In this document: in pieces, positions 1-64,000 of the stretch
How positions within the stretch are numbered: position 1 is the stretch's first letter
How the letters are laid out: the number at the start of each line of letters is the position of its first letter
Origin: an uncultured Candidatus Saccharibacteria bacterium
Lineage (GTDB): Bacteria > Patescibacteriota > Minisyncoccia > Phycocordibacterales > DATDWN01
Direction: 5' to 3'
NCBI GenBank assembly: GCA_964603545.1
Contig: CAZRVD010000003.1
Span: 4,945-68,944 of the forward strand
DNA length: 64,000 bases
The notes under the pieces: generated by a model
What the model was told of the DNA's origin: nothing
The model's input: the letters and a program-made list of their open reading frames with translations, nothing else
Database searches by the model: none
Made by a program: the position numbers and the translations under genes

Positions 1-370
1 CAAGAAAGCCATCAGTAATAACAAATTCCTTTTCACTATCCAGATGTATATTTTTTGTTTTTGATAAAAACCAAGGAGATGAAAATGAGATTAATATTCT
101 ACTGATTTCTTTGTCTTTGCTTTTCCAGTATTTATGTTCAGATCCTCTTTTTATTAGATCAGAAAGCATTTCTTCTAAAAGAGAGTTCATTTCCATTTCA
201 AGCTTAACAGCATCCAGTTTCTCGGTTGTAGCAAAAAACTTTTTAGCAATGTATATGAATCTTGGTTTTTGATCTTTTTCAAAAACCACAAGCGCACCAG
301 TCGTTGTGCCGTTTCCAATGTCAATTAAAATAGCGACTTCTTCTTTATTAGAGCTTAAAAAAGAAAACAT
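1..370 (-). CDS. Partial CDS (N-terminal ~123 aa; gene continues beyond the window start): ASKHA/actin-like ATPase-fold protein, Ppx/GppA- or PilM-like
   Basis: Own translation of the minus strand from the ATG at 370: MFSFLSSNKEEVAILIDIGNGTTTGALVVFEK... The DIGNGTT phosphate-1 loop is typical of sugar-kinase/actin-fold ATPases. No stop codon before the window edge. Confidence 0.3.
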   Translation of the reverse strand, partial: MFSFLSSNKEEVAILIDIGNGTTTGALVVFEKDQKPRFIYIAKKFFATTEKLDAVKLEMEMNSLLEEMLSDLIKRGSEHKYWKSKDKEISRILISFSSPWFLSKTKNIHLDSEKEFVITDGFL

Positions 371-417
371 ATACAAATAAGTATATAGTAGCTAGGTTCT
401 AGTTGCTAGTTGAAAAA

Positions 418-2190
418 CTATTCGAGAATTGCCTTGATACGACGCACACCTGCGGACACCGCCTCTTCCTTTATTATTTTAAAATTTCCTAACACCCCAG
501 TGTTTTCAACATGAGGACCTCCACAAAACTCTTTTGAGTAAGCGTTTTCAAGTGAGTTACCTATATAGTAGACATTTACCTCATCTCCATACTTGTCTCC
601 AAAAAAATGATGAGCTCCTGTTTTCTCTGCATCCTCTTTTTTCATTACCACTTTGTTTACAGGTAAATTTGCTTGAATTTTTTCATTTACAAGCTTTTCT
701 ACTTTTTGCTTTTCTTCGTCAGTTAGTTTTTTATCAAAAGCAAAGTCAAAACGAGTCCTTTCAGTAGTGATATTGCTTCCCTTTTGTGACACTGTCTCTC
801 CTAAAACATCCCTAAGTGCCTGGTGGAGTAAGTGTGTGGCTGTATGATACTTTGTTTCCATTTCTCCCGTACCAGAAAGCCCTCCTTTAAATTTTTGTTC
901 GGAACCAACTCGCGAGAGTTCCTGATGTTCCTTCATGTCTTTTTTAAATTTTTCATAGTCAGGTCGTTCTTTTTTTTGAGCAATAAGAATTGAATCCGTA
1001 AGTTCAAACGGAATTCCGTAAGATGTGTACAAAATAAAAGGATCTATTTCGCCAATATATTTTACCCCTTCCTTTAATTTTGATCTAAATTTACCCTCTT
1101 CATTACTAATAATTTCGTTAATCTTTTCTTTATTTAAAAATAAATTAGGGTAAATATCTTTATATTTTTTAATAAAAATTTCAGAAATGTTTATTAACCC
1201 CCCTTCTTCTATTGATAAAGAATCGGTCCATCTTATTGCCATTCTAATTAGTCTACGCAAAATATAACCTTTTTCTGTATTTGATGGTGTTACTCCATCC
1301 GATATTAGAAAAATTGATGTTCTAATATGATCGGCCAAAACCCTAGTACCCTTTGTTAGCTCATTTTCATTAGTTGTTATAGAAAGACTTTTAATAAGTT
1401 TCATAACATCTTCAAAAATATCCGTTTCAAAGACACTTTTTTTCCCTTGCACAACCGCAACTATTCTTTCAAAACCGGCTCCGGTGTCTACATTCTTATT
1501 TGGAAGTTCTGAGACAACTTTGCCATCTTTTGCCAAAAACTGCATAAAAACATTGTTCCATATCTCAACAACCTTCTGTTCGTCGTCAGCTTTTAAGTAT
1601 TCATCAAGAGTCATTCCAGAATTAAGTTCTCCTGTAAGGTCGTAAAACATTTCTGTGTCAGGACCGCAGGGACCATTTGGACCAGCAGACCACCAGTTTT
1701 TTTCTTTTGGTCTGAAGTAAATTCTTTCGCCCGTTACTCCGTTTTTCTCAAAAATTTCTTTCCATATTTGAGCAGTTTCCTCATCTTTTGGAGCATTTTC
1801 GTCACCTTCAAAGCAAGTTACATAAAGTCTCTGTGGATCTAGGCCAAAACCTTCTTCTTTCGAGGTCAATAGTTCATAACTCCAGTTAATAGACTCTGTT
1901 TTCCAGTAGTCTCCCAAAGACCAGTTGCCCATCATTTCAAAAAAAGTAAGGTGTGTATTGTCCCCAACTTCATCTATGTCATTTGTTCTTACACATTTTT
2001 GAATGTTAACCAGTCTTTTGCCTTGCGGATGTTCTTGGCCTAAAAGATATGGGACCAAAGGTTGCATTCCTGCCGTGTTAAATAAAACGGAAGGATCGTT
2101 TTCTGGCACGAGTGATGCCGAAGGTATGATTTTATGACCTCTTTTTTCAAAAAAATGTAAAAATTTTTGTCTAATTTCGTTTGAAGTCAT
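418..2190 (-). CDS. alaS: Alanyl-tRNA synthetase, short form (catalytic + tRNA-recognition + editing domains, no C-Ala domain)
   Basis: N-terminus FLHFFEKRGHKIIPSASLVP. The editing domain has HTATHLLHQALRDVLG and CGGPHV. 590 aa versus ~870 aa canonical. Confidence 0.9.
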   Translation of the reverse strand: MTSNEIRQKFLHFFEKRGHKIIPSASLVPENDPSVLFNTAGMQPLVPYLLGQEHPQGKRLVNIQKCVRTNDIDEVGDNTHLTFFEMMGNWSLGDYWKTESINWSYELLTSKEEGFGLDPQRLYVTCFEGDENAPKDEETAQIWKEIFEKNGVTGERIYFRPKEKNWWSAGPNGPCGPDTEMFYDLTGELNSGMTLDEYLKADDEQKVVEIWNNVFMQFLAKDGKVVSELPNKNVDTGAGFERIVAVVQGKKSVFETDIFEDVMKLIKSLSITTNENELTKGTRVLADHIRTSIFLISDGVTPSNTEKGYILRRLIRMAIRWTDSLSIEEGGLINISEIFIKKYKDIYPNLFLNKEKINEIISNEEGKFRSKLKEGVKYIGEIDPFILYTSYGIPFELTDSILIAQKKERPDYEKFKKDMKEHQELSRVGSEQKFKGGLSGTGEMETKYHTATHLLHQALRDVLGETVSQKGSNITTERTRFDFAFDKKLTDEEKQKVEKLVNEKIQANLPVNKVVMKKEDAEKTGAHHFFGDKYGDEVNVYYIGNSLENAYSKEFCGGPHVENTGVLGNFKIIKEEAVSAGVRRIKAILE

Positions 2191-2191
2191 A

Positions 2192-4000
2192 TTATGATTT
2201 TTGTTTACTTAACCATATTTTATATTTATTTGCCATATCTTCAAAACTTATACTGTTACTAGCAATCTCGTCTTTACCATGAACCATATATATTATTGCA
2301 TTCAAATCAACTTTTTTACGTGAACTTTTTACTGCTTTTGCTTTTGAAATTCTACTTTTAGCTCTTTTTAATATCTCAGGAAGTTTTAGTGTTACATTTC
2401 TAATATATGGATCAGCACTTAGCTTTTTGCCAGTAGATATTTTGACTAGTTCATTGAATGTCCTTGAACCTGCTAGTTTCCAGACTTTTGCCATATCTTC
2501 TCCAACTTTTGGGTTGTCTACTATATATCCATACTTTTCAAAGAAATACTCTCTCCATTGTGTTAAGGCTAGAGTTGCGAGTCCGTAACCGTGGTAGGAT
2601 CCTGATGATTCCCAAGAGTAAATATGCGGAACATTCAAAGCCCCCAATGATTCTTCTGATCTTACATAGTACTTTTTAAAATTTGCTTTTGCTATATCCA
2701 AAACTTTTTTTTCTGTAAGATTTTTTGTCTCATATATTTCTTTTTCAAAATTTGCCACAAAAATAATTCCATTTAGTCCAAGAGGTCTAACTGTGTAAGT
2801 TTTTTTAACAATTCTTTCATAAAGATCAAATGGATAGGACTCACCTTTTGAATTTACTGCATATTTAGCTTCCCACTCAGGACTAGAAAACACTGTATCT
2901 AAAAACATGCTTTGGGTTTCAGCCCAAGAAGTAGACATGGGATAATACTCATGATTTACGCAAACATCGACTTGTTCAGAGTTTAAAAGATGTGCGGCAT
3001 GCCCCCCTTCATGAAATAAAGTATGAATTCCTTGAGTACCAGAACCGATTTGATCGGGCACTACATTGCAAGTAAAGTTAGTTGAACCCGCTAATCTTTT
3101 ACCGTTTTCATATTTAACTAGTCCTGGCCAGTGGCAAAAACCATTGCTGTATTTTCCTTTTCTATCTAACAAGTCTAATCTCAATGTGCCGTTTCTAAAA
3201 TCTATTCCCATTCGGCTAAATGATAAACCCCATCTCAACAGAGCATCGCTGAATTGGAAATACTGGTCTTCTTCTTTTGCAAAACTTCCGGACATCATAA
3301 AACTAAAGTTCCAAGGTTTAGTTATGCCCGGCGTCTCGGTTTCAAGTTTTACCACTTCTTTCATTGCGTATTTAGTTTTTATATGAATCTTATCAAAAAT
3401 AGTAAAGAGCTCCTTTTTTGTCATTCCATCTTCTTTTCTAACTTTAAAATCATAAAAATCACTGTACCCGATAGTTTTAGCGTACTTGTTTCTTAGTTTT
3501 ACTACTTTTATGTAATCTTTTACTAAATATGTTGCTAGTTTTTCTTTTGCCTTAAAACAAGCTTCTCTGACTTTTTCATCAGGATCAGTGTATGTCATTG
3601 TAGACATCTTATTAATTGACGCTTTTACGAATTTTTTTGTATTCGGATCAACATAGCCTTCTTTTCTCGTAGCAAGTTTCTTATGTAAAAAATCTTCAAG
3701 TTTATCGATTTCTTTTTTAATTCCTCTTGCTTTGTCGGGTATTTGATAACCTTCAAAAAATTTTAACCATGTGTTTAGTCTTGTTACTTCTTCTTTATTT
3801 GCGCCTTTCAACAACTCTTTGATTTTTTTTGTATACCTTGAGTCTGATCTAAAAGCATCTCTTTTTGCTAGTGCATCAGCCTTCTTTTTATTAACTGAGT
3901 GGTCTCCCATATATGATAACCAAAAATAGTCTTCATAATTTTTATGCAGTTCAAAATACTTATTGTTTAATTCTTCCAAATATTCAGTCGCTTTGCTCAT
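2192..4000 (-). CDS. M3-family zinc metallopeptidase (oligoendopeptidase F-like)
   Basis: HEGGH zinc-binding motif ([13 protein letters not shown]) in a ~600-aa protein, in the position and length typical of PepF-like M3B peptidases. Confidence 0.55.
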
Positions 4001-4612
4001 TTACTTAATATATTTTGTTAAAACTTGAAAGTCTTTAAGGATGGTCTCCTTATTTGAGCCATCATACAGGGCGACAGCAGGGTGGTAAAGGGGTATTACA
4101 GCTATGGGACCGTAACTTGCCTTCGCCACAAACTCCTTGCCGTGGAGCTCTCCAATAGGTCCTATTTGATCGGTTAGGCCAAAGTGGTTCATAATATAGT
4201 TCATAGAAAACCTACCGAGGGTTGCGATAACTTCCGGCTGGATAATATCTATTTGTCTCTCCAAAAAAGGTGCATAAAGTTTTATTTCTTCTTCTGTGGG
4301 ATCACGGTTTTCTTGCGGACGGTCTTTTACAATATTAGTTATATACACATCACTCCTGTTAAGTTTTATTGATTCCAACATATTGTCTAGAACTTTTCCC
4401 GACTTACCACAAAAAGGTCTTCCTGTTTCGGCTTCGTTTTTCCCTGGAGCTTCTCCAATAAACATAATGTGCGCTGTGTGACTTCCCTCCCCAACTACTG
4501 GAAAATACTTATTCTCAACTCGGTAATCATATAACGGAGATTCTTTCAACTGCAAAACATCATTTCTAATCTCCTTCATTTTTTCAAATCTTTCTTCAAG
4601 TGTGAGTGACAT
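4001..4612 (-). CDS. Uracil-DNA glycosylase, family 4
   Basis: GEAPGKNEAETGRPFCGKSGKVL (family-4 motif A) and HPAVALY (motif B); 203 aa. Confidence 0.8.
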   Translation of the reverse strand: MSLTLEERFEKMKEIRNDVLQLKESPLYDYRVENKYFPVVGEGSHTAHIMFIGEAPGKNEAETGRPFCGKSGKVLDNMLESIKLNRSDVYITNIVKDRPQENRDPTEEEIKLYAPFLERQIDIIQPEVIATLGRFSMNYIMNHFGLTDQIGPIGELHGKEFVAKASYGPIAVIPLYHPAVALYDGSNKETILKDFQVLTKYIK

Positions 4613-4652
4613 AAAATAAATTTTAAATTAAAAATTTTAAATTTCAAACAAA

Positions 4653-5264
4653 CTACAAATACTTCTTTTTCCTAATAACTGAATCTTCTGGAAACCACCA
4701 ATCATTTGAATTACTGTCCATAATTGATTTTGCTAGCACCTTCGCATTGTCTGTTTTTAACTTACTTATTCCAATTCTTGCCCATTCCACCGCTCGAGTG
4801 TTACCAGTATCAATCTCTTCTTTAAGTGAAATTACCCATTCTAAAGTATCCGCATCTTTCACAAGCACAGCTTCTTTTGATATTCTTTTTTCATATTCGG
4901 AAATAGTTTGAAACATATCACCGCCAAAAGGAACCGAGTCCGAAATATCTTTCACCGCACTGTGCTCTTTTCTCTCAACGTATTTCTGATGAATATGATT
5001 TAGGTCAGAAATCCGTGCTTCGGACAAATCATGAAAAAGACACATCTTCAAAACTTTTAATACATCAACCGTGCCATCCATTTGGGCCAATGCGTAGCCA
5101 ATAAAAGCAGTTCTGTTTAAATGCTCAGCAACGGATTGTTCTCCAGTACCCAGAAAATGAAAACCACTTCTTGGTGTTTTTGCCAGCATCCCAACTTCAA
5201 ACAAAAAGTTGACAATACTTTTATTTGTTTCTTTTTTGCTTTTCTTACTACTTTTCTTTTTCAT
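4653..5264 (-). CDS. HD-domain phosphohydrolase (YfbR-like 5'-deoxynucleotidase family)
   Basis: Motifs H...HDLSE...DADTLE; ~200 aa. Confidence 0.6.
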   Translation of the reverse strand: MKKKSSKKSKKETNKSIVNFLFEVGMLAKTPRSGFHFLGTGEQSVAEHLNRTAFIGYALAQMDGTVDVLKVLKMCLFHDLSEARISDLNHIHQKYVERKEHSAVKDISDSVPFGGDMFQTISEYEKRISKEAVLVKDADTLEWVISLKEEIDTGNTRAVEWARIGISKLKTDNAKVLAKSIMDSNSNDWWFPEDSVIRKKKYL

Positions 5265-5265
5265 A

Positions 5266-6111
5266 TTAAAGTGATTCTATTTCCTCTATGACTTTTTGTG
5301 ATTTTGAACTGTTAAGTCCGATAGTAATAAGTAAATCCGGATTAAGTAAGATTGTTTTACATAGTACCACTCCTTTATCCAATAGCTCTTTTTTCTCTCT
5401 TCCGTTTAGACTAAGCAGGCAGGTTAATGGATGTAGTTTGGACTCCAGTATCATATCGTGCAAGTTTCCTACTGGTGGGTAATTCCAACCTATCATCCGT
5501 AGTCCACCCTGGCAAGAGCCGTACTCTATAGCGGTTGAGGTAAATTTGGTATTGGTGACTAACCAACCTTCATCAAGATTTCTCTCCTTACCATATCTAA
5601 AAGTCATTTTCCTCAAATCATCAAAACGAGCTTTCACATATAAAGCAATCTTTAGATCAGATTTTATACCAAGTTCATTGTGAAATTTTGCTTCAACCAT
5701 GATTAATTTTTCGTCATTCCAAGCCACCACATCTACCTCATGCTCAACACAAAAACCTCTAACTATTTTACCAGTTTCTGCTTTAAAGCCTTTTTGTCTA
5801 AATATTTCAGCCACAAAGTCCTCAAAGGGAAATCCAGACGGCCCAAGTTCCATTATTGCCCTTTTCAATGAATACTTTAAGGCTATTGGCTTTTCTGCTT
5901 TCTCTAGAAGCTCAAATGCGTGTTTATACAAATCATGAGTTGTAACTTCGTGATTTGTATGAGATTTTATATGAGACTTTGTATGCTCTACTATATCTTG
6001 TACAGACCGGCTGGAAGCCCCGGCCTTTTTAAGTGATCTCTCTAGTTTATCAATATCAAATAGTTCTTTTGTTCCGTCCGCTTTTATTACATAGATTTGT
6101 TCATTTACCAT
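5266..6111 (-). CDS. ATP-cone domain protein fused to a restriction-endonuclease-like (Mrr-cat-like) C-terminal domain
   Basis: N-terminus IYVIKADGTKELFDIDKLERSLKKAG is an ATP-cone signature. The C-terminal half has a D...E.K-like core (VDVVAWNDEKLIMVEAKF). Confidence 0.5.
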   Translation of the reverse strand: MVNEQIYVIKADGTKELFDIDKLERSLKKAGASSRSVQDIVEHTKSHIKSHTNHEVTTHDLYKHAFELLEKAEKPIALKYSLKRAIMELGPSGFPFEDFVAEIFRQKGFKAETGKIVRGFCVEHEVDVVAWNDEKLIMVEAKFHNELGIKSDLKIALYVKARFDDLRKMTFRYGKERNLDEGWLVTNTKFTSTAIEYGSCQGGLRMIGWNYPPVGNLHDMILESKLHPLTCLLSLNGREKKELLDKGVVLCKTILLNPDLLITIGLNSSKSQKVIEEIESL

Positions 6112-6140
6112 TCAATCATTATCTCATACTTGAAAATCAA

Positions 6141-7238
6141 TTAAAATATACTTTCGATCACTCCACCACCAAGACATACTTCATCTGTATAAAAAACGGC
6201 AGACTGTCCTACGGATATGGCATTTTGTGGTTCGGCAAAGGCAATTTCATAAAAATCACCTCCTTTGTTTATTATGCAATTTCTTTTTTCTTGTCTATAT
6301 CTAATACGAACCGAAGTTTGTAGTGGAAGTTTTGGTACAATTTCAGAAACAAAATGAAAATCTTTTATAATAATACCTTTAATATTATCAATATTTTCTA
6401 TCTCCAGTTCCTTACTAGCAACCGTAATTGTATTTTTCTCTAAATCCTTTTTGACAACAAAAAACCTCGGGTCTTCTGCAGATTTTTTTGTAATAGTGAA
6501 TCCGTGTCTTTGTCCTATTGTTAGAAACTGTGCTCCGTCGTGGTATCCGATCATTTCTCCATCTGTGTTAAGCACATCTCCTTTTTTTACTTCAATGTAA
6601 TGAGAAAGAAATTCCTTAATATCAATATTACCCATAAAACATAGCCCCTGGCTGTCTTTTTTGTTCGCAGTAGATAGACCAAACTCCTGTGCAAGTTTTC
6701 TTACTTCTGGTTTTGTAAGATGTCCTACAGGAAAAAGGGTACGACTTAACTGATCTTGGTCTAATGTGTATAGAAAGTAACTTTGATCTTTCTCTTTATC
6801 TCTTGATTCTCTCAATTCGTAAACATTCGTATTGTTTTCGCTCTTATATTCGTATCTTATTGCATAGTGTCCTGTTGCGATAAAATCTGCCCCCATTTCA
6901 AGTGCCTTTTGTAAAAAAACTCCAAATTTTACATATTTATTGCAAAAAATATCTGGATTCGGCACTCTACCCCCCTTGTATTCACGTATCATATAGTCCA
7001 CTACCTCTTTTTTGTACTCCTTTTCACAATCAATAGTTATAAAAGGTACATTTAGAGTCGCGCAAACCCGCATGGCAGATAATCTCTCTTCTTTCCAGTC
7101 ACAAGGCATAAAATCTGGATACCAAACCTTCAAAAACACACCCGTTACATCATAACCTTGCTGTTTCAGTAACGCCAAAGCCACAGAAGAGTCTACTCCT
7201 CCCGAAACCCCCACAAAAACTTTCTTCCTTTTAGTCAT
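6141..7238 (-). CDS. mnmA: tRNA-specific 2-thiouridylase MnmA
   Basis: PP-loop VGVSGGVDSSVA, conserved Cys, typical length and C-terminal domain. Confidence 0.9.
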   Translation of the reverse strand: MTKRKKVFVGVSGGVDSSVALALLKQQGYDVTGVFLKVWYPDFMPCDWKEERLSAMRVCATLNVPFITIDCEKEYKKEVVDYMIREYKGGRVPNPDIFCNKYVKFGVFLQKALEMGADFIATGHYAIRYEYKSENNTNVYELRESRDKEKDQSYFLYTLDQDQLSRTLFPVGHLTKPEVRKLAQEFGLSTANKKDSQGLCFMGNIDIKEFLSHYIEVKKGDVLNTDGEMIGYHDGAQFLTIGQRHGFTITKKSAEDPRFFVVKKDLEKNTITVASKELEIENIDNIKGIIIKDFHFVSEIVPKLPLQTSVRIRYRQEKRNCIINKGGDFYEIAFAEPQNAISVGQSAVFYTDEVCLGGGVIESIF

Positions 7239-7320
7239 GAGAATTAATTAATAACACAAAAAATCTATCTTGAAAAGTCAGAACTTTCATAATCTAGATG
7301 AAATCCGACGTTGAGGATTT

Positions 7321-7363
7321 GAAAATGAGAGGAGCCTTACAATTAGTAAGGTGACGAACATTT
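7321..7363. repeat. Intergenic conserved motif, copy 1 (GAAAATGAGAGGAG ... TTACAA ... TAGTAAGGTGACGAACATTT)
   Basis: Matches 15210-15333, which carries an ~80-nt insertion between the two conserved blocks. Both copies sit in the gap between two minus-strand genes. Confidence 0.5.
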
Positions 7364-7401
7364 CCAAGTGCGAAGCTAGGAGTTCGCTAGATTTGGAAGT
7401 T

Positions 7402-8391
7402 CTAGTTATAGAGATAGCGTTCTTTGTTCTTCTTATGCTGATCAAAAGTAATAGCATAATACATCTTCCCATTCTTTCCAGTTAAAAAGTATAGATATTT
7501 GGTTTTTGTTGGATTTAACGTAGCTTCTATGGCGTCTATCCCTGGGTTGCTTATCGGAGTTGGCGGAAGACCCTTATACTCGTATGTGTTGTACGGAGAG
7601 TCAATTTCTAAGTCATCTAGTGTCAACTCTGCAGTACCCTTACCATTTATGTAAGAAAAAGTTGAATCAACCTGAAGTGGCATCCCCATAGAAAGCCTCT
7701 TCCATAATATCCCAGAGACAATTCTTCGACTTTCAGGAGTATTTGCTTCACCTTCTATAATAGAAGCCATTGTTATTATTTCATCCAAACTATAAGTGGT
7801 TGTGGCAAGTCCTGTTATGTTTTTTATCTTTGCTTCAAAAGTATTGTTCATTAATTTTATTATTGACCTTGGTCTTGTGGCATTGGTAATAAAATAAGTA
7901 TCTGGAAAAAGATAACCCTCTTTATTTTTAGCCAATCTCAAAAATTCTTCTTTGTTAAAATCTACCAAACTGTCTTCCAAAAAATCTCCTATCTCAAAAA
8001 TATCCCAACCTTCTGGTATTGTTACTTTTTTTGATTCTGTATGAAACTCTCCTTTTGTAAGTCTGTAGGCAATATCTACTGGCCCAACCTTCTCATTTAA
8101 TAAGTAATCTCCAGCGATAACCTTTCTCTCTCCACCAAGCACAATAACCGCTGTTCTAAAAACAAAAGGAAATTTTATTACATGTGCATCATGCAAAAAG
8201 TTTGTTATGTTTTGTAAAGATTCACCTTCTTCTATGGTTACAACTTCATTAAATGGAAAATTTTCTAGAGGTTTGTGAACATATGCATAAAATGAGAATG
8301 AAACTAGAACAAAAATTGCAAAAAGATAGACGTATTTGTCTCTTTTAGGCAATGCCTTAAAATTTTTAAGAAGTTCTTCCATCATACTCAT
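7402..8391 (-). CDS. mltG: Endolytic murein transglycosylase MltG/YceG family
   Basis: C-terminal DSPYNTYEYKGLPPTPISNPG; N-terminal TM anchor. Confidence 0.8.
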   Translation of the reverse strand: MSMMEELLKNFKALPKRDKYVYLFAIFVLVSFSFYAYVHKPLENFPFNEVVTIEEGESLQNITNFLHDAHVIKFPFVFRTAVIVLGGERKVIAGDYLLNEKVGPVDIAYRLTKGEFHTESKKVTIPEGWDIFEIGDFLEDSLVDFNKEEFLRLAKNKEGYLFPDTYFITNATRPRSIIKLMNNTFEAKIKNITGLATTTYSLDEIITMASIIEGEANTPESRRIVSGILWKRLSMGMPLQVDSTFSYINGKGTAELTLDDLEIDSPYNTYEYKGLPPTPISNPGIDAIEATLNPTKTKYLYFLTGKNGKMYYAITFDQHKKNKERYLYN

Positions 8392-8393
8392 AA

Positions 8394-9662
8394 CTATACT
8401 GGAAGATTGGCTGGAGCCTCAGCTTTTTTAGATTCAATTCTAGTAAACGATGGAGTAGTCGATACACCCCCAGGAAAGTGAAATAGAGTGGCGAGTTCTT
8501 CTGTGTTCAGTATAAAATGTGGTCTCTTGTATGGCCAGTAAAAATGTTCTCGTCTTTTGTATGCATCTAGAAAATCCTGCTTATCAGTGCTTAATGTTTT
8601 GGCATTTCTGTCTTTCCATGCCAAAAGAGGAGTTTTATATTTTGGAGAAAGTGCTCCTGTTGGAGCAAAATTGTTAAGTGACGAGTTAAAGTGCATTATT
8701 CCACCAACAACACCACCGACATTGCCCATACTAAAAACATCTTTTAGGGCAAAGTAAATAACTCTAATACCCGTATCAAATCCTTTTTTTGAAACACTCC
8801 TATCTAGTGCACTAATAGTATCCTTTTCTACTTCAGTTAACTGCCTGCCTGTTCCTGGGATAAGTTTTCCGTCTTTGTCTTTCTCACCTTTTGCTTTAGC
8901 AACAATATCATCAATTTCTTTCTTTGCTCCTTCCTTCCACCTTAAGTCTTTTTTTTCAAATATGTTCCACCATTTTCTGTCAGGATCTCTTTCTTCTGAA
9001 ACATGTGCACGTATTAGAATCTGAATCCAGACCTGGTTACCCTTGTCTAATGATCCCAAAAACTCTATTAATGGTGTCATTGGATCTAACTTGTACTCTT
9101 CTTCTGGGTTTTTATCCATCCCGTAATCAATATATGTCTTGATAGGAAAAGCATCTGCTTTTTTTAATTCAAACTCTGTAACCCACATACTGTTAACCTC
9201 AGGGTCGTAAACTACAGGCAACGTGTAGTCTTCTACTTCATAAATTTCTACTCCAGGATATTGGGAGTAAATATTGGCTTCTATTTTCTTTTTTTCTCTT
9301 TTTTTGGTTCTAATATAAAAATGGACACTACCGTCTATTGAGACTATTTCTAAAGAATGCTGATTTCTAACACTACCCTTCCAGTACTTTTCATACCAGT
9401 TCGCTTCTCCCAGAGTACTATGCATAGCAGCAATACAAAATTCCATAGCTGCAGGAGATTTGAATATCTCCCGTGGTAGTTTTATTTCTAAAAGAACATA
9501 TTCTTGTTTTGCAAAAAAAAGAGCTCTTCTGTATTTAACCCAAAAATCCCATGCTGTGTTTATTAAAAACAAAGGAACAGCAACGTATAAAAAGTAGTAA
9601 ACCACACTCCAAATCTGCCTAAACATGTCACTTCGGAGCACGTCAGTAATTAAATCAAACAT
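8394..9662 (-). CDS. Hypothetical membrane-anchored protein
   Basis: Long ORF with an N-terminal TM segment; no motif I can name. Confidence 0.4.
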   Translation of the reverse strand: MFDLITDVLRSDMFRQIWSVVYYFLYVAVPLFLINTAWDFWVKYRRALFFAKQEYVLLEIKLPREIFKSPAAMEFCIAAMHSTLGEANWYEKYWKGSVRNQHSLEIVSIDGSVHFYIRTKKREKKKIEANIYSQYPGVEIYEVEDYTLPVVYDPEVNSMWVTEFELKKADAFPIKTYIDYGMDKNPEEEYKLDPMTPLIEFLGSLDKGNQVWIQILIRAHVSEERDPDRKWWNIFEKKDLRWKEGAKKEIDDIVAKAKGEKDKDGKLIPGTGRQLTEVEKDTISALDRSVSKKGFDTGIRVIYFALKDVFSMGNVGGVVGGIMHFNSSLNNFAPTGALSPKYKTPLLAWKDRNAKTLSTDKQDFLDAYKRREHFYWPYKRPHFILNTEELATLFHFPGGVSTTPSFTRIESKKAEAPANLPV

Positions 9663-9727
9663 AAAATAATTATATCAATTGGGGACAAAAAAACCACCCC
9701 GCTGTTTCTATGGGATGGTTTTTTTGT

Positions 9728-10765
9728 CTAAACAACACTATACTTACCGTCTTTTGATTTTTTAAAAAATTTAGGATTCTGAAGATTCACCATAATTGTA
9801 TTTTCCTTAACGTATCTTTCCTTCAAAACCTTCTTTACTATCTCCTCTTTAGTTAATGGTCCGCTTTTCTCTAGTATGCCTTTTATAACATCTCTTACAA
9901 CACCACTCATATATCCCCACTCAGAAAGTGCATAAAGTCCTCTTCCAACTAGAACAAACCTAGGATCTTTTATAAGTTCATTGTGAGTAGTGGCTACATG
10001 AGCCTTTTTGTTAAATAACTCAGTAATTAGCTTAGCAACTTCCCTAAAGTGTATTGGAGAGCCATGTCGTCTGATAACTAGATACGCGTAGTCTCTCATA
10101 CCCTTTGCATTGATGTTTGAAGAAGTAGCCTTACCCCATTCACCAAGCGGATTTTTGTCTATTAGTTTTGAAAGCGCCAACCATCTTTTTGCAATTTCTA
10201 CATTTTTATATTTTTCTGAAACTTCCTTAACGTTTTCTAGAAACTTTTCAATCATATCTGATTCAAGTAAAATCTCGTCGTCAGACAAAGTTGAATAAAG
10301 CTGTCGCAATGAATTATGAATCTTTTTTGATAGCTCTTTGTCTACAGACCATCTGTGCTTGAATTCTGTATCTTCTTTTTCTTTTGTAAAATCCTCACCA
10401 ATGACTAGTAGGAAGTGAATTTGGTTTTGAGTAGCCTTATCCTTTGATATGTGTTTCAAAAGTGCCTCTTCTGAAACAGTAGAACCAAGGTCAGTTATTA
10501 GTTTAAAAAGTTCGTCAAAAGCCTCCTTTTCCTTTACATACTCCTTAGACTTTCTAATATTTATAATTGAATAGTTTTCAATTTGTCTAACTCTTTCTCT
10601 TGTTATTTTGTACTTTTTACCAATAGCCTCAAGGGTCATTCTCTTTGTATCGTCACCTAGTCCAAAACGAGACACAAGAACATCTCTTGATCTGTCAGAA
10701 GCAACTCCAAGTAGTCTTTTTACTACTTGCTTTGGTTTAAATTTAATTGGTGTTTTTTCGCTCAT
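9728..10765 (-). CDS. DNA-binding protein with an N-terminal sigma-70 region-4-like HTH and a C-terminal HARE-HTH-like domain
   Basis: LTLEAIGKKYKITRERVRQIE resembles sigma region 4.2. RFVLVGRGLYALSEWGY resembles HARE-HTH. Confidence 0.45.
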   Translation of the reverse strand: MSEKTPIKFKPKQVVKRLLGVASDRSRDVLVSRFGLGDDTKRMTLEAIGKKYKITRERVRQIENYSIINIRKSKEYVKEKEAFDELFKLITDLGSTVSEEALLKHISKDKATQNQIHFLLVIGEDFTKEKEDTEFKHRWSVDKELSKKIHNSLRQLYSTLSDDEILLESDMIEKFLENVKEVSEKYKNVEIAKRWLALSKLIDKNPLGEWGKATSSNINAKGMRDYAYLVIRRHGSPIHFREVAKLITELFNKKAHVATTHNELIKDPRFVLVGRGLYALSEWGYMSGVVRDVIKGILEKSGPLTKEEIVKKVLKERYVKENTIMVNLQNPKFFKKSKDGKYSVV

Positions 10766-10880
10766 AATTTGATAAAAAGCCTATAATTTCATAATGTCCT
10801 TAGACTTATACCGTCTATTTGTATCATTATACTGTATCCAAGTCAAGCCTTGACCAATATTGTTAAAATAGGGGTGAAAT

Positions 10881-13736
10881 TTATCCTATAACAAAGTTGA
10901 CCAGTCTATTTTTTACAAATATCACCTTTTGTATCGGTTTACCTATAAGCCACTTATCCACACCTGGAACTTCTTTAGCCATATTCACAATCTGCTCTTC
11001 TGTCATATCAAAAGTTACTAAACATTCACCTCTAACTTTGCCATTAATCTGTATTGCCATCTTAACTTCTACTTCTTGTAATTTTTTAGGGTCTGCTTTT
11101 GGCCAAGCTTCTAGAGCAAGTAAATTTTTATGTCCTAACTCTCTCCAAAGTTCTTCCGTTATATGTGGGGCAAATGGAGAAAGAATTTTTAAGAAAATTT
11201 CAAAATCTTTTTTCGAAATCGAATCAAATTTTTCCATTTCGTTAAGCAAAATCATCATGCTGGAGACCGCTGTGTTAAATGCCATTGTTTCAATGTCATC
11301 GGAGACCTTTTTTACAGTTTTATTGAGCAATATTTCAAATTTATCCTGGGATTTACCTTTTTTACTTACTTTTTCTTTAATCCTCCACACTCTTTCAAGA
11401 AACCTCCTAACCCCGAAAATATTGTCTTCATTCCAGGCTATCGGCTCAGAAAAAGGCCCCATGAACATCTCATACATTCGTAAAGTGTCTGCCCCATAAT
11501 GCTTTACTATTTCGTCTGGATTAATAACATTACCCTTTGATTTTGACATTTTTTCTCCCCCTTTTGCCAAAACTAAACCATGCGATGTTCGTTTCTTATA
11601 AGGTTCAGAGAATGGAACTAACTTAATATCATATAAAAACTTATTCCAAAAACGTGAGTATAAAAGGTGAAGAGTAGTATGTTCCATACCTCCGTTGTAC
11701 CAATCAACTGGCATGAAATATTTTAACTTCTTCGGATCAGCTAGTTTTTTGCTATTCTTTGGATCAGTGTATCTTAAAAAGTACCAAGAAGAACCAGCCC
11801 AGTTGGGCATAGTATCTGTTTCTCGTTTAGCAAAACCCTTACACTTTGGACATTTGGTATTTACCCAGCTGGAAATAGAAGCGAGTGGCGACTCTCCTGT
11901 GTCTGTTGGTTCGTACCTTCCTATTTTAGGTAATTTAAGTGGTAATTCTTTCTCTGGGAGTGGAACGACTCCACATTTTTCGCAATGCACGACAGGAATA
12001 GGTTCTCCCCAATACCTCTGACGACTAAAAACCCAATCTCTAAGCTTATACTTTGTAACAACTTTACCTCTTACGAATCTAGTAATCTCTGCTTTCGCTT
12101 TTTCTGAATCCATTCCTGAAAATTTACCGGAATTAATTAAAATACCATCTCCAGAGTAAGTTAACTCTTCTAAAAATGATTGCCAAGCATATTTATGAGC
12201 CTCTGGGGACAGAAACTCCATCATTTCTTTTTTAGATAACCACTGCACCTCATGAATCGCTTGTTCTTCCATTGACATTTCTTCTCTTTTTCCGTCCTGA
12301 AGTTCAAAATACATAGTTTCAAAATGTGCTAATCGATTTACTTTTTTCGGTACGTGGTAAAACTTACTGTGTATTTTTCCAAGATTCTTAATAAACTTTG
12401 GATGCAAATAACCTGTCTCTTGGATAATTTCCGAAATTGCTCCATCTTTCATACTCTGACCTTCTTCTGGTGCACCAGTAATTAATGTCCTCCAATCCAC
12501 TTTTTTCCATTTTAGCCCTATATATTTATCCTCTGACCAATGTTTAACGATTGCCATTACAGCACTTCTTTCAACAAAAGGTACCCCATCTTTAACCTTT
12601 CCTTGTATCGTTTTATCAACAAAAAGAGGCTCAATTACATTTTTAATTTTTATATTGTATTTTTTGGCGAAGTCCCCATCCCTCTCGTCATGTGCTGGAA
12701 CAGCCATTATGGCTCCAGTTCCATACGAAGCCAAGACATAGTCCGCAATCCAAACCGGAATTTGCTCATTGTTTGCAGGGTTTACAGCATGAATACCTTT
12801 TATTTCTACACCAGTTTTATCTTTTTCTTCTTTTGTTCTTTCTATTTCTGTCTTATCTTTAATTTGCTTAAAATATCTTAGAACTTCCTCCTTGTTCTCT
12901 ATTTGAGGCCAAAGTTTCTCAATTACTCCATGCTCTGGAGCAAGAACAAGATAAGTTGCACCAAAAATAGTATCAGGTCGAGTTGTAAAAACTTTTATTT
13001 TTTCACTACTTCTCCAAACATCAAAATCAATCTCACTACCCTCAGACTTTCCTATCCAATTCCTTTGCTGAATTTTAATTTTTTCTAAATAATCTACTGT
13101 ATCTAAGTCCTTATCTAACCTATCTGCATATCTTGTAATTCTAAGCATCCATTGTTCTTTTTCTCTTTTTTCAACTTTTGTTCCACATCTTTCACAACAA
13201 CCATCCACCACCTCTTCGTTCGCCAAGCCTATCTTATCCTTTGGACACCAGTTAATATTTATTCTATCTTTATAGGCTAAATCGTGTTTAAGTAGCTGTA
13301 AAAAAATCCACTGCGTCCACTTGAAGTATTTTGGATCTGTTGTGTTCACCTCACGAGACCAATCAAAAGAAAAACCAAGTGCTTGAAGTTGTCTTCTAAA
13401 TATATCTGTATTCTTTTTTGTAACAACTGCAGGTGGGATACCCGTTTTAATTGAGTAATTTTCAGTTGGAAGTCCGAACGCATCCCATCCTATCGGATAT
13501 AGAACATTAAATCCTTGTGCTCGCCTCTTTCGAGCTATTATATCCATTGCTGTGTTACTTCTAATATGACCTACATGAAGCCCATCCCCAGAAGGATAAG
13601 GAAACTCTATAAGTCCGTAAAATTTCTTTTTTTTAGATAGATCTTTAGCTTGAAAAACTTTCTTTCTCACCCACTCTTTCTGCCACTTTTTCTCTACCGT
13701 TAAGTGATTGTAGTCTTTCTTCATGATTTTCTTCAT
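10881..13736 (-). CDS. leuS: Leucyl-tRNA synthetase carrying an extra ~150-aa Nudix-like insertion
   Basis: HIGH-type motif PYPSGDGLHVGHIRS, editing-domain TTRPDT, AHDERD, KMSKSKGN. Insertion at about aa 375-525. Confidence 0.95.
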   Translation of the reverse strand: MKKIMKKDYNHLTVEKKWQKEWVRKKVFQAKDLSKKKKFYGLIEFPYPSGDGLHVGHIRSNTAMDIIARKRRAQGFNVLYPIGWDAFGLPTENYSIKTGIPPAVVTKKNTDIFRRQLQALGFSFDWSREVNTTDPKYFKWTQWIFLQLLKHDLAYKDRININWCPKDKIGLANEEVVDGCCERCGTKVEKREKEQWMLRITRYADRLDKDLDTVDYLEKIKIQQRNWIGKSEGSEIDFDVWRSSEKIKVFTTRPDTIFGATYLVLAPEHGVIEKLWPQIENKEEVLRYFKQIKDKTEIERTKEEKDKTGVEIKGIHAVNPANNEQIPVWIADYVLASYGTGAIMAVPAHDERDGDFAKKYNIKIKNVIEPLFVDKTIQGKVKDGVPFVERSAVMAIVKHWSEDKYIGLKWKKVDWRTLITGAPEEGQSMKDGAISEIIQETGYLHPKFIKNLGKIHSKFYHVPKKVNRLAHFETMYFELQDGKREEMSMEEQAIHEVQWLSKKEMMEFLSPEAHKYAWQSFLEELTYSGDGILINSGKFSGMDSEKAKAEITRFVRGKVVTKYKLRDWVFSRQRYWGEPIPVVHCEKCGVVPLPEKELPLKLPKIGRYEPTDTGESPLASISSWVNTKCPKCKGFAKRETDTMPNWAGSSWYFLRYTDPKNSKKLADPKKLKYFMPVDWYNGGMEHTTLHLLYSRFWNKFLYDIKLVPFSEPYKKRTSHGLVLAKGGEKMSKSKGNVINPDEIVKHYGADTLRMYEMFMGPFSEPIAWNEDNIFGVRRFLERVWRIKEKVSKKGKSQDKFEILLNKTVKKVSDDIETMAFNTAVSSMMILLNEMEKFDSISKKDFEIFLKILSPFAPHITEELWRELGHKNLLALEAWPKADPKKLQEVEVKMAIQINGKVRGECLVTFDMTEEQIVNMAKEVPGVDKWLIGKPIQKVIFVKNRLVNFVIG

Positions 13737-13742
13737 ATAACC

Positions 13743-13790
13743 ATGTTACAAAAAAATCACCCCTTAGTCCATAAGGGGTGATTTTTTATT
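13743..13790 (-). terminator. Bidirectional intrinsic terminator
   Basis: ATCACCCCTTAgtccaTAAGGGGTGAT hairpin flanked by A-run and T-run, just downstream of the 13796-14722 gene. Confidence 0.6.
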
Positions 13791-13795
13791 TTAAC

Positions 13796-14722
13796 CTAGT
13801 AACCTAAAGGCTTCGGGTACATCGCTGTGTTTATTTTTTGTTCAAAACAATGTCTTCCAGCTGGGTGTGTCCAGATGACATCTCCGTAATATGGATAAGC
13901 TTGGTTGTTAGTTAGTTGTTCATCAGATGCCTTGTTGAATTCCGCACAAAGTGAATACGTCAGAGTTCCTGTTTTTACATACTCGTAGGGTTTCTGGCTT
14001 TGTGGATCAACCATCGAACCATAGTAGGCAGCTGCCTTAAGTTCATCTACGTTATTTGGTAACTTTGAATTTGTTGCGTAATAAGTTTGTACCTGACTGT
14101 TTAAATTCTGTAAATCACTTAGTTTTTGCTGGTCGTATTTATACAATCTTTGTGTCCGAGGAGAACCTAAAACTGAAAAACCCCAGACTATAGAGCCAAG
14201 AACAATTACAAAAGCAAAAATTCTCCACATATTTCTAGATTTTGGAGTCAGTTTTCCTCTTATATCAGAAATATAATATGTAAACACCCCTCCAGTTATA
14301 ACTAATAGGACAAGGACCTTTAGAATGAAGCCTGTAGTGAGTTCCTGTCCATCAATAAAGTAGTAAAGGACTGTGATAAGATCTATCGCGAGAGCTACCC
14401 CCGCAATAAAAAGTGTTAGAAATGTTAACCATTTGTGTACTCCAGCATTTTTTCTCTCAGGATCAGAGTCATAGTCCTTCGCTAAAAGCCACATTAACAA
14501 AATAAATATTGGGAAAAATATTGCCAGGATAGAAACAGGCCACGATATAGAGCTACTACCAAAATAATAATAACCGTTAGTTATTTGTGGATATGCCTTG
14601 TTAATAACAGAGAACAAAAGAGTAACCAGACTTCCCACTACCGTGTACAGGGAAATAGTTGCTCCCAAGTTTAAGAAAAAATCCTTAACGTTACTTTTTG
14701 ACTTCATTGTTGTTGGTTCCAT
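13796..14722 (-). CDS. Hypothetical polytopic membrane protein
   Basis: Multiple hydrophobic helices; no catalytic motif recognised. Confidence 0.4.
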   Translation of the reverse strand: MEPTTMKSKSNVKDFFLNLGATISLYTVVGSLVTLLFSVINKAYPQITNGYYYFGSSSISWPVSILAIFFPIFILLMWLLAKDYDSDPERKNAGVHKWLTFLTLFIAGVALAIDLITVLYYFIDGQELTTGFILKVLVLLVITGGVFTYYISDIRGKLTPKSRNMWRIFAFVIVLGSIVWGFSVLGSPRTQRLYKYDQQKLSDLQNLNSQVQTYYATNSKLPNNVDELKAAAYYGSMVDPQSQKPYEYVKTGTLTYSLCAEFNKASDEQLTNNQAYPYYGDVIWTHPAGRHCFEQKINTAMYPKPLGY

Positions 14723-14742
14723 AAATTTTTATTAATTAATAA

Positions 14743-15162
14743 TTATTCTGTTGTTGTGCCTTCAAATTCGGCTTCATTTGCCATAGCGTCTACCTTTGTT
14801 TGCCGTACTATACCGTCCTTATGGTGAGCTGGGCTATATATAGTGTACATCTTTAGAGCCGTATTACTACTAGTGTTTATGACATTGTGTGTAGCTCCTT
14901 TTGGTATAACCACGGCATCCCCGTCTGCCACCTCATACTCTGTTTGATTTATAACCACCTTTCCTTTCCCTTCTTCAAATCTAAAAAACTGGTCGTTATC
15001 AGGGTGAACTTCACCACTAATCTCCTCTCCAGGAAGAAGACTCATAAGAACCAGTTGTGATTGTTCTCCTGTGTACAAAACCTTTCTAAAATTTGTATTT
15101 TCCCTTGTTAATTTTTCTATATTATCTTTGTATCCTTTTTTCATAACCGTATTATACCACAC
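14743..15162 (-). CDS. Cupin-domain protein
   Basis: Small beta-barrel signature GEVHPDNDQFFRFEEGKGKVVINQTEY...GDAVVIPKGATH. Confidence 0.55.
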   Translation of the reverse strand: MWYNTVMKKGYKDNIEKLTRENTNFRKVLYTGEQSQLVLMSLLPGEEISGEVHPDNDQFFRFEEGKGKVVINQTEYEVADGDAVVIPKGATHNVINTSSNTALKMYTIYSPAHHKDGIVRQTKVDAMANEAEFEGTTTE

Positions 15163-15209
15163 TTTGAACTTATCGAGTTTAAAATTTAAATGCAGTTCTA
15201 GGCAGACAA

Positions 15210-15333
15210 GAAAAATGAGAGGAGTGAGAAATGATGTGCATCATTTCGCAAGACTTTGAACGTTCTGTAATCAGAATGTGAAAAGTGTACAGAACCTGTA
15301 AGGTTTACAAGTAGTAAGGTGACGAACATTTTT
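15210..15333. repeat. Intergenic conserved motif, copy 2 (with ~80-nt insertion)
   Basis: Shares GAAAAATGAGAGGAG and TTACAAGTAGTAAGGTGACGAACATTT with 7321-7363. Confidence 0.5.
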
Positions 15334-15355
15334 TGAAGTCCAACAACGAAATGCG

Positions 15356-16453
15356 TTAAATTTTAAACTCGATCACATCGCCGTCTTGGACTATGTATTC
15401 TTTTCCTTCTGTACGTACCAGCCCTTTTTCACGAGCAGAACCATACGAACCAACAGAAAGTAAATCATCACAATGCACAACTTCTGCTCGAATAAATTTG
15501 TCTTTAAAGTCCGTGTGGATAGCTTGACCCGCAACAGGTGCTGTAGAGTCACGCAATATTGTCCAAGCACGAGTTTCATCTTCTCCAGTTGTAAAGTATG
15601 TTATTAAGTTAAGAAGTTTATAGCCACCCTTAATTAAACTATCTATTCCATCGTCTTTTCCACCAAGTTCGACTCTAAAAACTTCTTTCTCCTCACCCTC
15701 CAAATCTTTTAATTCATTTTCTATGTTGGCGTCAATTATTACGTATTGATATTTATTCTCTTTAAAAAATTCTAAAAGTTTTTGAAACCTTAGGTCATTT
15801 GTTTCATCTAAGTTTTTTCCGCCTGCTTTTTTGTTAAGTGCGTACATTATTGGTTTAAATGTTAAAAGATTTAACATTTTTACAACAAATTTTTCTTTTT
15901 CATCTATTTCTAAGCTATTTACAAGTTTTCCTTCTTTTAAATGAGCCAAGACTTTTTGCAAAACTTCATTTTCAAAAACCGCCTCCTTTTTTCCTGCTTT
16001 TACGTCTTTTTGTAGATTACTGAGACGCTTTGTAACAGTATCTGTGTCTACTAACATAAGTTCAAAGTTTATAACTTCAATATCTGAAAGAGGGTCTATC
16101 ATTCCATGAACATGAATTACTTTGTCATCTTCAAAAATTCTTACCACCTCTACAATAGCATCAACTTCTCTAATGTTTGCTAGAAACTTATTGCCAAGAC
16201 CCTCTCCTTCACTCGCGCCCTTCACAAGCCCTGCGATATCAACAAATTCAACTACTGCTGGAATAGTTTTTTTTGATTTAGAAAATTCTGAAAGTTTCCA
16301 AAGTCTAGGATCTGGCACAGGAACAATACCTACAGATGGATCAATAGTACAAAAAGGATAGTTCTCTGCAGGGACAGACTTTTTTGTAAGTGCATTAAAA
16401 AGCGTGGACTTACCCACGTTTGGCAAACCGACAATTCCGATTGAAAGTGACAT
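15356..16453 (-). CDS. ychF: Ribosome-binding ATPase YchF (Obg-family GTPase/ATPase)
   Basis: [16 protein letters not shown]-loop and a C-terminal TGS domain. Confidence 0.9.
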
Positions 16454-16594
16454 GATTGCTACTATACATCAAAACTACATTTTTTTAAACATGGTACAAT
16501 TTTATTAGAGAGGTGTGCATGAAAATCTTTTGCGCATTGCTTATGCTCCTTATTACATCATTCACCGCAAAAGCTTTTTTTTATTAAAGAAAAG

Positions 16595-16645
16595 GCCGGT
16601 CACACGCATTGCATGACCGGGCCTTGAACCCCCTCGACCGAAGCC
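16595..16645 (-). terminator. Intrinsic terminator of the collagen-like gene
   Basis: GGCCGGTCAcacgcattgcaTGACCGGGCC hairpin, followed on the minus strand by a T-rich run. Confidence 0.55.
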
Positions 16646-16652
16646 GAGGAAC

Positions 16653-17678
16653 TTACTGCGGGGTGTGCTCGTGTATCGCCACTGCACTCAAGAGGTCTTG
16701 AGTGAGTGGAATGAGCGGAATCTTACCGTAGGTCAGAAATTGGTCGAGTGGTACCCACCCGCTGATCCAGGCCTTCCGTGCCTTGACGATTGCCAGGACG
16801 GTGTCGAGGTTGACCACGCACATGTGGAACCGCGGATTCTCCCACTGATTCTTCTCCCTGTTCAGTGTGTACATGTTGCCGATGAAGTAAAACGAGGCGG
16901 TTGAGGCCGGCTCGATGTTCGTCCATCGGAACGGTGCGACTTCTCCTCCCCGAGTGAAGCCGATGACTTCCTTCTTGTTGAGGTTGAAGAGTACCATCAC
17001 GTCCGTTTCGGGCGTGAACATGTACAGCCACTCACAGGGGCCATCCGGAGCTGGCACGGTGCCTGTGACGGTATTCGCCGTCACCACGAGACCTGGAATC
17101 TCGAAGTCCGCATGAACCTGCTTGAGGCGTTCACACATCGCGATCGTTCCCGGAGGGCCTGCCGGACCTTGCGGACCAGTTGCACCGGGAACGCCCTGTG
17201 GACCCATGGGGCCAGCCGGTCCGGGAGGTCCCGGAGGGCCGGGTTCACCATTGACCTGGTTCAGAAACCAGATCACGTGCCCAACGTACGCTCCAGCTTT
17301 AAGCTGGGTCACGCCGTTGTTGAACACCGATTTGGTGATCACGTCAACTCCATTCACCTTTTCGATAGTGTAGACCCATGCGTCGACCAGTCCCGGTGAC
17401 ACCTGCTTGACGCTGATGTTGTGAAGAGCTCCGCCCACCACGTGGACGACCTTGCACTGCCCGATTCCGAGACGTGCCGTTGTCAGCACTCCGAGGGACT
17501 CAATGCGGTAACCTGCGTAGACATTGCTACGCAGATCCTCGCAGATTTGAACGACCTCATATGTTGGCACCCCTGAAGCGTCCTCACCGACGGCTGGAAC
17601 GTTGGCCTGGGCACCTTCGGCCAACAAGTTCATGCCCAGAAAGATCGCGAGCCAGAGAACTGCCTTTATCACCTTCAT
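16653..17678 (-). CDS. Secreted collagen-like triple-helix-repeat protein (signal peptide + 11 G-X-Y triplets + C-terminal globular domain), G+C-rich foreign gene
   Basis: Start at [25 protein letters not shown], preceded by [41 protein letters not shown] run. Composition is visibly G+C-rich versus flanks. Confidence 0.7.
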
Positions 17679-17753
17679 CACTTTCTTTCTCCCTTGCCAA
17701 CTTAATGGCTTTTTGCACTGCCGAAAATGGCAACACAAATCTGTTCTGTGCGC

Positions 17754-17782
17754 ACCGTAGCACCTTTCACAATTTTTGTCAA
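17754..17782 (-). promoter_or_regulatory. sigma70-like promoter of the collagen-like gene (TTGACA -17- TACGGT)
   Basis: On the minus strand: TTGACAaaaattgtgaaaggtgcTACGGT. SD AAGGGAG lies upstream of the ATG. Confidence 0.5.
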
Positions 17783-17794
17783 GAGGTACTCCTA

Positions 17795-18058
17795 CTACAT
17801 CAAACTCTTTAAATCTGACTCATATTTTTTAACAACATTCATTGTGGCTGTCATTTGGTCCAAACCTTTTTTCATTTCTTCCTGTACCTCAAGTCCAATT
17901 TTTTCAAAAAGCTGTGGATTTTTCTCTAACATACTAAAAATCTTTTCTTGTTCGGCCTGCGGAACACCTTTCATTTTTGAAGCCAGCATTTTTTTTATAA
18001 AAAAATTTTTTATTGACATAGGGCTCATAATATCAACAAATAAACTAGTCGTCCACAT
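17795..18058 (-). CDS. Hypothetical small protein (87 aa), native composition
   Basis: ORF only. It may be a remnant or C-terminal fragment adjacent to the foreign insertion. Confidence 0.25.
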
Positions 18059-18079
18059 AAGTTATGTTATGATATTTAT

Positions 18080-18874
18080 ATGTCCTGGAAAACAACGATT
18101 ATATTCTTCACTCTGTCAGTTGGTGGCCTTATCGGAATGATGACTTACTATAATCTAGATTTTTCTCTCCTTACTTCCCTTTCCTTTTATGAAAGTCTAG
18201 CAAATCCTTCTATTAGAATTGTAAAAGTGCAAGAGGGTCTCCGAAAAGAAGAAATAGCGGAAGTAGTGGGAACGAAACTTAGTTGGAGTGAGAAGGAGAA
18301 GACAAACTTTATAAATGCCCACCTAGCTCTAAACAGTGACAACTTGGAAGGAAAATACTTTCCAAAAACTTATATGTTAGACAAGGACGAGGACCCGATG
18401 GGAGTAACCGCCCTAATGCTAAAACAATTTTCTAAAGAAACTTCGACAATAAAAAAACAAAAAACAATGCAGGTGGTAAACCAGGACACTGCGGTAATTA
18501 TTGCATCAATCATTCAAAGAGAAGCTGCGGGTAAAAGAGATATGAAGTTAATCTCTGGGATTATTTGGAATAGACTTTGGAAAGGTATGAAACTCCAGAT
18601 GGATGCTACGCTACAATATGCAAAAGGTAGTGAGGAAGAAGGTTGGTGGATGAGAGTGGAATCCGCAGATAAGAAAATAGATTCTCCATATAATACTTAC
18701 ATAGAAGAAGGTCTCCCTCCATCTGCCATAGCAAATCCGGGGCTAGCCGCACTAGACGCTGCTTACAATCCACAAAAAACATCTTGCTTGTTTTATCTAC
18801 ACGACAAAAAAAGGAATATTCATTGCGCCAAGACATACGAGGAGCATAAGAGAAATATAAAGAGATATTTATAA
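18080..18874 (+). CDS. Second MltG/YceG-family endolytic transglycosylase paralog
   Basis: C-terminal DSPYNTYIEEGLPPSAIANPG; N-terminal TM. Confidence 0.75.
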   Translation: MSWKTTIIFFTLSVGGLIGMMTYYNLDFSLLTSLSFYESLANPSIRIVKVQEGLRKEEIAEVVGTKLSWSEKEKTNFINAHLALNSDNLEGKYFPKTYMLDKDEDPMGVTALMLKQFSKETSTIKKQKTMQVVNQDTAVIIASIIQREAAGKRDMKLISGIIWNRLWKGMKLQMDATLQYAKGSEEEGWWMRVESADKKIDSPYNTYIEEGLPPSAIANPGLAALDAAYNPQKTSCLFYLHDKKRNIHCAKTYEEHKRNIKRYL

Positions 18875-18993
18875 TAGTTGCTAGTAACTAGTTGTTAATT
18901 GCCAGTATTAATTTCTAGTTAGCAACCAAAAAACCCACAAAGTGAGTCTTTTGATTGCTACAACCTAAAACCTATCACCTAACCACTATTTTA

Positions 18994-19902
18994 TTACCAA
19001 GCTAGGAAATTCCACCAAGGTCTACCAGAAACTGTAGTTGTTCCGGTTGCTGAAATTGAGTAAGTAATCTCAGGTGTTACTGGGAAAAGGAAGAGTAGTC
19101 TTGCTTTTCTTTTTGCCTTAACTTCATAAGTCGCAGGCGCATCATCTGTACTTTCTACTTTTACAGCAGAGACAAAACTTTCATCAGCTTTTAGTTCCAA
19201 AACTGGTGGATTGTTAAATCCTCCAACTTTTGCTCCAGGACTTGTGGCACTACCGCCTCCGCCAGAAACAGGTTTGTCTGGAACGCAATTACCATTTGCA
19301 CAAATAGAACAGTTTTCTCCCTCTTCACCATTTGGACAAATTATAATCTTATCGACATAATTTATTGTTCCCCGACCAAAATCTCTTCCCACAGGAATGA
19401 TTCCAGGCCCAGGTGTTGGAGTAGGTGTTGGACCTCCTGAAGTATCATCGTCTCCATCACTGTCATCTGCTTCAGCAACACTAACACTAAAAGTAGCACT
19501 AGTATCTGTTATATTTGCAACTTTTACCTTAAGAGCTAGAGCATTTACAGAACCGCCTTCGCTTATGGTAAATGTCTGACTATAAGCTGGAGCTCCTAGA
19601 CATCTTGGGTCAGCATTTGGTCCACACCCACCAGCAGTTGAGATATTTACTTGAACACTTCTGTTTCCACTAGACGGATTAACTGGATTTCCTAGAGGAC
19701 AAGGAGTCATGCTTGGGACACAATCACCAACACTAGAGCTTACTTTTAGAAGCTCTATCTGCATATTTTGATAATTGGTAATAGTTACTTTCTCACCAAC
19801 TTTTAAAGAAAAAGTTGAAGGATAGTTAACTGAACTGTCAGCATAGGCTACTCCAGCAGAAAGTAGTAATGCAAAAACCCCCACTAATAATGTTTTTTTC
19901 AT
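18994..19902 (-). CDS. Secreted hypothetical protein (signal peptide, Cys-rich, acidic DSDGDDD linker)
   Basis: MKKTLLVGVFALLLSAGVAYA signal peptide. Confidence 0.5.
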   Translation of the reverse strand: MKKTLLVGVFALLLSAGVAYADSSVNYPSTFSLKVGEKVTITNYQNMQIELLKVSSSVGDCVPSMTPCPLGNPVNPSSGNRSVQVNISTAGGCGPNADPRCLGAPAYSQTFTISEGGSVNALALKVKVANITDTSATFSVSVAEADDSDGDDDTSGGPTPTPTPGPGIIPVGRDFGRGTINYVDKIIICPNGEEGENCSICANGNCVPDKPVSGGGGSATSPGAKVGGFNNPPVLELKADESFVSAVKVESTDDAPATYEVKAKRKARLLFLFPVTPEITYSISATGTTTVSGRPWWNFLAW

Positions 19903-19939
19903 TTTTTTAAAATTTTAAATAATTATAACTAGCTAAATA

Positions 19940-20434
19940 ATACCACCAAAAGTGGATTTTGGGAATGGTTATCCACACATCTGGTGCTAACTGTATAGAC
20001 GCTTTGGCACGGTGAATATTACATAAACAACAAACCGGGCGCTTTTGGGCGACCGGTTGCAGGTTTACTGCGGGAGACCAGGAAAAATCCCCGCAGTCAT
20101 AGACGTCTTGCTCGAGGCAAGAATCGTCTGAATAGTATCAAAGAACGCCAGAAGGGTTCGTTCGATACCAGAGAAAATCTCTGGGGTAAGGAACTTAATC
20201 GTGATAATTAGCATTCCAAACCCAACAGTTCGTAGTATTTTCATACTTTTGTTGTAGAGGGAGAGACCTAAGTTACTGTTCCGACAAACAGTAACCTGAT
20301 ATTGCTAATTACCAGATTGCCCCCCTCATCCACGATGACCAATAAATTGATCAGAATGGAAGAAAAGAGGTTCCGATTTATCCGTACGCCAGCTTGCCAG
20401 CGTTTTAGGATTGTTTAATTATCAAATAACTTAC
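19940..20434 (-). ncRNA. Candidate ~500-nt structured non-coding RNA of unknown class, promoter-to-terminator unit
   Basis: No ORF of 60 aa or more on either strand across ~500 nt. Extended -10 TGGTATAAT on the minus strand at 20441-20449. Terminator-like hairpin CCAAAAgtggatTTTTGG at 19946-19962 followed by a T-run. Many strong internal hairpins (GTTACTGTTtgtcggAACAGTAAC, CTGCGGG...CCCGCAG, CTTGCctcgaGCAAG). G+C above flanks. Confidence 0.35.
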
Positions 20435-20473
20435 GCCCGCATTATACCACACATTCAATGAAAAAAGCAATGC

Positions 20474-20887
20474 CTATTTTAAGACTTTAATATAGTAGTC
20501 AGAGCTCCCATATAGGGTATACTCTCCACCACTAGTCCTTTCAGCATAAACTTCTGCTTTTTTACCAATATGTTGCTCCACTTCACTAATAGAATCTACT
20601 CCTATAAGATTACCTGCTTCTTGATCAGGCAAAAGCCTACCTCCAGAAACAACGATGATCTCTTTACCATCAACTGTTACACTACAGACGCCATCAAAAA
20701 TACAGTCGAGTTTAACTCCAGTAATATTTCCTACCCATTTCACACCCTTACCACCTACTTCTGTACTAGAACTAGATTCTTGTGAGATTATAAAATTTAC
20801 CAATGGGTCAACCCAATACTTTTGGGTGCTAAGTAATCCCAGACCTATGATTATGAGAATTAAAAGTATTACTTGTATAAATCTCAT
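20474..20887 (-). CDS. Hypothetical membrane-anchored or secreted small protein
   Basis: N-terminal hydrophobic helix MRFIQVILLILIIIGLGLL. Confidence 0.4.
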   Translation of the reverse strand: MRFIQVILLILIIIGLGLLSTQKYWVDPLVNFIISQESSSSTEVGGKGVKWVGNITGVKLDCIFDGVCSVTVDGKEIIVVSGGRLLPDQEAGNLIGVDSISEVEQHIGKKAEVYAERTSGGEYTLYGSSDYYIKVLK

Positions 20888-20906
20888 CCTGTTAATTGAT
20901 TATGGA

Positions 20907-21278
20907 TTATTTTAAGAAAAACAGATATGCACCTACTAGTATAGCAGCAACTCCATAAAATCCGAAAAATCCTCTATATTTTCTAACAATTCCTTCACTT
21001 AATGTCTTAGGAGCAAAAATATAAACTAGTCCCTTGACCAATACGAGCCACGCAAACAAAGTTACTAGTGTTTTCCATGTTCCATCCCAAAGATTATATT
21101 GAATCAAATACATTGATGATAGAAAAACTAATATAACTCCTGTTAGATAAACAGTAGCAGGGTGACCAAAAAAATCATTAAGTAAATGTGGAATACTTTT
21201 TTGTTTGAAAAGTAGAAATAAACCACTAACCACCAAATAAATTGATAGAATTTTTAAAGTTAAAAGTGAGACGTCCAT
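20907..21278 (-). CDS. Hypothetical small integral membrane protein
   Basis: Four predicted hydrophobic helices in 123 aa. Confidence 0.4.
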   Translation of the reverse strand: MDVSLLTLKILSIYLVVSGLFLLFKQKSIPHLLNDFFGHPATVYLTGVILVFLSSMYLIQYNLWDGTWKTLVTLFAWLVLVKGLVYIFAPKTLSEGIVRKYRGFFGFYGVAAILVGAYLFFLK

Positions 21279-21364
21279 ATTTTTTATTTAATTGTAATGA
21301 CTTAATTATAACAAATGTATAAATTTATATGACACTACGCTATCCACTTTCAAAAATTCTAGAA

Positions 21365-21402
21365 AATCACCGACAAAACAAAGCCACGTCGATGCGTGGC
21401 TT
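21365..21402 (-). terminator. Intrinsic terminator of the 21443-21679 foreign gene
   Basis: AAGCCACGtcgatgCGTGGCTT hairpin followed by a T-rich run on the minus strand. Confidence 0.5.
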
Positions 21403-21442
21403 AGATTTCCAAGGGAACCAGTCTTGCCAGTCGTGCCAGGGT

Positions 21443-21679
21443 CTAGACCTGCCGACGACACGGGTCGCCGGAGCAGATGTTTACAAACTTGCATCTGCTA
21501 CAGTCCAGATTTGGGTCTGAAAACCCACCAACTCCATCCCGATTCTCCGTCATTGCGATCGTGCGCCTGTTGGCATCATTGGAGAACATTACTGCCTCTG
21601 ATGATGACATGCCCACCATGGCAAGAACCGAGAACTGCTGTGCGATAGCCTCTCTTATCTGACGTGACTTGAATGCCAT
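21443..21679 (-). CDS. Small G+C-rich foreign protein (~78 aa) with a C-terminal 4-Cys cluster
   Basis: Start chosen at MAFKSRQ because GGGGAGGG SD lies 9 nt upstream. C-terminus CSRCKFVNICSGDPC. Has its own promoter (TTGACA -17- TAGAAT at 21710-21738) and terminator. Confidence 0.4.
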   Translation of the reverse strand: MAFKSRQIREAIAQQFSVLAMVGMSSSEAVMFSNDANRRTIAMTENRDGVGGFSDPNLDCSRCKFVNICSGDPCRRQV

Positions 21680-21733
21680 AACCCTGACCCTCCCCATACA
21701 TCCTTTTTTATTCTATTCCTCCTGTTTAATCTG

Positions 21734-22642
21734 TCAATTTTTTTTAAAAAAAGTTTTGTTTATGTCAAAGTTAAAAATTTTATCTCCCACAATAAAACAT
21801 ATGCGCTGAAGTGGTTTGTAGTTGGAAATAAATTCCGTTTCTTTTATTTTTCCATCCGCATAAATAATTTCATAATTAATTTTTGCTGTATAACCTATTT
21901 GTGGAGTATTTATACATTCGCTTTGACCTTCTTCAAGCTCAGGAATCCATATGTATTTGGTTGGCAAAATATTTTTTATATTTGTTATCTCTGCTTCTGA
22001 AGTACTAGCAACTCTACCATCTTTTGTTCCATATATTTCAAAAATGGCATTTAAATTTTCTGTCCTACCTTTTATCATTATGGGATTCGCTGTGTCGTTT
22101 ACAAATTTAAAGTCTGGGCCAGGGTCAGAATAAGTTGCGTCCAACCCCACATCATACAAGGACACGGTGAAACTATGATTCGCTCGCTCTGTTACAGGTA
22201 GAGCCGAAGCCATTGCCGTCATAAAAAGTAGAGTTGAAACTTGGCAAAGCCCCCCACCAATACCTTTTGTTACTTCTCCATTCAAAAAAATCCTTTCTAC
22301 ACTCCAGCCATCTTCCACAGTTGTTGTACCTAGAGCTTTTTTAAAAGAGAATTCTTCTCCAGGAGCAAGTTTTATACCGTTCATTCTGCTAATACCAAGT
22401 TCTATATTTTTATGTCGTCCCTCTGTTCCTCCGGCATAAGATAGTTGTGCTCGACCCAGTAGGTCTTTACCGATTTCTTCTTCTTTTATGGGGGTTACCG
22501 CAACTTCTGGAATTTTTGTTTCGGTTTTTATTTCTATATTTTGTGGTTTGGGTTTACCAAGAAGTCCAAAAAGAAAAAGGATGAGAAGACAAAAAACCAA
22601 AAAGTATGTGACTGATTTCGTACTATGGTTTTTCGGGTCCAT
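21734..22642 (-). CDS. VanW-family protein
   Basis: GGGLCQVSTLLF motif, N-terminal TM. Confidence 0.7.
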   Translation of the reverse strand: MDPKNHSTKSVTYFLVFCLLILFLFGLLGKPKPQNIEIKTETKIPEVAVTPIKEEEIGKDLLGRAQLSYAGGTEGRHKNIELGISRMNGIKLAPGEEFSFKKALGTTTVEDGWSVERIFLNGEVTKGIGGGLCQVSTLLFMTAMASALPVTERANHSFTVSLYDVGLDATYSDPGPDFKFVNDTANPIMIKGRTENLNAIFEIYGTKDGRVASTSEAEITNIKNILPTKYIWIPELEEGQSECINTPQIGYTAKINYEIIYADGKIKETEFISNYKPLQRICFIVGDKIFNFDINKTFFKKN

Positions 22643-22672
22643 AAATCAAGTATAACAGGGTTGTAGAATTTT

Positions 22673-23740
22673 TTGACTATACCGTACATAGGAGTAACAT
22701 TGTGTAAGATGAAAACTTACTACTCTCTACTCGACGGGGTACGATTCTTTGCAGCTTTTTGGGTAATGAATTTTCACTACTTGTTTAACCAATCAGGAGA
22801 TCTGGAATGGTACAGATATGGTAATCTGGGAGTACAACTCTTTTTTATAATCAGCGGATTTGTTATCGTCCAGTCGTTGCACGGTAAAACACTTAAAGAC
22901 TTTGCTGTGGGACGTTTCCTACGACTCTTTCCACTTTTTTGGATACTTTGTACTGCAACATATTTGATAACACTATTAATCCCAGACACTAGCACAGTAA
23001 GTTTTACAGAATACCTACGAAGCATGACAATGTTCGGAGATTTATTTAATGGTATTGTTGGTTACACTCGATTAATTGACCCTTCATACTGGACACTTAC
23101 AGTAGAACTAATTTTTTACATAGCAATAGGAATTTTCACTTATTTTTTTAGAAGTAAAAATATTAGATACTTTCTAGGATTTTGGTTAGTACTTAGCGGA
23201 ATAGCTTTTGTGCTCAAGATTGATCACAACTTTTTTGTAAAACTTTTTCTAGTTCGACATGCATCATATTTTGCCTTTGGCGGTGCGCTAGCACTTCTTG
23301 CGACAAAACAAGCTGAAAATATTTATGAAAGATATATAGATTGGTCTCTGCTTTTTATTAGTAGTATTTACGCAACAATCATTCATCCTAGAGCATTAGA
23401 ACCCTACTACACCATTAATCCCCTCGACACAAATATTATTACAATTTTACACATTATATTTTTTGTCTTGGTTCCAGTTCTTGTTTATTCATCATCTAAA
23501 GTAAAAAATATAAAAACTATTCACCTCCTTTCTATTTTAGGTGGTATTACTTATCCTCTATATCTTCTCCATCAGAAAATCGGTAACGCTTTAATCAATT
23601 TTATTATTTCTAAAAATCAAAACTTTTCCTGGAATCATGTTTCAATAGGTTTTGAGGTGGTTATTATATTTATAGCTTATTTTGCTTATATTCAGGATAA
23701 AAAACTACGAATCTGGTTAAAAGAAAAATATTTTAAGTAA
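22673..23740 (+). CDS. Acyltransferase family 3 (OafA-like) integral membrane protein
   Basis: LDGVRFFAAFWVMNFHY start of the acyltransferase_3 fold; polytopic. True start may be the Met at 22709. Confidence 0.65.
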   Translation: MTIPYIGVTLCKMKTYYSLLDGVRFFAAFWVMNFHYLFNQSGDLEWYRYGNLGVQLFFIISGFVIVQSLHGKTLKDFAVGRFLRLFPLFWILCTATYLITLLIPDTSTVSFTEYLRSMTMFGDLFNGIVGYTRLIDPSYWTLTVELIFYIAIGIFTYFFRSKNIRYFLGFWLVLSGIAFVLKIDHNFFVKLFLVRHASYFAFGGALALLATKQAENIYERYIDWSLLFISSIYATIIHPRALEPYYTINPLDTNIITILHIIFFVLVPVLVYSSSKVKNIKTIHLLSILGGITYPLYLLHQKIGNALINFIISKNQNFSWNHVSIGFEVVIIFIAYFAYIQDKKLRIWLKEKYFK

Positions 23741-23770
23741 ACAAACAAATGAATTCCTATTGCTTAAACC

Positions 23771-24949
23771 CTACTGGGTAGAAAAGCATTCCTTTTGACC
23801 TAAATCTTTTTTGGTTAATGTTGAAAGATTAACTGTTATTTTTGACATTATTACTGCACCTAGACCATCAGCGGTATATTCACTAAGAGATGGACAATTT
23901 TTAGTGGTTACTTTTTCACTAGTTACTGATAAATATGTGATGTTATCACCTATTTGTGTTACGGGTCCTCTATACAAATCAGTAAAAACTTTCTTACGAG
24001 AGTTTAAATCATAAACTATCAACTCCCTAGGTGGAGGTGCTGTTCCACTATCCAACAGAAGAAAATTATCAGTAAAAGCTAGAAAATATTCTGCTGAAAC
24101 ATTTTTTAATTCAAAATCTTCATTTTCAACTTTATAAACACAAGGCATAATCTGATTTAGATTTGTTTTGTATTTAATTAAAATATCTGAACCTACTGAA
24201 TCAGTTAAACTTTTTTCTATAACAAAGTACTTTGGTGAATCGTGACACTCTAAACTAGCAGAAACACTTTGAACCTTATTATTTTTTATATAAACAGTTT
24301 GTTTTACTCTTTCTTCACCGCGTTCAAACATAATGTCATATGATCCAAATTCTTCATATGAGTTAAAGGAAACAACGGTCAGAGCGTAACTGCGACCAAT
24401 ATAATTAACTGCCATTTTTGCAGCTTTCATAATATCTGGAGTCATATCAAAAGCACGAATACAAGCACCAACATCTTTACTGAATGCATATCCAGCAGAA
24501 ATAAGACATCCTTCACTATCCCTATCACCCCCGATAACATTAGCTTTTTTTATAATAAACTGCTCGCTCTCTCCTGAAATCGGATTTGTGATTGGAATAG
24601 ATGCGTAACTAGTTATATCTAAAATATAGTTTCCTTCCGGATACATATTAGATACTGTCCACTCATGGCTCCCTGTGTTTGGAAGATTTATAAAAATTAT
24701 TGGGTCAAATTCTTGTCCTTCTTCTTGTAATGGTGGCGGGGGTATTCTTCTTATTGATACGGAAATCTTATATGATTCCGGAATATTTTTTGTTTCCCAT
24801 TCTATTTTTTGAATTGAACCAATGACTACAACATCTCCAGTTTTTGGAGAAAGAACTTTAACACTTTGGTCATTGTTATTTTTTAATACATAAATCAAAC
24901 CATAAATAGTAATAGCTAAGACGATGATAAAAATTAGAGCTTTTTTCAT
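23771..24949 (-). CDS. Secreted or membrane-anchored hypothetical protein
   Basis: N-terminal signal anchor MKKALIFIIVLAITIYGLIYVL. Confidence 0.45.
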   Translation of the reverse strand: MKKALIFIIVLAITIYGLIYVLKNNNDQSVKVLSPKTGDVVVIGSIQKIEWETKNIPESYKISVSIRRIPPPPLQEEGQEFDPIIFINLPNTGSHEWTVSNMYPEGNYILDITSYASIPITNPISGESEQFIIKKANVIGGDRDSEGCLISAGYAFSKDVGACIRAFDMTPDIMKAAKMAVNYIGRSYALTVVSFNSYEEFGSYDIMFERGEERVKQTVYIKNNKVQSVSASLECHDSPKYFVIEKSLTDSVGSDILIKYKTNLNQIMPCVYKVENEDFELKNVSAEYFLAFTDNFLLLDSGTAPPPRELIVYDLNSRKKVFTDLYRGPVTQIGDNITYLSVTSEKVTTKNCPSLSEYTADGLGAVIMSKITVNLSTLTKKDLGQKECFSTQ

Positions 24950-25092
24950 AACTACATTTTACCATTATTAACTTGAAATGGCTTAATTAAGAGAATTGGG
25001 TGTTTGAGGGATTAAATTTATATAAAGACGAAGACCGCTGGGCGAACCATGCGGTCTTAACGAGTGAGAGTCTGAACTAGGAGAGACTCAGG

Positions 25093-25350
25093 ATGGCCGT
25101 TGCGAACGCATACGAAGTTCGCAACGTTGTCTCGTCATCCATTGTTCCGTTTGCCATTGCATCTGCAGTTTCGCTGCCGAGACATGCACGGAAAAAACCA
25201 GGCTCCGCCGCCTTCTCTCTCAACCAAGCGACAATCTCGCTTTTAACCATCGGCTTCTCCTCCTCTGATTATCAGAATATCATGTTAATCGGATTTGTCA
25301 AGTTTGTGGACCATAGGACTCTTCCTTCATTCTGTTTCGCCGTCGCTTAA
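25093..25350 (+). CDS. Doubtful small ORF in a G+C-rich, hairpin-dense region; may be non-coding
   Basis: AGGAGA sits 10 nt upstream of the ATG. But the reading frame contains perfect palindromes (GTTGCGAACgcatacgaaGTTCGCAAC). Confidence 0.2.
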   Translation: MAVANAYEVRNVVSSSIVPFAIASAVSLPRHARKKPGSAAFSLNQATISLLTIGFSSSDYQNIMLIGFVKFVDHRTLPSFCFAVA

Positions 25351-25481
25351 CAGAATTCAGGACGCAGATTCACGACAAGCGCTACTGCGCTCGTAAACCG
25401 TGAATCTGTTCGAGTCCTGACGTAAAGCTTTGCTTTACTTCGGGTCCACAACGAAAAAAGCGCCTCTCGGCGTTTTCGTTG

Positions 25482-25554
25482 TGGACCCGACAGGACTCGA
25501 ACCTGCCACCCCATCATTGCAAATGATGTGCTCTACCAGATGAGCTACGGGCCC
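25482..25554 (-). tRNA. tRNA-Ala (anticodon UGC)
   Basis: Reverse complement GGGCCCGTAGCTCATCTGGTAGAGCACATCATTTGCAATGATGGGGTGGCAGGTTCGAGTCCTGTCGGGTCCA. Cloverleaf folds, anticodon loop TTTGCAA, G3:U70 Ala identity pair, 73 nt, CCA not encoded. Confidence 0.85.
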
Positions 25555-25761
25555 ATTATGCCTAAGTAAATTAAACTGCTTTAATTTACTTTGGACTTAT
25601 GGGAGCCAGAGACATGTTTCGCTACCAAGCTAAACAGTCGAGGCGGGGTCGCGGAATTCTGCGAACGACGGTGAGCAAAATATCTGTGACCTAATGAAGA
25701 TTACCAAAATTATTTACAAAATTCAAGCGGGCACTTCGCGTGCCCGCTCGTGTGAGCTGTA

Positions 25762-26019
25762 CTACTTCTTTCGCTTGAGCTCGGCCAGTTCGTGTGAGGT
25801 CTCGTTCAACTGCGCACGAAGAGAAGCGATGAGCTTCACGGCTTCACTATTCTCCTTAAGGAGTCTTTTCAGCTCATCTTTGTGCTCGTTCCGCTTTGCA
25901 AAGTACTCACGAGCCTGGAAATTCCTGTTGTTCACTAAGGTTTGAACCTGTCGTTTGGTACGAGACTTGCGGTCTTTACGCGGTGGAAGTTCCTCGAGTC
26001 TTTTTCTGGTTTTGCCCAT
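25762..26019 (-). CDS. Small basic coiled-coil protein (85 aa), G+C-rich foreign
   Basis: GGAGGA SD 9 nt upstream. K/R/E-rich heptad-like sequence. GCGGGCACttcgCGTGCCCGC terminator at 25728-25755. Confidence 0.45.
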   Translation of the reverse strand: MGKTRKRLEELPPRKDRKSRTKRQVQTLVNNRNFQAREYFAKRNEHKDELKRLLKENSEAVKLIASLRAQLNETSHELAELKRKK

Positions 26020-26113
26020 CAGCGTTATCCTCCGTCTGGTAGATAGCTTATTGGTTTAAGACAGACTAGTCAACTTTGGTTAAAATTTCTTTCATTTACA
26101 AATAACAATAATA

Positions 26114-26584
26114 ATGCTTTTATATTATGCGGAAATGGAGGTGGGTGTGGAAATCGATGCGACGATACTGATGACCAGGCAAGTTCGACTGGAAGCCAGG
26201 ATGAGACAAAATGACATCACCAGGCAAACCATCAACAAGGTTCGAAGGGTAATGGAGGAAAGGGGCTACCGTCCCGTGACTGGAGCAGACCTGATTCCCA
26301 ACCAGGAAGCTGTCCAGATTGAAATTAGCACCTGGTTCGAAGAGGGTCGACTCATGGGTGAATTTGGGGTTGCCCCAGGGACTACCATCGTGACACTCAG
26401 TGACCCACCGGTCAGAAAAATAACTGCTCCCGGGAAGTCGACCAACATGGTCTTCTTTCGTTGCGTGAAGCCAGAAAGCTCAATCGAAATGAGCATGCCG
26501 GCATACGAATTCATTCAGGAACAGTTCCAAACACGAGACCCCCAGGGTCACACCAACCTCGCCAGATACTTCGTCAAGATATGA
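26114..26584 (+). CDS. Hypothetical protein (up to 156 aa), G+C-rich foreign
   Basis: GGAGG SD before an in-frame GTG at 26147 suggests a slightly shorter product. No recognisable motif. Confidence 0.4.
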   Translation: MLLYYAEMEVGVEIDATILMTRQVRLEARMRQNDITRQTINKVRRVMEERGYRPVTGADLIPNQEAVQIEISTWFEEGRLMGEFGVAPGTTIVTLSDPPVRKITAPGKSTNMVFFRCVKPESSIEMSMPAYEFIQEQFQTRDPQGHTNLARYFVKI

Positions 26585-26663
26585 AGGAGGGCGATGAAAG
26601 CAAAACGAGCTACGACAAGGAGGAGCTACGGCACTCTCCGGTCGGGCTCTTTCTTTTATAAAA

Positions 26664-27665
26664 TTATCTACTATTTAGAGAAAGTAAAAGTACGTGGTGG
26701 AGAAAATCTTTTACAGACGAGCCGACAGACTTAAGTGCAAGCGGAAAAAGAGAATTTTTTGCCATACCCGGAAGAGTATTAACTTCTAGAAAATAAACTC
26801 CCCTCTTTGGTGAGACAATAAAATCTGATCTTGAATAGTGTCGTAGTCCCAAGTGGTCATGAACTAGTGTGGCAAGAGCTTCCATTTCTCTTTTTTCTTT
26901 TGCTGTAAAATTTCCAGGACAAATTTCCTGACTTTCGCCATTGTATTTTGAATTGTAATCCCAAAAATCTGTATCTTTTTCTTTGTTAGAATTCTCACCT
27001 TTGTATCTTATTTCCACAGGAGGTAGAGAATATGTTTTACTGTTTCTAAAATTTTCTATCACTCCCACAGTTGCTTCTTTTCCAACAATAAACTCCTCAA
27101 CCAAAGCGTCCGACTGCAAAGATAAAACCTCATAAAGTGCATTATAAAAATCAACATAGGTGTTTACTATTTTTATTCCAAGAGAAGACCCGCCTTGAGT
27201 AGGTTTTACAACAAGTGGTCCTGGGATTGAATTGAAAATTTCTTTTGATTTAGCCTTTAAATCATCAGTCTGTCTTACTAATGCATATGTTGGAGTTTTT
27301 ATTCCAAAATTTTTTAAATGTTCCTTTGTTAGCCATTTATTCATAGCAAGAGCTGATGAATACTTGCCAGAACCGTTATGTTTCACCCCGTGATGAGCTA
27401 GAAGTTCTTGTAGTTTTCCGTCTTCACCATACTGCCCATGTAAAGCGTTCCAAACAACATCTACATTTTTTAAAATTTTCTCTGGTGACTTTTCTACTCC
27501 ATGCATGTGCCAAGACCCATCTTTTGAAATAAAAATGTCTATTGGTCTATGAGTTTCAGAAAGTAGTTCTAGAACATGGGCACCGCCAAGTAGAGATACT
27601 TCGTACTCGTTTGATGGTCCTCCACGTATCACCCCAATTCTAAGTGAGTCTGGTAATGTTTGCAT
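26664..27665 (-). CDS. ddl: D-alanine--D-alanine ligase
   Basis: ATP-grasp signature EEFIVGKEATVGVI, typical N-terminal domain, 333 aa. Confidence 0.9.
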   Translation of the reverse strand: MQTLPDSLRIGVIRGGPSNEYEVSLLGGAHVLELLSETHRPIDIFISKDGSWHMHGVEKSPEKILKNVDVVWNALHGQYGEDGKLQELLAHHGVKHNGSGKYSSALAMNKWLTKEHLKNFGIKTPTYALVRQTDDLKAKSKEIFNSIPGPLVVKPTQGGSSLGIKIVNTYVDFYNALYEVLSLQSDALVEEFIVGKEATVGVIENFRNSKTYSLPPVEIRYKGENSNKEKDTDFWDYNSKYNGESQEICPGNFTAKEKREMEALATLVHDHLGLRHYSRSDFIVSPKRGVYFLEVNTLPGMAKNSLFPLALKSVGSSVKDFLHHVLLLSLNSR

Positions 27666-27683
27666 TTATATATTATACACAAA

Positions 27684-28922
27684 CTATATCTTATTCCTTA
27701 GTAATTTGTGGAAACCAACCGCGTATCTATGTGCCTCAGCATTTGAAAGAAGTATTTCCCTTTCATATTTCAACCATTTTTTATCTCCCAATATTTCTTT
27801 CGCTCTGTGCCTCTCATCTTTTACAACAGAAACTATGGGAATATCTAGATTGTGTTCTTTTAAGACTCTTTCCATTACTCTCTTTTGCGCGACTCCCCCG
27901 TCTACAACGACAAGATCTGGAAATCTCCACTCTATATGTCCAAGTCTACGCGAAAGCACTTCACTTAATGCTTTTGTATCGTTTACTCCAGGACTTTCTT
28001 TGATTTTAAATTTTCTATAATCAGATTTTTTTATTTCTCCATCTTCCACCACAGTCATCACTCCAACAACATTTTCCCCAGACATATGAGCAATATCATA
28101 TGACTCAATTCGAAAACTGTGCAACATCGGATGTTGCACAAGTTTGCCTTCTTCTTTTATTAAAGACACATCCTGGATATGATTTAAAGTAAATAATGTA
28201 CGTTTAGTAATGTTTGCCTCCTCAAACTTTTTTTCTTTCGCGAAACTTCGCATTTGTTTCTCAAGGTTTTTCACTAGTTTCTTTTTATCTCCTTCAAAAA
28301 ACAGTTTTATGTTTTCAATTTGCTTCACATAATTCTCTTTTGAAATTTCACCAGTACAAACTCCAGGACAAAGTCCTATCTGGCGGTTGAAGCAAGGCTT
28401 ACCTGTGTTTGGTTCACATTTGTCACGAAAAGGAAACATTTTACGAACAATTTTCAAGGCTTCTTTTAATTGTGTTCCGTTTGGAAAAGGTCCAAATGAA
28501 TATGATATTTCATATTTTTCATCCTTAAGAAAATGCGAGTTTAAAAGTTCTCTACCACGTAGAATCAAAACTCTAGGAAATTCCTCATTTGTGACAGCAA
28601 CAAAGTTAAAACTTTTGTTGTCTTTCTCTTTTAAATTAGCCTCGGGTTGATATTTTTTTATCAAATGAGCTTCTAAAACAAGAGCCTCCAATACTGAGTC
28701 TGTTTTTGTAAAATTGATTGTACTAAACCCTCTCAACATTTTAGAAATAAGTGGTGAGCGCGTATTTACAATATCTTTATTGAAATAGCTTTTAACTCGA
28801 TCTTTTAGTGAAGTGGCTTTGCCTATATACAATATCTTTCCTTTTTTATTCAAGAAAAAATACACCCCAGGTGAATCTGGCAGTTTAGCTAAAATTTTCT
28901 TTGACGTTTGACTTTTCTTCAT
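27684..28922 (-). CDS. uvrC: Excinuclease ABC subunit C, short form (GIY-YIG + UvrBC-interaction + RNase-H-like endonuclease; no C-terminal HhH2)
   Basis: GVYFFLNKKGKILYIGKATSLKDRVKSYF GIY-YIG N-terminus. Start taken at MKKSQTSKK (ATG 28922) with TATAAT just upstream. The longer ORF to 29069 runs into G+C-rich foreign DNA. Confidence 0.85.
   Translation of the reverse strand: MKKSQTSKKILAKLPDSPGVYFFLNKKGKILYIGKATSLKDRVKSYFNKDIVNTRSPLISKMLRGFSTINFTKTDSVLEALVLEAHLIKKYQPEANLKEKDNKSFNFVAVTNEEFPRVLILRGRELLNSHFLKDEKYEISYSFGPFPNGTQLKEALKIVRKMFPFRDKCEPNTGKPCFNRQIGLCPGVCTGEISKENYVKQIENIKLFFEGDKKKLVKNLEKQMRSFAKEKKFEEANITKRTLFTLNHIQDVSLIKEEGKLVQHPMLHSFRIESYDIAHMSGENVVGVMTVVEDGEIKKSDYRKFKIKESPGVNDTKALSEVLSRRLGHIEWRFPDLVVVDGGVAQKRVMERVLKEHNLDIPIVSVVKDERHRAKEILGDKKWLKYEREILLSNAEAHRYAVGFHKLLRNKI
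28118..28140. repeat. 23-bp palindrome TGTGCAACATCGGATGTTGCACA, copy a (inside the uvrC CDS, in frame, encoding VQHPMLH)
   Basis: Exact identity with 57258-57280 and 59618-59640. Confidence 0.8.
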
Positions 28923-28957
28923 TTTATCATCATCATTATACACGGAGGGAAGGTGAA

Positions 28958-29092
28958 TGCACCTACAAACCAATTTGGCGTTTTGGGTTCTCGTCGGTGG
29001 TCTTGGACTTCTCATCATCTGGAAGAGACACAGGTTGATGGACAGGATTCTTGACGTGATGGACAGCATAGACGAAATACTTGGGTGGTGAC
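28958..29092 (+). CDS. Small hydrophobic peptide (44 aa, single TM), G+C-rich foreign
   Basis: GGAGGGAAGG SD then ATG. MHLQTNLAFWVLVGGLGLLIIWKRHRLMDRILDVMDSIDEILGW. Below the 60-aa cutoff of the ORF track. Confidence 0.4.
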
Positions 29093-29203
29093 ATCCAACG
29101 AGAGCACACGGGTGCTGGGAGACCTATCTCCTGGCATGCCGTTTTTTTATCTTGACTTAACAGCATTTGGATTGTAGCATAAACAGAAGGAGACCTAGAC
29201 ACC

Positions 29204-29314
29204 ATGATCAGAACCCTTTTGATTATAGCCGGGTTTTGTGTGGTCGCGGGAGTAGTTGTCTGGTGTGTAGAACACCTATACGGTGGAACACCAGGCAGGA
29301 ATATCGGCGACTAA
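29204..29314 (+). CDS. Second small hydrophobic peptide (36 aa, single TM), G+C-rich foreign
   Basis: AAGGAGACC SD then ATG. MIRTLLIIAGFCVVAGVVVWCVEHLYGGTPGRNIGD. Confidence 0.35.
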   Translation: MIRTLLIIAGFCVVAGVVVWCVEHLYGGTPGRNIGD

Positions 29315-29328
29315 TGCGCACACGTGTG

Positions 29329-29360
29329 CCGGGAAGTGATTCCCGGCGCCGTTTTTCATT
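29329..29360 (+). terminator. Intrinsic terminator of the two-peptide cassette
   Basis: CCGGGAagtgatTCCCGG hairpin followed by CGCCGTTTTTCATTTATTTTATTTT. Confidence 0.55.
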
Positions 29361-29364
29361 TATT

Positions 29365-31995
29365 TTATTTTCTATACGCTCTAAATTGTTTTAAAGCTTT
29401 TTTTAAGTACTTGCCTGTATATGAAAGATCATTATTTGCTACTTCTTCTGGAGTTCCTTTTGCTACCAGCTGTCCCCCACCTTCCCCACCCTCTGGACCG
29501 ATATCCAAAATATAGTCGCTAGACTTTATAATATCCATATTGTGTTCAATAACAAGAACAGTGTTTCCTTTATTTACTAGTTTTTGCAAAATTTCTATAA
29601 GTTTTTTTACATCTTCATAATGCAGTCCAATAGTCGGTTCATCTAAAAGATAAATAGTTTTTTGAACATGAGGTCTGTAAAGTTCTGAGGAAATTTTCAC
29701 ACGTTGCGCCTCTCCTCCAGAAAGAGTTGTGGCAGACTGTCCAAGCTCCAAATACCCTAGCCCTACATCATCCATAGATTGGAGTCTGTCAGAAATTGCC
29801 GGGATATCTTCAAAAAACTTCAGAGCTTCCTCCACTGTCATTTTAAGCACATCGTGAATGCTTTTCTTTTTATAATGAACTTCCAGGGTTTCTTTCATAA
29901 ATCTTTTGCCCTTACAGACGTCGCAAGGCACGTAAACAGTCGGCAAGAAATGCATTTCCACTTCTATCATTCCGTTCCCTTGACAAGTTTCGCAACGACC
30001 CCCTTTTACATTGAAAGAAAATCTGTTACTTCTCCACCCACGGGCACGAGCTTCAGATGTTTCTGCGAACAAATCACGAATAAAGGTCCACGCCCCTGTA
30101 TATGTTGCTGGATTAGAGCGTGGAGTTCTGCCTATGGGTGACTGGTCAATAAGTATTGCCCTGCCCAAATACTCTGTTCCTGTAAAAGACTTACAGTTAT
30201 AAACTTCCGCGGAGCGGTACTTTCTTTCAAAACGCGCCTGCAAGTTTCTGTGCAAAATTTCATAAACAAAAGAAGATTTTCCCGAACCTGATACTCCAGT
30301 GACAGCAACAAATTTACCAAGTGGAATATCCACATTCATATTTTTGATATTAAAAATTTTTCCTCCACGAATCTGTATCTCACCCCGAGGTTCCTCACGT
30401 CTATTTTCTGGAACTTCTATAACTTTGTCTCCACGTAAGTAATCCAAAGTAACAGAGCCAGACAAATTTTTCTTTGCTGTTAACAAATCTTCTAGGTAGT
30501 CAGCCACGACCACATGACCTCCATGTATGCCAGCACCAGGACCAATGTCCACTATGTAGTCAGATGCAAATATTGTATCTTCATCGTGCTCCACAATAAT
30601 AATAGTGTTACCAAGATTTTTTAAATCTATTAGTGTTTGTATAAGTCTGTCATTGTCGCGAGAGTGCAGTCCTATAGTCGGCTCGTCGAGTACGTACAAT
30701 GCTCCCACAAGTCCAGAGCCAAGCTGCGAGGCCAAACGAATTCTCTGGGCTTCTCCACCAGAGAGAGTGTGAGCTCGACGGTCAAGGGATAAATATTCAA
30801 TACCAACATTAATCATAAAAAGAAGTCGTGATTCTATTTCTCGCATCACCACCTTTGAAATATTTTTCTCTCTCTCAGAAAGTTTAAGTCCGTCAAGAAA
30901 GGCAAAGGCATCTTTGATAGACATACTTGTCAGCTCCACAATATTTTTTTTACCAATTAGAACATGTAACGCCTCTTCTCGTAGTCTTGCTCCTTTACAC
31001 TTCAGACAAGCTTCTTTACCAAAAAAATGTCTTGTTCCCAAACCATTACATTCTGGACAAGCACCGTATGGAGAGTTGAAAGAGAAAAGTCTTGGTTCAA
31101 CTTCTGGATACGAGTAACCATCCTTTGGACAAGAAAGTTTAGATGACATGAAAAATTCCTCGGGTTTATAGTCTTTGTTTTTCTCCAGAGCCATATCGCG
31201 AAAAACTATTTTCACTTGACCGTCAGATTCCAGAAGCGACTTTTCTAAATCTTCAGAAAGTCTTTCCTCTGCGCTTTTACTATCTGTCTTGAAATCAAGC
31301 AAAGAAATACTATCTACCAAAACATCTATTGTATGTCTTTTTGTTTTTGAAAGTTCTACTCTATCACGCAAAGATTTTCTTACTCCATCTACTAATATAT
31401 GTGAATATCCTTTACCAAGTAAGTCATATAAAAGTTGGTAGTACTCACCTTTTCTTCCTTTTACAACTGGTGCAAAAATCTCTACGTACATTGGAAGTTG
31501 AATCTTTTTTGAATTTGTTATAAAAATTTTCTTTTTAGCTTCAACTCTTTCTAAAACAAAGTTTTTTATCTCTTCGTTTGAAAGCTTTGTTATTTCATCG
31601 CCACAAACAAGACAATGCGGATGACCAATACGAGAATACAAAATACGGAGATAGTCGTAAATTTCAGTAATAGTCGCTACAGTTGAACGTGGATTATTTG
31701 ATCTAGATTTTTGATCTATAGAAATTGCTGGAGAGAGTCCCACAATTTCATCTACATCTGGTTTTTGCATTTGCCGAAGAAACTGACGAGCATACGAAGA
31801 AAGAGACTCAACATATCTTCTCTGTCCCTCAGCAAAAATAGTATCAAAAGCAAGGGATGATTTTCCCGAACCAGAGAGACCAGTGAAAACCACCATTTTA
31901 TTTCTCGGCATTTCTACAGTTATATTTTTAAGGTTGTGAGTTCTTGCTCCCTTAACGATAATTTTTTCTTGTGATTTGTCTTCTTTTTTAACCAT
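29365..31995 (-). CDS. uvrA: Excinuclease ABC subunit A
   Basis: Two ABC ATPase modules with Walker [13 protein letters not shown] and [10 protein letters not shown], zinc-finger Cys pairs, 876 aa. Confidence 0.95.
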
Positions 31996-32129
31996 AATAT
32001 ATCAAAAAATTAACCCTGTCGGCCGTATGGGTTATCTATAGTCAAATATACTAACACGTACTAACTACAATGTACATTGACTTTGTAGCTCTAAATGATA
32101 ATGTCTTTAAAGAAGGGGGTGATGTGACT

Positions 32130-32381
32130 ATGCTGACAAATACCAATGCAAATTTCAAGTTGCCTCCTGAAGAGAAGGTGACATGGATCGACCCTAGCGA
32201 GGCTGGAGATCTTGCGGAGACTGTCACGGAATACATCAGAGTATATGGTAGGGAGGGACTCACACTTCACTCAACCACCAACTCAACAGCACTGGAAAGG
32301 AATATCGTCCTTGCAACCTTGAGAAAAGACGGCAAGATCCTTCCAGGCACCTTCATAAAGTCTCTTCTCCGTAAAGTGTAG
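32130..32381 (+). CDS. Small G+C-rich foreign protein (~83 aa)
   Basis: GGGGGTG SD upstream of the MLTNTNANFK start. Own terminator downstream. Confidence 0.4.
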   Translation: MLTNTNANFKLPPEEKVTWIDPSEAGDLAETVTEYIRVYGREGLTLHSTTNSTALERNIVLATLRKDGKILPGTFIKSLLRKV

Positions 32382-32390
32382 AAAAGAAAC

Positions 32391-32435
32391 GCGGCGCTCC
32401 TCGGAAGTTCGAGGGCGCCGCTGTATCGTATTTAC
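32391..32435 (+). terminator. Intrinsic terminator of the 32130-32381 gene
   Basis: GCGGCGCTCctcggaagttcGAGGGCGCCGC hairpin then a T-rich tail. Confidence 0.45.
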
Positions 32436-34546
32436 ATGAGTAAATCCTTATTTCTTGGATTTTTTAGTTTCATTACTTTCGGTACTTCGAGCTTTTTTTG
32501 AAGTTCTAATATCTCATCACGAAGTATTGCAGCTGTCTCAAAATCCAATATTTTTACCGCTCCATCCATTTGTTTCTCTTTTTGCCTAATAAGTTTCTGT
32601 GGATCTTTTTCAAATAATTTTTTATCTAACTCAAGTAGTGAATCCACAGTTTTTTTGTGTTCTGTTCTCATTTGGTCTGTAATGTCCTGAATTTTCTTGA
32701 TAATAGTTTTTGGAGTTATTCCATGCTTTTTATTGTATTCAATCTGCAAAGTTCTTCTTCGATTTGTTTCGTTTATTGCATACTCCATTGAACCCGTCAT
32801 CCTGTCTGCATACAAAATAACACGACCATCTACATTTCTAGCTGCTCGTCCAATTATTTGCACCAGACTCGTGTCACTTCGAAGAAATCCTTCTTTATCT
32901 GCGTCTAGAATTCCTATTAGTGTTACTTCTGGCAAATCTAACCCTTCTCGAAGTAAATTAACTCCGACAAGCACATCAAACTCACCCTTACGAAGTGAAG
33001 TTAGTATTTCAATTCTGTGAATTGTTTTTATATCACTGTGAAGGTACTCTGCCTTGATTCCCTTTTCTTTTAGATACTCACTTAAATCTTCTGCCATTTT
33101 TTTTGTCAGAGTCGTGGCAATAACTCTACCTCCTTTTTTGATTGCTTTTTCTGCTTCCTGTATAAAATCTTTTATTTGACCAGGATATGCGCTATCGGAG
33201 CCTCCGACCTCAGATGTCTTTGAAGAAGTAATGCGTCTAACTAGAACGACAGGATCTATTAAACCGGTTGGTCGTATTACTTGTTCAACTATTTGCTCAC
33301 TATGTTCTGCTTCATACTTACTTGGTGTTGCTGATGTGTAAATGACTTGACCTACTCGCTCTTCAAATTCTTCAAACTTTAATGGTCTGTTATCTTTTGC
33401 ACTTGGTAACCTAAATCCAAAATCAACTAAAGATTGTTTTCTTGAAGCATCCCCTGCATACATTGCACCGATTTGAGGAACGGAAACATGTGATTCGTCA
33501 ATAACCGTAAGAAAATCTGGATTGCCGTTTTTATCATGAGGAAAATACGAAAGTAAAGTATCCGGCGCTTCGCCAGCTTTTTTGCCCGAGAAATGTCTAG
33601 AGTAGTTTTCTATACCGTTGCAGTAACCCATTTCACGAATAAGAGCTAAGTCATATGTCGTTCTTCTTTTTAATCTTTCCACTTCCAAAAGTTTTCCCTC
33701 TTTTTCAAGCTCTTTTAGTCTAGTTGTTAACTCTAACTTGATGGATTTGAAAGCTCTTTCGTTTTGCTCTTTGTTTGAGATAAAATGTTTTGCAGGAAAG
33801 AGGAAAAAAACTTCAACTGTTTTGATGATTTCTCTGGTTATAGCGTCTATCACTAAAATCTCTTTTATTTTGCCACCAGAAATATCAGAGGCTATTTCCA
33901 ATCTATAAATAACTTTTTCGGAAACTGGCATTATCTCTATCATGTTTCCAATAGCTCGAAACATCCCTGGATTTAAATCTGCGGTAGTTCTTTCAAAATG
34001 AATATCTATAAGATTTCTAATAAAGTCTGCTCTTGATATTTTCTCCCCAGTTTGTATTTTTAAATTTACTTTTTCGTATTCTACTGGAGAACCTAAACCA
34101 TAAATGCATGAGACTGATGCCACAATTATCACATCTTTCCGAGTCAAAAGCGCCTGGGTTGAGGCGTGTCTAAGTCTGTCTATTTCTTCGTTTATCATCG
34201 CTTCCTTCTCTATATACGTGTCAGAAACTGGCATATACGCTTCCGGCTGATAATAGTCATAGTAAGAAACAAAAAAATGTACTGCATTGTTGGGAAAAAA
34301 TTCTCTGTATTCTTGTGCTAGCTGAGCTGCAAGAGTTTTGTTATGAGCAATAACTAGAGTTGGTTTTTGAATTTCTTGTATTACATTGGCTACTGTATAT
34401 GTTTTACCACTTCCAGTCACACCCAAAAGAGTCTGATGTCTCAGACCCTTTTTAAGACCATCCACCAAACCCTTTATGGCTTTTGGCTGGTCTCCCGCCG
34501 GTTCAAATTCTCTCTTTATCTCAAATTTCATTTGGTTACTATACAA
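32432..34546 (-). CDS. uvrB: Excinuclease ABC subunit B
   Basis: GSGKTYTVANVI Walker A, helicase motifs, C-terminal UVR domain. Confidence 0.95.
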   Translation of the reverse strand: MYSNQMKFEIKREFEPAGDQPKAIKGLVDGLKKGLRHQTLLGVTGSGKTYTVANVIQEIQKPTLVIAHNKTLAAQLAQEYREFFPNNAVHFFVSYYDYYQPEAYMPVSDTYIEKEAMINEEIDRLRHASTQALLTRKDVIIVASVSCIYGLGSPVEYEKVNLKIQTGEKISRADFIRNLIDIHFERTTADLNPGMFRAIGNMIEIMPVSEKVIYRLEIASDISGGKIKEILVIDAITREIIKTVEVFFLFPAKHFISNKEQNERAFKSIKLELTTRLKELEKEGKLLEVERLKRRTTYDLALIREMGYCNGIENYSRHFSGKKAGEAPDTLLSYFPHDKNGNPDFLTVIDESHVSVPQIGAMYAGDASRKQSLVDFGFRLPSAKDNRPLKFEEFEERVGQVIYTSATPSKYEAEHSEQIVEQVIRPTGLIDPVVLVRRITSSKTSEVGGSDSAYPGQIKDFIQEAEKAIKKGGRVIATTLTKKMAEDLSEYLKEKGIKAEYLHSDIKTIHRIEILTSLRKGEFDVLVGVNLLREGLDLPEVTLIGILDADKEGFLRSDTSLVQIIGRAARNVDGRVILYADRMTGSMEYAINETNRRRTLQIEYNKKHGITPKTIIKKIQDITDQMRTEHKKTVDSLLELDKKLFEKDPQKLIRQKEKQMDGAVKILDFETAAILRDEILELQKKLEVPKVMKLKNPRNKDLLM

Positions 34547-34622
34547 TAATTTTATATATAACTAAACCCCGTGTTTTACACGAGGGCCTTGTGGGCCGGT
34601 GTAATGTTTTACACCAGCCCAC

Positions 34623-34943
34623 CTACTTTTTTTTCTTAATTGGTAGTTCGTCCTGGTAAACACGACTCACACCACTTGCAGTCCAGACTTCAGTCAACAA
34701 GCCTTGGTTAATCCAATTGTAAATAGCCTTGGTGGAATAACCTGAGTATCTTGAAGCTCTCGTGATTGTCAGCGTGTTTCGATCGGGTTCAGAGGTCACA
34801 AGGCTGTCCCTGTACACAACTTTGTATCCACTCGGAGTCTCGTGACACTCTAGTTTACCCTCCGAAATCCATCTCTTAATGGTACGGATGTCGACACCAA
34901 CGATTTCAGCAGCTTTCTTCTTAGAAATAAGTTCTCTGCTCAC
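34623..34943 (-). CDS. Tandem helix-turn-helix DNA-binding protein (two excisionase/MerR-like HTH repeats)
   Basis: Two HTH units, AAEIVGVDIRTIKRWISEGKL and YSTKAIYNWINQGLL. G+C moderately elevated. Hairpins and a T-run lie downstream on the minus strand. Confidence 0.5.
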   Translation of the reverse strand: MSRELISKKKAAEIVGVDIRTIKRWISEGKLECHETPSGYKVVYRDSLVTSEPDRNTLTITRASRYSGYSTKAIYNWINQGLLTEVWTASGVSRVYQDELPIKKKK

Positions 34944-35007
34944 TACCCCTCCAATCCAATAGACAATAAAACATTATTTTAAATTTTAGTCAAACAAAAA
35001 ACTGTAG

Positions 35008-36219
35008 CTAATTTTTATCGTATTTTACCAAAAACTCCTTTTTATATTTTTTAAAATCACCAAACAACATTTCTTCTCGCATTTTAGAGACTAGGTGTGT
35101 AATAAAGTAAATATTGTGTATGGAAGTTAGCGTAGAAGCTAGCATTTCTTTGCTATGAAAAAGATGAGCAACATAGCTTCTAGTAAAGTTCACGCAGGTG
35201 TAACAACCACAATCCTCGTCGAGCGGTCTTAGATCACTTCTAAACTTTTCGTTAAGTAAATTTATCTTACCAAATTTTGTGTAAGCCCCTCCATTTCTGG
35301 CAATCCTTGTTGGCACGACACAATCAAAAAGATCACAACCATTTTCTACTGCCATAAAAAGATCTTCAGGTTCTCCTATACCAAGTAAATGTCTTGGTTT
35401 TTCTTTTGGAAGTATTTCGTTTACCCATTGCACTGCCTTGTCCATATCTTCTTTATCAAAGGAACCTCCAATACCAAAACCATCAAAATCTAATCCTCCA
35501 ATAAAATCAGCGGACTCTTTTCTTAACCTTTCACTTCTTCCTCCTTGAACTATCCCGAAAAGTGCCTGATACTCTGAATTCGGTTTTGATTTGTGGTATT
35601 CCAAAGATTGTTTTGCCCAACGATGTGTTCTGTCGAGTGCTTCTGCTTGATAATGGTCGCTTTCATTTGGAGAGGTGCACTCATCAAAAGCAAAAATAAT
35701 ATCTGCACCTAGATTATGTTGAATATCAATAGATTTTTCTGGAGTAAAATAATGAGCATCTCCGCTAATATGATCGCGAAACATGACACCATTTGGGTCT
35801 ATTTTTGCTATTTTGGGTAAATCATTTTCTTCATTTAATTCATCTAGTAGAATTTCTTCGTTTTTTTTGTGAGCAATTTTACTTAGTCCATTTTTACCGT
35901 ACGCCACACCAAGAGAAAATACTTGAAATCCTCCAGAGTCTGTCATAAGTGGCCCATTCCAATTCATTGCCTTATGAAGGCCACCAATTTTTGATATCTG
36001 CTCGTGTCCTGGTTCCAAATACAAATGATAAGTATTAGCAATAATAGTCTGCACTCCCGTTTCTTTCACTTGTTCTGGAGTAAGTGACTTTACGGTACCC
36101 TTTGTTCCAACCGCAACAAAAGCTGGAGTCTGTATGTCTCCATGTAGTGTATGTATTGTCCCAACTCTTCCCAAAGTTCCCGCCAACTCTTTATGTATTT
36201 CAAATTTAAGTGACTTCAT
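35008..36219 (-). CDS. tgt: Queuine tRNA-ribosyltransferase
   Basis: DSGGFQ, LLGIGEPEDL, zinc site CGCYTCVNFTRSYVAHL. Confidence 0.9.
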   Translation of the reverse strand: MKSLKFEIHKELAGTLGRVGTIHTLHGDIQTPAFVAVGTKGTVKSLTPEQVKETGVQTIIANTYHLYLEPGHEQISKIGGLHKAMNWNGPLMTDSGGFQVFSLGVAYGKNGLSKIAHKKNEEILLDELNEENDLPKIAKIDPNGVMFRDHISGDAHYFTPEKSIDIQHNLGADIIFAFDECTSPNESDHYQAEALDRTHRWAKQSLEYHKSKPNSEYQALFGIVQGGRSERLRKESADFIGGLDFDGFGIGGSFDKEDMDKAVQWVNEILPKEKPRHLLGIGEPEDLFMAVENGCDLFDCVVPTRIARNGGAYTKFGKINLLNEKFRSDLRPLDEDCGCYTCVNFTRSYVAHLFHSKEMLASTLTSIHNIYFITHLVSKMREEMLFGDFKKYKKEFLVKYDKN

Positions 36220-36283
36220 ATAATTTTTTTAAATCTAACACACTAAAGACCTTTTTCAAAAAACACCTGTATTCACTAACTTT

Positions 36284-36313
36284 TATTTCACAGCGATATA
36301 TCGCTGTGAAATA
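36284..36313. repeat. Perfect 30-bp palindrome TATTTCACAGCGATATATCGCTGTGAAATA, copy 1 (24-bp core TTCACAGCGATATATCGCTGTGAA)
   Basis: Identical to 36584-36613, exactly 300 bp apart. The core also occurs at 63101-63124 and 63561-63584. Confidence 0.9.
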
Positions 36314-36323
36314 TTCTATGTAT

Positions 36324-36540
36324 AAAAAAACGGGTGGGTTGGGAGCGATAGATTGCTCCCTTCCCACCCGGTTCGGACGGTTTCTTTCCACCGTCATTGG
36401 TATTGCTGGCCGACTGCGGCCCTGACACGGACGATCGAACGTGAGTACGAGCGTAAGGTCGAAACAAGCTAGGAGTTCGAAACGGACGAGACAGAGTCGA
36501 AGTTTCCGAGGCAATAGGTGAAGGCATCCCTCCACCGCTA
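36324..36540 (-). ncRNA. Candidate ~215-nt small RNA in a G+C-rich cassette bracketed by the palindromes
   Basis: Promoter TTGACT(36570-36575)-17-TATGCT(36547-36552) on the minus strand. Terminator CGGGTGGGaagggagcaatctatcgctcccaaCCCACCCG + T7 at 36324-36370. No credible ORF (only low-complexity S/P/R read-through frames). Repeated UUCGA-containing hairpins. Confidence 0.35.
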
Positions 36541-36546
36541 ACAGCA

Positions 36547-36575
36547 AGCATACACCCATTCTCTAGTAAAGTCAA
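36547..36575 (-). promoter_or_regulatory. sigma70-like promoter (TTGACT -17- TATGCT) of the candidate sRNA, directly abutting palindrome copy 2
   Basis: Read directly on the minus strand. The palindrome centre lies ~60 nt upstream of the predicted TSS. Confidence 0.45.
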
Positions 36576-36583
36576 GTACACTT

Positions 36584-36613
36584 TATTTCACAGCGATATA
36601 TCGCTGTGAAATA
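36584..36613. repeat. Palindrome copy 2 (identical 30-mer)
   Basis: See 36284-36313. Confidence 0.9.
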
Positions 36614-36624
36614 AAAGAGAGTAA

Positions 36625-36662
36625 CCAAAAAACAGACTTACTTTAGTCTGTTTTTTGGTTTG
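36625..36662 (-). terminator. Bidirectional intrinsic terminator downstream of the FKBP gene
   Basis: CAGACTtactttAGTCTG hairpin with T6 on both strands. Confidence 0.5.
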
Positions 36663-36681
36663 CTTTTTTAAAGTTATTCAA

Positions 36682-37131
36682 TTACTCCACCTTTAACAAC
36701 TCGATTTCGAAAATAAGTGTTGAACCAGCTGGTATGGGCCCATAATCCTGATACCCATACCCAAGCTCTGGAGGAACAACTACTATTCTCTTTCCACCAA
36801 CCCTCATTCCAACAAGTCCTTCATCCCAACCTTTTATAACCTGCCCACTACCTAGCACAAACTGAAACGGTTCACCTCTCGTTACTGAACTGTCAAAAAC
36901 ATTTCCATCTGTAAACTTGCCCGTATAGTGAACCACAACCCTACTTCCAGTTTTTGCTTCTTCTCCTGTTCCAACTACAATATCTTGTCCCATAATTTGT
37001 GAAGTTTGAGCAGTGCTCTCATTTGTTTTACTAAACATTGAAACTAATCCTTGCCCAAAAATAAAGAAAAATCCAACAATAAAAACAGAAACTACTACTG
37101 CTACCCATTCATTTTTACTTAATTTTTTCAT
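36682..37131 (-). CDS. FKBP-type peptidyl-prolyl cis-trans isomerase with N-terminal membrane anchor
   Basis: VVVHYTGKFTDGNVFDSS...GWDEGLVGMRVGGKRIVVVPPELGYG. Confidence 0.8.
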   Translation of the reverse strand: MKKLSKNEWVAVVVSVFIVGFFFIFGQGLVSMFSKTNESTAQTSQIMGQDIVVGTGEEAKTGSRVVVHYTGKFTDGNVFDSSVTRGEPFQFVLGSGQVIKGWDEGLVGMRVGGKRIVVVPPELGYGYQDYGPIPAGSTLIFEIELLKVE

Positions 37132-37217
37132 ATTTTTAATAGAAACTTACAATAATATTTAATGTCTTTGTATATTTATAGTATATACGGTAGGATAAGA
37201 AAAGCAAAATCCATCAA

Positions 37218-37997
37218 ATGAAAAGTAGGCCTAAAAAAACAGTAAAGCAGAAGAGGGTAAATCCGATATCCACACTAGACGTATACCCCATGAGAATAAA
37301 CAAGTACCTTGCTCACAAGGGTGTGGCTACTCGTACAGGGGTAGATGACCTCATAAAAAGCAGTAAAGTTCTTATAAATGGCGTGGTAGCAAAACTCGGA
37401 GATAAAGTAAGTGAAAGCGATAAAGTAGAGGTACGAGGAATACACTCTAAAAAAACTTACGTTTATTTAGCTTACAACAAGCCCAAAGGCACAGTTAGTA
37501 CAAACCCTCAAAGAGATGAGAAAGACATAATGCAGAGCCTAAAATCTTTACCAAAGTCAGACTTTGGCAAGGGTATTTTCCCTGTGGGTAGGATAGACAA
37601 GGAGTCACATGGGTTAATGATACTAACAAACGATGGGAGAATTACAGACAGATTACTTAACCCTATTTATAACCACGAGAAAGAATACGCAGTAAAAGTG
37701 GACAGAGCTTTTACTCCAGGTTTTTTAAGAAACATGCAAGACGGTGTAAACCTTGAAGATGGAGTTACAAAACCAGCAATTGTTAAAAAAATAAAAGAAG
37801 ATACTTTTAGTATCACCTTAACAGAAGGTCGCAATCGCCAAATCAGAAGAATGACAGAAAAATTGGGCTACACAGTCAGAGACTTGGAAAGAATTAGAAT
37901 CCAAAATATAAAATTAGAAAAAACTCCCGAAAACTCTGCTAGAGAAATAACTGGGAACGAAAAAATTGAATTTTTAAAAGGAATTGGTCTGGAATAG
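37218..37997 (+). CDS. rRNA pseudouridine synthase, RsuA/RluB family (S4 + PseudoU_synth_2)
   Basis: S4 domain MRINKYLAHKGVATRTGVDDLIKSSKVLINGV; catalytic PVGRIDKESHGLMILTNDG. Confidence 0.8.
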   Translation: MKSRPKKTVKQKRVNPISTLDVYPMRINKYLAHKGVATRTGVDDLIKSSKVLINGVVAKLGDKVSESDKVEVRGIHSKKTYVYLAYNKPKGTVSTNPQRDEKDIMQSLKSLPKSDFGKGIFPVGRIDKESHGLMILTNDGRITDRLLNPIYNHEKEYAVKVDRAFTPGFLRNMQDGVNLEDGVTKPAIVKKIKEDTFSITLTEGRNRQIRRMTEKLGYTVRDLERIRIQNIKLEKTPENSAREITGNEKIEFLKGIGLE

Positions 37998-38045
37998 TAA
38001 AAAATCACTCTTGCCAGCCTTGCTCCACCCAAGTACAATAGTCCT

Positions 38046-38786
38046 ATGACACAAAAAGAAATAATCAATACTACGCCAAAGAAATCCCCTGTTGAAATAC
38101 TTACAAGACAACAACTTCACAAAACAGCGGTAGAAAGAGTTCATCTTATAGCAGAAGAATTCACAGATGCTTTTAATTTCCTTCAGAAATACCCGAAATC
38201 TGTAACAGTATTTGGAGGTACTCGTTTCGTAGAAACCGACCCTCAATACGCAAGTGCAAGATCGCTTAGTGGAAGGATAGCAAAAGAACTAAACTATTCT
38301 GTAATCACAGGTGGTGGTCCAGGAATAATGGAAGCAGCAAACAGAGGTGCCTTTGAGGCAGGCGGAACATCCTTAGGATTGACTATTGAACTTTCTAACC
38401 ATCAAATAAAAAACGATTACCTTACAGATAATTTGGATTTTTACTATTTCTTCAGTAGAAAAGTTTGTATGTCTTTTTCTGCAGAAGCCTACATCTTCTT
38501 CCCTGGTGGATATGGAACGCTAGATGAGTTTTTTGAAATAGTTACCTTAGTTCAAACTAAAAAAATCGAAGCTGTTCCTATTATTCTTGTCGGTAGTGAC
38601 TTCTGGAAACCATTGGATGAACTTATGAGAAAAGAACTCCTAGGTAGAGGCACTATAGACCCGGACGACCTAGACTTATATAAAATAGTTGATGATGAAA
38701 ACGAGATAATGGAAATAGTCAAAAACTCACCTATTAGAAATGGCGTCCAATTCACTCATAACCATATTCATAGTGAGCAGAAATAA
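38046..38786 (+). CDS. LOG-family (TIGR00730) Rossmann-fold nucleotide-binding protein
   Basis: VFGGTRF ... GGGPGIMEAANRGA ... FFPGGYGTLDEFFE. Confidence 0.7.
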   Translation: MTQKEIINTTPKKSPVEILTRQQLHKTAVERVHLIAEEFTDAFNFLQKYPKSVTVFGGTRFVETDPQYASARSLSGRIAKELNYSVITGGGPGIMEAANRGAFEAGGTSLGLTIELSNHQIKNDYLTDNLDFYYFFSRKVCMSFSAEAYIFFPGGYGTLDEFFEIVTLVQTKKIEAVPIILVGSDFWKPLDELMRKELLGRGTIDPDDLDLYKIVDDENEIMEIVKNSPIRNGVQFTHNHIHSEQK

Positions 38787-38788
38787 GA

Positions 38789-39007
38789 TTATTTTACCTC
38801 AATAGATTTTTTAACCTCCTTAAACTCATTTTCTATCTGGGTCAGCCTTTCCCTTGATTCTTTAATGAGTTCTGCACCTTCTTTTACATATTCTAGACCT
38901 TTTTCTACATCTAATTCAGATTGAGATTCAAACCAAGAAACTATTCCTGCTAGTTTTTTCAGCGTCTCATTTAGATTTACTTTTGTTCCTGTCTTTTTTG
39001 GCGTCAT
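38789..39007 (-). CDS. xseB: Exodeoxyribonuclease VII small subunit
   Basis: 72-aa helical protein directly downstream of xseA; LEKLAGIVSWFE-type sequence. Confidence 0.75.
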   Translation of the reverse strand: MTPKKTGTKVNLNETLKKLAGIVSWFESQSELDVEKGLEYVKEGAELIKESRERLTQIENEFKEVKKSIEVK

Positions 39008-39011
39008 ATTT

Positions 39012-40193
39012 TTATATTACTTTACTCGTTATCCTACCATCAGAAACCATTATATCCAAGTCGTCTCCCGACCTTACATCTTTTTTGCTTTTAACTATTT
39101 TGTTACCACTTCGCACTATGCTGTATCCATGAGCTAGCTGTCTCTCTGGGTTTGAAAGTTCTATTACTTTGCCAGAGTTTTGCAGTAACTCACCCAAATC
39201 TCCCACCAAATTTTCAAATCCAGAAACCAAATCCTTTGTAAAACCGGTTATGTTTTCTTTGTAGCGATCTATACTAGACTCTATCCTATCTACAGAACGA
39301 AGTAGTGTATCTTCTGCTTTTCTAAACACTTCAATAAGTGCGTTAAAATTTGAGAAGATTTTTTCTTCATATGAATTCACCTTATAAAGCGCTTCGTTCC
39401 AAGACTGGTTCAAAAGATTAGCCACGGCAGTAGGAGTAGAAACATTTTTGTCACTTACCATACTAACAAGCGGTGCATCTTTGTCGTGCCCAATGCCCGT
39501 TATTACTGGCACACCAAAATCAGCAACTGCTCGCACCAAAACTTCGTTGTTAAAAGCTTGGAAGGACTCCAGCGAGCCTCCCCCGCGCATCATAACTAGC
39601 ACATCTAAATCTTTGTTTTTTAAAGTTTCCAAGGCTGAAAGTAAATCTTTCACAGCATCAATCCCTTCCACTTTTGAATCAACAAAAATTATTTCAAAAC
39701 CAAACTTACCAATATTTGTTAGGAAATCATTTATTACCGCACCACTTTTTGAAGTAATTACTCCAATCTTGTGTGGATACTCTGGTAAAGCTTTTTTTCT
39801 CTCAATACTAAAAAGTCCTTCTAGTTCAAGTTTCTTTTTTAATTTCTCGTAAGCTATTTGTAGTGCTCCTTCACCGACAAGTTCTATAGTTTCTACTTGT
39901 AGAGTTAGCCCACCATTTGGTTTATAAATACTTGGATAGGCAGAAACGATGATCTCCAAACCGTCGCGTAGCTCCACACCAGATACAGTAAAATCTCTCT
40001 TCCACATAAAACACTTCATGGTGCTTGCGTCTTTAGAATCTTTTATAGAAAAGTACAAATATGACCGTCCTGGATATTCCTGCACTCCAGAAACTTCTCC
40101 TATTATTCTGGCCTTCTCCTCCTTAAGATTTAAGTTTAACTTATCCAAATACTCACTAACTGAAATAATATCCGTTTGACTGTTTTGTGACAT
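39012..40193 (-). CDS. xseA: Exodeoxyribonuclease VII large subunit
   Basis: N-terminal OB-fold, 393 aa, operon with xseB. Confidence 0.85.
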   Translation of the reverse strand: MSQNSQTDIISVSEYLDKLNLNLKEEKARIIGEVSGVQEYPGRSYLYFSIKDSKDASTMKCFMWKRDFTVSGVELRDGLEIIVSAYPSIYKPNGGLTLQVETIELVGEGALQIAYEKLKKKLELEGLFSIERKKALPEYPHKIGVITSKSGAVINDFLTNIGKFGFEIIFVDSKVEGIDAVKDLLSALETLKNKDLDVLVMMRGGGSLESFQAFNNEVLVRAVADFGVPVITGIGHDKDAPLVSMVSDKNVSTPTAVANLLNQSWNEALYKVNSYEEKIFSNFNALIEVFRKAEDTLLRSVDRIESSIDRYKENITGFTKDLVSGFENLVGDLGELLQNSGKVIELSNPERQLAHGYSIVRSGNKIVKSKKDVRSGDDLDIMVSDGRITSKVI

Positions 40194-40204
40194 GAAAAAA
40201 TTTT

Positions 40205-40251
40205 ATCATAGTATACGAAACCGCCCAAGCGAAGCGCGGCTTCGCTTGGGC
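40205..40251 (-). terminator. Intrinsic terminator of the Cys-rich foreign gene
   Basis: Perfect 14-bp stem CGCCCAAGCGAAGCgcgGCTTCGCTTGGGCG then a T-rich tail on the minus strand. Confidence 0.55.
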
Positions 40252-40252
40252 G

Positions 40253-40573
40253 TCATCCAAGAATTTCTCTCTTGATCTGCTCGAGGGTCTCGAGATCATG
40301 TTCACAGGAAATGCCCTGCTCTGCACAGTTGACGCACCCGCAGTCTCTTGAAGAGCCAGCGGGGTTGACCCAAACTGCACACCATGGGCCGACAACGTCC
40401 TGACCGAGATCATCAAACGCACAAAGCGCAACCTCACAATCTCCCTCAACGAAACGGGCGAGAAGGTCATTGGGTTGACCAGGTTGGGGGAAAATCCCCA
40501 CGTAGTAGAAACCACTTGCCTGCGCGGACTCGGGTGATTTGACTTGTTCCTCCACGTATCTCATCATGCGCAC
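40253..40573 (-). CDS. Small G+C-rich foreign Cys-rich protein (106 aa, 7 Cys)
   Basis: TTGACA -35, SD GGTAGAGGTG, DCEVALCAFDD...RDCGCVNCAEQGISCEHD. Confidence 0.4.
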   Translation of the reverse strand: MRMMRYVEEQVKSPESAQASGFYYVGIFPQPGQPNDLLARFVEGDCEVALCAFDDLGQDVVGPWCAVWVNPAGSSRDCGCVNCAEQGISCEHDLETLEQIKREILG

Positions 40574-40613
40574 CTCTACCCTACATGATGTAACTGCAAA
40601 GCAAAAATGTCAA

Positions 40614-41852
40614 TTATTCTATAAATGTAAGTGCTTTGCCACTCTTACCTGCTCTACCAGTACGACCAATACGGTGCACATAGTCCTCATAAGTCGCTGG
40701 CAAATCAAAGTTAATAACGTGTGACACGCCACTTATGTCTAGCCCTCGTGCAGCGACATCTGTAGCAACAAGTATTTGAGTTCTATCTTCTTTAAAAGTT
40801 TTCAGCGCACGCTGTCTTGCTGACTGGTTTTTGTCTCCATGAATTGACTCCGCTTTAAATCCTCTGTCTTTCAAAAGATTTGTTAGTTTTTCTACCCCGT
40901 GTTTTGTTCTGCCGAAAATCAAAACTTTGTTAAAGTCAGGTTGAATTAGCATGCTGTGTAGCACGTCTAGTTTGTTTTCCCCCCTCTGCACTTTTACAAC
41001 ATCTTGATCAACATTTTTTGAAGTGTCCCCTGTTTTAACAGAAATAGAAATCGGATTTTTTAGAAAATCTTTTATAAGCGCCTCAATCTCTGGTGAAATT
41101 GTAGCTGAAAAGAAAAGTGTATGTCTGTCTTTTGGCATAAGTGCCATCATGAACTTCATATCATTTATGAAACCCATATCCAGCATTCTGTCTGCTTCGT
41201 CTAGCACAACTGTTTTAAAAAACGAAAGGTTTAAAACTTTTCTCTCTATCAAATCTTTTATTCTTCCAGGTGTACCTATAACAAACTCATTTCTATATCG
41301 TAAATCCCGTATTTGAGACCCAATCGGTGCACCTCCAACGCAAACGGTAGAAAAAAGCCTCATGTTTCCTACAAACCCTCTCAGCTCTTCCTGAATCTGC
41401 AGTGCCAGTTCACGAGTAGGAACAACGATAAGAATGTTTTCTTTGTCATTACTTAAAACTTTATGAATTAGTGGTATTAGAAAAGCCGCCGTCTTTCCTG
41501 TACCTGTGTTTGCGATACCAACAACATCTTGCCCGCGTAGAACATGAGGGATGGCTTTATCTTGAATTGGTGTCGGGGTAACGTAGCCTTTTTCTATAAT
41601 ATTTTTCTTTAATCTTTCATCTATCAGAAAATCACTGAACTTGTGTTCAGGTACGAAAATAGTAGCTGTCTCCGTAACGACAGCTTTGTTAACAAATTTT
41701 GAAGGATGAATAGAATCCATTCTTCCTCTACCCCGTGATGGAGCTCTGCGAATTGGTGTGCCGAAACTTCTCCTCGCGCCCACGTTTCTACTTCCGCCAA
41801 ACGACGGCCGTCCAAAGGATCTTACGACCCTTCTTTGTGTATTTCTTTCCAT
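40614..41852 (-). CDS. DEAD-box ATP-dependent RNA helicase with N-terminal RG-rich extension
   Basis: Q-motif, ANTGTGKTAAF, DEAD in VVLDEADRMLDMGF, SAT, HRIGRTGRAG. Confidence 0.9.
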   Translation of the reverse strand: MERNTQRRVVRSFGRPSFGGSRNVGARRSFGTPIRRAPSRGRGRMDSIHPSKFVNKAVVTETATIFVPEHKFSDFLIDERLKKNIIEKGYVTPTPIQDKAIPHVLRGQDVVGIANTGTGKTAAFLIPLIHKVLSNDKENILIVVPTRELALQIQEELRGFVGNMRLFSTVCVGGAPIGSQIRDLRYRNEFVIGTPGRIKDLIERKVLNLSFFKTVVLDEADRMLDMGFINDMKFMMALMPKDRHTLFFSATISPEIEALIKDFLKNPISISVKTGDTSKNVDQDVVKVQRGENKLDVLHSMLIQPDFNKVLIFGRTKHGVEKLTNLLKDRGFKAESIHGDKNQSARQRALKTFKEDRTQILVATDVAARGLDISGVSHVINFDLPATYEDYVHRIGRTGRAGKSGKALTFIE

Positions 41853-42039
41853 TTATTTAATTATTGAGAATTATTAAAGAACTTATTCGTTTAATATTTT
41901 TGCCTAAATTCTTATCTCGTAAGTTCAAAATGGAAGCAATGCTTACCAACAATTAGAGAAAAATCTCTGAAGGAAACTAGTGAGAATAACTCAATGCTTA
42001 CACTATAAACTATTGCGTTTCAAATGTCAAACTTGATAC

Positions 42040-42068
42040 TTGACTTTCTACATTAGAGATGCTATAAT
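42040..42068 (+). promoter_or_regulatory. Consensus sigma70 promoter (TTGACT -17- TATAAT) of the Pro-rich membrane protein cassette
   Basis: acTTGACTttctacattagagatgcTATAATtaag. Confidence 0.55.
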
Positions 42069-42147
42069 TAAGTGCAGGAATTCGTTGGTGTTGGTCTCCC
42101 CGAGGATGGGGTGAGACACTCTCGAATCTTTGACAGGGAGTACGCTC

Positions 42148-43047
42148 ATGACTCGACTGGTTCGGATTTTCGTCCTCGCCTTGGCGGTTACGCTGGTCGC
42201 CAGCACCGCAATGGCACAGAAGGGACAGTTCGTTGCTCCTGTGAATGCGGAACTCGACAAGTTCCCCATCTACAACGACGTGCTGACAGTGGCCCAGATG
42301 GCCAAGCACGAACTCACGGTGAAGGTTCTCACGGAGCCCACCGTCGTGCACAACCACTTCCGTGGCCTGCACGGCAAGGACGGGCGCTTCGTCCTGGAAC
42401 TCTTGCCCACCGGAACAATCGTGTTGGTGGACAAGGACGGTAGGATCCGCTACAAAGCGGACTGCGGGAATCGGCTGAGCGAAATGCCGCCGCCTCCCGC
42501 ACCCGTCTTGGGACCGGCGACACCCGTACCGTGCATCCCGGAAATTCTTCCGCTCGCTCCCAAACAGAGTGGGTGGTCGTGGTTCTGGGGTGGCATGTGG
42601 AATTTCCTTGCCTGGATCGCCAACGGTCTGGGCGGGTTGCTGGCAGGAATCTGGCACTGCCTGTGGTTCCTGCTGACCAGCATCGGCTGGCTGTTCCTCT
42701 TGGCGCTCATTCTGTGGTTGACATGGCGACTGTTGCGCTACCTCTTCGGAGGTAACCAGCAGAACAACGCCTGGGGAGGGGGCAACAACCCGCCTGCTCC
42801 AGTCGCACCGCTCGTCACACCGCGACAGACGGCGACGCCACCGCCGGCTCCGACACCTTCAGCAGTCGCCCCTTCGGCGATTCCTGTGGTGGCGGGACCG
42901 CTCACCACCCCCGATCGCTCTTTCCTGAACTTCAACCCAGGGGATGTGGGTCGTCCGGACATGCTGACGTGGGGCGGGCGGATCACTCCGCACTCCTACG
43001 AGGACCGGCCGGACGGGAGTCACGCACTCCGATTCTATCGGAGGTAA
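42148..43047 (+). CDS. G+C-rich foreign secreted/membrane protein (signal peptide, two central TM helices, Pro/Ala-rich C-terminal region)
   Basis: AGGGAG SD before the MTRLVRIFVLALAVTLVASTAMAQ start. The region is very G+C-rich. Confidence 0.5.
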   Translation: MTRLVRIFVLALAVTLVASTAMAQKGQFVAPVNAELDKFPIYNDVLTVAQMAKHELTVKVLTEPTVVHNHFRGLHGKDGRFVLELLPTGTIVLVDKDGRIRYKADCGNRLSEMPPPPAPVLGPATPVPCIPEILPLAPKQSGWSWFWGGMWNFLAWIANGLGGLLAGIWHCLWFLLTSIGWLFLLALILWLTWRLLRYLFGGNQQNNAWGGGNNPPAPVAPLVTPRQTATPPPAPTPSAVAPSAIPVVAGPLTTPDRSFLNFNPGDVGRPDMLTWGGRITPHSYEDRPDGSHALRFYRR

Positions 43048-43066
43048 CATAGAGGGGTCATCCCTC

Positions 43067-43105
43067 GGCGGCAGGTCCCACAAGACCTGCCGCCATTTCG
43101 TATAC
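43067..43105 (+). terminator. Intrinsic terminator of the 42148-43047 gene
   Basis: Perfect 11-bp stem GGCGGCAGGTCccacaaGACCTGCCGCC followed by ATTTCGTAT. Confidence 0.6.
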
Positions 43106-43418
43106 AAAATATAATATTTGTGGTCTATATTTTTATGCACAGAAAATTGACACTTGTAAACAAGATATGCACAGTATATCCACTAAATTCACACTTATAT
43201 ATTATTGACAAATGGTACCCTTGGAACAAAATTATAGTAGGTACAAAATCAATGAAGACATCCTCAAAATAAATAGTGAAATTAGTCTCGTCCCCGTGAG
43301 CCTTATGAACTCACACAAGAGACAAAAATTATCACAAATCGGGATGCGCCTTCACCCGAAAGTACCAGCGAAAACAAAGCCTCTCGTAATATCTACGGAG
43401 GTCTTTGTTTTGCATTTT

Positions 43419-43814
43419 TTAGTTCATTCTTATTTTTTTAAGCTCTGAAATTAACTTTGTATAATTCGGCATTGTTTCTCCTACCAAATTCCAGAATTTT
43501 TGAGAATGGTTAAATTGTCCTATATGGCAAAGTTCATGCACAATTATATAATCAGTTAGATATGGAGGCAGTGTAATTATCCTAAAATTAAAATTTAAGT
43601 TCCCCTTGCTTGAGCAACTTCCCCACCGACTTCTCTGGTTTCTAATACTTACCCTCCCGTATTTAAATTTATAATGCTTGTTCCAATACTCCAATCTTTC
43701 TTTCACAAATTTTCTCGCATTCTCTTTCTCCTCTAAATATCTTTTACTCCCAATAGGTTTTCTCCTCACTCTCCTCCTAACCTTTCTAAAATAGAATTTA
43801 ATTATATTTCGCAT
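43419..43814 (-). CDS. DUF45/YgjP-like zinc metallohydrolase
   Basis: RWGSCSSKGNLNFN ... YIIVHELCHIGQFNHSQKFW (HExxH). Confidence 0.6.
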   Translation of the reverse strand: MRNIIKFYFRKVRRRVRRKPIGSKRYLEEKENARKFVKERLEYWNKHYKFKYGRVSIRNQRSRWGSCSSKGNLNFNFRIITLPPYLTDYIIVHELCHIGQFNHSQKFWNLVGETMPNYTKLISELKKIRMN

Positions 43815-43815
43815 A

Positions 43816-43845
43816 TTGACTTTTGTATATATATCGTGTTATAAT
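43816..43845 (+). promoter_or_regulatory. sigma70 promoter (TTGACT -18- TATAAT) of the 43892-44542 cassette
   Basis: atTTGACTtttgtatatatatcgtgtTATAAT. Confidence 0.5.
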
Positions 43846-43891
43846 ATAGTTAGAAATTACAACCCTGTGTTAACCACGAGAGGAGGTTCGA

Positions 43892-44542
43892 ATGTCTTCA
43901 CGACAGAAAGTAACGGACCTGCTTTTTGCGGTCCAGTTTGTTGGTGCAGCCTTGTTTTGTGGTGGCTACATCATGCGGTCGTTCTCAGACGTCACTGGAT
44001 CAAGCGTAGCACAGTTTGGCCTGGTAGAGATGTTTCTCTTGTTTCAATTGGCTCTAACGGTTAGTGCACACCGCACTTCCCCGAGTCGCTTAACGGAACA
44101 AGCAATCTGTACCTACCTGTTCTGGTTCATCCTCATGTTCCTCGTTATTGCTGTGGTGCTACTAAACCCAGCATACCGATGGAATGAAAAGGACACCACA
44201 ACTGCAATCGTTGCATTGGTTCTGACAGTTCTGACCCTTAGCTTTAACTACGCAAACGGGTCATCACTCAAAGACCCTTTCATCCGAGCACTGTTCGCAA
44301 TCGCGTACAAGTCAGTTCCCCAAGTACTCCTTGCCTGGAAATTCCTGGCAGAGGGCGCCTCGGGTACACCTGACTTGTCTGTGTATGTTGGACACGCCAC
44401 AATTCTCATTCGTCTTGGCCAGATCTACTTCATGGGAAAGGAAGCAGGCTGGGACCGAAACAGAATGTGGCTCTGGAGAAGCGAATGGGCCAACGAGATT
44501 AGTTGGCTTGTCGCCACAGTTGCGTGGTTTTTGGTTTCCTGA
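43892..44542 (+). CDS. G+C-rich foreign polytopic membrane protein (216 aa)
   Basis: GAGAGGAGG SD. Five to six hydrophobic helices. GGCCCTGGTCgaaaGACCCGGGCC terminator hairpin at 44549-44572. Confidence 0.5.
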   Translation: MSSRQKVTDLLFAVQFVGAALFCGGYIMRSFSDVTGSSVAQFGLVEMFLLFQLALTVSAHRTSPSRLTEQAICTYLFWFILMFLVIAVVLLNPAYRWNEKDTTTAIVALVLTVLTLSFNYANGSSLKDPFIRALFAIAYKSVPQVLLAWKFLAEGASGTPDLSVYVGHATILIRLGQIYFMGKEAGWDRNRMWLWRSEWANEISWLVATVAWFLVS

Positions 44543-44740
44543 GGCCCTGGTCGAAAGACCCGGGCCTCTTCTGTAATATAAAATCTCGTTGAACACATAT
44601 CTTTTTTGAGACTCCGCAGACCCAAAGCTTGGTTCCGTCAAGGCATTCCATCTTGACGGATTTAGGTCGAGGACTAAACGAACTCTCCGCAGGAGAGAGT
44701 GAGTGGTCTCAAAAAAGATATGTGTGAGAAAGAGATTACA

Positions 44741-46192
44741 CTACTTATCAATTGCCAAAACTTCATCTATTCTGATTTGTTTTACGAATTCCGGTACATG
44801 AGAAACAAGTATCATCGCGCCCTCGTATTTGTCCAACGCTTCAGCAATGACTGGGATGTGTCTAAAGTTTATATGGTTTGTAGGCTCGTCTAGAATAAGT
44901 AGTCCTGGTTTTTGGAGTACAAGTTGTGCAAAGGCAACCAAACCTTTTTGACCCTCAGATAGCGAACCTATTTTTGTATTTATTATCTCCCCTATGAGTA
45001 AAAACCCTGCTGCAACTGAGCGCATATTCTCCTCAATATGCTCTGTCATAACGCTCATTAGCGATTCGCGTACTGTGTCTTCAAAATTTAATGTTGAAAA
45101 ATCTTGCCTGTAGTATCCCACTTTTATACCCTCTGTAATTTTTGCCCCTTTAGCAGTCCCGGAAGCTAATTGTTCAAGAAGAGTACTTTTTCCGATACCG
45201 TTTGGTCCAGTTAAAAGTAAGTGTTCTTTTTTGCGTAAAACAACATCGCATTTTCGAGAAACCGGTTTGTGATTTTTTATCATTGAAAAAGATTTGATTT
45301 TTATTATGTCTCCGTTTATATCTGGCTGTACTGGAATAATAAAAGAACGAATAGCTTTGTCTTCTTTCCGAACATCTACCTTTTCTTCCTCAAGTTCATC
45401 TGCTTTTTCTCGCATTCGCCTTGCGACAAGACGCATCTGACCACCCTTGTTGGCAAAAAAGTTTGCTTTATCTTTGTTCTCTTGTATTTCTTTTGCCAAC
45501 TGGGCATTTTTCTTGTTTTCTTTTTCTATTCTGGTAGAAATTTCCGCCACCACATCAAAATAGTTACCCACGTACTGCTCTACCTTTCTAGTATGAACAT
45601 CCAAATACAGAACTCCCTGTGTAAAAGCGTTTAGAAATTCCGCATCGTGGGAAATTACAAGAACTGTTTTTGTGTAATCAACCAAAAACTTTGTTAAATG
45701 TTCTATACCGTCTTTGTCTAAGTTGTTTGTTGGCTCGTCTAGAAGTAAGATGTCTGGATCTTGTATTAAAGCAGATGCCAAAAGAAGTCGTGCTTGCTGT
45801 CCACCAGAAAAAGATTTTACTACTCTATCTATCGGTGCATTTAGGTTTACAACCTCTAGAACTTTTTTAATTTTTGGTTCAATATTGTAAATCTTTTCAG
45901 AAAAACAATTTTGAAAAAACTGGAGGACCGTCATCTCCATTTCATTTCTTGGAATAACCTGCCTTGCAATAGCTATACTCAAATCCTGTCCTAAGTGAAT
46001 TTGACCCCCCTCTGGTTTATAAACTCCTGTAATAAGGCCAAAAAGAGTGCTCTTTCCAGCGCCGTTTTGCCCCATAATAGTAACTTTTGATCCTCGCCTT
46101 ACTGTGAAATTTACTTCGTCCAGTATAGGTTTTTTTATTCCAAAATTAAATGAAACAGTATCAAAGTTTATAATAACTTCGTTTTTTGCCAT
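44741..46192 (-). CDS. ABC-F family ATPase (tandem ABC domains, no TMD)
   Basis: Two Walker A sites, GQNGAGKSTLF and GPNGIGKSTLL, each with an LSGGQ-type signature. Confidence 0.85.
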   Translation of the reverse strand: MAKNEVIINFDTVSFNFGIKKPILDEVNFTVRRGSKVTIMGQNGAGKSTLFGLITGVYKPEGGQIHLGQDLSIAIARQVIPRNEMEMTVLQFFQNCFSEKIYNIEPKIKKVLEVVNLNAPIDRVVKSFSGGQQARLLLASALIQDPDILLLDEPTNNLDKDGIEHLTKFLVDYTKTVLVISHDAEFLNAFTQGVLYLDVHTRKVEQYVGNYFDVVAEISTRIEKENKKNAQLAKEIQENKDKANFFANKGGQMRLVARRMREKADELEEEKVDVRKEDKAIRSFIIPVQPDINGDIIKIKSFSMIKNHKPVSRKCDVVLRKKEHLLLTGPNGIGKSTLLEQLASGTAKGAKITEGIKVGYYRQDFSTLNFEDTVRESLMSVMTEHIEENMRSVAAGFLLIGEIINTKIGSLSEGQKGLVAFAQLVLQKPGLLILDEPTNHINFRHIPVIAEALDKYEGAMILVSHVPEFVKQIRIDEVLAIDK

Positions 46193-46231
46193 GAGTAGCT
46201 ATTCTATAACAATTTTGAGTGGAAAGAAAGA

Positions 46232-46741
46232 CTACCTTCCTGTTTTTAGAATATAATAGTCCAAACCAATATACCCTGCAATCCTATGAGCTAACATTAT
46301 TAAAATAGCCAAAACAAGCATAACTGGGTTTGAACTAACTGTTCCCGCAAGGAGATAATTCACATTCATAAAAGCACCGAAAAATGCCGCTAGAAAAGTA
46401 AACGCTCCAAGTATGAGCCCAATTCCCACAAGAACCTCTCCATACGCTATTGCGTGCGACCAAGTGTTTGCATGTGGTAAAACTGCGTGCTGTAGAAACC
46501 ATGCATACCAGACGGAAACATCTGGATGCTCCCCCACAGTTTTACCGAGGGCTTCATTTACAAAACCTGTTATAGCACCACCTGCTGTACTCCCAACCCA
46601 AACAGAATTAAGCACCTTATGATACCCCGCTATTGCCCACTCGTAACCCAAATAGACTCTTGCCACTGTCCAAACTGGTGACATTACTCTGCTTGAAAAA
46701 ATAAAATGATAAATTGATGTCAAAAATCCTGGTGTTCTCAT
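46232..46741 (-). CDS. DoxX-family membrane protein
   Basis: Four TM helices; DoxX-like VYLGYEWAIAGYHK. Confidence 0.5.
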   Translation of the reverse strand: MRTPGFLTSIYHFIFSSRVMSPVWTVARVYLGYEWAIAGYHKVLNSVWVGSTAGGAITGFVNEALGKTVGEHPDVSVWYAWFLQHAVLPHANTWSHAIAYGEVLVGIGLILGAFTFLAAFFGAFMNVNYLLAGTVSSNPVMLVLAILIMLAHRIAGYIGLDYYILKTGR

Positions 46742-46757
46742 CTGTTTAATTGTTTAG

Positions 46758-47789
46758 TTATAAAGATTTATTGTCTAAAATTAAATTCTGATAAATATCT
46801 ATTAGCGCAAAGAAAAGCCCAATAATTAATGGTCCAAAAATAAAACCAATAGGTCCAAAAACTGCAATCCCGCCAAGCACAGCAAAAAGCATTATTAGTT
46901 GATGTACTTCTGTTCCTTTTGAATACAGATAAGGCCCAAGAATATTATCCACTAATCCAACAATAAGTCCTCCCCACAAAGTAAGACCTACAGCAAAAGG
47001 AACATTTCCTGCAATATACATGTATGCTACAGCAGGAATAAAAACCACAGCAGTGCCGAGTCCTGGTACAAGAGAAGCTATCGCTGATATACTCCCCCAT
47101 AAAGTCGGGTTAGGAACTCCAAAAACCCACAAGCCTATCCCCGCCAAAAGACCCTGTGCCACAGCCACTAAAAGAACACCCCTCACTGTTGAATTTACTG
47201 TTTGTTTTATCCTTACGAAAATCTCGTCGTCATATTTATCTTTAAGTGGGCTAAGATCAATAAGTATTTTTTTAAACTTAGCTCCGTCTTTTAAAAAGAA
47301 GTAAAGAGAAATAAATATAAGTATAATTCCTGTAAATATACCGAGAACACTCGAAAGAATCGCACTCAAATGGCCCGTAATCCAGTCTGCAATAACTTCC
47401 GCATATTCTCCTATATTCACTTCAAAAGCTGGATAAATTTTTTGAATCGGTTTTTCTATAACATTTGTGACTTTTTGAATATAATCAATCTCTGAGTCAT
47501 TAGTTAGTTGGGCATAAATACCCCTAGATTCATTGAAAACAGTCATCGTTAAAAAAATAGTTGGGGTAATAATGACAACTGCAAAAAGTATAACTACAAG
47601 AAAAGCGGAGATACCACTTCTGCCTCCGATAGAATTCGTTATTTTTCTATGAAGTGGAGTGAGCACTACTCCAAAAATCATAGACAACACCAGAACCTCA
47701 AGAAAAGGGGAAAACAGGGCAAGAACAAGGACTGTTGCAATAAGTAGTAACCCTACAAAAAAATATGTTTGTAATGAACTTCTTTCCAT
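46758..47789 (-). CDS. AI-2E (PerM/UPF0118) family transporter
   Basis: ~340-aa polytopic membrane protein with the characteristic topology and Gly-rich C-terminal helices. Confidence 0.55.
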   Translation of the reverse strand: MERSSLQTYFFVGLLLIATVLVLALFSPFLEVLVLSMIFGVVLTPLHRKITNSIGGRSGISAFLVVILFAVVIITPTIFLTMTVFNESRGIYAQLTNDSEIDYIQKVTNVIEKPIQKIYPAFEVNIGEYAEVIADWITGHLSAILSSVLGIFTGIILIFISLYFFLKDGAKFKKILIDLSPLKDKYDDEIFVRIKQTVNSTVRGVLLVAVAQGLLAGIGLWVFGVPNPTLWGSISAIASLVPGLGTAVVFIPAVAYMYIAGNVPFAVGLTLWGGLIVGLVDNILGPYLYSKGTEVHQLIMLFAVLGGIAVFGPIGFIFGPLIIGLFFALIDIYQNLILDNKSL

Positions 47790-47796
47790 TACTACA

Positions 47797-48180
47797 TTAT
47801 ACGAGGCAAATTGAATTTAAACAATATCTTTTCCCTGTATCTGTCGGTCCGTCTGGGAAGACGTGTCCTAAATGTGAGCCACACCTACTACATGTTATTT
47901 CTGTCCTCACCATTCCATGATCTTTATCTTCTTTTTCCACAACACTTCCTGGGAGAGCCTGGTCAAAGCTTGGCCAACCGGTGCCAGAATCAAATTTGGC
48001 TTCTGATGAAAATAGATCTTGTCCACAGACTTTACATTTATACATCCCATCCCTATCATCATGTAATAATTTTCCAGAAAAAGGCGCTTCCGTTCCCTTT
48101 TCACGAAGAACGGCATACTCCTCTGGAGTTAACCTAGTCCTCAACTCTTCTTCATTCACCTTTACTTTTATTTCATTCAT
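47797..48180 (-). CDS. msrB: Peptide-methionine (R)-S-oxide reductase
   Basis: CxxC ... GTGWPSF ... RTEITCSRCGSHLGHVF. Confidence 0.9.
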   Translation of the reverse strand: MNEIKVKVNEEELRTRLTPEEYAVLREKGTEAPFSGKLLHDDRDGMYKCKVCGQDLFSSEAKFDSGTGWPSFDQALPGSVVEKEDKDHGMVRTEITCSRCGSHLGHVFPDGPTDTGKRYCLNSICLV

Positions 48181-48247
48181 ATTTTGTGAATTTATTTAAT
48201 TCTGGAATTCTTGAGAATTCCAGAATTAACTTCTTTTTGTAATTCTG

Positions 48248-48799
48248 CTAAAGTTTTCCTGTATTATTTTTCAAAAGTTCTCCGAACTTTTGAATGACTT
48301 TTTCTAATTTTGGGTTTATCACCACTTCGCAATAAGCTTCACTCTTATTTCTCTCAAAATAATCCTGATGATAATTCTCTGCCGGGTAGAATGCTTCAAG
48401 CGGCACAACCTCTGTCACTACTTTTTCACCACCCTTATTTGATCGGTTTATCTCCTTTATAAAGTCCTCTGCAGTTTTCTTCTGTTTTGGAGTTGTATAG
48501 AAAATAACAGAGCGATACTGTTCTCCCACATCTTTCCCTTGTCTATTTACTGTAGTTGGATCGTGTGAACCAAAGAAAACTGTAAGTAAATCTTTATATG
48601 AAATTTCTTTTGGGTCAAACGTCACCTGAGTACACTCTGCATGTCCCGAATCACCCATACTGACTTCTGCGTATGTAGGATTTTTAGTTCTACCACCAGA
48701 GTATCCAGGTAAAACCTCCGAAACTCCCTTTAGCATTTTGAAAACCGCCTCGGTGCACCAAAAACAGCCTCCACCAAAAACAGCTATCTCATTTTTCAT
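48248..48799 (-). CDS. msrA: Peptide-methionine (S)-S-oxide reductase
   Basis: AVFGGGCFWCTEAVF active site. Confidence 0.9.
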   Translation of the reverse strand: MKNEIAVFGGGCFWCTEAVFKMLKGVSEVLPGYSGGRTKNPTYAEVSMGDSGHAECTQVTFDPKEISYKDLLTVFFGSHDPTTVNRQGKDVGEQYRSVIFYTTPKQKKTAEDFIKEINRSNKGGEKVVTEVVPLEAFYPAENYHQDYFERNKSEAYCEVVINPKLEKVIQKFGELLKNNTGKL

Positions 48800-48827
48800 C
48801 CCTTAATTATATCACACAAACCTAAAC

Positions 48828-49958
48828 TTATTTTAGTATCCCTATTTTATATGAAGCTATGGTACTAGTCGGTTTACTCTGTCCCTTATGCTGAGCTAGA
48901 AATCCTGCAGTAGCATCTACTCCACACATACTTTTTATAGCTTCTTGTCCTCCAGGATGCTGTGCTATCCAAGATGTTAAGTTATATACCCCACCAGAGA
49001 CTATTGACCAACAATCTGTTGATTTATTATGAACGGCAACCTGAACCAAAGTGTAACTTGCAATAGTAGGTGTAGGTGGAGTTACAGTAGTTGTGGTTGT
49101 AGAAGTTGGAGAAACAACTGGGGGAGTAACTACCTCGCCGCGGTCATCATCATCCTTGTCTTCATCTTCATCATTATCTCCCTCATCGTCATCAAGACCG
49201 TGATCTTTTTCAATTTCTTTTTGTTTACTTGTAGGTGTAGCTACCCTAACTGATGACATCATTATTATCCCGTTATCTCCAGAGCGACTCTTTTTTGATG
49301 TAAATATACTTGCAAATGTTGGGCTGTTGGAAGCACTGTTTGAAATAGTGACAAAAGCATCAAAGTGGTCGTCAATTTCTCTATCAAAATCTTGGGTTAC
49401 TTTTTCTGCCTTTTTTGTATTACCTTTCTTTTTTACCTTATCAATACTTTTATTTAACGCTTGAACTTTTTTAGAAAAGTTATTTTGTACAGTGACAGTT
49501 TGAACTTCTGTTAAACTTCCAGAACTACTCAAGGCCTCTACTTCGTCTAATCTAGCTGATACTTGCTTCAAATTAACATCCGCTTGTGATTCCGGTGTCA
49601 TAGCCAAAAGTGACTCAACATTTTCATTGATTCCAGTCTTAACTCCATATAAGGTATCTCCAGGTAGTGAACTTTGTGCATAATAACTTGTTCCAGTACC
49701 AAGAAATACAAGAAGAAGTACTAACGCCGGCATAATATATATTTGTCGAGATAAACCAAAAAAGTCATGAACTGTAATAGAACTTTTACGTGTTTTTGTT
49801 TCTCCAAAAGTAGAGGAGACTAACCCAGATTCAATATGTGAAATAATTCCGCCTTTAATTTTGGATTTTTCTTCCGCACTCAAAACAATACCCATTGCGG
49901 ATTGTGATATTTTTCCGATTAAAGCCTCTTCTTCGTTTGTAAATTTTTGTGGATCCAT
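48828..49958 (-). CDS. Putative anti-sigma factor: cytoplasmic N-terminus, one TM, extracytoplasmic domain, acidic linker and C-terminal cytochrome b5-like heme-binding domain
   Basis: Adjacent to and co-oriented with the ECF sigma. TM YIMPALVLLLVFLGTG. DDDEGDNDEDEDKDDDD linker. C-terminal WSIVSGGVYNLTSWIAQHPGGQEAI. Confidence 0.5.
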   Translation of the reverse strand: MDPQKFTNEEEALIGKISQSAMGIVLSAEEKSKIKGGIISHIESGLVSSTFGETKTRKSSITVHDFFGLSRQIYIMPALVLLLVFLGTGTSYYAQSSLPGDTLYGVKTGINENVESLLAMTPESQADVNLKQVSARLDEVEALSSSGSLTEVQTVTVQNNFSKKVQALNKSIDKVKKKGNTKKAEKVTQDFDREIDDHFDAFVTISNSASNSPTFASIFTSKKSRSGDNGIIMMSSVRVATPTSKQKEIEKDHGLDDDEGDNDEDEDKDDDDRGEVVTPPVVSPTSTTTTTVTPPTPTIASYTLVQVAVHNKSTDCWSIVSGGVYNLTSWIAQHPGGQEAIKSMCGVDATAGFLAQHKGQSKPTSTIASYKIGILK

Positions 49959-49959
49959 A

Positions 49960-50520
49960 TTATTCTAATTTAAATAATTCTCTTAGTTTGTTTATTCCGC
50001 GGTGGACGTGAACCGAAACCGTGTTCTCTGTTTCTCCTGTAATCTCTGCAATTTCGTGAAGCTCAAGACCTGAAACAAATCTCATAAAAACTGCTTCCCT
50101 GTAAACATCTGGAAGTTTTTCCAAAAGCTGTAGAGCTCTTTCTCCTTCAAGTCTATCATTTGCAGAGATTCCTTCTGGGGCTTCTGGACTAAACCCATCC
50201 TCTTCCAGAGAATCAAGCGAAACGGCCTTCTTCTTTCTATACTGATCTATGACGAGGTTGTTCATGGTTCTATACAAAAAAGCCCTCATGTTCAAAATGG
50301 TGTTGCCTTTTCCAATATAGTCCCAGGTTCTGACAAATGTATCTTGCAAGATATCCTTAGCAAGCTCCCTGTCGTGTACCTTGAAAAAACACTGCCTAAA
50401 CAAAGCGTCTGAATTATCATCATATGCCCGCAGAAAGTCCTGTTGCATCTTCTCTCTATTCATAGACGCTATATTATACCACTTATTACAGGTGTAGACA
50501 AAAATGGGCACCAAGCCCAT
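49960..50520 (-). CDS. ECF-type RNA polymerase sigma-70 factor
   Basis: Region 2 ILQDTFVRTW. Region 4 VYREAVFMRFVSGLELHEIAEITGETENTVSVHVHRGINKL. The true start is probably MNREKMQQ, around 50463. Confidence 0.8.
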   Translation of the reverse strand: MGLVPIFVYTCNKWYNIASMNREKMQQDFLRAYDDNSDALFRQCFFKVHDRELAKDILQDTFVRTWDYIGKGNTILNMRAFLYRTMNNLVIDQYRKKKAVSLDSLEEDGFSPEAPEGISANDRLEGERALQLLEKLPDVYREAVFMRFVSGLELHEIAEITGETENTVSVHVHRGINKLRELFKLE

Positions 50521-50532
50521 TTTTGTCCTTTC

Positions 50533-51495
50533 TTATATAGTTACTTCCAAAGGAGGAGTTACCTCTGTAGGTGGAGGTGATGGCTCAGGGTTTGGCTCTG
50601 GAATGACTGGAAGCACAACCTCATTTAAGACTGGAGTTTCTTCAGCAACCTCTATTACAGGGTCTGGAGGAACTTCAATAGTTTCAACTACCGAAACCCC
50701 TGGTTCTGTAACTGCCACTGGTTCTGGAGAGGGCTCTGTTTCCTTTATGACAGGTTCTGGTTGTTTTTCTAGAGTAGTTCCTTCTACCGTCGGTAGAACA
50801 TCTTCTACTATTGCTGGAACAACTAAACTCTCTACAACAGGAGGCGGAATATACGGAACAATAAATGTTATAGAAACTTTTTGTGTATCTCTATAACCCT
50901 TTCCAAATGGCACACCTGAGTTCCAACCCTTGTAGACCAGCTCCACCGTACAAGATTTGTCAGAAAACATCGTGTAGTCTGGCACAGACAAAGCCATGGT
51001 CCAAGGTCCTACTTCAGTTGTCGTTCCTGTATTTAGAGAAACTAACCCACCATCATATGGAAAGGGATACGTAGCAAACAAGTGAATAGTATTACACAAT
51101 TCACTGTCACCGTTTATCATCTCCGCCTTAACAAAATACTGTATAGGCTCACTATCCGAGTTTGGTGTCATAATCGGAGTGACAACAACCTCCCCCAAAC
51201 TCAAATCAACTTGAGCAGAATCCGCACTGTCGATTTCAACTTCAAAACCAATAGGATCCGCTCGCAAAAAGTTTCCTATCGTCTGCTCAACATCGTTAAA
51301 ATAAGAAATGGTATTTCCTACTGATGAAAGACTGAAAGAAACCAAAACTGAGACCAAGGAAATACTGGCGATTTTCAGACTAAATTTTTTAAACTGAAAA
51401 ACTTCAGTTTTATTTTCCTCTGGTCCAGAAGGTTTTAGTTGTTTCCTTCTAACTCCGTGGAATGGATATATTTCTTTGTTCAATTTGCTCCGCAT
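50533..51495 (-). CDS. SipW-cognate-type secreted protein with Pro/Glu/Val-rich C-terminal repeat region
   Basis: After the TM segment: SSVGNTISYFNDVEQTIGNFLRADPI matches the xFFSDxExSxGNxF SipW-cognate pattern. C-terminal PEPxP low complexity. Confidence 0.5.
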   Translation of the reverse strand: MRSKLNKEIYPFHGVRRKQLKPSGPEENKTEVFQFKKFSLKIASISLVSVLVSFSLSSVGNTISYFNDVEQTIGNFLRADPIGFEVEIDSADSAQVDLSLGEVVVTPIMTPNSDSEPIQYFVKAEMINGDSELCNTIHLFATYPFPYDGGLVSLNTGTTTEVGPWTMALSVPDYTMFSDKSCTVELVYKGWNSGVPFGKGYRDTQKVSITFIVPYIPPPVVESLVVPAIVEDVLPTVEGTTLEKQPEPVIKETEPSPEPVAVTEPGVSVVETIEVPPDPVIEVAEETPVLNEVVLPVIPEPNPEPSPPPTEVTPPLEVTI

Positions 51496-52012
51496 CTGTT
51501 TCTTTTTTATTTTTCAACTTACGAATCTCCGCCACTATCTTTCCTATTTCATCAACAATAATCACAAGCGCCGGAATTCCAACAAGGAGTGCAAAACCCA
51601 TGGGTTTTTTAGCAAAGTCTAAGACAAAACCTAAATAAGGAAGTGTGAAAACTACTTTGCCACTTATGTCACTTAGCCTTATTGGTGTTTGGTCTTCTGC
51701 ATCATTGGCATCCCCTTTTGTTGTAAATGTCCGAAGTGGTCCTGTGCCATCTATTTTCACAATACGATGGGTTGTAGGAATTTGGTCTTTCGTGTCCTTA
51801 CCAAAGGTCACCACATCATTTACCTCGTATGAACTAGACGGTCTTAGAACCACAACCCCGCCTGTTTTTATGTATGGCTCCATAGAACCAGACTTCACCA
51901 CTTTTATTTTGAAGTTGCCAGGGGTAGGCACTAGTGTTACCAGAAGTAACAAAGCAATAGCCACTATCCCCGCAACAAAAGTGTAGTAGATAAGATTGAG
52001 AAAGAATTTCAT
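51449..52012 (-). CDS. sipW: Signal peptidase I, SipW (archaeal-type, S26B) family
   Basis: N-terminal TM then VVKSGSMEPYIKTGGVVVLRP; a second TM at the C-terminus. Confidence 0.8.
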   Translation of the reverse strand: MKFFLNLIYYTFVAGIVAIALLLLVTLVPTPGNFKIKVVKSGSMEPYIKTGGVVVLRPSSSYEVNDVVTFGKDTKDQIPTTHRIVKIDGTGPLRTFTTKGDANDAEDQTPIRLSDISGKVVFTLPYLGFVLDFAKKPMGFALLVGIPALVIIVDEIGKIVAEIRKLKNKKETDAEQIEQRNISIPRS

Positions 52013-52030
52013 TTAGCTTTATTTACTCAG

Positions 52031-53392
52031 TTAGTTTTTAGCGTTAGTTATTGTACAAGTAATAGCTTCGCCTTCGTTTAGAACTATAGGAGTACTGGTA
52101 CTAGCTGGACATCCCACTCCAGTAATAGAGACAAAATGATAACCCACTCTACCTGTTTCGTTTATAAGATGTGGTGTGTTGGAAGTAACAGCAATAGATG
52201 CGCCCGTTGGAACTCCTACACCATCAACTCTTAGACCAAACAATGTGTTTGAGGCAAGTGGTGGAGTACCGGTTACGACTTTTATTAGAGTAATGTGTGC
52301 TGGAAGCTCTGTGTTTGTTATAACACAAGACTTCAGCTCATTTGCTCCAACATTTATATTCCCTTCAAAGTCACAATCCCCACTAAATGTAGCTTGATAT
52401 CCGTTTGAGCCAGCTTCACTTATGTTGTACAAACCTACTGGAACAGTTGTTGTTGCTCCAGAAGAAACTTCTGTAGAAACAAAACCATCATCAATAAAGT
52501 AATGGAAGTCTGTCACGGTATTGTTTCCGCCATTATTGTTTACAACAACTTTTGTTACAACAATTTTACCCATCTGTTGCACTACTGGTGGGACACATAG
52601 GAAATTTGGATTGTGCCTAGACTGAACCGCAGAAAACTTTACATCCGCAGTCAAACTATCTGTTTGAGTTGAATTGTTTAAGTTTGAGCCATCACAGACA
52701 ATACCTCCACTTGAGTTAGCTGGGGTTCTAGGTGAGGTAGAACCTAGTCCGTCTTGCACAAGTGCAGATTGACTAAGATTCCCAAAACACCATGCTTTGC
52801 CTATGTACAAAGTCTGTTCTCCAGGAACTGGCCCAGGAACTCCTGTCCATATGTTTGTACTGGAATCTGCTAGAGCCACAGTTGTTGAACCATTTAAACC
52901 AAGTGCCCCTATAGGTCCTTGAGAAATAACGTCCTCGTCATTCTCTAGAACATTATCCCCATCATCAGCCCACCATACGAAATTCACATTACTAGCAAGT
53001 TCGCCGTTTCCGGGACCATCACTAGCATCAACTTCTGCTTCCGGTTCATTTATTCCGTTATCATCATTTGAAGTCAGCTTAACGTTGGCACAAAGATATG
53101 AATCATTGTTGTCTACATGAAGAGAGATCGTGTCTTCTCCTAGATCTCCAGGTTTAACATCTGGAAAATCAAAAAACTTTTGAATAGTTAAGTCCGCCAT
53201 TTCCCATGTCGTACTAGCATTCAAAAATCCGTTGTAGTAGCTGTGATTGTCTATCATTAGGTCTATAGCTCCAGCAGTAAAAGTGTTTCCACTCGACAGT
53301 TCTCTGTCAGAGAAAAACGCACCTGTTCCACCTAGAACTAAGGCCGAACCAACAAACAAGATTAGAGCTGAACTTAGTAATATTCTTTTCAT
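52031..53392 (-). CDS. TasA/camelysin-like secreted protein with SipW-cognate signal peptide, paralog 1 (453 aa)
   Basis: MKRILLSSALILFVGSALVLGGTGAFFSDRELSSGNTFTAGAIDL. Confidence 0.7.
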   Translation of the reverse strand: MKRILLSSALILFVGSALVLGGTGAFFSDRELSSGNTFTAGAIDLMIDNHSYYNGFLNASTTWEMADLTIQKFFDFPDVKPGDLGEDTISLHVDNNDSYLCANVKLTSNDDNGINEPEAEVDASDGPGNGELASNVNFVWWADDGDNVLENDEDVISQGPIGALGLNGSTTVALADSSTNIWTGVPGPVPGEQTLYIGKAWCFGNLSQSALVQDGLGSTSPRTPANSSGGIVCDGSNLNNSTQTDSLTADVKFSAVQSRHNPNFLCVPPVVQQMGKIVVTKVVVNNNGGNNTVTDFHYFIDDGFVSTEVSSGATTTVPVGLYNISEAGSNGYQATFSGDCDFEGNINVGANELKSCVITNTELPAHITLIKVVTGTPPLASNTLFGLRVDGVGVPTGASIAVTSNTPHLINETGRVGYHFVSITGVGCPASTSTPIVLNEGEAITCTITNAKN

Positions 53393-53407
53393 TCCGTTTT
53401 CTGTTTA

Positions 53408-53443
53408 CCCCCGAACTAATTTTAGTAAATTCAGTTCTGGGGG
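53408..53443. repeat. Hairpin element CCCCCGAACTaattttagtaaattcAGTTCTGGGGG, copy 1
   Basis: Near-identical copies at 54905-54940 and 56793-56830; split copy at 56453-56471 / 56731-56749. Confidence 0.8.
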
Positions 53444-53459
53444 TGGATAATAATTTTAC

Positions 53460-54896
53460 CTAGTTAAGTGGACAATTTTCTGGAATAACAAACTGACCAA
53501 CCAAAGTTGAGTAAGCTGTGTTTGTTCCAGGATAAGCCCCGTTAAACATCGATATGACTTGTGCTTGGCTGTAAGGGAAGTCCAAACTGCCTGCGTTGAG
53601 TAGTGCTACCACCGTCTCTCTTCCAAGCTGATTTAATCCCCCACCACCCAGTTGCAAAACTTGTAACAAAGTTTTACCAGGAAAAGCGTTGTCGAAGACA
53701 GAAGAGTATAGTTGGTTCGGTGAGTAACCAGACCAGCTGTCAAAATGTTGACTTGCCTTCCAGTAACCATGTGAACAGTACTGGTTATTTTCTTCCTCAA
53801 CTTTAAGTTTATTTACAACTATAAATGTTTCTGTGGGATCATTAACAATAACTCCTAGACCCCCCGCGCCCGAAACATGTTCCCAGCCTTCCTGTAACAC
53901 CTCACTTATCTCATGAGTACCATAAGACACGCCAGTGAAAGCAACACAGCCATTTTGCAGAGTTACTCCAGAGTAATCCTCAATATTACCCGGTAGACCA
54001 TCATTTAAATTCAAGGTCCAACCAGAAAGAGGTTTACCTGTTTCATCTGTTTTACACAAAGTTACAGTTGATTTGTCTTCTTCTTCGTCATTTCCACAAA
54101 TAAACCCATCGTTACCCCTAGATTGAATCACAGAGAAAGTGACATCGGCTTTTACGCCGTCACTTTGAACTATGTTTCCTATTTCTTCACCTTCGCATTT
54201 AAAACCAGTTCCTCTTACTAGAGGTCCGTTGTTACCTGTTTTACCTAAACCATCTTGAGTTACTGGATAGTCCTGCATATCGCCAAAGCACCAGGCTTTA
54301 CCAATATACCTGACAGAATTTCCAATAAGCGGGTCATCACCTCCCCAAATGTTTCCATTTGAGTCAGCGATAGCCCAATTTTCTCCATTCCAAATATCTT
54401 TTACCAAACCTTTTTTGAATATTTTTTCTCCTATCTCATAAACATTATCTCCGTCGTCTGCCCAGAATTTGAAATACAATTTGTCTTGTAACTCACCACT
54501 GTTTTCTCCGGTGGTTACGTCCACAAGACTTTCTGGTTCATTCTGACCATTCTCTGGAGTGGCAGTAAGCAGTATATTCATACACGCCCAAGCATTGTTA
54601 TTGTTTACGTGAAGTGAAATAGTATCCTCTCCAATATCTCCTGGCTTTATATCAAGAAAGTTAAAGAAAAACTTACCCGCAAGCGGAGAAAGTTCCCAAG
54701 AAGTGGATGTGCTGTAAACCAGCTTGCCCCACTCGTTTGTTATATAACTTTCGTTGTCGATTTTTAGGTCGATAACCCCTGTGGCAAAAGTATTACCTGT
54801 GGACTTTTCTGTATCGGAGAGGTATGCTCCTGTACCAGTGGCCAGGATTGCTCCAGCAAAGATTATGGAAGTTATACTTAATAGTATTTTTTTCAT
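53460..54896 (-). CDS. TasA/camelysin-like secreted protein, paralog 2 (479 aa from MKKILLSITS)
   Basis: MKKILLSITSIIFAGAILATGTGAYLSDTEKSTGNTFATGVIDL. The longer ORF to 55007 reads through the upstream hairpin element. Confidence 0.7.
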   Translation of the reverse strand: MKKILLSITSIIFAGAILATGTGAYLSDTEKSTGNTFATGVIDLKIDNESYITNEWGKLVYSTSTSWELSPLAGKFFFNFLDIKPGDIGEDTISLHVNNNNAWACMNILLTATPENGQNEPESLVDVTTGENSGELQDKLYFKFWADDGDNVYEIGEKIFKKGLVKDIWNGENWAIADSNGNIWGGDDPLIGNSVRYIGKAWCFGDMQDYPVTQDGLGKTGNNGPLVRGTGFKCEGEEIGNIVQSDGVKADVTFSVIQSRGNDGFICGNDEEEDKSTVTLCKTDETGKPLSGWTLNLNDGLPGNIEDYSGVTLQNGCVAFTGVSYGTHEISEVLQEGWEHVSGAGGLGVIVNDPTETFIVVNKLKVEEENNQYCSHGYWKASQHFDSWSGYSPNQLYSSVFDNAFPGKTLLQVLQLGGGGLNQLGRETVVALLNAGSLDFPYSQAQVISMFNGAYPGTNTAYSTLVGQFVIPENCPLN

Positions 54897-54904
54897 TTTT
54901 TCTT

Positions 54905-54940
54905 GCCCCCGAACTAATTTTAATAAATTCAGTTCTGGGG
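54905..54940. repeat. Hairpin element, copy 2
   Basis: CCCCCGAACTAATTTTAATAAATTCAGTTCTGGGGG. Confidence 0.8.
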
Positions 54941-55051
54941 GTAACTTTCTAACCCACTTTCTTTGTTTGGTTGCGAAGCACGACTCTAGAGAGTTATGCC
55001 CCGCCACCTACAAAGATTAATGAGTTAGGAAAATTTTAGTTTAGAGTTCTA

Positions 55052-56434
55052 CTAATCAAATGTATTTGTAACAGTACATGTGATTGTATCCCCTGGGGTC
55101 AAAACAACTGATCCTGGGAAAGATGCTGGGCAAGAAACCCCCAAGAAGGATGTTCCTGTAACTGATGTTTGAGAATAACCAGCCACCAAAACTTCTTCGT
55201 CAAGTTCATGTGAAGCATTTGCGCTAACACCATTAGAAGATCCTGAAGTTACAATTCCACTATCGATTGATAGATCAAAGTCGTCTGGAGCAGATTCTCC
55301 CCCAACAACATTTTTAATTAAAGTAACTACTGGTTGAATATCATCATTAGTTATAGTACAGCTAGCAGCTCCCCCGGCTGGAACATTCACAGTTCCGTCT
55401 GATGCACAATCTCCACTAAATGTAGCAGAGTAACCAAACAGACCAGATTCACTCACTGTATGAAGACCAGCACTTGTTGTTGTCGCTACACCAGATGAAA
55501 TAGACATTGAATCAACAAAGAGTGGAAAGCCACCAACTACAGCTGTTCCACCATTATCATTTGTTACAACCTTAGTAACTGTAAGAGTTCCTGTTGTTGG
55601 CTCACCTTGTCTTTGTACACACTGGAAGTTTCCATTGTTTCTAGACTGAACAGCTCTGAAAGCAACGTTTGCTGTCAAACTGTCTGTTTGTGCAGTATTG
55701 CCAACTTGTGAACCATCACAAGTAAATCCTGTTCCAACTGTAAGAGGACTTCGTCCTACATCTGCGCCATTGTCTTGAGCAACTGGGTTTGGCGTAATTG
55801 TTCCAAAGCACCATGCTTTACCAACGTACCTTACAGATGCTCCTGGTACTGGACCACCTTGTAATGTCCAAATGTTATAAACAGAGTCAGCTAGTGTAAC
55901 AGTTGTTGTTGCACCTATTGCAAGAGCTCCTAAAGGACCGCCTTGTAGCAGGTTCTCCCCTGTTTCCAAAACGTTGTCTCCATCGTCAGCCCACCAAGCA
56001 AAGTTTACTTGCTGTGCTAGTTCACCTCCGTTTGGATCATTTGTTATATCTCCATCTTCTGCTTCTGGCTCAACAAGAGTGTTTTCATTGTTAGATGTAA
56101 GTGTTACATCAGCACAAAGGTATGAATCGTTGTTGTCCACGTGTAGAGAGATAGTGTCTTCGCCAATGTCTCCAGGTTTTAAGTCACTGAAGTCAAAAAA
56201 CTTCTCAATTGTTAAATCTCTCATTGTCCAAGTTGTCCAAGGACTAGCTACAAGCTGTCCTGTAGATGTACTTGTAACATAACTCGTATTATCTATCTGC
56301 AAATCAATAGCTCCAGCAGCCAAAACATTGCCTACTGAAGTTTCACTATCACTGAAAAAAGCTCCTGTTGCTGTTATAGCCATCGCCGCAACAAAAACAA
56401 CCACTCCTAAACTCATTAATATTTTTCTATTCAT
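55052..56434 (-). CDS. TasA/camelysin-like secreted protein, paralog 3 (460 aa)
   Basis: MNRKILMSLGVVVFVAAMAITATGAFFSDSETSVGNVLAAGAIDL. Confidence 0.7.
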   Translation of the reverse strand: MNRKILMSLGVVVFVAAMAITATGAFFSDSETSVGNVLAAGAIDLQIDNTSYVTSTSTGQLVASPWTTWTMRDLTIEKFFDFSDLKPGDIGEDTISLHVDNNDSYLCADVTLTSNNENTLVEPEAEDGDITNDPNGGELAQQVNFAWWADDGDNVLETGENLLQGGPLGALAIGATTTVTLADSVYNIWTLQGGPVPGASVRYVGKAWCFGTITPNPVAQDNGADVGRSPLTVGTGFTCDGSQVGNTAQTDSLTANVAFRAVQSRNNGNFQCVQRQGEPTTGTLTVTKVVTNDNGGTAVVGGFPLFVDSMSISSGVATTTSAGLHTVSESGLFGYSATFSGDCASDGTVNVPAGGAASCTITNDDIQPVVTLIKNVVGGESAPDDFDLSIDSGIVTSGSSNGVSANASHELDEEVLVAGYSQTSVTGTSFLGVSCPASFPGSVVLTPGDTITCTVTNTFD

Positions 56435-56452
56435 AATTAATTTTATTTTTTA

Positions 56453-56749
56453 CCCCCGAACTAATTAGGACTTAAGACTCTTACTTATCCTCCTTTTCAA
56501 ACCACCTAAAGACCTACCGTGCTCCTTGAGCATTTTCTCTCTATGTGTGGCGTCTTCCCTTAGTTTATATGCTTCGTAATATATCAACTCAAATGGCTTT
56601 CGTAATTTGGTTGATGTACTCTTACCCGAATTATGTTCTTCTATTCTCCTCTTGAGATTATTTGTGTATCCGGTGTAAAGATTTCCATCTTTCTCACTTT
56701 TTAAAATATACACATAGAACATAATTCAAAGTCCTAATTAGTTCGGGGG
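56453..56749 (-). mobile_element. GIY-YIG nuclease gene inserted into the loop of a hairpin element, bounded by 19-bp inverted repeats CCCCCGAACTAATTAGGAC
   Basis: Left arm 56453-56471, right arm (reverse complement) 56731-56749. The interior 56465-56722 encodes the GIY-YIG protein. Confidence 0.5.
56465..56722 (-). CDS. Small GIY-YIG domain nuclease (UPF0213/YhbQ-like, 85 aa)
   Basis: MFYVYILKSEKDGNLYTGYTNNLKRRIEEHNSGKS. Confidence 0.8.
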   Translation of the reverse strand: MFYVYILKSEKDGNLYTGYTNNLKRRIEEHNSGKSTSTKLRKPFELIYYEAYKLREDATHREKMLKEHGRSLGGLKRRISKSLKS

Positions 56750-56792
56750 TTGATTAATTTTTATAATACTTTTTATAATTTTGTTTACTTTA

Positions 56793-56830
56793 CCCCCGAA
56801 CTAAATTTTAATAAATTTCAGTTCAGGGGG
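56793..56830. repeat. Hairpin element, copy 3 (intact, upstream of the TasA-like array)
   Basis: CCCCCGAACTAAATTTTAATAAATTTCAGTTCAGGGGG. Confidence 0.75.
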
Positions 56831-57257
56831 TCGACCTTCTCTTCTCAAACTAAGCCCTTGGAATTCGCAAATAATTACAAAAACAAAAAGAGCTGTCTCT
56901 GTTGTAATATTAAAATTACTGCAGAGATAGCTCTTTTGCGTGTTCCAAGTGGTTTGTTTCAAGAAAAGTAACTAACATCTTTTCTAACTTACTTAAGAAC
57001 TAATTTATATCTTGATCTAAACCAAGATAAAGTTCATCGTATCACGCTGTTTTTTTATCAAAATAATAAATACTAAAAAAGTGTATAACTTGTGGAGAAC
57101 AAGTGTAAAACTCTACAAATATGAGTGAAAAAACGTGAAAATATAGTAAAATTTGACAAAATTTTAAAAAATTGAAAAACAAAAAATACCTTGACCAAAT
57201 TGAGATTTACAAAAAACTACACCATACTTGTGTAGCTTTTTGTAACCTATTGAGTAT

Positions 57258-57280
57258 TGTGCAACATCGGATGTTGCACA
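57258..57280. repeat. 23-bp palindrome TGTGCAACATCGGATGTTGCACA, copy b (8 nt past the stop of the 57289-57969 gene)
   Basis: Exact match to copies a and c. Confidence 0.8.
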
Positions 57281-57288
57281 GTAGAAAA

Positions 57289-57969
57289 CTATTGTGACAA
57301 AGTTGTGAAATTTCTTTCTGTACTCGTTGCACTGTTACCTCTTTCGTCAGTAATTTTTATCATGTAGTAGTATGTCGTGCTTGTGGAAAGGCCGGGAAGA
57401 TTTACAGAGTGTGTAAAGCTTAAATTATTTACAAAAAAATTTGCGGGTGAGGTAGAGGCTACTGGGGTGGTGTTGCTATACCAAAATTCTGACTTTACAT
57501 TTTTGTTTGCTGTCCAGAAAACATATCCTCGTGTTGGAGAATTGCTAGATGACTCAATTACAAACAACTGTGGTGTCACTATATAGTTGGTGGCCATTGC
57601 AAATAAGCTGTTTTTAGAAATTTTGTTCAGAAGTTCTCTAGTTTTTGGACCAACAATTCCGACTACCTCTAGGCCATTTTCCCCTTGTAGCTTCTTTATT
57701 GCCCGCTCTGTCAAAGTGCCAAAATAGCCCGTAATAAGGCCTTCTGGATATATGTTTGGCACCTTTGAAAGCTGTGACTGTAGAACCTTAACAGCATCCC
57801 CGCGTGAACCAAGCCGCAGACTAGGTGTAGGATTTGGCGGAGTATCCACCAAAGCCACCGTAGCCCCAGCCGTCTGCACTACAAAAAGCCCAGCCAAAAC
57901 CAAACCAAATATTGAAAAAGTTTTTTGTCTCATACTAAAATTATACCAATTTTCCACCAGAATAATCAA
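57289..57969 (-). CDS. Secreted protein with peptidoglycan-binding (PG_binding_1-like) domain and Ig/FN3-like C-terminal domain
   Basis: LRLGSRGDAVKVLQSQL...GYFGTLTERAIKKLQGENGL. Probable start at MRQKTFSIFGLVLAGLFVV, around 57933. Confidence 0.55.
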   Translation of the reverse strand: MIILVENWYNFSMRQKTFSIFGLVLAGLFVVQTAGATVALVDTPPNPTPSLRLGSRGDAVKVLQSQLSKVPNIYPEGLITGYFGTLTERAIKKLQGENGLEVVGIVGPKTRELLNKISKNSLFAMATNYIVTPQLFVIESSSNSPTRGYVFWTANKNVKSEFWYSNTTPVASTSPANFFVNNLSFTHSVNLPGLSTSTTYYYMIKITDERGNSATSTERNFTTLSQ

Positions 57970-58031
57970 TTTTAGACAAGACGATGGGGGCGCATCCCCC
58001 GAAGGAAATGCGCCCGTAGTACACGTCAGAT

Positions 58032-58439
58032 CTAGCCGACCTGGAAGGTCCTCATCAGGGTTTCCGAGGTCGCCGCCTCGAGGTCGCTTGCGAGAATCCT
58101 CGCCAGCATCGGATGCTCTCCGCTGACTGCGGTTCCACAGCTCTTCGGGATGACCCCGTCCACTGCCTCGTTCCGGTGTGGCATGACTGAGTACATGTAG
58201 AACCGAACCTGCGGATTGACCTGCTTTACCAGGCGGGCCAACTGCGAGCCCTCGATATGGCTGTCGAAGACCTGACCAGAGACCACGAACGCCGGAGAGC
58301 CATCCATCACAGCGTCCAGAACGGCTTCTGGAATACTGGTGAAGAGGATCTCCCGGGATCTCGCAGGATCGATCTTGGCAACCCCCTCCTTGATTCCGAG
58401 CAGATTCTCGCGATGACGCTGAGCCACGATGATCTTCAT
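58032..58439 (-). CDS. G+C-rich foreign hypothetical protein (136 aa)
   Basis: AAGGGAGGG SD before MKIIVAQ. GGGCGCATcccccgaaggaaATGCGCCC hairpin downstream at 57988-58015. No confident family assignment. Confidence 0.4.
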   Translation of the reverse strand: MKIIVAQRHRENLLGIKEGVAKIDPARSREILFTSIPEAVLDAVMDGSPAFVVSGQVFDSHIEGSQLARLVKQVNPQVRFYMYSVMPHRNEAVDGVIPKSCGTAVSGEHPMLARILASDLEAATSETLMRTFQVG

Positions 58440-58564
58440 ATGCCCTCCCTTGGGTAGAAACAACGAACAGAAATCCTGAACCTTATGACATTATACACCC
58501 GTTTACTATTATTGTCAAATACAATTTTAGTACTAAAACAACCTTACTTATACGACCAAAATTA

Positions 58565-58903
58565 TCAAAAAATCTTTGTGCCATTTGGCACCTGTCTTTC
58601 GGGTATGGTTAGAACGACGTCCCCGTTTTCATCTGCAAAACCAGTCGTCAAACATTCCGATACAAAAGGACCGATTTTTTTATTTGGGAAATTAACAACA
58701 CAAACAACTTGTTTACCAACAAGCTCTTCTTTTTTATAATGCTTGGTAATTTGAGCACTAGATTTTTTGATTCCTATTTCTTGTCCAAAATCAATTTCTA
58801 ATTTGTAAGCGAGTTTCCTTGCTTCAGGAAAATCATCCACTTTTATTACAGTGCCCACCCTTAGCTCCACTTTTTCAAAATCATTCCAGGTAATCTCATT
58901 CAT
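58565..58903 (-). CDS. tRNA-binding OB-fold protein (CsaA/Trbp111/MetRS C-terminal-like)
   Basis: WNDFEKVELRVGTVIKVDDFPEARKLAYKLEIDFG. Confidence 0.75.
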   Translation of the reverse strand: MNEITWNDFEKVELRVGTVIKVDDFPEARKLAYKLEIDFGQEIGIKKSSAQITKHYKKEELVGKQVVCVVNFPNKKIGPFVSECLTTGFADENGDVVLTIPERQVPNGTKIF

Positions 58904-58933
58904 ACTAAAATTCTACCACAACCCAACTTAAAC

Positions 58934-59479
58934 TTAGCTACGGTTGTCGTTTAAAAGTTCCTTCATGTGCGAAGCTATGGGGCCTCTAATTACATTGGTA
59001 AGTTTCAAAAGAGATTCTAGCCTTTTTAACCCCTCAACCGTCTTGGACTTAAATTCAATCGTATAAAAATCTTTCAAGCCCTCCACTCTCTCAAGATCCA
59101 CCTGATCTTCGCCAATATTGTACTGCCAACCCGTACGGGTAAACTCAAATTCGTATTTGTATTGATTTAGGAGATTTTCCTCAATAAACTTTTTTGCATC
59201 TTCCTCCAATTCAAATTCTTTCCTAAGTGGTACGTCCGTGTCCACACCAATCTCTTTTTGATAGTGTTTTTTAACAGACACAATTACATCCGCTTCACCC
59301 CAAATATTTTTCTCATAAGTTCTTAATCTCAAAAATTCCTCATCCAGTCCTTTTTTGGGGTTGTATGAAGAATATATTTTGTCAGTTAAAACATACTCAC
59401 CCTTAAAAATTGCTTTGTTCTCTAGGAGAATCTTCCTATAAGTTTCTATTTCTGGAACAAATGACCTAGCTTCTATCAT
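58934..59479 (-). CDS. CYTH-domain protein (class IV adenylate cyclase / triphosphatase-like)
   Basis: Alternating acidic pattern EIE...E.E ... VDLERVEGLKDFYTIEF, typical of CYTH barrels. Confidence 0.5.
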   Translation of the reverse strand: MIEARSFVPEIETYRKILLENKAIFKGEYVLTDKIYSSYNPKKGLDEEFLRLRTYEKNIWGEADVIVSVKKHYQKEIGVDTDVPLRKEFELEEDAKKFIEENLLNQYKYEFEFTRTGWQYNIGEDQVDLERVEGLKDFYTIEFKSKTVEGLKRLESLLKLTNVIRGPIASHMKELLNDNRS

Positions 59480-59617
59480 ATGAAAAATTATTGTATATGA
59501 TTCCTCACCACTTTTTCGTTACTTTTTGCCTCAATTTCCCTCCAATCTTCTTCACTAAAATGTCTACCCTCCGCCTTTCCTTCGTAATGTGCTCGCCAAT
59601 TTTGATACGTCTCTGCT

Positions 59618-59640
59618 TGTGCAACATCGGATGTTGCACA
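59618..59640. repeat. 23-bp palindrome, copy c (5 nt past the stop of the 59645-60052 gene)
   Basis: Exact match. Confidence 0.8.
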
Positions 59641-59644
59641 ATTA

Positions 59645-60052
59645 CTAAATTTGATCTTTTTTGAGAGATTTGTAGAGAATTAGGATGAGAGAGAAGACTA
59701 AATATATCAATGAAATAAAAATTGCAACTAAATCTTTTTCTGTGTGTAAAAATTCATCACCACTATACCATGGGACAAAAATTAAAATTAAAATGTAGAT
59801 TATAAAATAAATTATTAAAGTTTTTCTCCATATAGAAAAAATATTTTTGTTCCAAAAATATATAAGAAGTGAAGGAATAATAACGGTCAAGCTAGATAAT
59901 GATACCAACAACAGATAATTCAAAAAACCAACACACAAAGAACTTCCTTCACTACAAATCTTAAATACTGTATATTTGGGAATTAATAGAAAAAAAACTA
60001 TGGACCCAATAACTCCCCAGTAAATCAAGAGTTTGTTTGACAACCAGTTCAT
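59645..60052 (-). CDS. Hypothetical small integral membrane protein
   Basis: Four hydrophobic helices. Confidence 0.4.
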   Translation of the reverse strand: MNWLSNKLLIYWGVIGSIVFFLLIPKYTVFKICSEGSSLCVGFLNYLLLVSLSSLTVIIPSLLIYFWNKNIFSIWRKTLIIYFIIYILILIFVPWYSGDEFLHTEKDLVAIFISLIYLVFSLILILYKSLKKDQI

Positions 60053-60067
60053 AACATAATTCTAACC

Positions 60068-63061
60068 CTAATAACTAATTTTTAAAAGGTCTCCATCCGT
60101 TTTAACAGTAACCACAACAAGCCCTGGTTTTGTACTCACCACTGCCCCGTCCCTGGTTTTCTCCCTTACAACTGTAGTATTGGTTGCCTTTCTGTAGTTA
60201 AATACATACTTTTCCACACCCTTCGCAACAACCCTTGTATCTAAGTCTGTTAGAACTCCTTTCTTTTCCTGCCAATCATAAACTATATCTGTATTTGGAA
60301 GATTTGTTGTAACCCCGTTTCTAATAATTTTGTTATAAGTAAATCTAAATCTCGTTGGGAACTCTATAAATTTAGTAAACGGAATAACTGTTGTGTTACC
60401 CTGGTTGTCTATAAGAGTTGTGGAAGTACTAGTTGTCAGTATTGTTGGATTTGGGTCTATCAAATTTACTGCAGAGAAAACAACGTCCTTTGTACTAGTT
60501 GAGAAAGTAACCTGTAGCTCTGGAGGAGTACTGTCATATACAGTTACACTATTTTCTTTGGCTTCTAGTATTTTATCTACTATTCCATCTCCATTTCCAT
60601 CAATTTTCAGTGTAGAGCTAGCTACACTTGTATTTGGAACTATATTCATTTCTACCAAAGTAGAAACTGTGGATGGAACACCTTGGAAAGAAGTAGTTTC
60701 TATAATATTGTTCCCAACTTGCTTATCTACATCCAGCGAGAAACTCCCACTATGAAGACCCTTAAGTTTCAAAGTAAGTGTTAGGTCGTTTGGAGTAGAA
60801 ATAAACTGTACGTCACCTATTTGCTCATAATTAACATCTGGAATTTCCTCTCTTATTTTACCTGTTACTGGATCCTTTCCTGTATACCTACCAAATGAAT
60901 CTGTTACCCCCAATGTGAGTGGTGAATGAAGTGTGTAATGCAGACGATTTTTACTAGAAATTAAAGTTGATGCATTGTCTACAACTATATTACTTGAATC
61001 AGAAAAAACTGTATTATTAAAAGTTGATGAAATAAAATCTAATATGTTTGGAATTTCTAAAATATCCCTGTGCTTCCTATTTACTCCACCAACCGGATCA
61101 TTGTACTTCCACAAATCCACCCACCACCTCTCAACATTCGGTGTGGATGTAGACATCCACAAGGCACTAGGCACAACAACCGTACCGTCACCATCTACCA
61201 CATACCGAGGTTTGTAAGAAAGATATTCTGTTCCAGAAGAATTCAAATAGGATTTATAATCCACCCCAGCTATTGTTTCCTCTCCCCATCCGGCTATTTG
61301 TATAACTTTGGTTGTAGAAGCTGGTTGCCACAAATCTAATACAGCATGCATACTCTGTGCATCTGCATACAAACCAGAGTTTCCAATATTTGGGTGAACG
61401 GTGTCATCAAAGGCAGGTTTGCTTCTTCCGTCTGTTCCTAAAATATAATTTTTAAGCTCCGTATTATTTGAAACAAAAAGTCCGTACTCTGAAGTCTGTG
61501 GATTGAAAAACGGTTTATCTTCAAAAGTAGCCACCTTATCTACCACAAACCCTGGATCAACTATTGAAAAATATCCTTCAGAAGGTAATAGGTTGTAAAT
61601 AGCCGGCATGTTCTCAGAAAGGTCTCTGGAACGAGCGTTGTCCATAATCAGCCCATAACCCAAACCTTTCCCGTGAAGTAAAGCTACTACGGCATCTGGT
61701 GTTCCCACTTGTGGCACAGCAACAAAAATTATTTTATCTATTTTGTTGTAAATTGGATTGTTGGTATCCTTCAATTTTTGAACTAAAGCTTTTATTACCA
61801 AGCCTCCGTTTGAATGCCCAATGAGTGTCACTTTACCTGTCCCAGAATTTTGCTGTAACTCTTGTAATTTTTTAAGAATGTAACTTTCAGAAAAATTTTG
61901 TGAATTGTTATAGAAAAGTCTGTTTCTAGTTGTACTCGCACCAAATGTTATGATGTCATTTAAAGAAAGTCGCCAGTCATAAGGGATAAAAGCATAGTCA
62001 GGTATAATGCCGTCATTTTTCCAATTTCGGAGTTCTGTTATGAAAGAATTGTAAACATTCGCTCCAAATACTTCATCCATCACTCCAGTCTCCGCTTCAT
62101 CACTTATACTCTGGGTATCGTCTTTTGTATAAATAGGATTTAAACTTTTACCGGTAGTATTAAGTGAAAGTTTGGTATGTTTTGAATCAGATGTTGAAAG
62201 CCACAACTCATCGTCGTGGAAACACTCATTACCAATCAAACTAGTCCCACAATCAATCGTTCCCAATTCTTCATAAAGTCTAGAACTCATTACCCCAGGA
62301 AAAAACATCACGCTCGAATTACCTGTCGGTGGTGGAGATACAACTTCACCAGTAAAAACTGCCGAAACAGTCACAATATTTGTCCCAGAAGAGGCATAAG
62401 TAGTATTCCCACTCAAAATTCTTTGAGCCAAAACTGGTGGATCAATCGACTCAATACTCAAATCACAATTAAAAACTTTTCCTTTTAGGCTTTGCGGAAG
62501 AGGATTCCCGTACTTACTAGAATCATAATCTGCCGGGCATTCACCTTCGAAACATGGCGACTTAATACTTACATTCCAGTCATCCACCGCATCAGTCGGA
62601 CCGTTTATCTCACCGGTCGCAACCAAAGACACATGAGAAGCATCCTGAAGAAAACCAACTTCAGTTACTTCAGTTGTCGTTGATTGGATATTTGGTTCTA
62701 TTCCAATATATGGACAAAGGTTGTAATTTCCATCAATACAGTTGTAATCATCATCATACAAACTACATGACTGAAAACGGTTTATTTTGTAACCCGCCAA
62801 GCCCTCATCCCACTCAAAATGAGAAGCAAAAGCTGGATCAATAGAAATAGCAAGTGGGGTTGTAGTACTTTCAAGAGACGCTAATATAACATTAGTAGAA
62901 GGACTGTTTACCTCATAAAGAGCAAAAAACGCAGAGACAAACGGCGTACTTAGTAGAAAAAAGAGCAATAGTGATAGGGCAAAAACAAATAATGACTTTG
63001 TTTTCTTTTCCATATTGACCGTCATATTACTCACAGCCCTCCCTTGGTCAATATTGCTCAC
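60068..63061 (-). CDS. Large (~980-997 aa) secreted/membrane-anchored protein containing an alpha/beta-hydrolase (lipase/esterase, GHSxG) domain
   Basis: N-terminal TM LFVFALSLLLFFLLSTPFVSAFF. VTLIGHSNGGLVIKALV nucleophile elbow. Long Thr/Ser/Val-rich beta-rich C-terminal region. Confidence 0.5.
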   Translation of the reverse strand: MSNIDQGRAVSNMTVNMEKKTKSLFVFALSLLLFFLLSTPFVSAFFALYEVNSPSTNVILASLESTTTPLAISIDPAFASHFEWDEGLAGYKINRFQSCSLYDDDYNCIDGNYNLCPYIGIEPNIQSTTTEVTEVGFLQDASHVSLVATGEINGPTDAVDDWNVSIKSPCFEGECPADYDSSKYGNPLPQSLKGKVFNCDLSIESIDPPVLAQRILSGNTTYASSGTNIVTVSAVFTGEVVSPPPTGNSSVMFFPGVMSSRLYEELGTIDCGTSLIGNECFHDDELWLSTSDSKHTKLSLNTTGKSLNPIYTKDDTQSISDEAETGVMDEVFGANVYNSFITELRNWKNDGIIPDYAFIPYDWRLSLNDIITFGASTTRNRLFYNNSQNFSESYILKKLQELQQNSGTGKVTLIGHSNGGLVIKALVQKLKDTNNPIYNKIDKIIFVAVPQVGTPDAVVALLHGKGLGYGLIMDNARSRDLSENMPAIYNLLPSEGYFSIVDPGFVVDKVATFEDKPFFNPQTSEYGLFVSNNTELKNYILGTDGRSKPAFDDTVHPNIGNSGLYADAQSMHAVLDLWQPASTTKVIQIAGWGEETIAGVDYKSYLNSSGTEYLSYKPRYVVDGDGTVVVPSALWMSTSTPNVERWWVDLWKYNDPVGGVNRKHRDILEIPNILDFISSTFNNTVFSDSSNIVVDNASTLISSKNRLHYTLHSPLTLGVTDSFGRYTGKDPVTGKIREEIPDVNYEQIGDVQFISTPNDLTLTLKLKGLHSGSFSLDVDKQVGNNIIETTSFQGVPSTVSTLVEMNIVPNTSVASSTLKIDGNGDGIVDKILEAKENSVTVYDSTPPELQVTFSTSTKDVVFSAVNLIDPNPTILTTSTSTTLIDNQGNTTVIPFTKFIEFPTRFRFTYNKIIRNGVTTNLPNTDIVYDWQEKKGVLTDLDTRVVAKGVEKYVFNYRKATNTTVVREKTRDGAVVSTKPGLVVVTVKTDGDLLKISY

Positions 63062-63094
63062 GCTCCAAAAAAATGTTCTAATTTTTTACTCCAG

Positions 63095-63130
63095 TATTAA
63101 TTCACAGCGATATATCGCTGTGAATTAATA
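63095..63130. repeat. Perfect 36-bp palindrome TATTAATTCACAGCGATATATCGCTGTGAATTAATA, copy 3 of the 24-bp core
   Basis: Between the stop of the YerC-like gene and the start of the large hydrolase gene. Confidence 0.9.
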
Positions 63131-63131
63131 C

Positions 63132-63536
63132 CTATTTTGCATATTTTCTCCAATACTTTTTTCCTATCTTGGGTGGCATTAATCCACCCACCGTCATAAT
63201 GCTCCAAATTATTTTCTCTAGATCTATTTTTTCTCTCTGAGATGTTTTTAAAATGGAATTATACTTCCCTATTTCCATCTTTAGAGAAATCATTGTAATA
63301 GTTGAAGTACTTACCTTTAATATTTCTGAGATTGAAAGCTGTGGTATTTTTGAATTCAACAATAATACAATAGCAATTCTTTTAGCTAGCATTAGCTTTT
63401 CTGTATCGGTCAAAAGTTCATTGACTACCCCAGACAACAACTTTTTATTCTGAGATTTATTCAAGATCAGTATTAGATCATTAAATAACTTGTCTGAAAG
63501 TTCCTTATCCAATTCCTTACTAGAGATATGTGGCAT
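63132..63536 (-). CDS. TrpR/YerC/YecD-family helix-turn-helix protein (135 aa)
   Basis: LTDTEKLMLAKRIAIVLLLNSKIPQLSISEILKVSTSTITMIS matches the YerC/TrpR-like HTH. Start at MPHISS. The longer ORF to 63800 reads through palindrome copy 4. Confidence 0.5.
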   Translation of the reverse strand: MPHISSKELDKELSDKLFNDLILILNKSQNKKLLSGVVNELLTDTEKLMLAKRIAIVLLLNSKIPQLSISEILKVSTSTITMISLKMEIGKYNSILKTSQREKIDLEKIIWSIMTVGGLMPPKIGKKYWRKYAK

Positions 63537-63556
63537 ATATTCATCAATTATTGATA

Positions 63557-63588
63557 ATATTTCACAGCGATATATCGCTGTGAAATAT
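63557..63588. repeat. Perfect 32-bp palindrome ATATTTCACAGCGATATATCGCTGTGAAATAT, copy 4, ~25 nt upstream of the YerC-like start codon
   Basis: Read directly. Confidence 0.9.
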
Positions 63589-63726
63589 ATTAATGGCGAA
63601 TTATAGGATGTCAAATGAGAGAATGTCAAAGGATTGAGAACTAAGAAATCTAGAGTAAGTAAAATTTTAAAATAAGAAAAAGCAATCTTGCTATTTATTA
63701 TTACAAAAAAACAATCCGCGATAGTT

Positions 63727-64000
63727 TTAGACAAAGCCGGGGAAGAAATCCGTTTTGATTTGTGAGCCGGGAACACCAAGTTTTTGGAGGGTCGTTTCAA
63801 ATGTAGATACCATTCCGTGAGTACCAGATATGTAGAACATTCTGTCTTTGTAATCTGGAACTTCTTTTGTAATCATATCCCCTGTTATAAAACCGGTACG
63901 CATATTATTTAAATCAGTATTTGTTCCAGACTCATTTACAACATATATATTTTTCCAGCCCACTTCCCTATTTGCTGTGTCAAAAATATCTCTATAGGCG
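63727..64000 (-). CDS. Partial CDS (C-terminal end; gene starts beyond the window), possibly FAD/NAD(P)-binding oxidoreductase-like
   Basis: The ORF is open to the window edge. C-terminal FYISGTHGMVSTFETTLQKLGVP resembles NAD-binding tails of ferredoxin-reductase-type enzymes. Confidence 0.25.
   Translation of the reverse strand, partial: AYRDIFDTANREVGWKNIYVVNESGTNTDLNNMRTGFITGDMITKEVPDYKDRMFYISGTHGMVSTFETTLQKLGVPGSQIKTDFFPGFV

Follow-up and report, generated by a model that had tools for sequence, protein, structure and literature searches.

What reads a perfect palindrome that stands on both sides of a small helix-turn-helix (HTH) gene and again on both sides of an ORF-poor segment at a distant locus? 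The stretch of DNA analysed here, 64,000 nucleotides long with a GC content of ~36% (hereafter the window), carries four copies of this element, and the initial annotation proposed that the HTH protein is its reader, as an autoregulated repressor. That proposal has to be weighed, from the way in which site, gene and protein vary together among related genomes, against readings in which the palindrome acts as a folded RNA or single DNA strand, as the end of a mobile segment, or as the target of some other protein.

The 24-bp core of the palindrome, TTCACAGCGATATATCGCTGTGAA, is present in four exact copies in the window, at 36287, 36587, 63101 and 63561, where none is expected and where 100 shuffles produced none. 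Copy 1 (36284-36313, 30 bp) lies between the terminator of a putative small RNA (sRNA) gene and the predicted promoter of tgt, and copy 2 (36582-36615, 34 bp) between the terminator of an FKBP gene and the sRNA promoter. Copy 3 (63094-63131, 38 bp), a proposed auxiliary operator, sits 1 nt past the stop codon of the HTH gene, and copy 4 (63557-63588, 32 bp), the proposed primary operator, falls in the 5' leader of the same gene, 21 nt before its ATG. The shared core of these last two copies and the 32-bp length of copy 4 had been noted correctly at the outset, but copy 3 had been given as 36 bp. No further core copy with up to three mismatches is found in the 64-kb window, half-site searches of the window return nothing besides the four core copies, and the four have no sequence in common outside the palindrome. 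The exact 24-mer core was found in neither genome_contigs nor metagenome_contigs, and a degenerate palindrome search of metagenomes gave seven loci, of which only L088, L086 and L092 look relevant; L089-L091 were rejected as GC-rich chance matches. Two other, imperfect inverted repeats in the window are unrelated in sequence to the palindrome: one at 56886-56937 (26-nt arms, 85%) and one at 25552-25603 (24-nt arms, 83%), the latter abutting or slightly overlapping the 5' end of a tRNA-Ala gene (25481-25554).

An independent NCBI assembly (L005; GCA_007376085.1, VMFN01000002.1) carries the same HTH region and upstream copy, with a protein 100% identical to that of the window, on a contig that ends 145 nt upstream of copy 4. 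In its annotation the HTH ORF runs on through the palindrome and is given as a 198-aa 'partial' protein, whereas the correct start codon is that of the conserved methionine in the MPHxS motif.

The HTH gene of the window lies on the minus strand (63132-63536, with the ATG at 63536 and the stop codon ending at 63132) and encodes 134 amino acids, one fewer than first reported, a codon too many having been counted. The protein had originally been labelled YerC/YecD/TrpR-like. The sequence scores 34.7 bits against Pfam PF01371 (Trp_repressor), above the gathering score (cutoff 27; E = 1.8e-8), over residues 22-98 (positions 6-85 of the 88 in the profile), and a precomputed match to this family is recorded for 16 of 16 homologs. 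The NCBIfam YerC/YecD model gives no match to the HTH protein at E values up to 1, and the protein lacks the marks of HisR (YerC/YecD), which are a match to that model, a length below 110 aa, and sites upstream of histidine biosynthesis or transport genes. Nor does it qualify as TrpR proper, scoring 27.5 bits with the TrpR equivalog model TIGR01321 of NCBIfam, under the cutoff of 67.25.

Structural comparison leads to the same family. A profile built from 15 homologs retrieves 3frw, 3kor and 3g1c first among PDB entries (E = 1e-4 to 1e-3) and then E. coli TrpR. When the AlphaFold2 (AF2) model of the HTH protein (pLDDT 72.7, eight helices) is compared with the PDB by Foldseek, ranks 1-35 are all TrpR or TrpR-like, at target TM scores of 0.57-0.71 and probabilities of 0.63-1.0 (0.95 or more for the top 20), but with weak E-values (0.06 or higher). 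The helix LLTxTEKxMLAKRxAI and the HTH segment ILKVS-TSTITMIS align with TrpR helices C to E, and the fold of the modelled protein is all-helical and TrpR-like. Set against TrpR and HisR (under 110 aa), the hallmarks of the protein's own family are an invariant MPHxS N-terminus and a conserved C-terminal extension of ~35 aa ending in GG-MPPK-G-KYW; a profile search (E up to 1e-10) gathers 891 clusters at 50% identity, nearly all of 130-140 aa and matched end to end. Judged by these sequence comparisons, the protein belongs to a new, widespread and longer TrpR/HisR-type subfamily with a conserved two-operator bracket. Tandem paralogs also exist: L088 has two paralogous HTH genes in succession (3460-5021), and the upstream one has a palindrome, ATTTCACTACAATATATTGTAGTGAAAT, at its 3' end.

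The bracket was assessed in 80 homologous loci, all from species representatives (Parcubacteria/Paceibacteria-type MAGs), whose proteins range from 69% down to 32% identity. Palindromes qualified with arms of at least 8 bp and at most one mismatch, and two of them made a matched pair when their central 18-mers lay within three mismatches of each other. A matched pair flanks the homolog in 42 of the 80 loci, as against 0 of 1269 shifted pseudo-gene controls placed in the same loci; under these criteria it is missing in the other 38. Any qualifying palindrome is found upstream in 62 loci (10% of controls) and downstream in 54 (13% of controls), with the centres usually ~21 nt before the ATG and ~21 nt past the stop codon, and elsewhere in the loci perfect palindromes with arms of 8 bp or more occur at 0.055 per kb. 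Had the palindromes of relatives lain mostly far from the HTH gene, the proposed link between the two would have been in difficulty; across the 80 loci they occur almost only beside it.

The palindromes themselves are lineage-specific, as in ACTACGATATATCGTAGT, CATACGATATATCGTATG, TGTACGATATATCGTACA (L040), TCTATCATATATGATATA, CTTTCGATTAATCGAAAG and CAATACTTTAAAGTATTG, and within any one locus the two flanks are identical or nearly so, usually with no third copy in the 20-kb locus. Two contigs (L013 and L054) each encode two paralogs, and each paralog has its own palindrome. The closest informative ortholog, 69% identical (L001/L002), shares with the window the gene order NAD-binding oxidoreductase, HTH, secreted LCAT-like hydrolase, the neighbours of the HTH gene being 58% and 73% identical to those of the window (73% for the LCAT hydrolase in L002). 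It is flanked by two palindromes of the form TTTCAC-TACAGTA/TATTGTA-GTGAAA (the stroke marks the centre), so that both copies differ from the window at four positions in each arm, and do so symmetrically.

Changes in the site can also be set against changes in the protein. Where residue 4 of the recognition helix is Ser, position -4 of the site is G in 21 of 25 cases, and where it is Thr the base is A in eight of nine; Pro at helix residue 3 goes with A at -6 in 23 of 24 cases and Thr with G or T in six of six, correlations that carry a component of shared descent and are to that extent confounded by phylogeny. The same arms, ACTACGATATATCGTAGT, are nevertheless found in L016, L019 and L085, lineages whose proteins are only 32-55% identical. 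In sum, 42 of 80 lineages have a co-varying palindrome beside the gene, and the bases of its half-sites correlate with residues of the helix; the HTH protein probably binds the flanking palindrome as its own operator.

One could suppose instead that a different protein binds the palindrome and that the HTH gene is a conserved target rather than the binder, as a conserved target gene would keep its sites too. The site sequence, however, changes with the HTH recognition helix, paralogs within one genome have different sites, and no other regulator is conserved beside the sites; TrpR-family proteins, moreover, are known to bind ~20-bp palindromes of this form and to autoregulate (PMC9413887). We consider a separate binder improbable.

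Whether the element is read as duplex DNA or works as a hairpin, in RNA or single-stranded DNA, is a second question, and in its general form the hairpin proposal has some merit. Each copy can fold into a hairpin of 12-19 bp, copies 1 and 3 are picked up on the plus strand by a simple scan for terminators, copies 4 and 3 of the window would lie within the 5' leader and directly after the stop codon, and the compensatory arm changes between lineages would fit a stem as readily as an operator. Such 5' and 3' stem-loops might stabilise or terminate transcripts, or the two might anneal to one another and so form a stem at which the HTH mRNA and the sRNA are processed. Yet the palindromes are AT-rich (median GC 26%), the median energy of the RNA hairpin is -10 kcal/mol, and a T-run (at least 5 T in the next 8 nt) follows only 1 of 34 downstream copies; the window copies are followed by CTGGAGTA and the like. 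With stems of this kind an intrinsic (Rho-independent) terminator was rejected, and the sRNA already has a strong GC-rich terminator of its own. In some 12 loci the gene is near-leaderless and the upstream copy lies over its predicted -35/-10, and so would be left out of the transcript.

The centre of the site argues in the same direction. Beyond the outer eight complementary pairs, the innermost two pairs are complementary in 62% of gene-near sites, against 9% of background, and what would be the loop of the hairpin is thus itself symmetric; it is kept as ATAT, TATA or TTAA across lineages whose arms differ. Symmetry through the very centre is required by a symmetric dimer on duplex DNA but not by a hairpin loop, and for this reason recognition of the palindrome as duplex DNA by a symmetric dimer is favoured. 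A few arm sequences, furthermore, recur in distant lineages and track the helix residues. Taken with these observations, a hairpin role for the palindromes appears very unlikely.

We are thus led to a model that we hold to be likely, in which a dimeric TrpR-family factor binds the palindrome, represses its own gene through copy 4, employs copy 3 as an auxiliary site, and holds the sRNA and perhaps tgt in a small regulon. The dimer of the 134-aa protein would recognise ~24 bp, TTCAC-AGCGATA/TATCGCT-GTGAA, as double-stranded DNA, the recognition helix (VS-T-S-T-I-T) reading the variable outer and inner arm bases and the conserved basic C-terminal tail (GGLMPPKIGKKYW) possibly reading the conserved AT-rich centre. 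Bound at copy 4, just downstream of a strong promoter, it would repress transcription of its own gene. Copy 3, right after the stop codon, would either loop to copy 4, in the manner of lac O2 or of lambda OL-OR, or serve as a roadblock of bound protein at the close of the transcription unit. Copies 1 and 2, on either side of the GC-rich sRNA beside tgt, would be bound by the same factor, and with these sites occupied the sRNA, and perhaps tgt, would come under its control.

The position of the upstream site speaks to the sign of this regulation. A predicted sigma-70-type promoter of the HTH gene, TTGACA-18-TATAAT (63600-63629, minus strand), agrees with the consensus at 12 of 12 positions, the prediction being a consensus match only, and places copy 4 at roughly +5 to +36 relative to the predicted start of transcription. 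The upstream copy had been thought to overlap the promoter; it does occupy a repressing position, as was proposed, but the 12/12 promoter lies upstream of it. Across the loci the upstream site covers the predicted -35/-10 in ~12 loci and falls at +20 to +50 in eight, the window among them. Both placements, over the -35/-10 and just past the start, repress, and negative autoregulation is on that account the best reading. The claim of an autoregulated repressor finds strong support in comparative sequence data (the bracket in 42 of 80 loci against 0 of 1269 controls, together with the helix-base correlation), repression being preferred to activation by inference from site position.

As for the downstream copy, the gene that follows in the window encodes a secreted LCAT-like hydrolase with an LCAT domain (60068-63025, minus strand), with a predicted promoter, TTGACC-16-TAATAT, at 63024-63051 on the same strand, and copy 3 had been placed at the start region of this gene. 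As chiefly an operator of the hydrolase gene, copy 3 fares poorly: in 16 of 36 paired loci the neighbour on that side is in convergent orientation, so the downstream copy cannot be merely the operator of the next gene, and it is therefore read as an auxiliary operator. Operator spacings in the paired loci (419-602 bp) show no helical periodicity, and hence do not speak positively for looping. The sites at the promoters of the sRNA, tgt and the hydrolase gene are centred at about -50 to -75, upstream of the -35, an arrangement that suits activation or insulation more than classical repression. One might go further and take the two-site bracket itself as the functional unit, in which the TrpR-like protein, bound at both ends, would loop or roadblock a short segment and so insulate or terminate transcription units, with the GC-rich sRNA as the main output. 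In the very compact genomes of these Parcubacteria such segments would comprise the regulator's own gene, the sRNA and, in part of the genomes, also tRNA genes or GC-rich genes of foreign origin. We find this extension rather doubtful.

The second locus at which the palindrome occurs is a test of whether the factor acts in trans. Between the gene for an FKBP-type isomerase and tgt, copies 1 and 2 enclose an ORF-poor, GC-rich segment (36322-36575, minus strand) with a promoter, TTGACT-17-TATGCT (36575-36547), and a terminator consisting of a strong GC-rich hairpin (36368-36333) and a T-run (to 36324). The segment folds more stably than shuffled sequences (z = -3.4) and is most simply an unannotated sRNA gene with a putative product of ~217 nt. 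Rfam holds no family for it, whether at the gathering score or at loose E-values, in the window, L093 or L094, and an nhmmer search with the window sRNA against 85 loci found nothing. Next to it on the minus strand lies tgt, encoding queuine tRNA-ribosyltransferase (35008-36219; Pfam TGT, E = 6.6e-135), a possible regulon member with a predicted promoter at 36259-36232; copy 1 is ~68 nt upstream of its ATG (36219), in agreement with the ~70 nt given earlier.

The synteny FKBP, gap, tgt, uvrB is kept in relatives whose contigs reach that far. In the genome of the closest informative ortholog (L094, the same genome as L001) a homologous sRNA occupies the same position in the FKBP-tgt gap, and that genome's own palindrome, ATTTCACTACAATATATTGTAGTGAAAT, follows the sRNA terminator, 14 nt before the predicted -35 of tgt. 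In L093 (the same contig as L016) the genome's own CTACTACGATATATCGTAGTA follows the FKBP stop codon and precedes the sRNA promoter. In each case the genome-specific palindrome is the only such site in the 9-kb FKBP-sRNA-tgt locus, and the locus is separate from the HTH gene, on a different contig in the L094/L001 genome and ~21 kb away in L093/L016. That sites at two separate loci change together with the HTH protein in three genomes points to a trans-acting factor with a regulon, and the suggested link between the regulator and the distant sRNA/tgt locus is in this way supported by sequence comparison. No ATAT-centred palindrome was found in the FKBP-tgt gap of four other relatives, which have one to four tandem GC-rich RNA units there, and the gap of a distant genome has a small ORF and no site.

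The gap deserves description in its own right, being a hot spot of GC-rich small RNA genes that lack annotation and that all have a promoter of the TTGAC type and an intrinsic terminator. From one to about four tandem RNA units, of at least three unrelated sequence types, are present in the gap of six relatives (window 36220-36681; L093 3519-4000; L094 3611-4000; L097 1279-1900; L098 1133-2500; L099 2009-2500; L100 2019-2500). Between tgt and uvrB the window encodes, on the minus strand (34623-34943), a 106-aa protein with two MerR/HTH_17-type helix-turn-helix repeats, at a place that is empty or differently filled in relatives. The window also holds GC-rich islands (55-65% GC) that are protein-coding and not flanked by the palindrome, at 16653-17738 (minus strand), 42130-43047 (plus) and 43892-44542 (plus); their products are a 361-aa secreted protein with collagen-like GPP repeats, a 305-aa proline-rich membrane protein and a 216-aa membrane protein, and they look horizontally acquired.

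Other segments adjoin or lie within the palindromes of relatives. Just upstream of the HTH gene, the closest relatives have GC-rich inserts (L013 9321-9958, L006 9297-9767, L009 3127-3456) with unrelated ORFs on the opposite strand (139, 156 and 109 aa, respectively), and the L013 insert is itself bracketed by two palindrome copies. In L068 (9977-10925) the HTH gene stands between palindromes, and a segment with tRNA-Lys and tRNA-Leu genes is closed off by a third copy of variant sequence, CCTTACGATATATCGTAAGG. About 10 of the 80 loci have a tRNA gene no more than ~700 bp from the HTH gene, and two have an rRNA gene within ~1.3 kb (16S ~600 bp downstream in L012; 23S at ~1.3 kb in L013). We set aside regulation of stable RNA as a general function of the family because the loci that adjoin tRNA or rRNA genes cluster in one subclade. 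On two unrelated contigs (L057, at 10497 and 12734; L086, at 576-603) lineage-specific palindromes bracket or separate HIT-family and RecJ-like genes, which are possible further members of the regulon.

Bracketed segments so varied in content invite the thought that the palindromes are recombination or transposition ends, and that the HTH gene, the sRNA and the other enclosed segments are mobile or invertible cassettes comparable to dif-modules, attC or TIR units. Read from the sequence, the palindrome has a layout of an 11-bp arm, a 6-bp centre and an 11-bp arm, and an 11-6-11 layout resembles the core sites of tyrosine recombinases. The GC-rich sRNA of the window, the foreign-looking ORF of the L013 insert and the two tRNA genes of L068 would be plausible cargo, the content of the FKBP-tgt gap varies among relatives, and in L001 the flanking copies are inverted relative to each other. 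Against this, no recombinase or transposase is present in or beside the unit, the 134-aa protein has only the TrpR fold, and the PHROGs (phage) and PADLOC (defence) libraries hold no match to it. The order of the NAD-binding gene, the HTH gene and the LCAT hydrolase gene is kept between genomes whose proteins are only 58-73% identical, L094 retains the homologous sRNA with a single palindrome, and most loci have exactly two copies, both at the HTH gene. An insertion sequence or MITE with terminal inverted repeats was rejected on related grounds: no transposase, four copies in 64 kb and usually two per 20-kb locus, and flanks that are kept in L001/L002. A cassette origin is in our estimation very unlikely.

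If the preferred model of a self-repressing TrpR-family dimer is correct, its main value lies in what it would make predictable. Patescibacteria are hard to culture, and to our knowledge almost nothing is known of transcriptional regulation in this group, the Candidate Phyla Radiation; a literature search returned no publication linking TrpR-like proteins with Patescibacteria. With two copies of the predicted operator beside the gene, the binding site can be read from the sequence of each genome, for a regulator family of ~890 clusters at 50% identity, and since palindrome and protein change together in roughly half of the 80 related species, the targets of the family should be predictable from sequence. 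The correlations given above amount to a first version of a residue-to-base recognition code. Family, readable site and code together would permit regulon prediction in hundreds of uncultivated genomes and simple binding tests in vitro, and they already point to an unannotated small RNA family beside tgt as a target.

How does this system compare with those already described? The nearest relative is HisR of the Firmicutes (YerC/YecD; 3kor, 3g1c, 3frw), which belongs to the same Pfam family and supplies the best sequence matches in the PDB. Members of the TrpR/HisR group have symmetric, lineage-specific palindromes of ~20 bp, and roughly half of them have a site ahead of the gene that encodes them and are predicted to autoregulate through it (PMC9413887). 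The window system, as predicted here, would resemble them in both respects. The HisR consensus is cacTTTA-N6-TAAAgtg, and the tryptophan-contacting residues are not conserved in HisR (PMC9413887); the window motif, by contrast, is xxCGATA/TATCGxx. The window protein is ~30-35 aa longer than HisR, with its conserved C-terminal extension and MPHxS N-terminus, and its sites adjoin its own gene, the sRNA/tgt locus and the LCAT-like hydrolase gene, with no his genes at any of them. A second operator past the stop codon has not been described for HisR.

With E. coli TrpR, the window protein shares the fold (the top Foldseek matches are TrpR, at target TM scores of 0.6-0.7), the alignable LT-x-x-E-x-x-L-x-x-R helix and HTH, and a palindromic predicted operator that in some lineages has TGTAC-like arms, as in TGTACGATATATCGTACA of L040. 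TrpR itself is autoregulated. The two are nonetheless not orthologs, as the TIGR01321 score indicates, no trp genes lie at the window sites, and the window has two predicted operators, ~460 bp apart, that bracket the gene. For this last feature the closest parallels are found in unrelated protein families: lac O1 and O2 are spaced 401 bp apart, and the OL and OR operators of lambda CI flank cI, the repressor gene itself. In those systems as here, identical sites stand 300-600 bp apart, one at a promoter and one without a promoter of its own, but no helical phasing is seen in the present family, and the likeness is one of layout only. Set beside all of these, the subfamily differs in its length and terminal motifs, in its operator motif, in having neither trp nor his targets, and in a conserved bracket of two predicted operators around its own gene.
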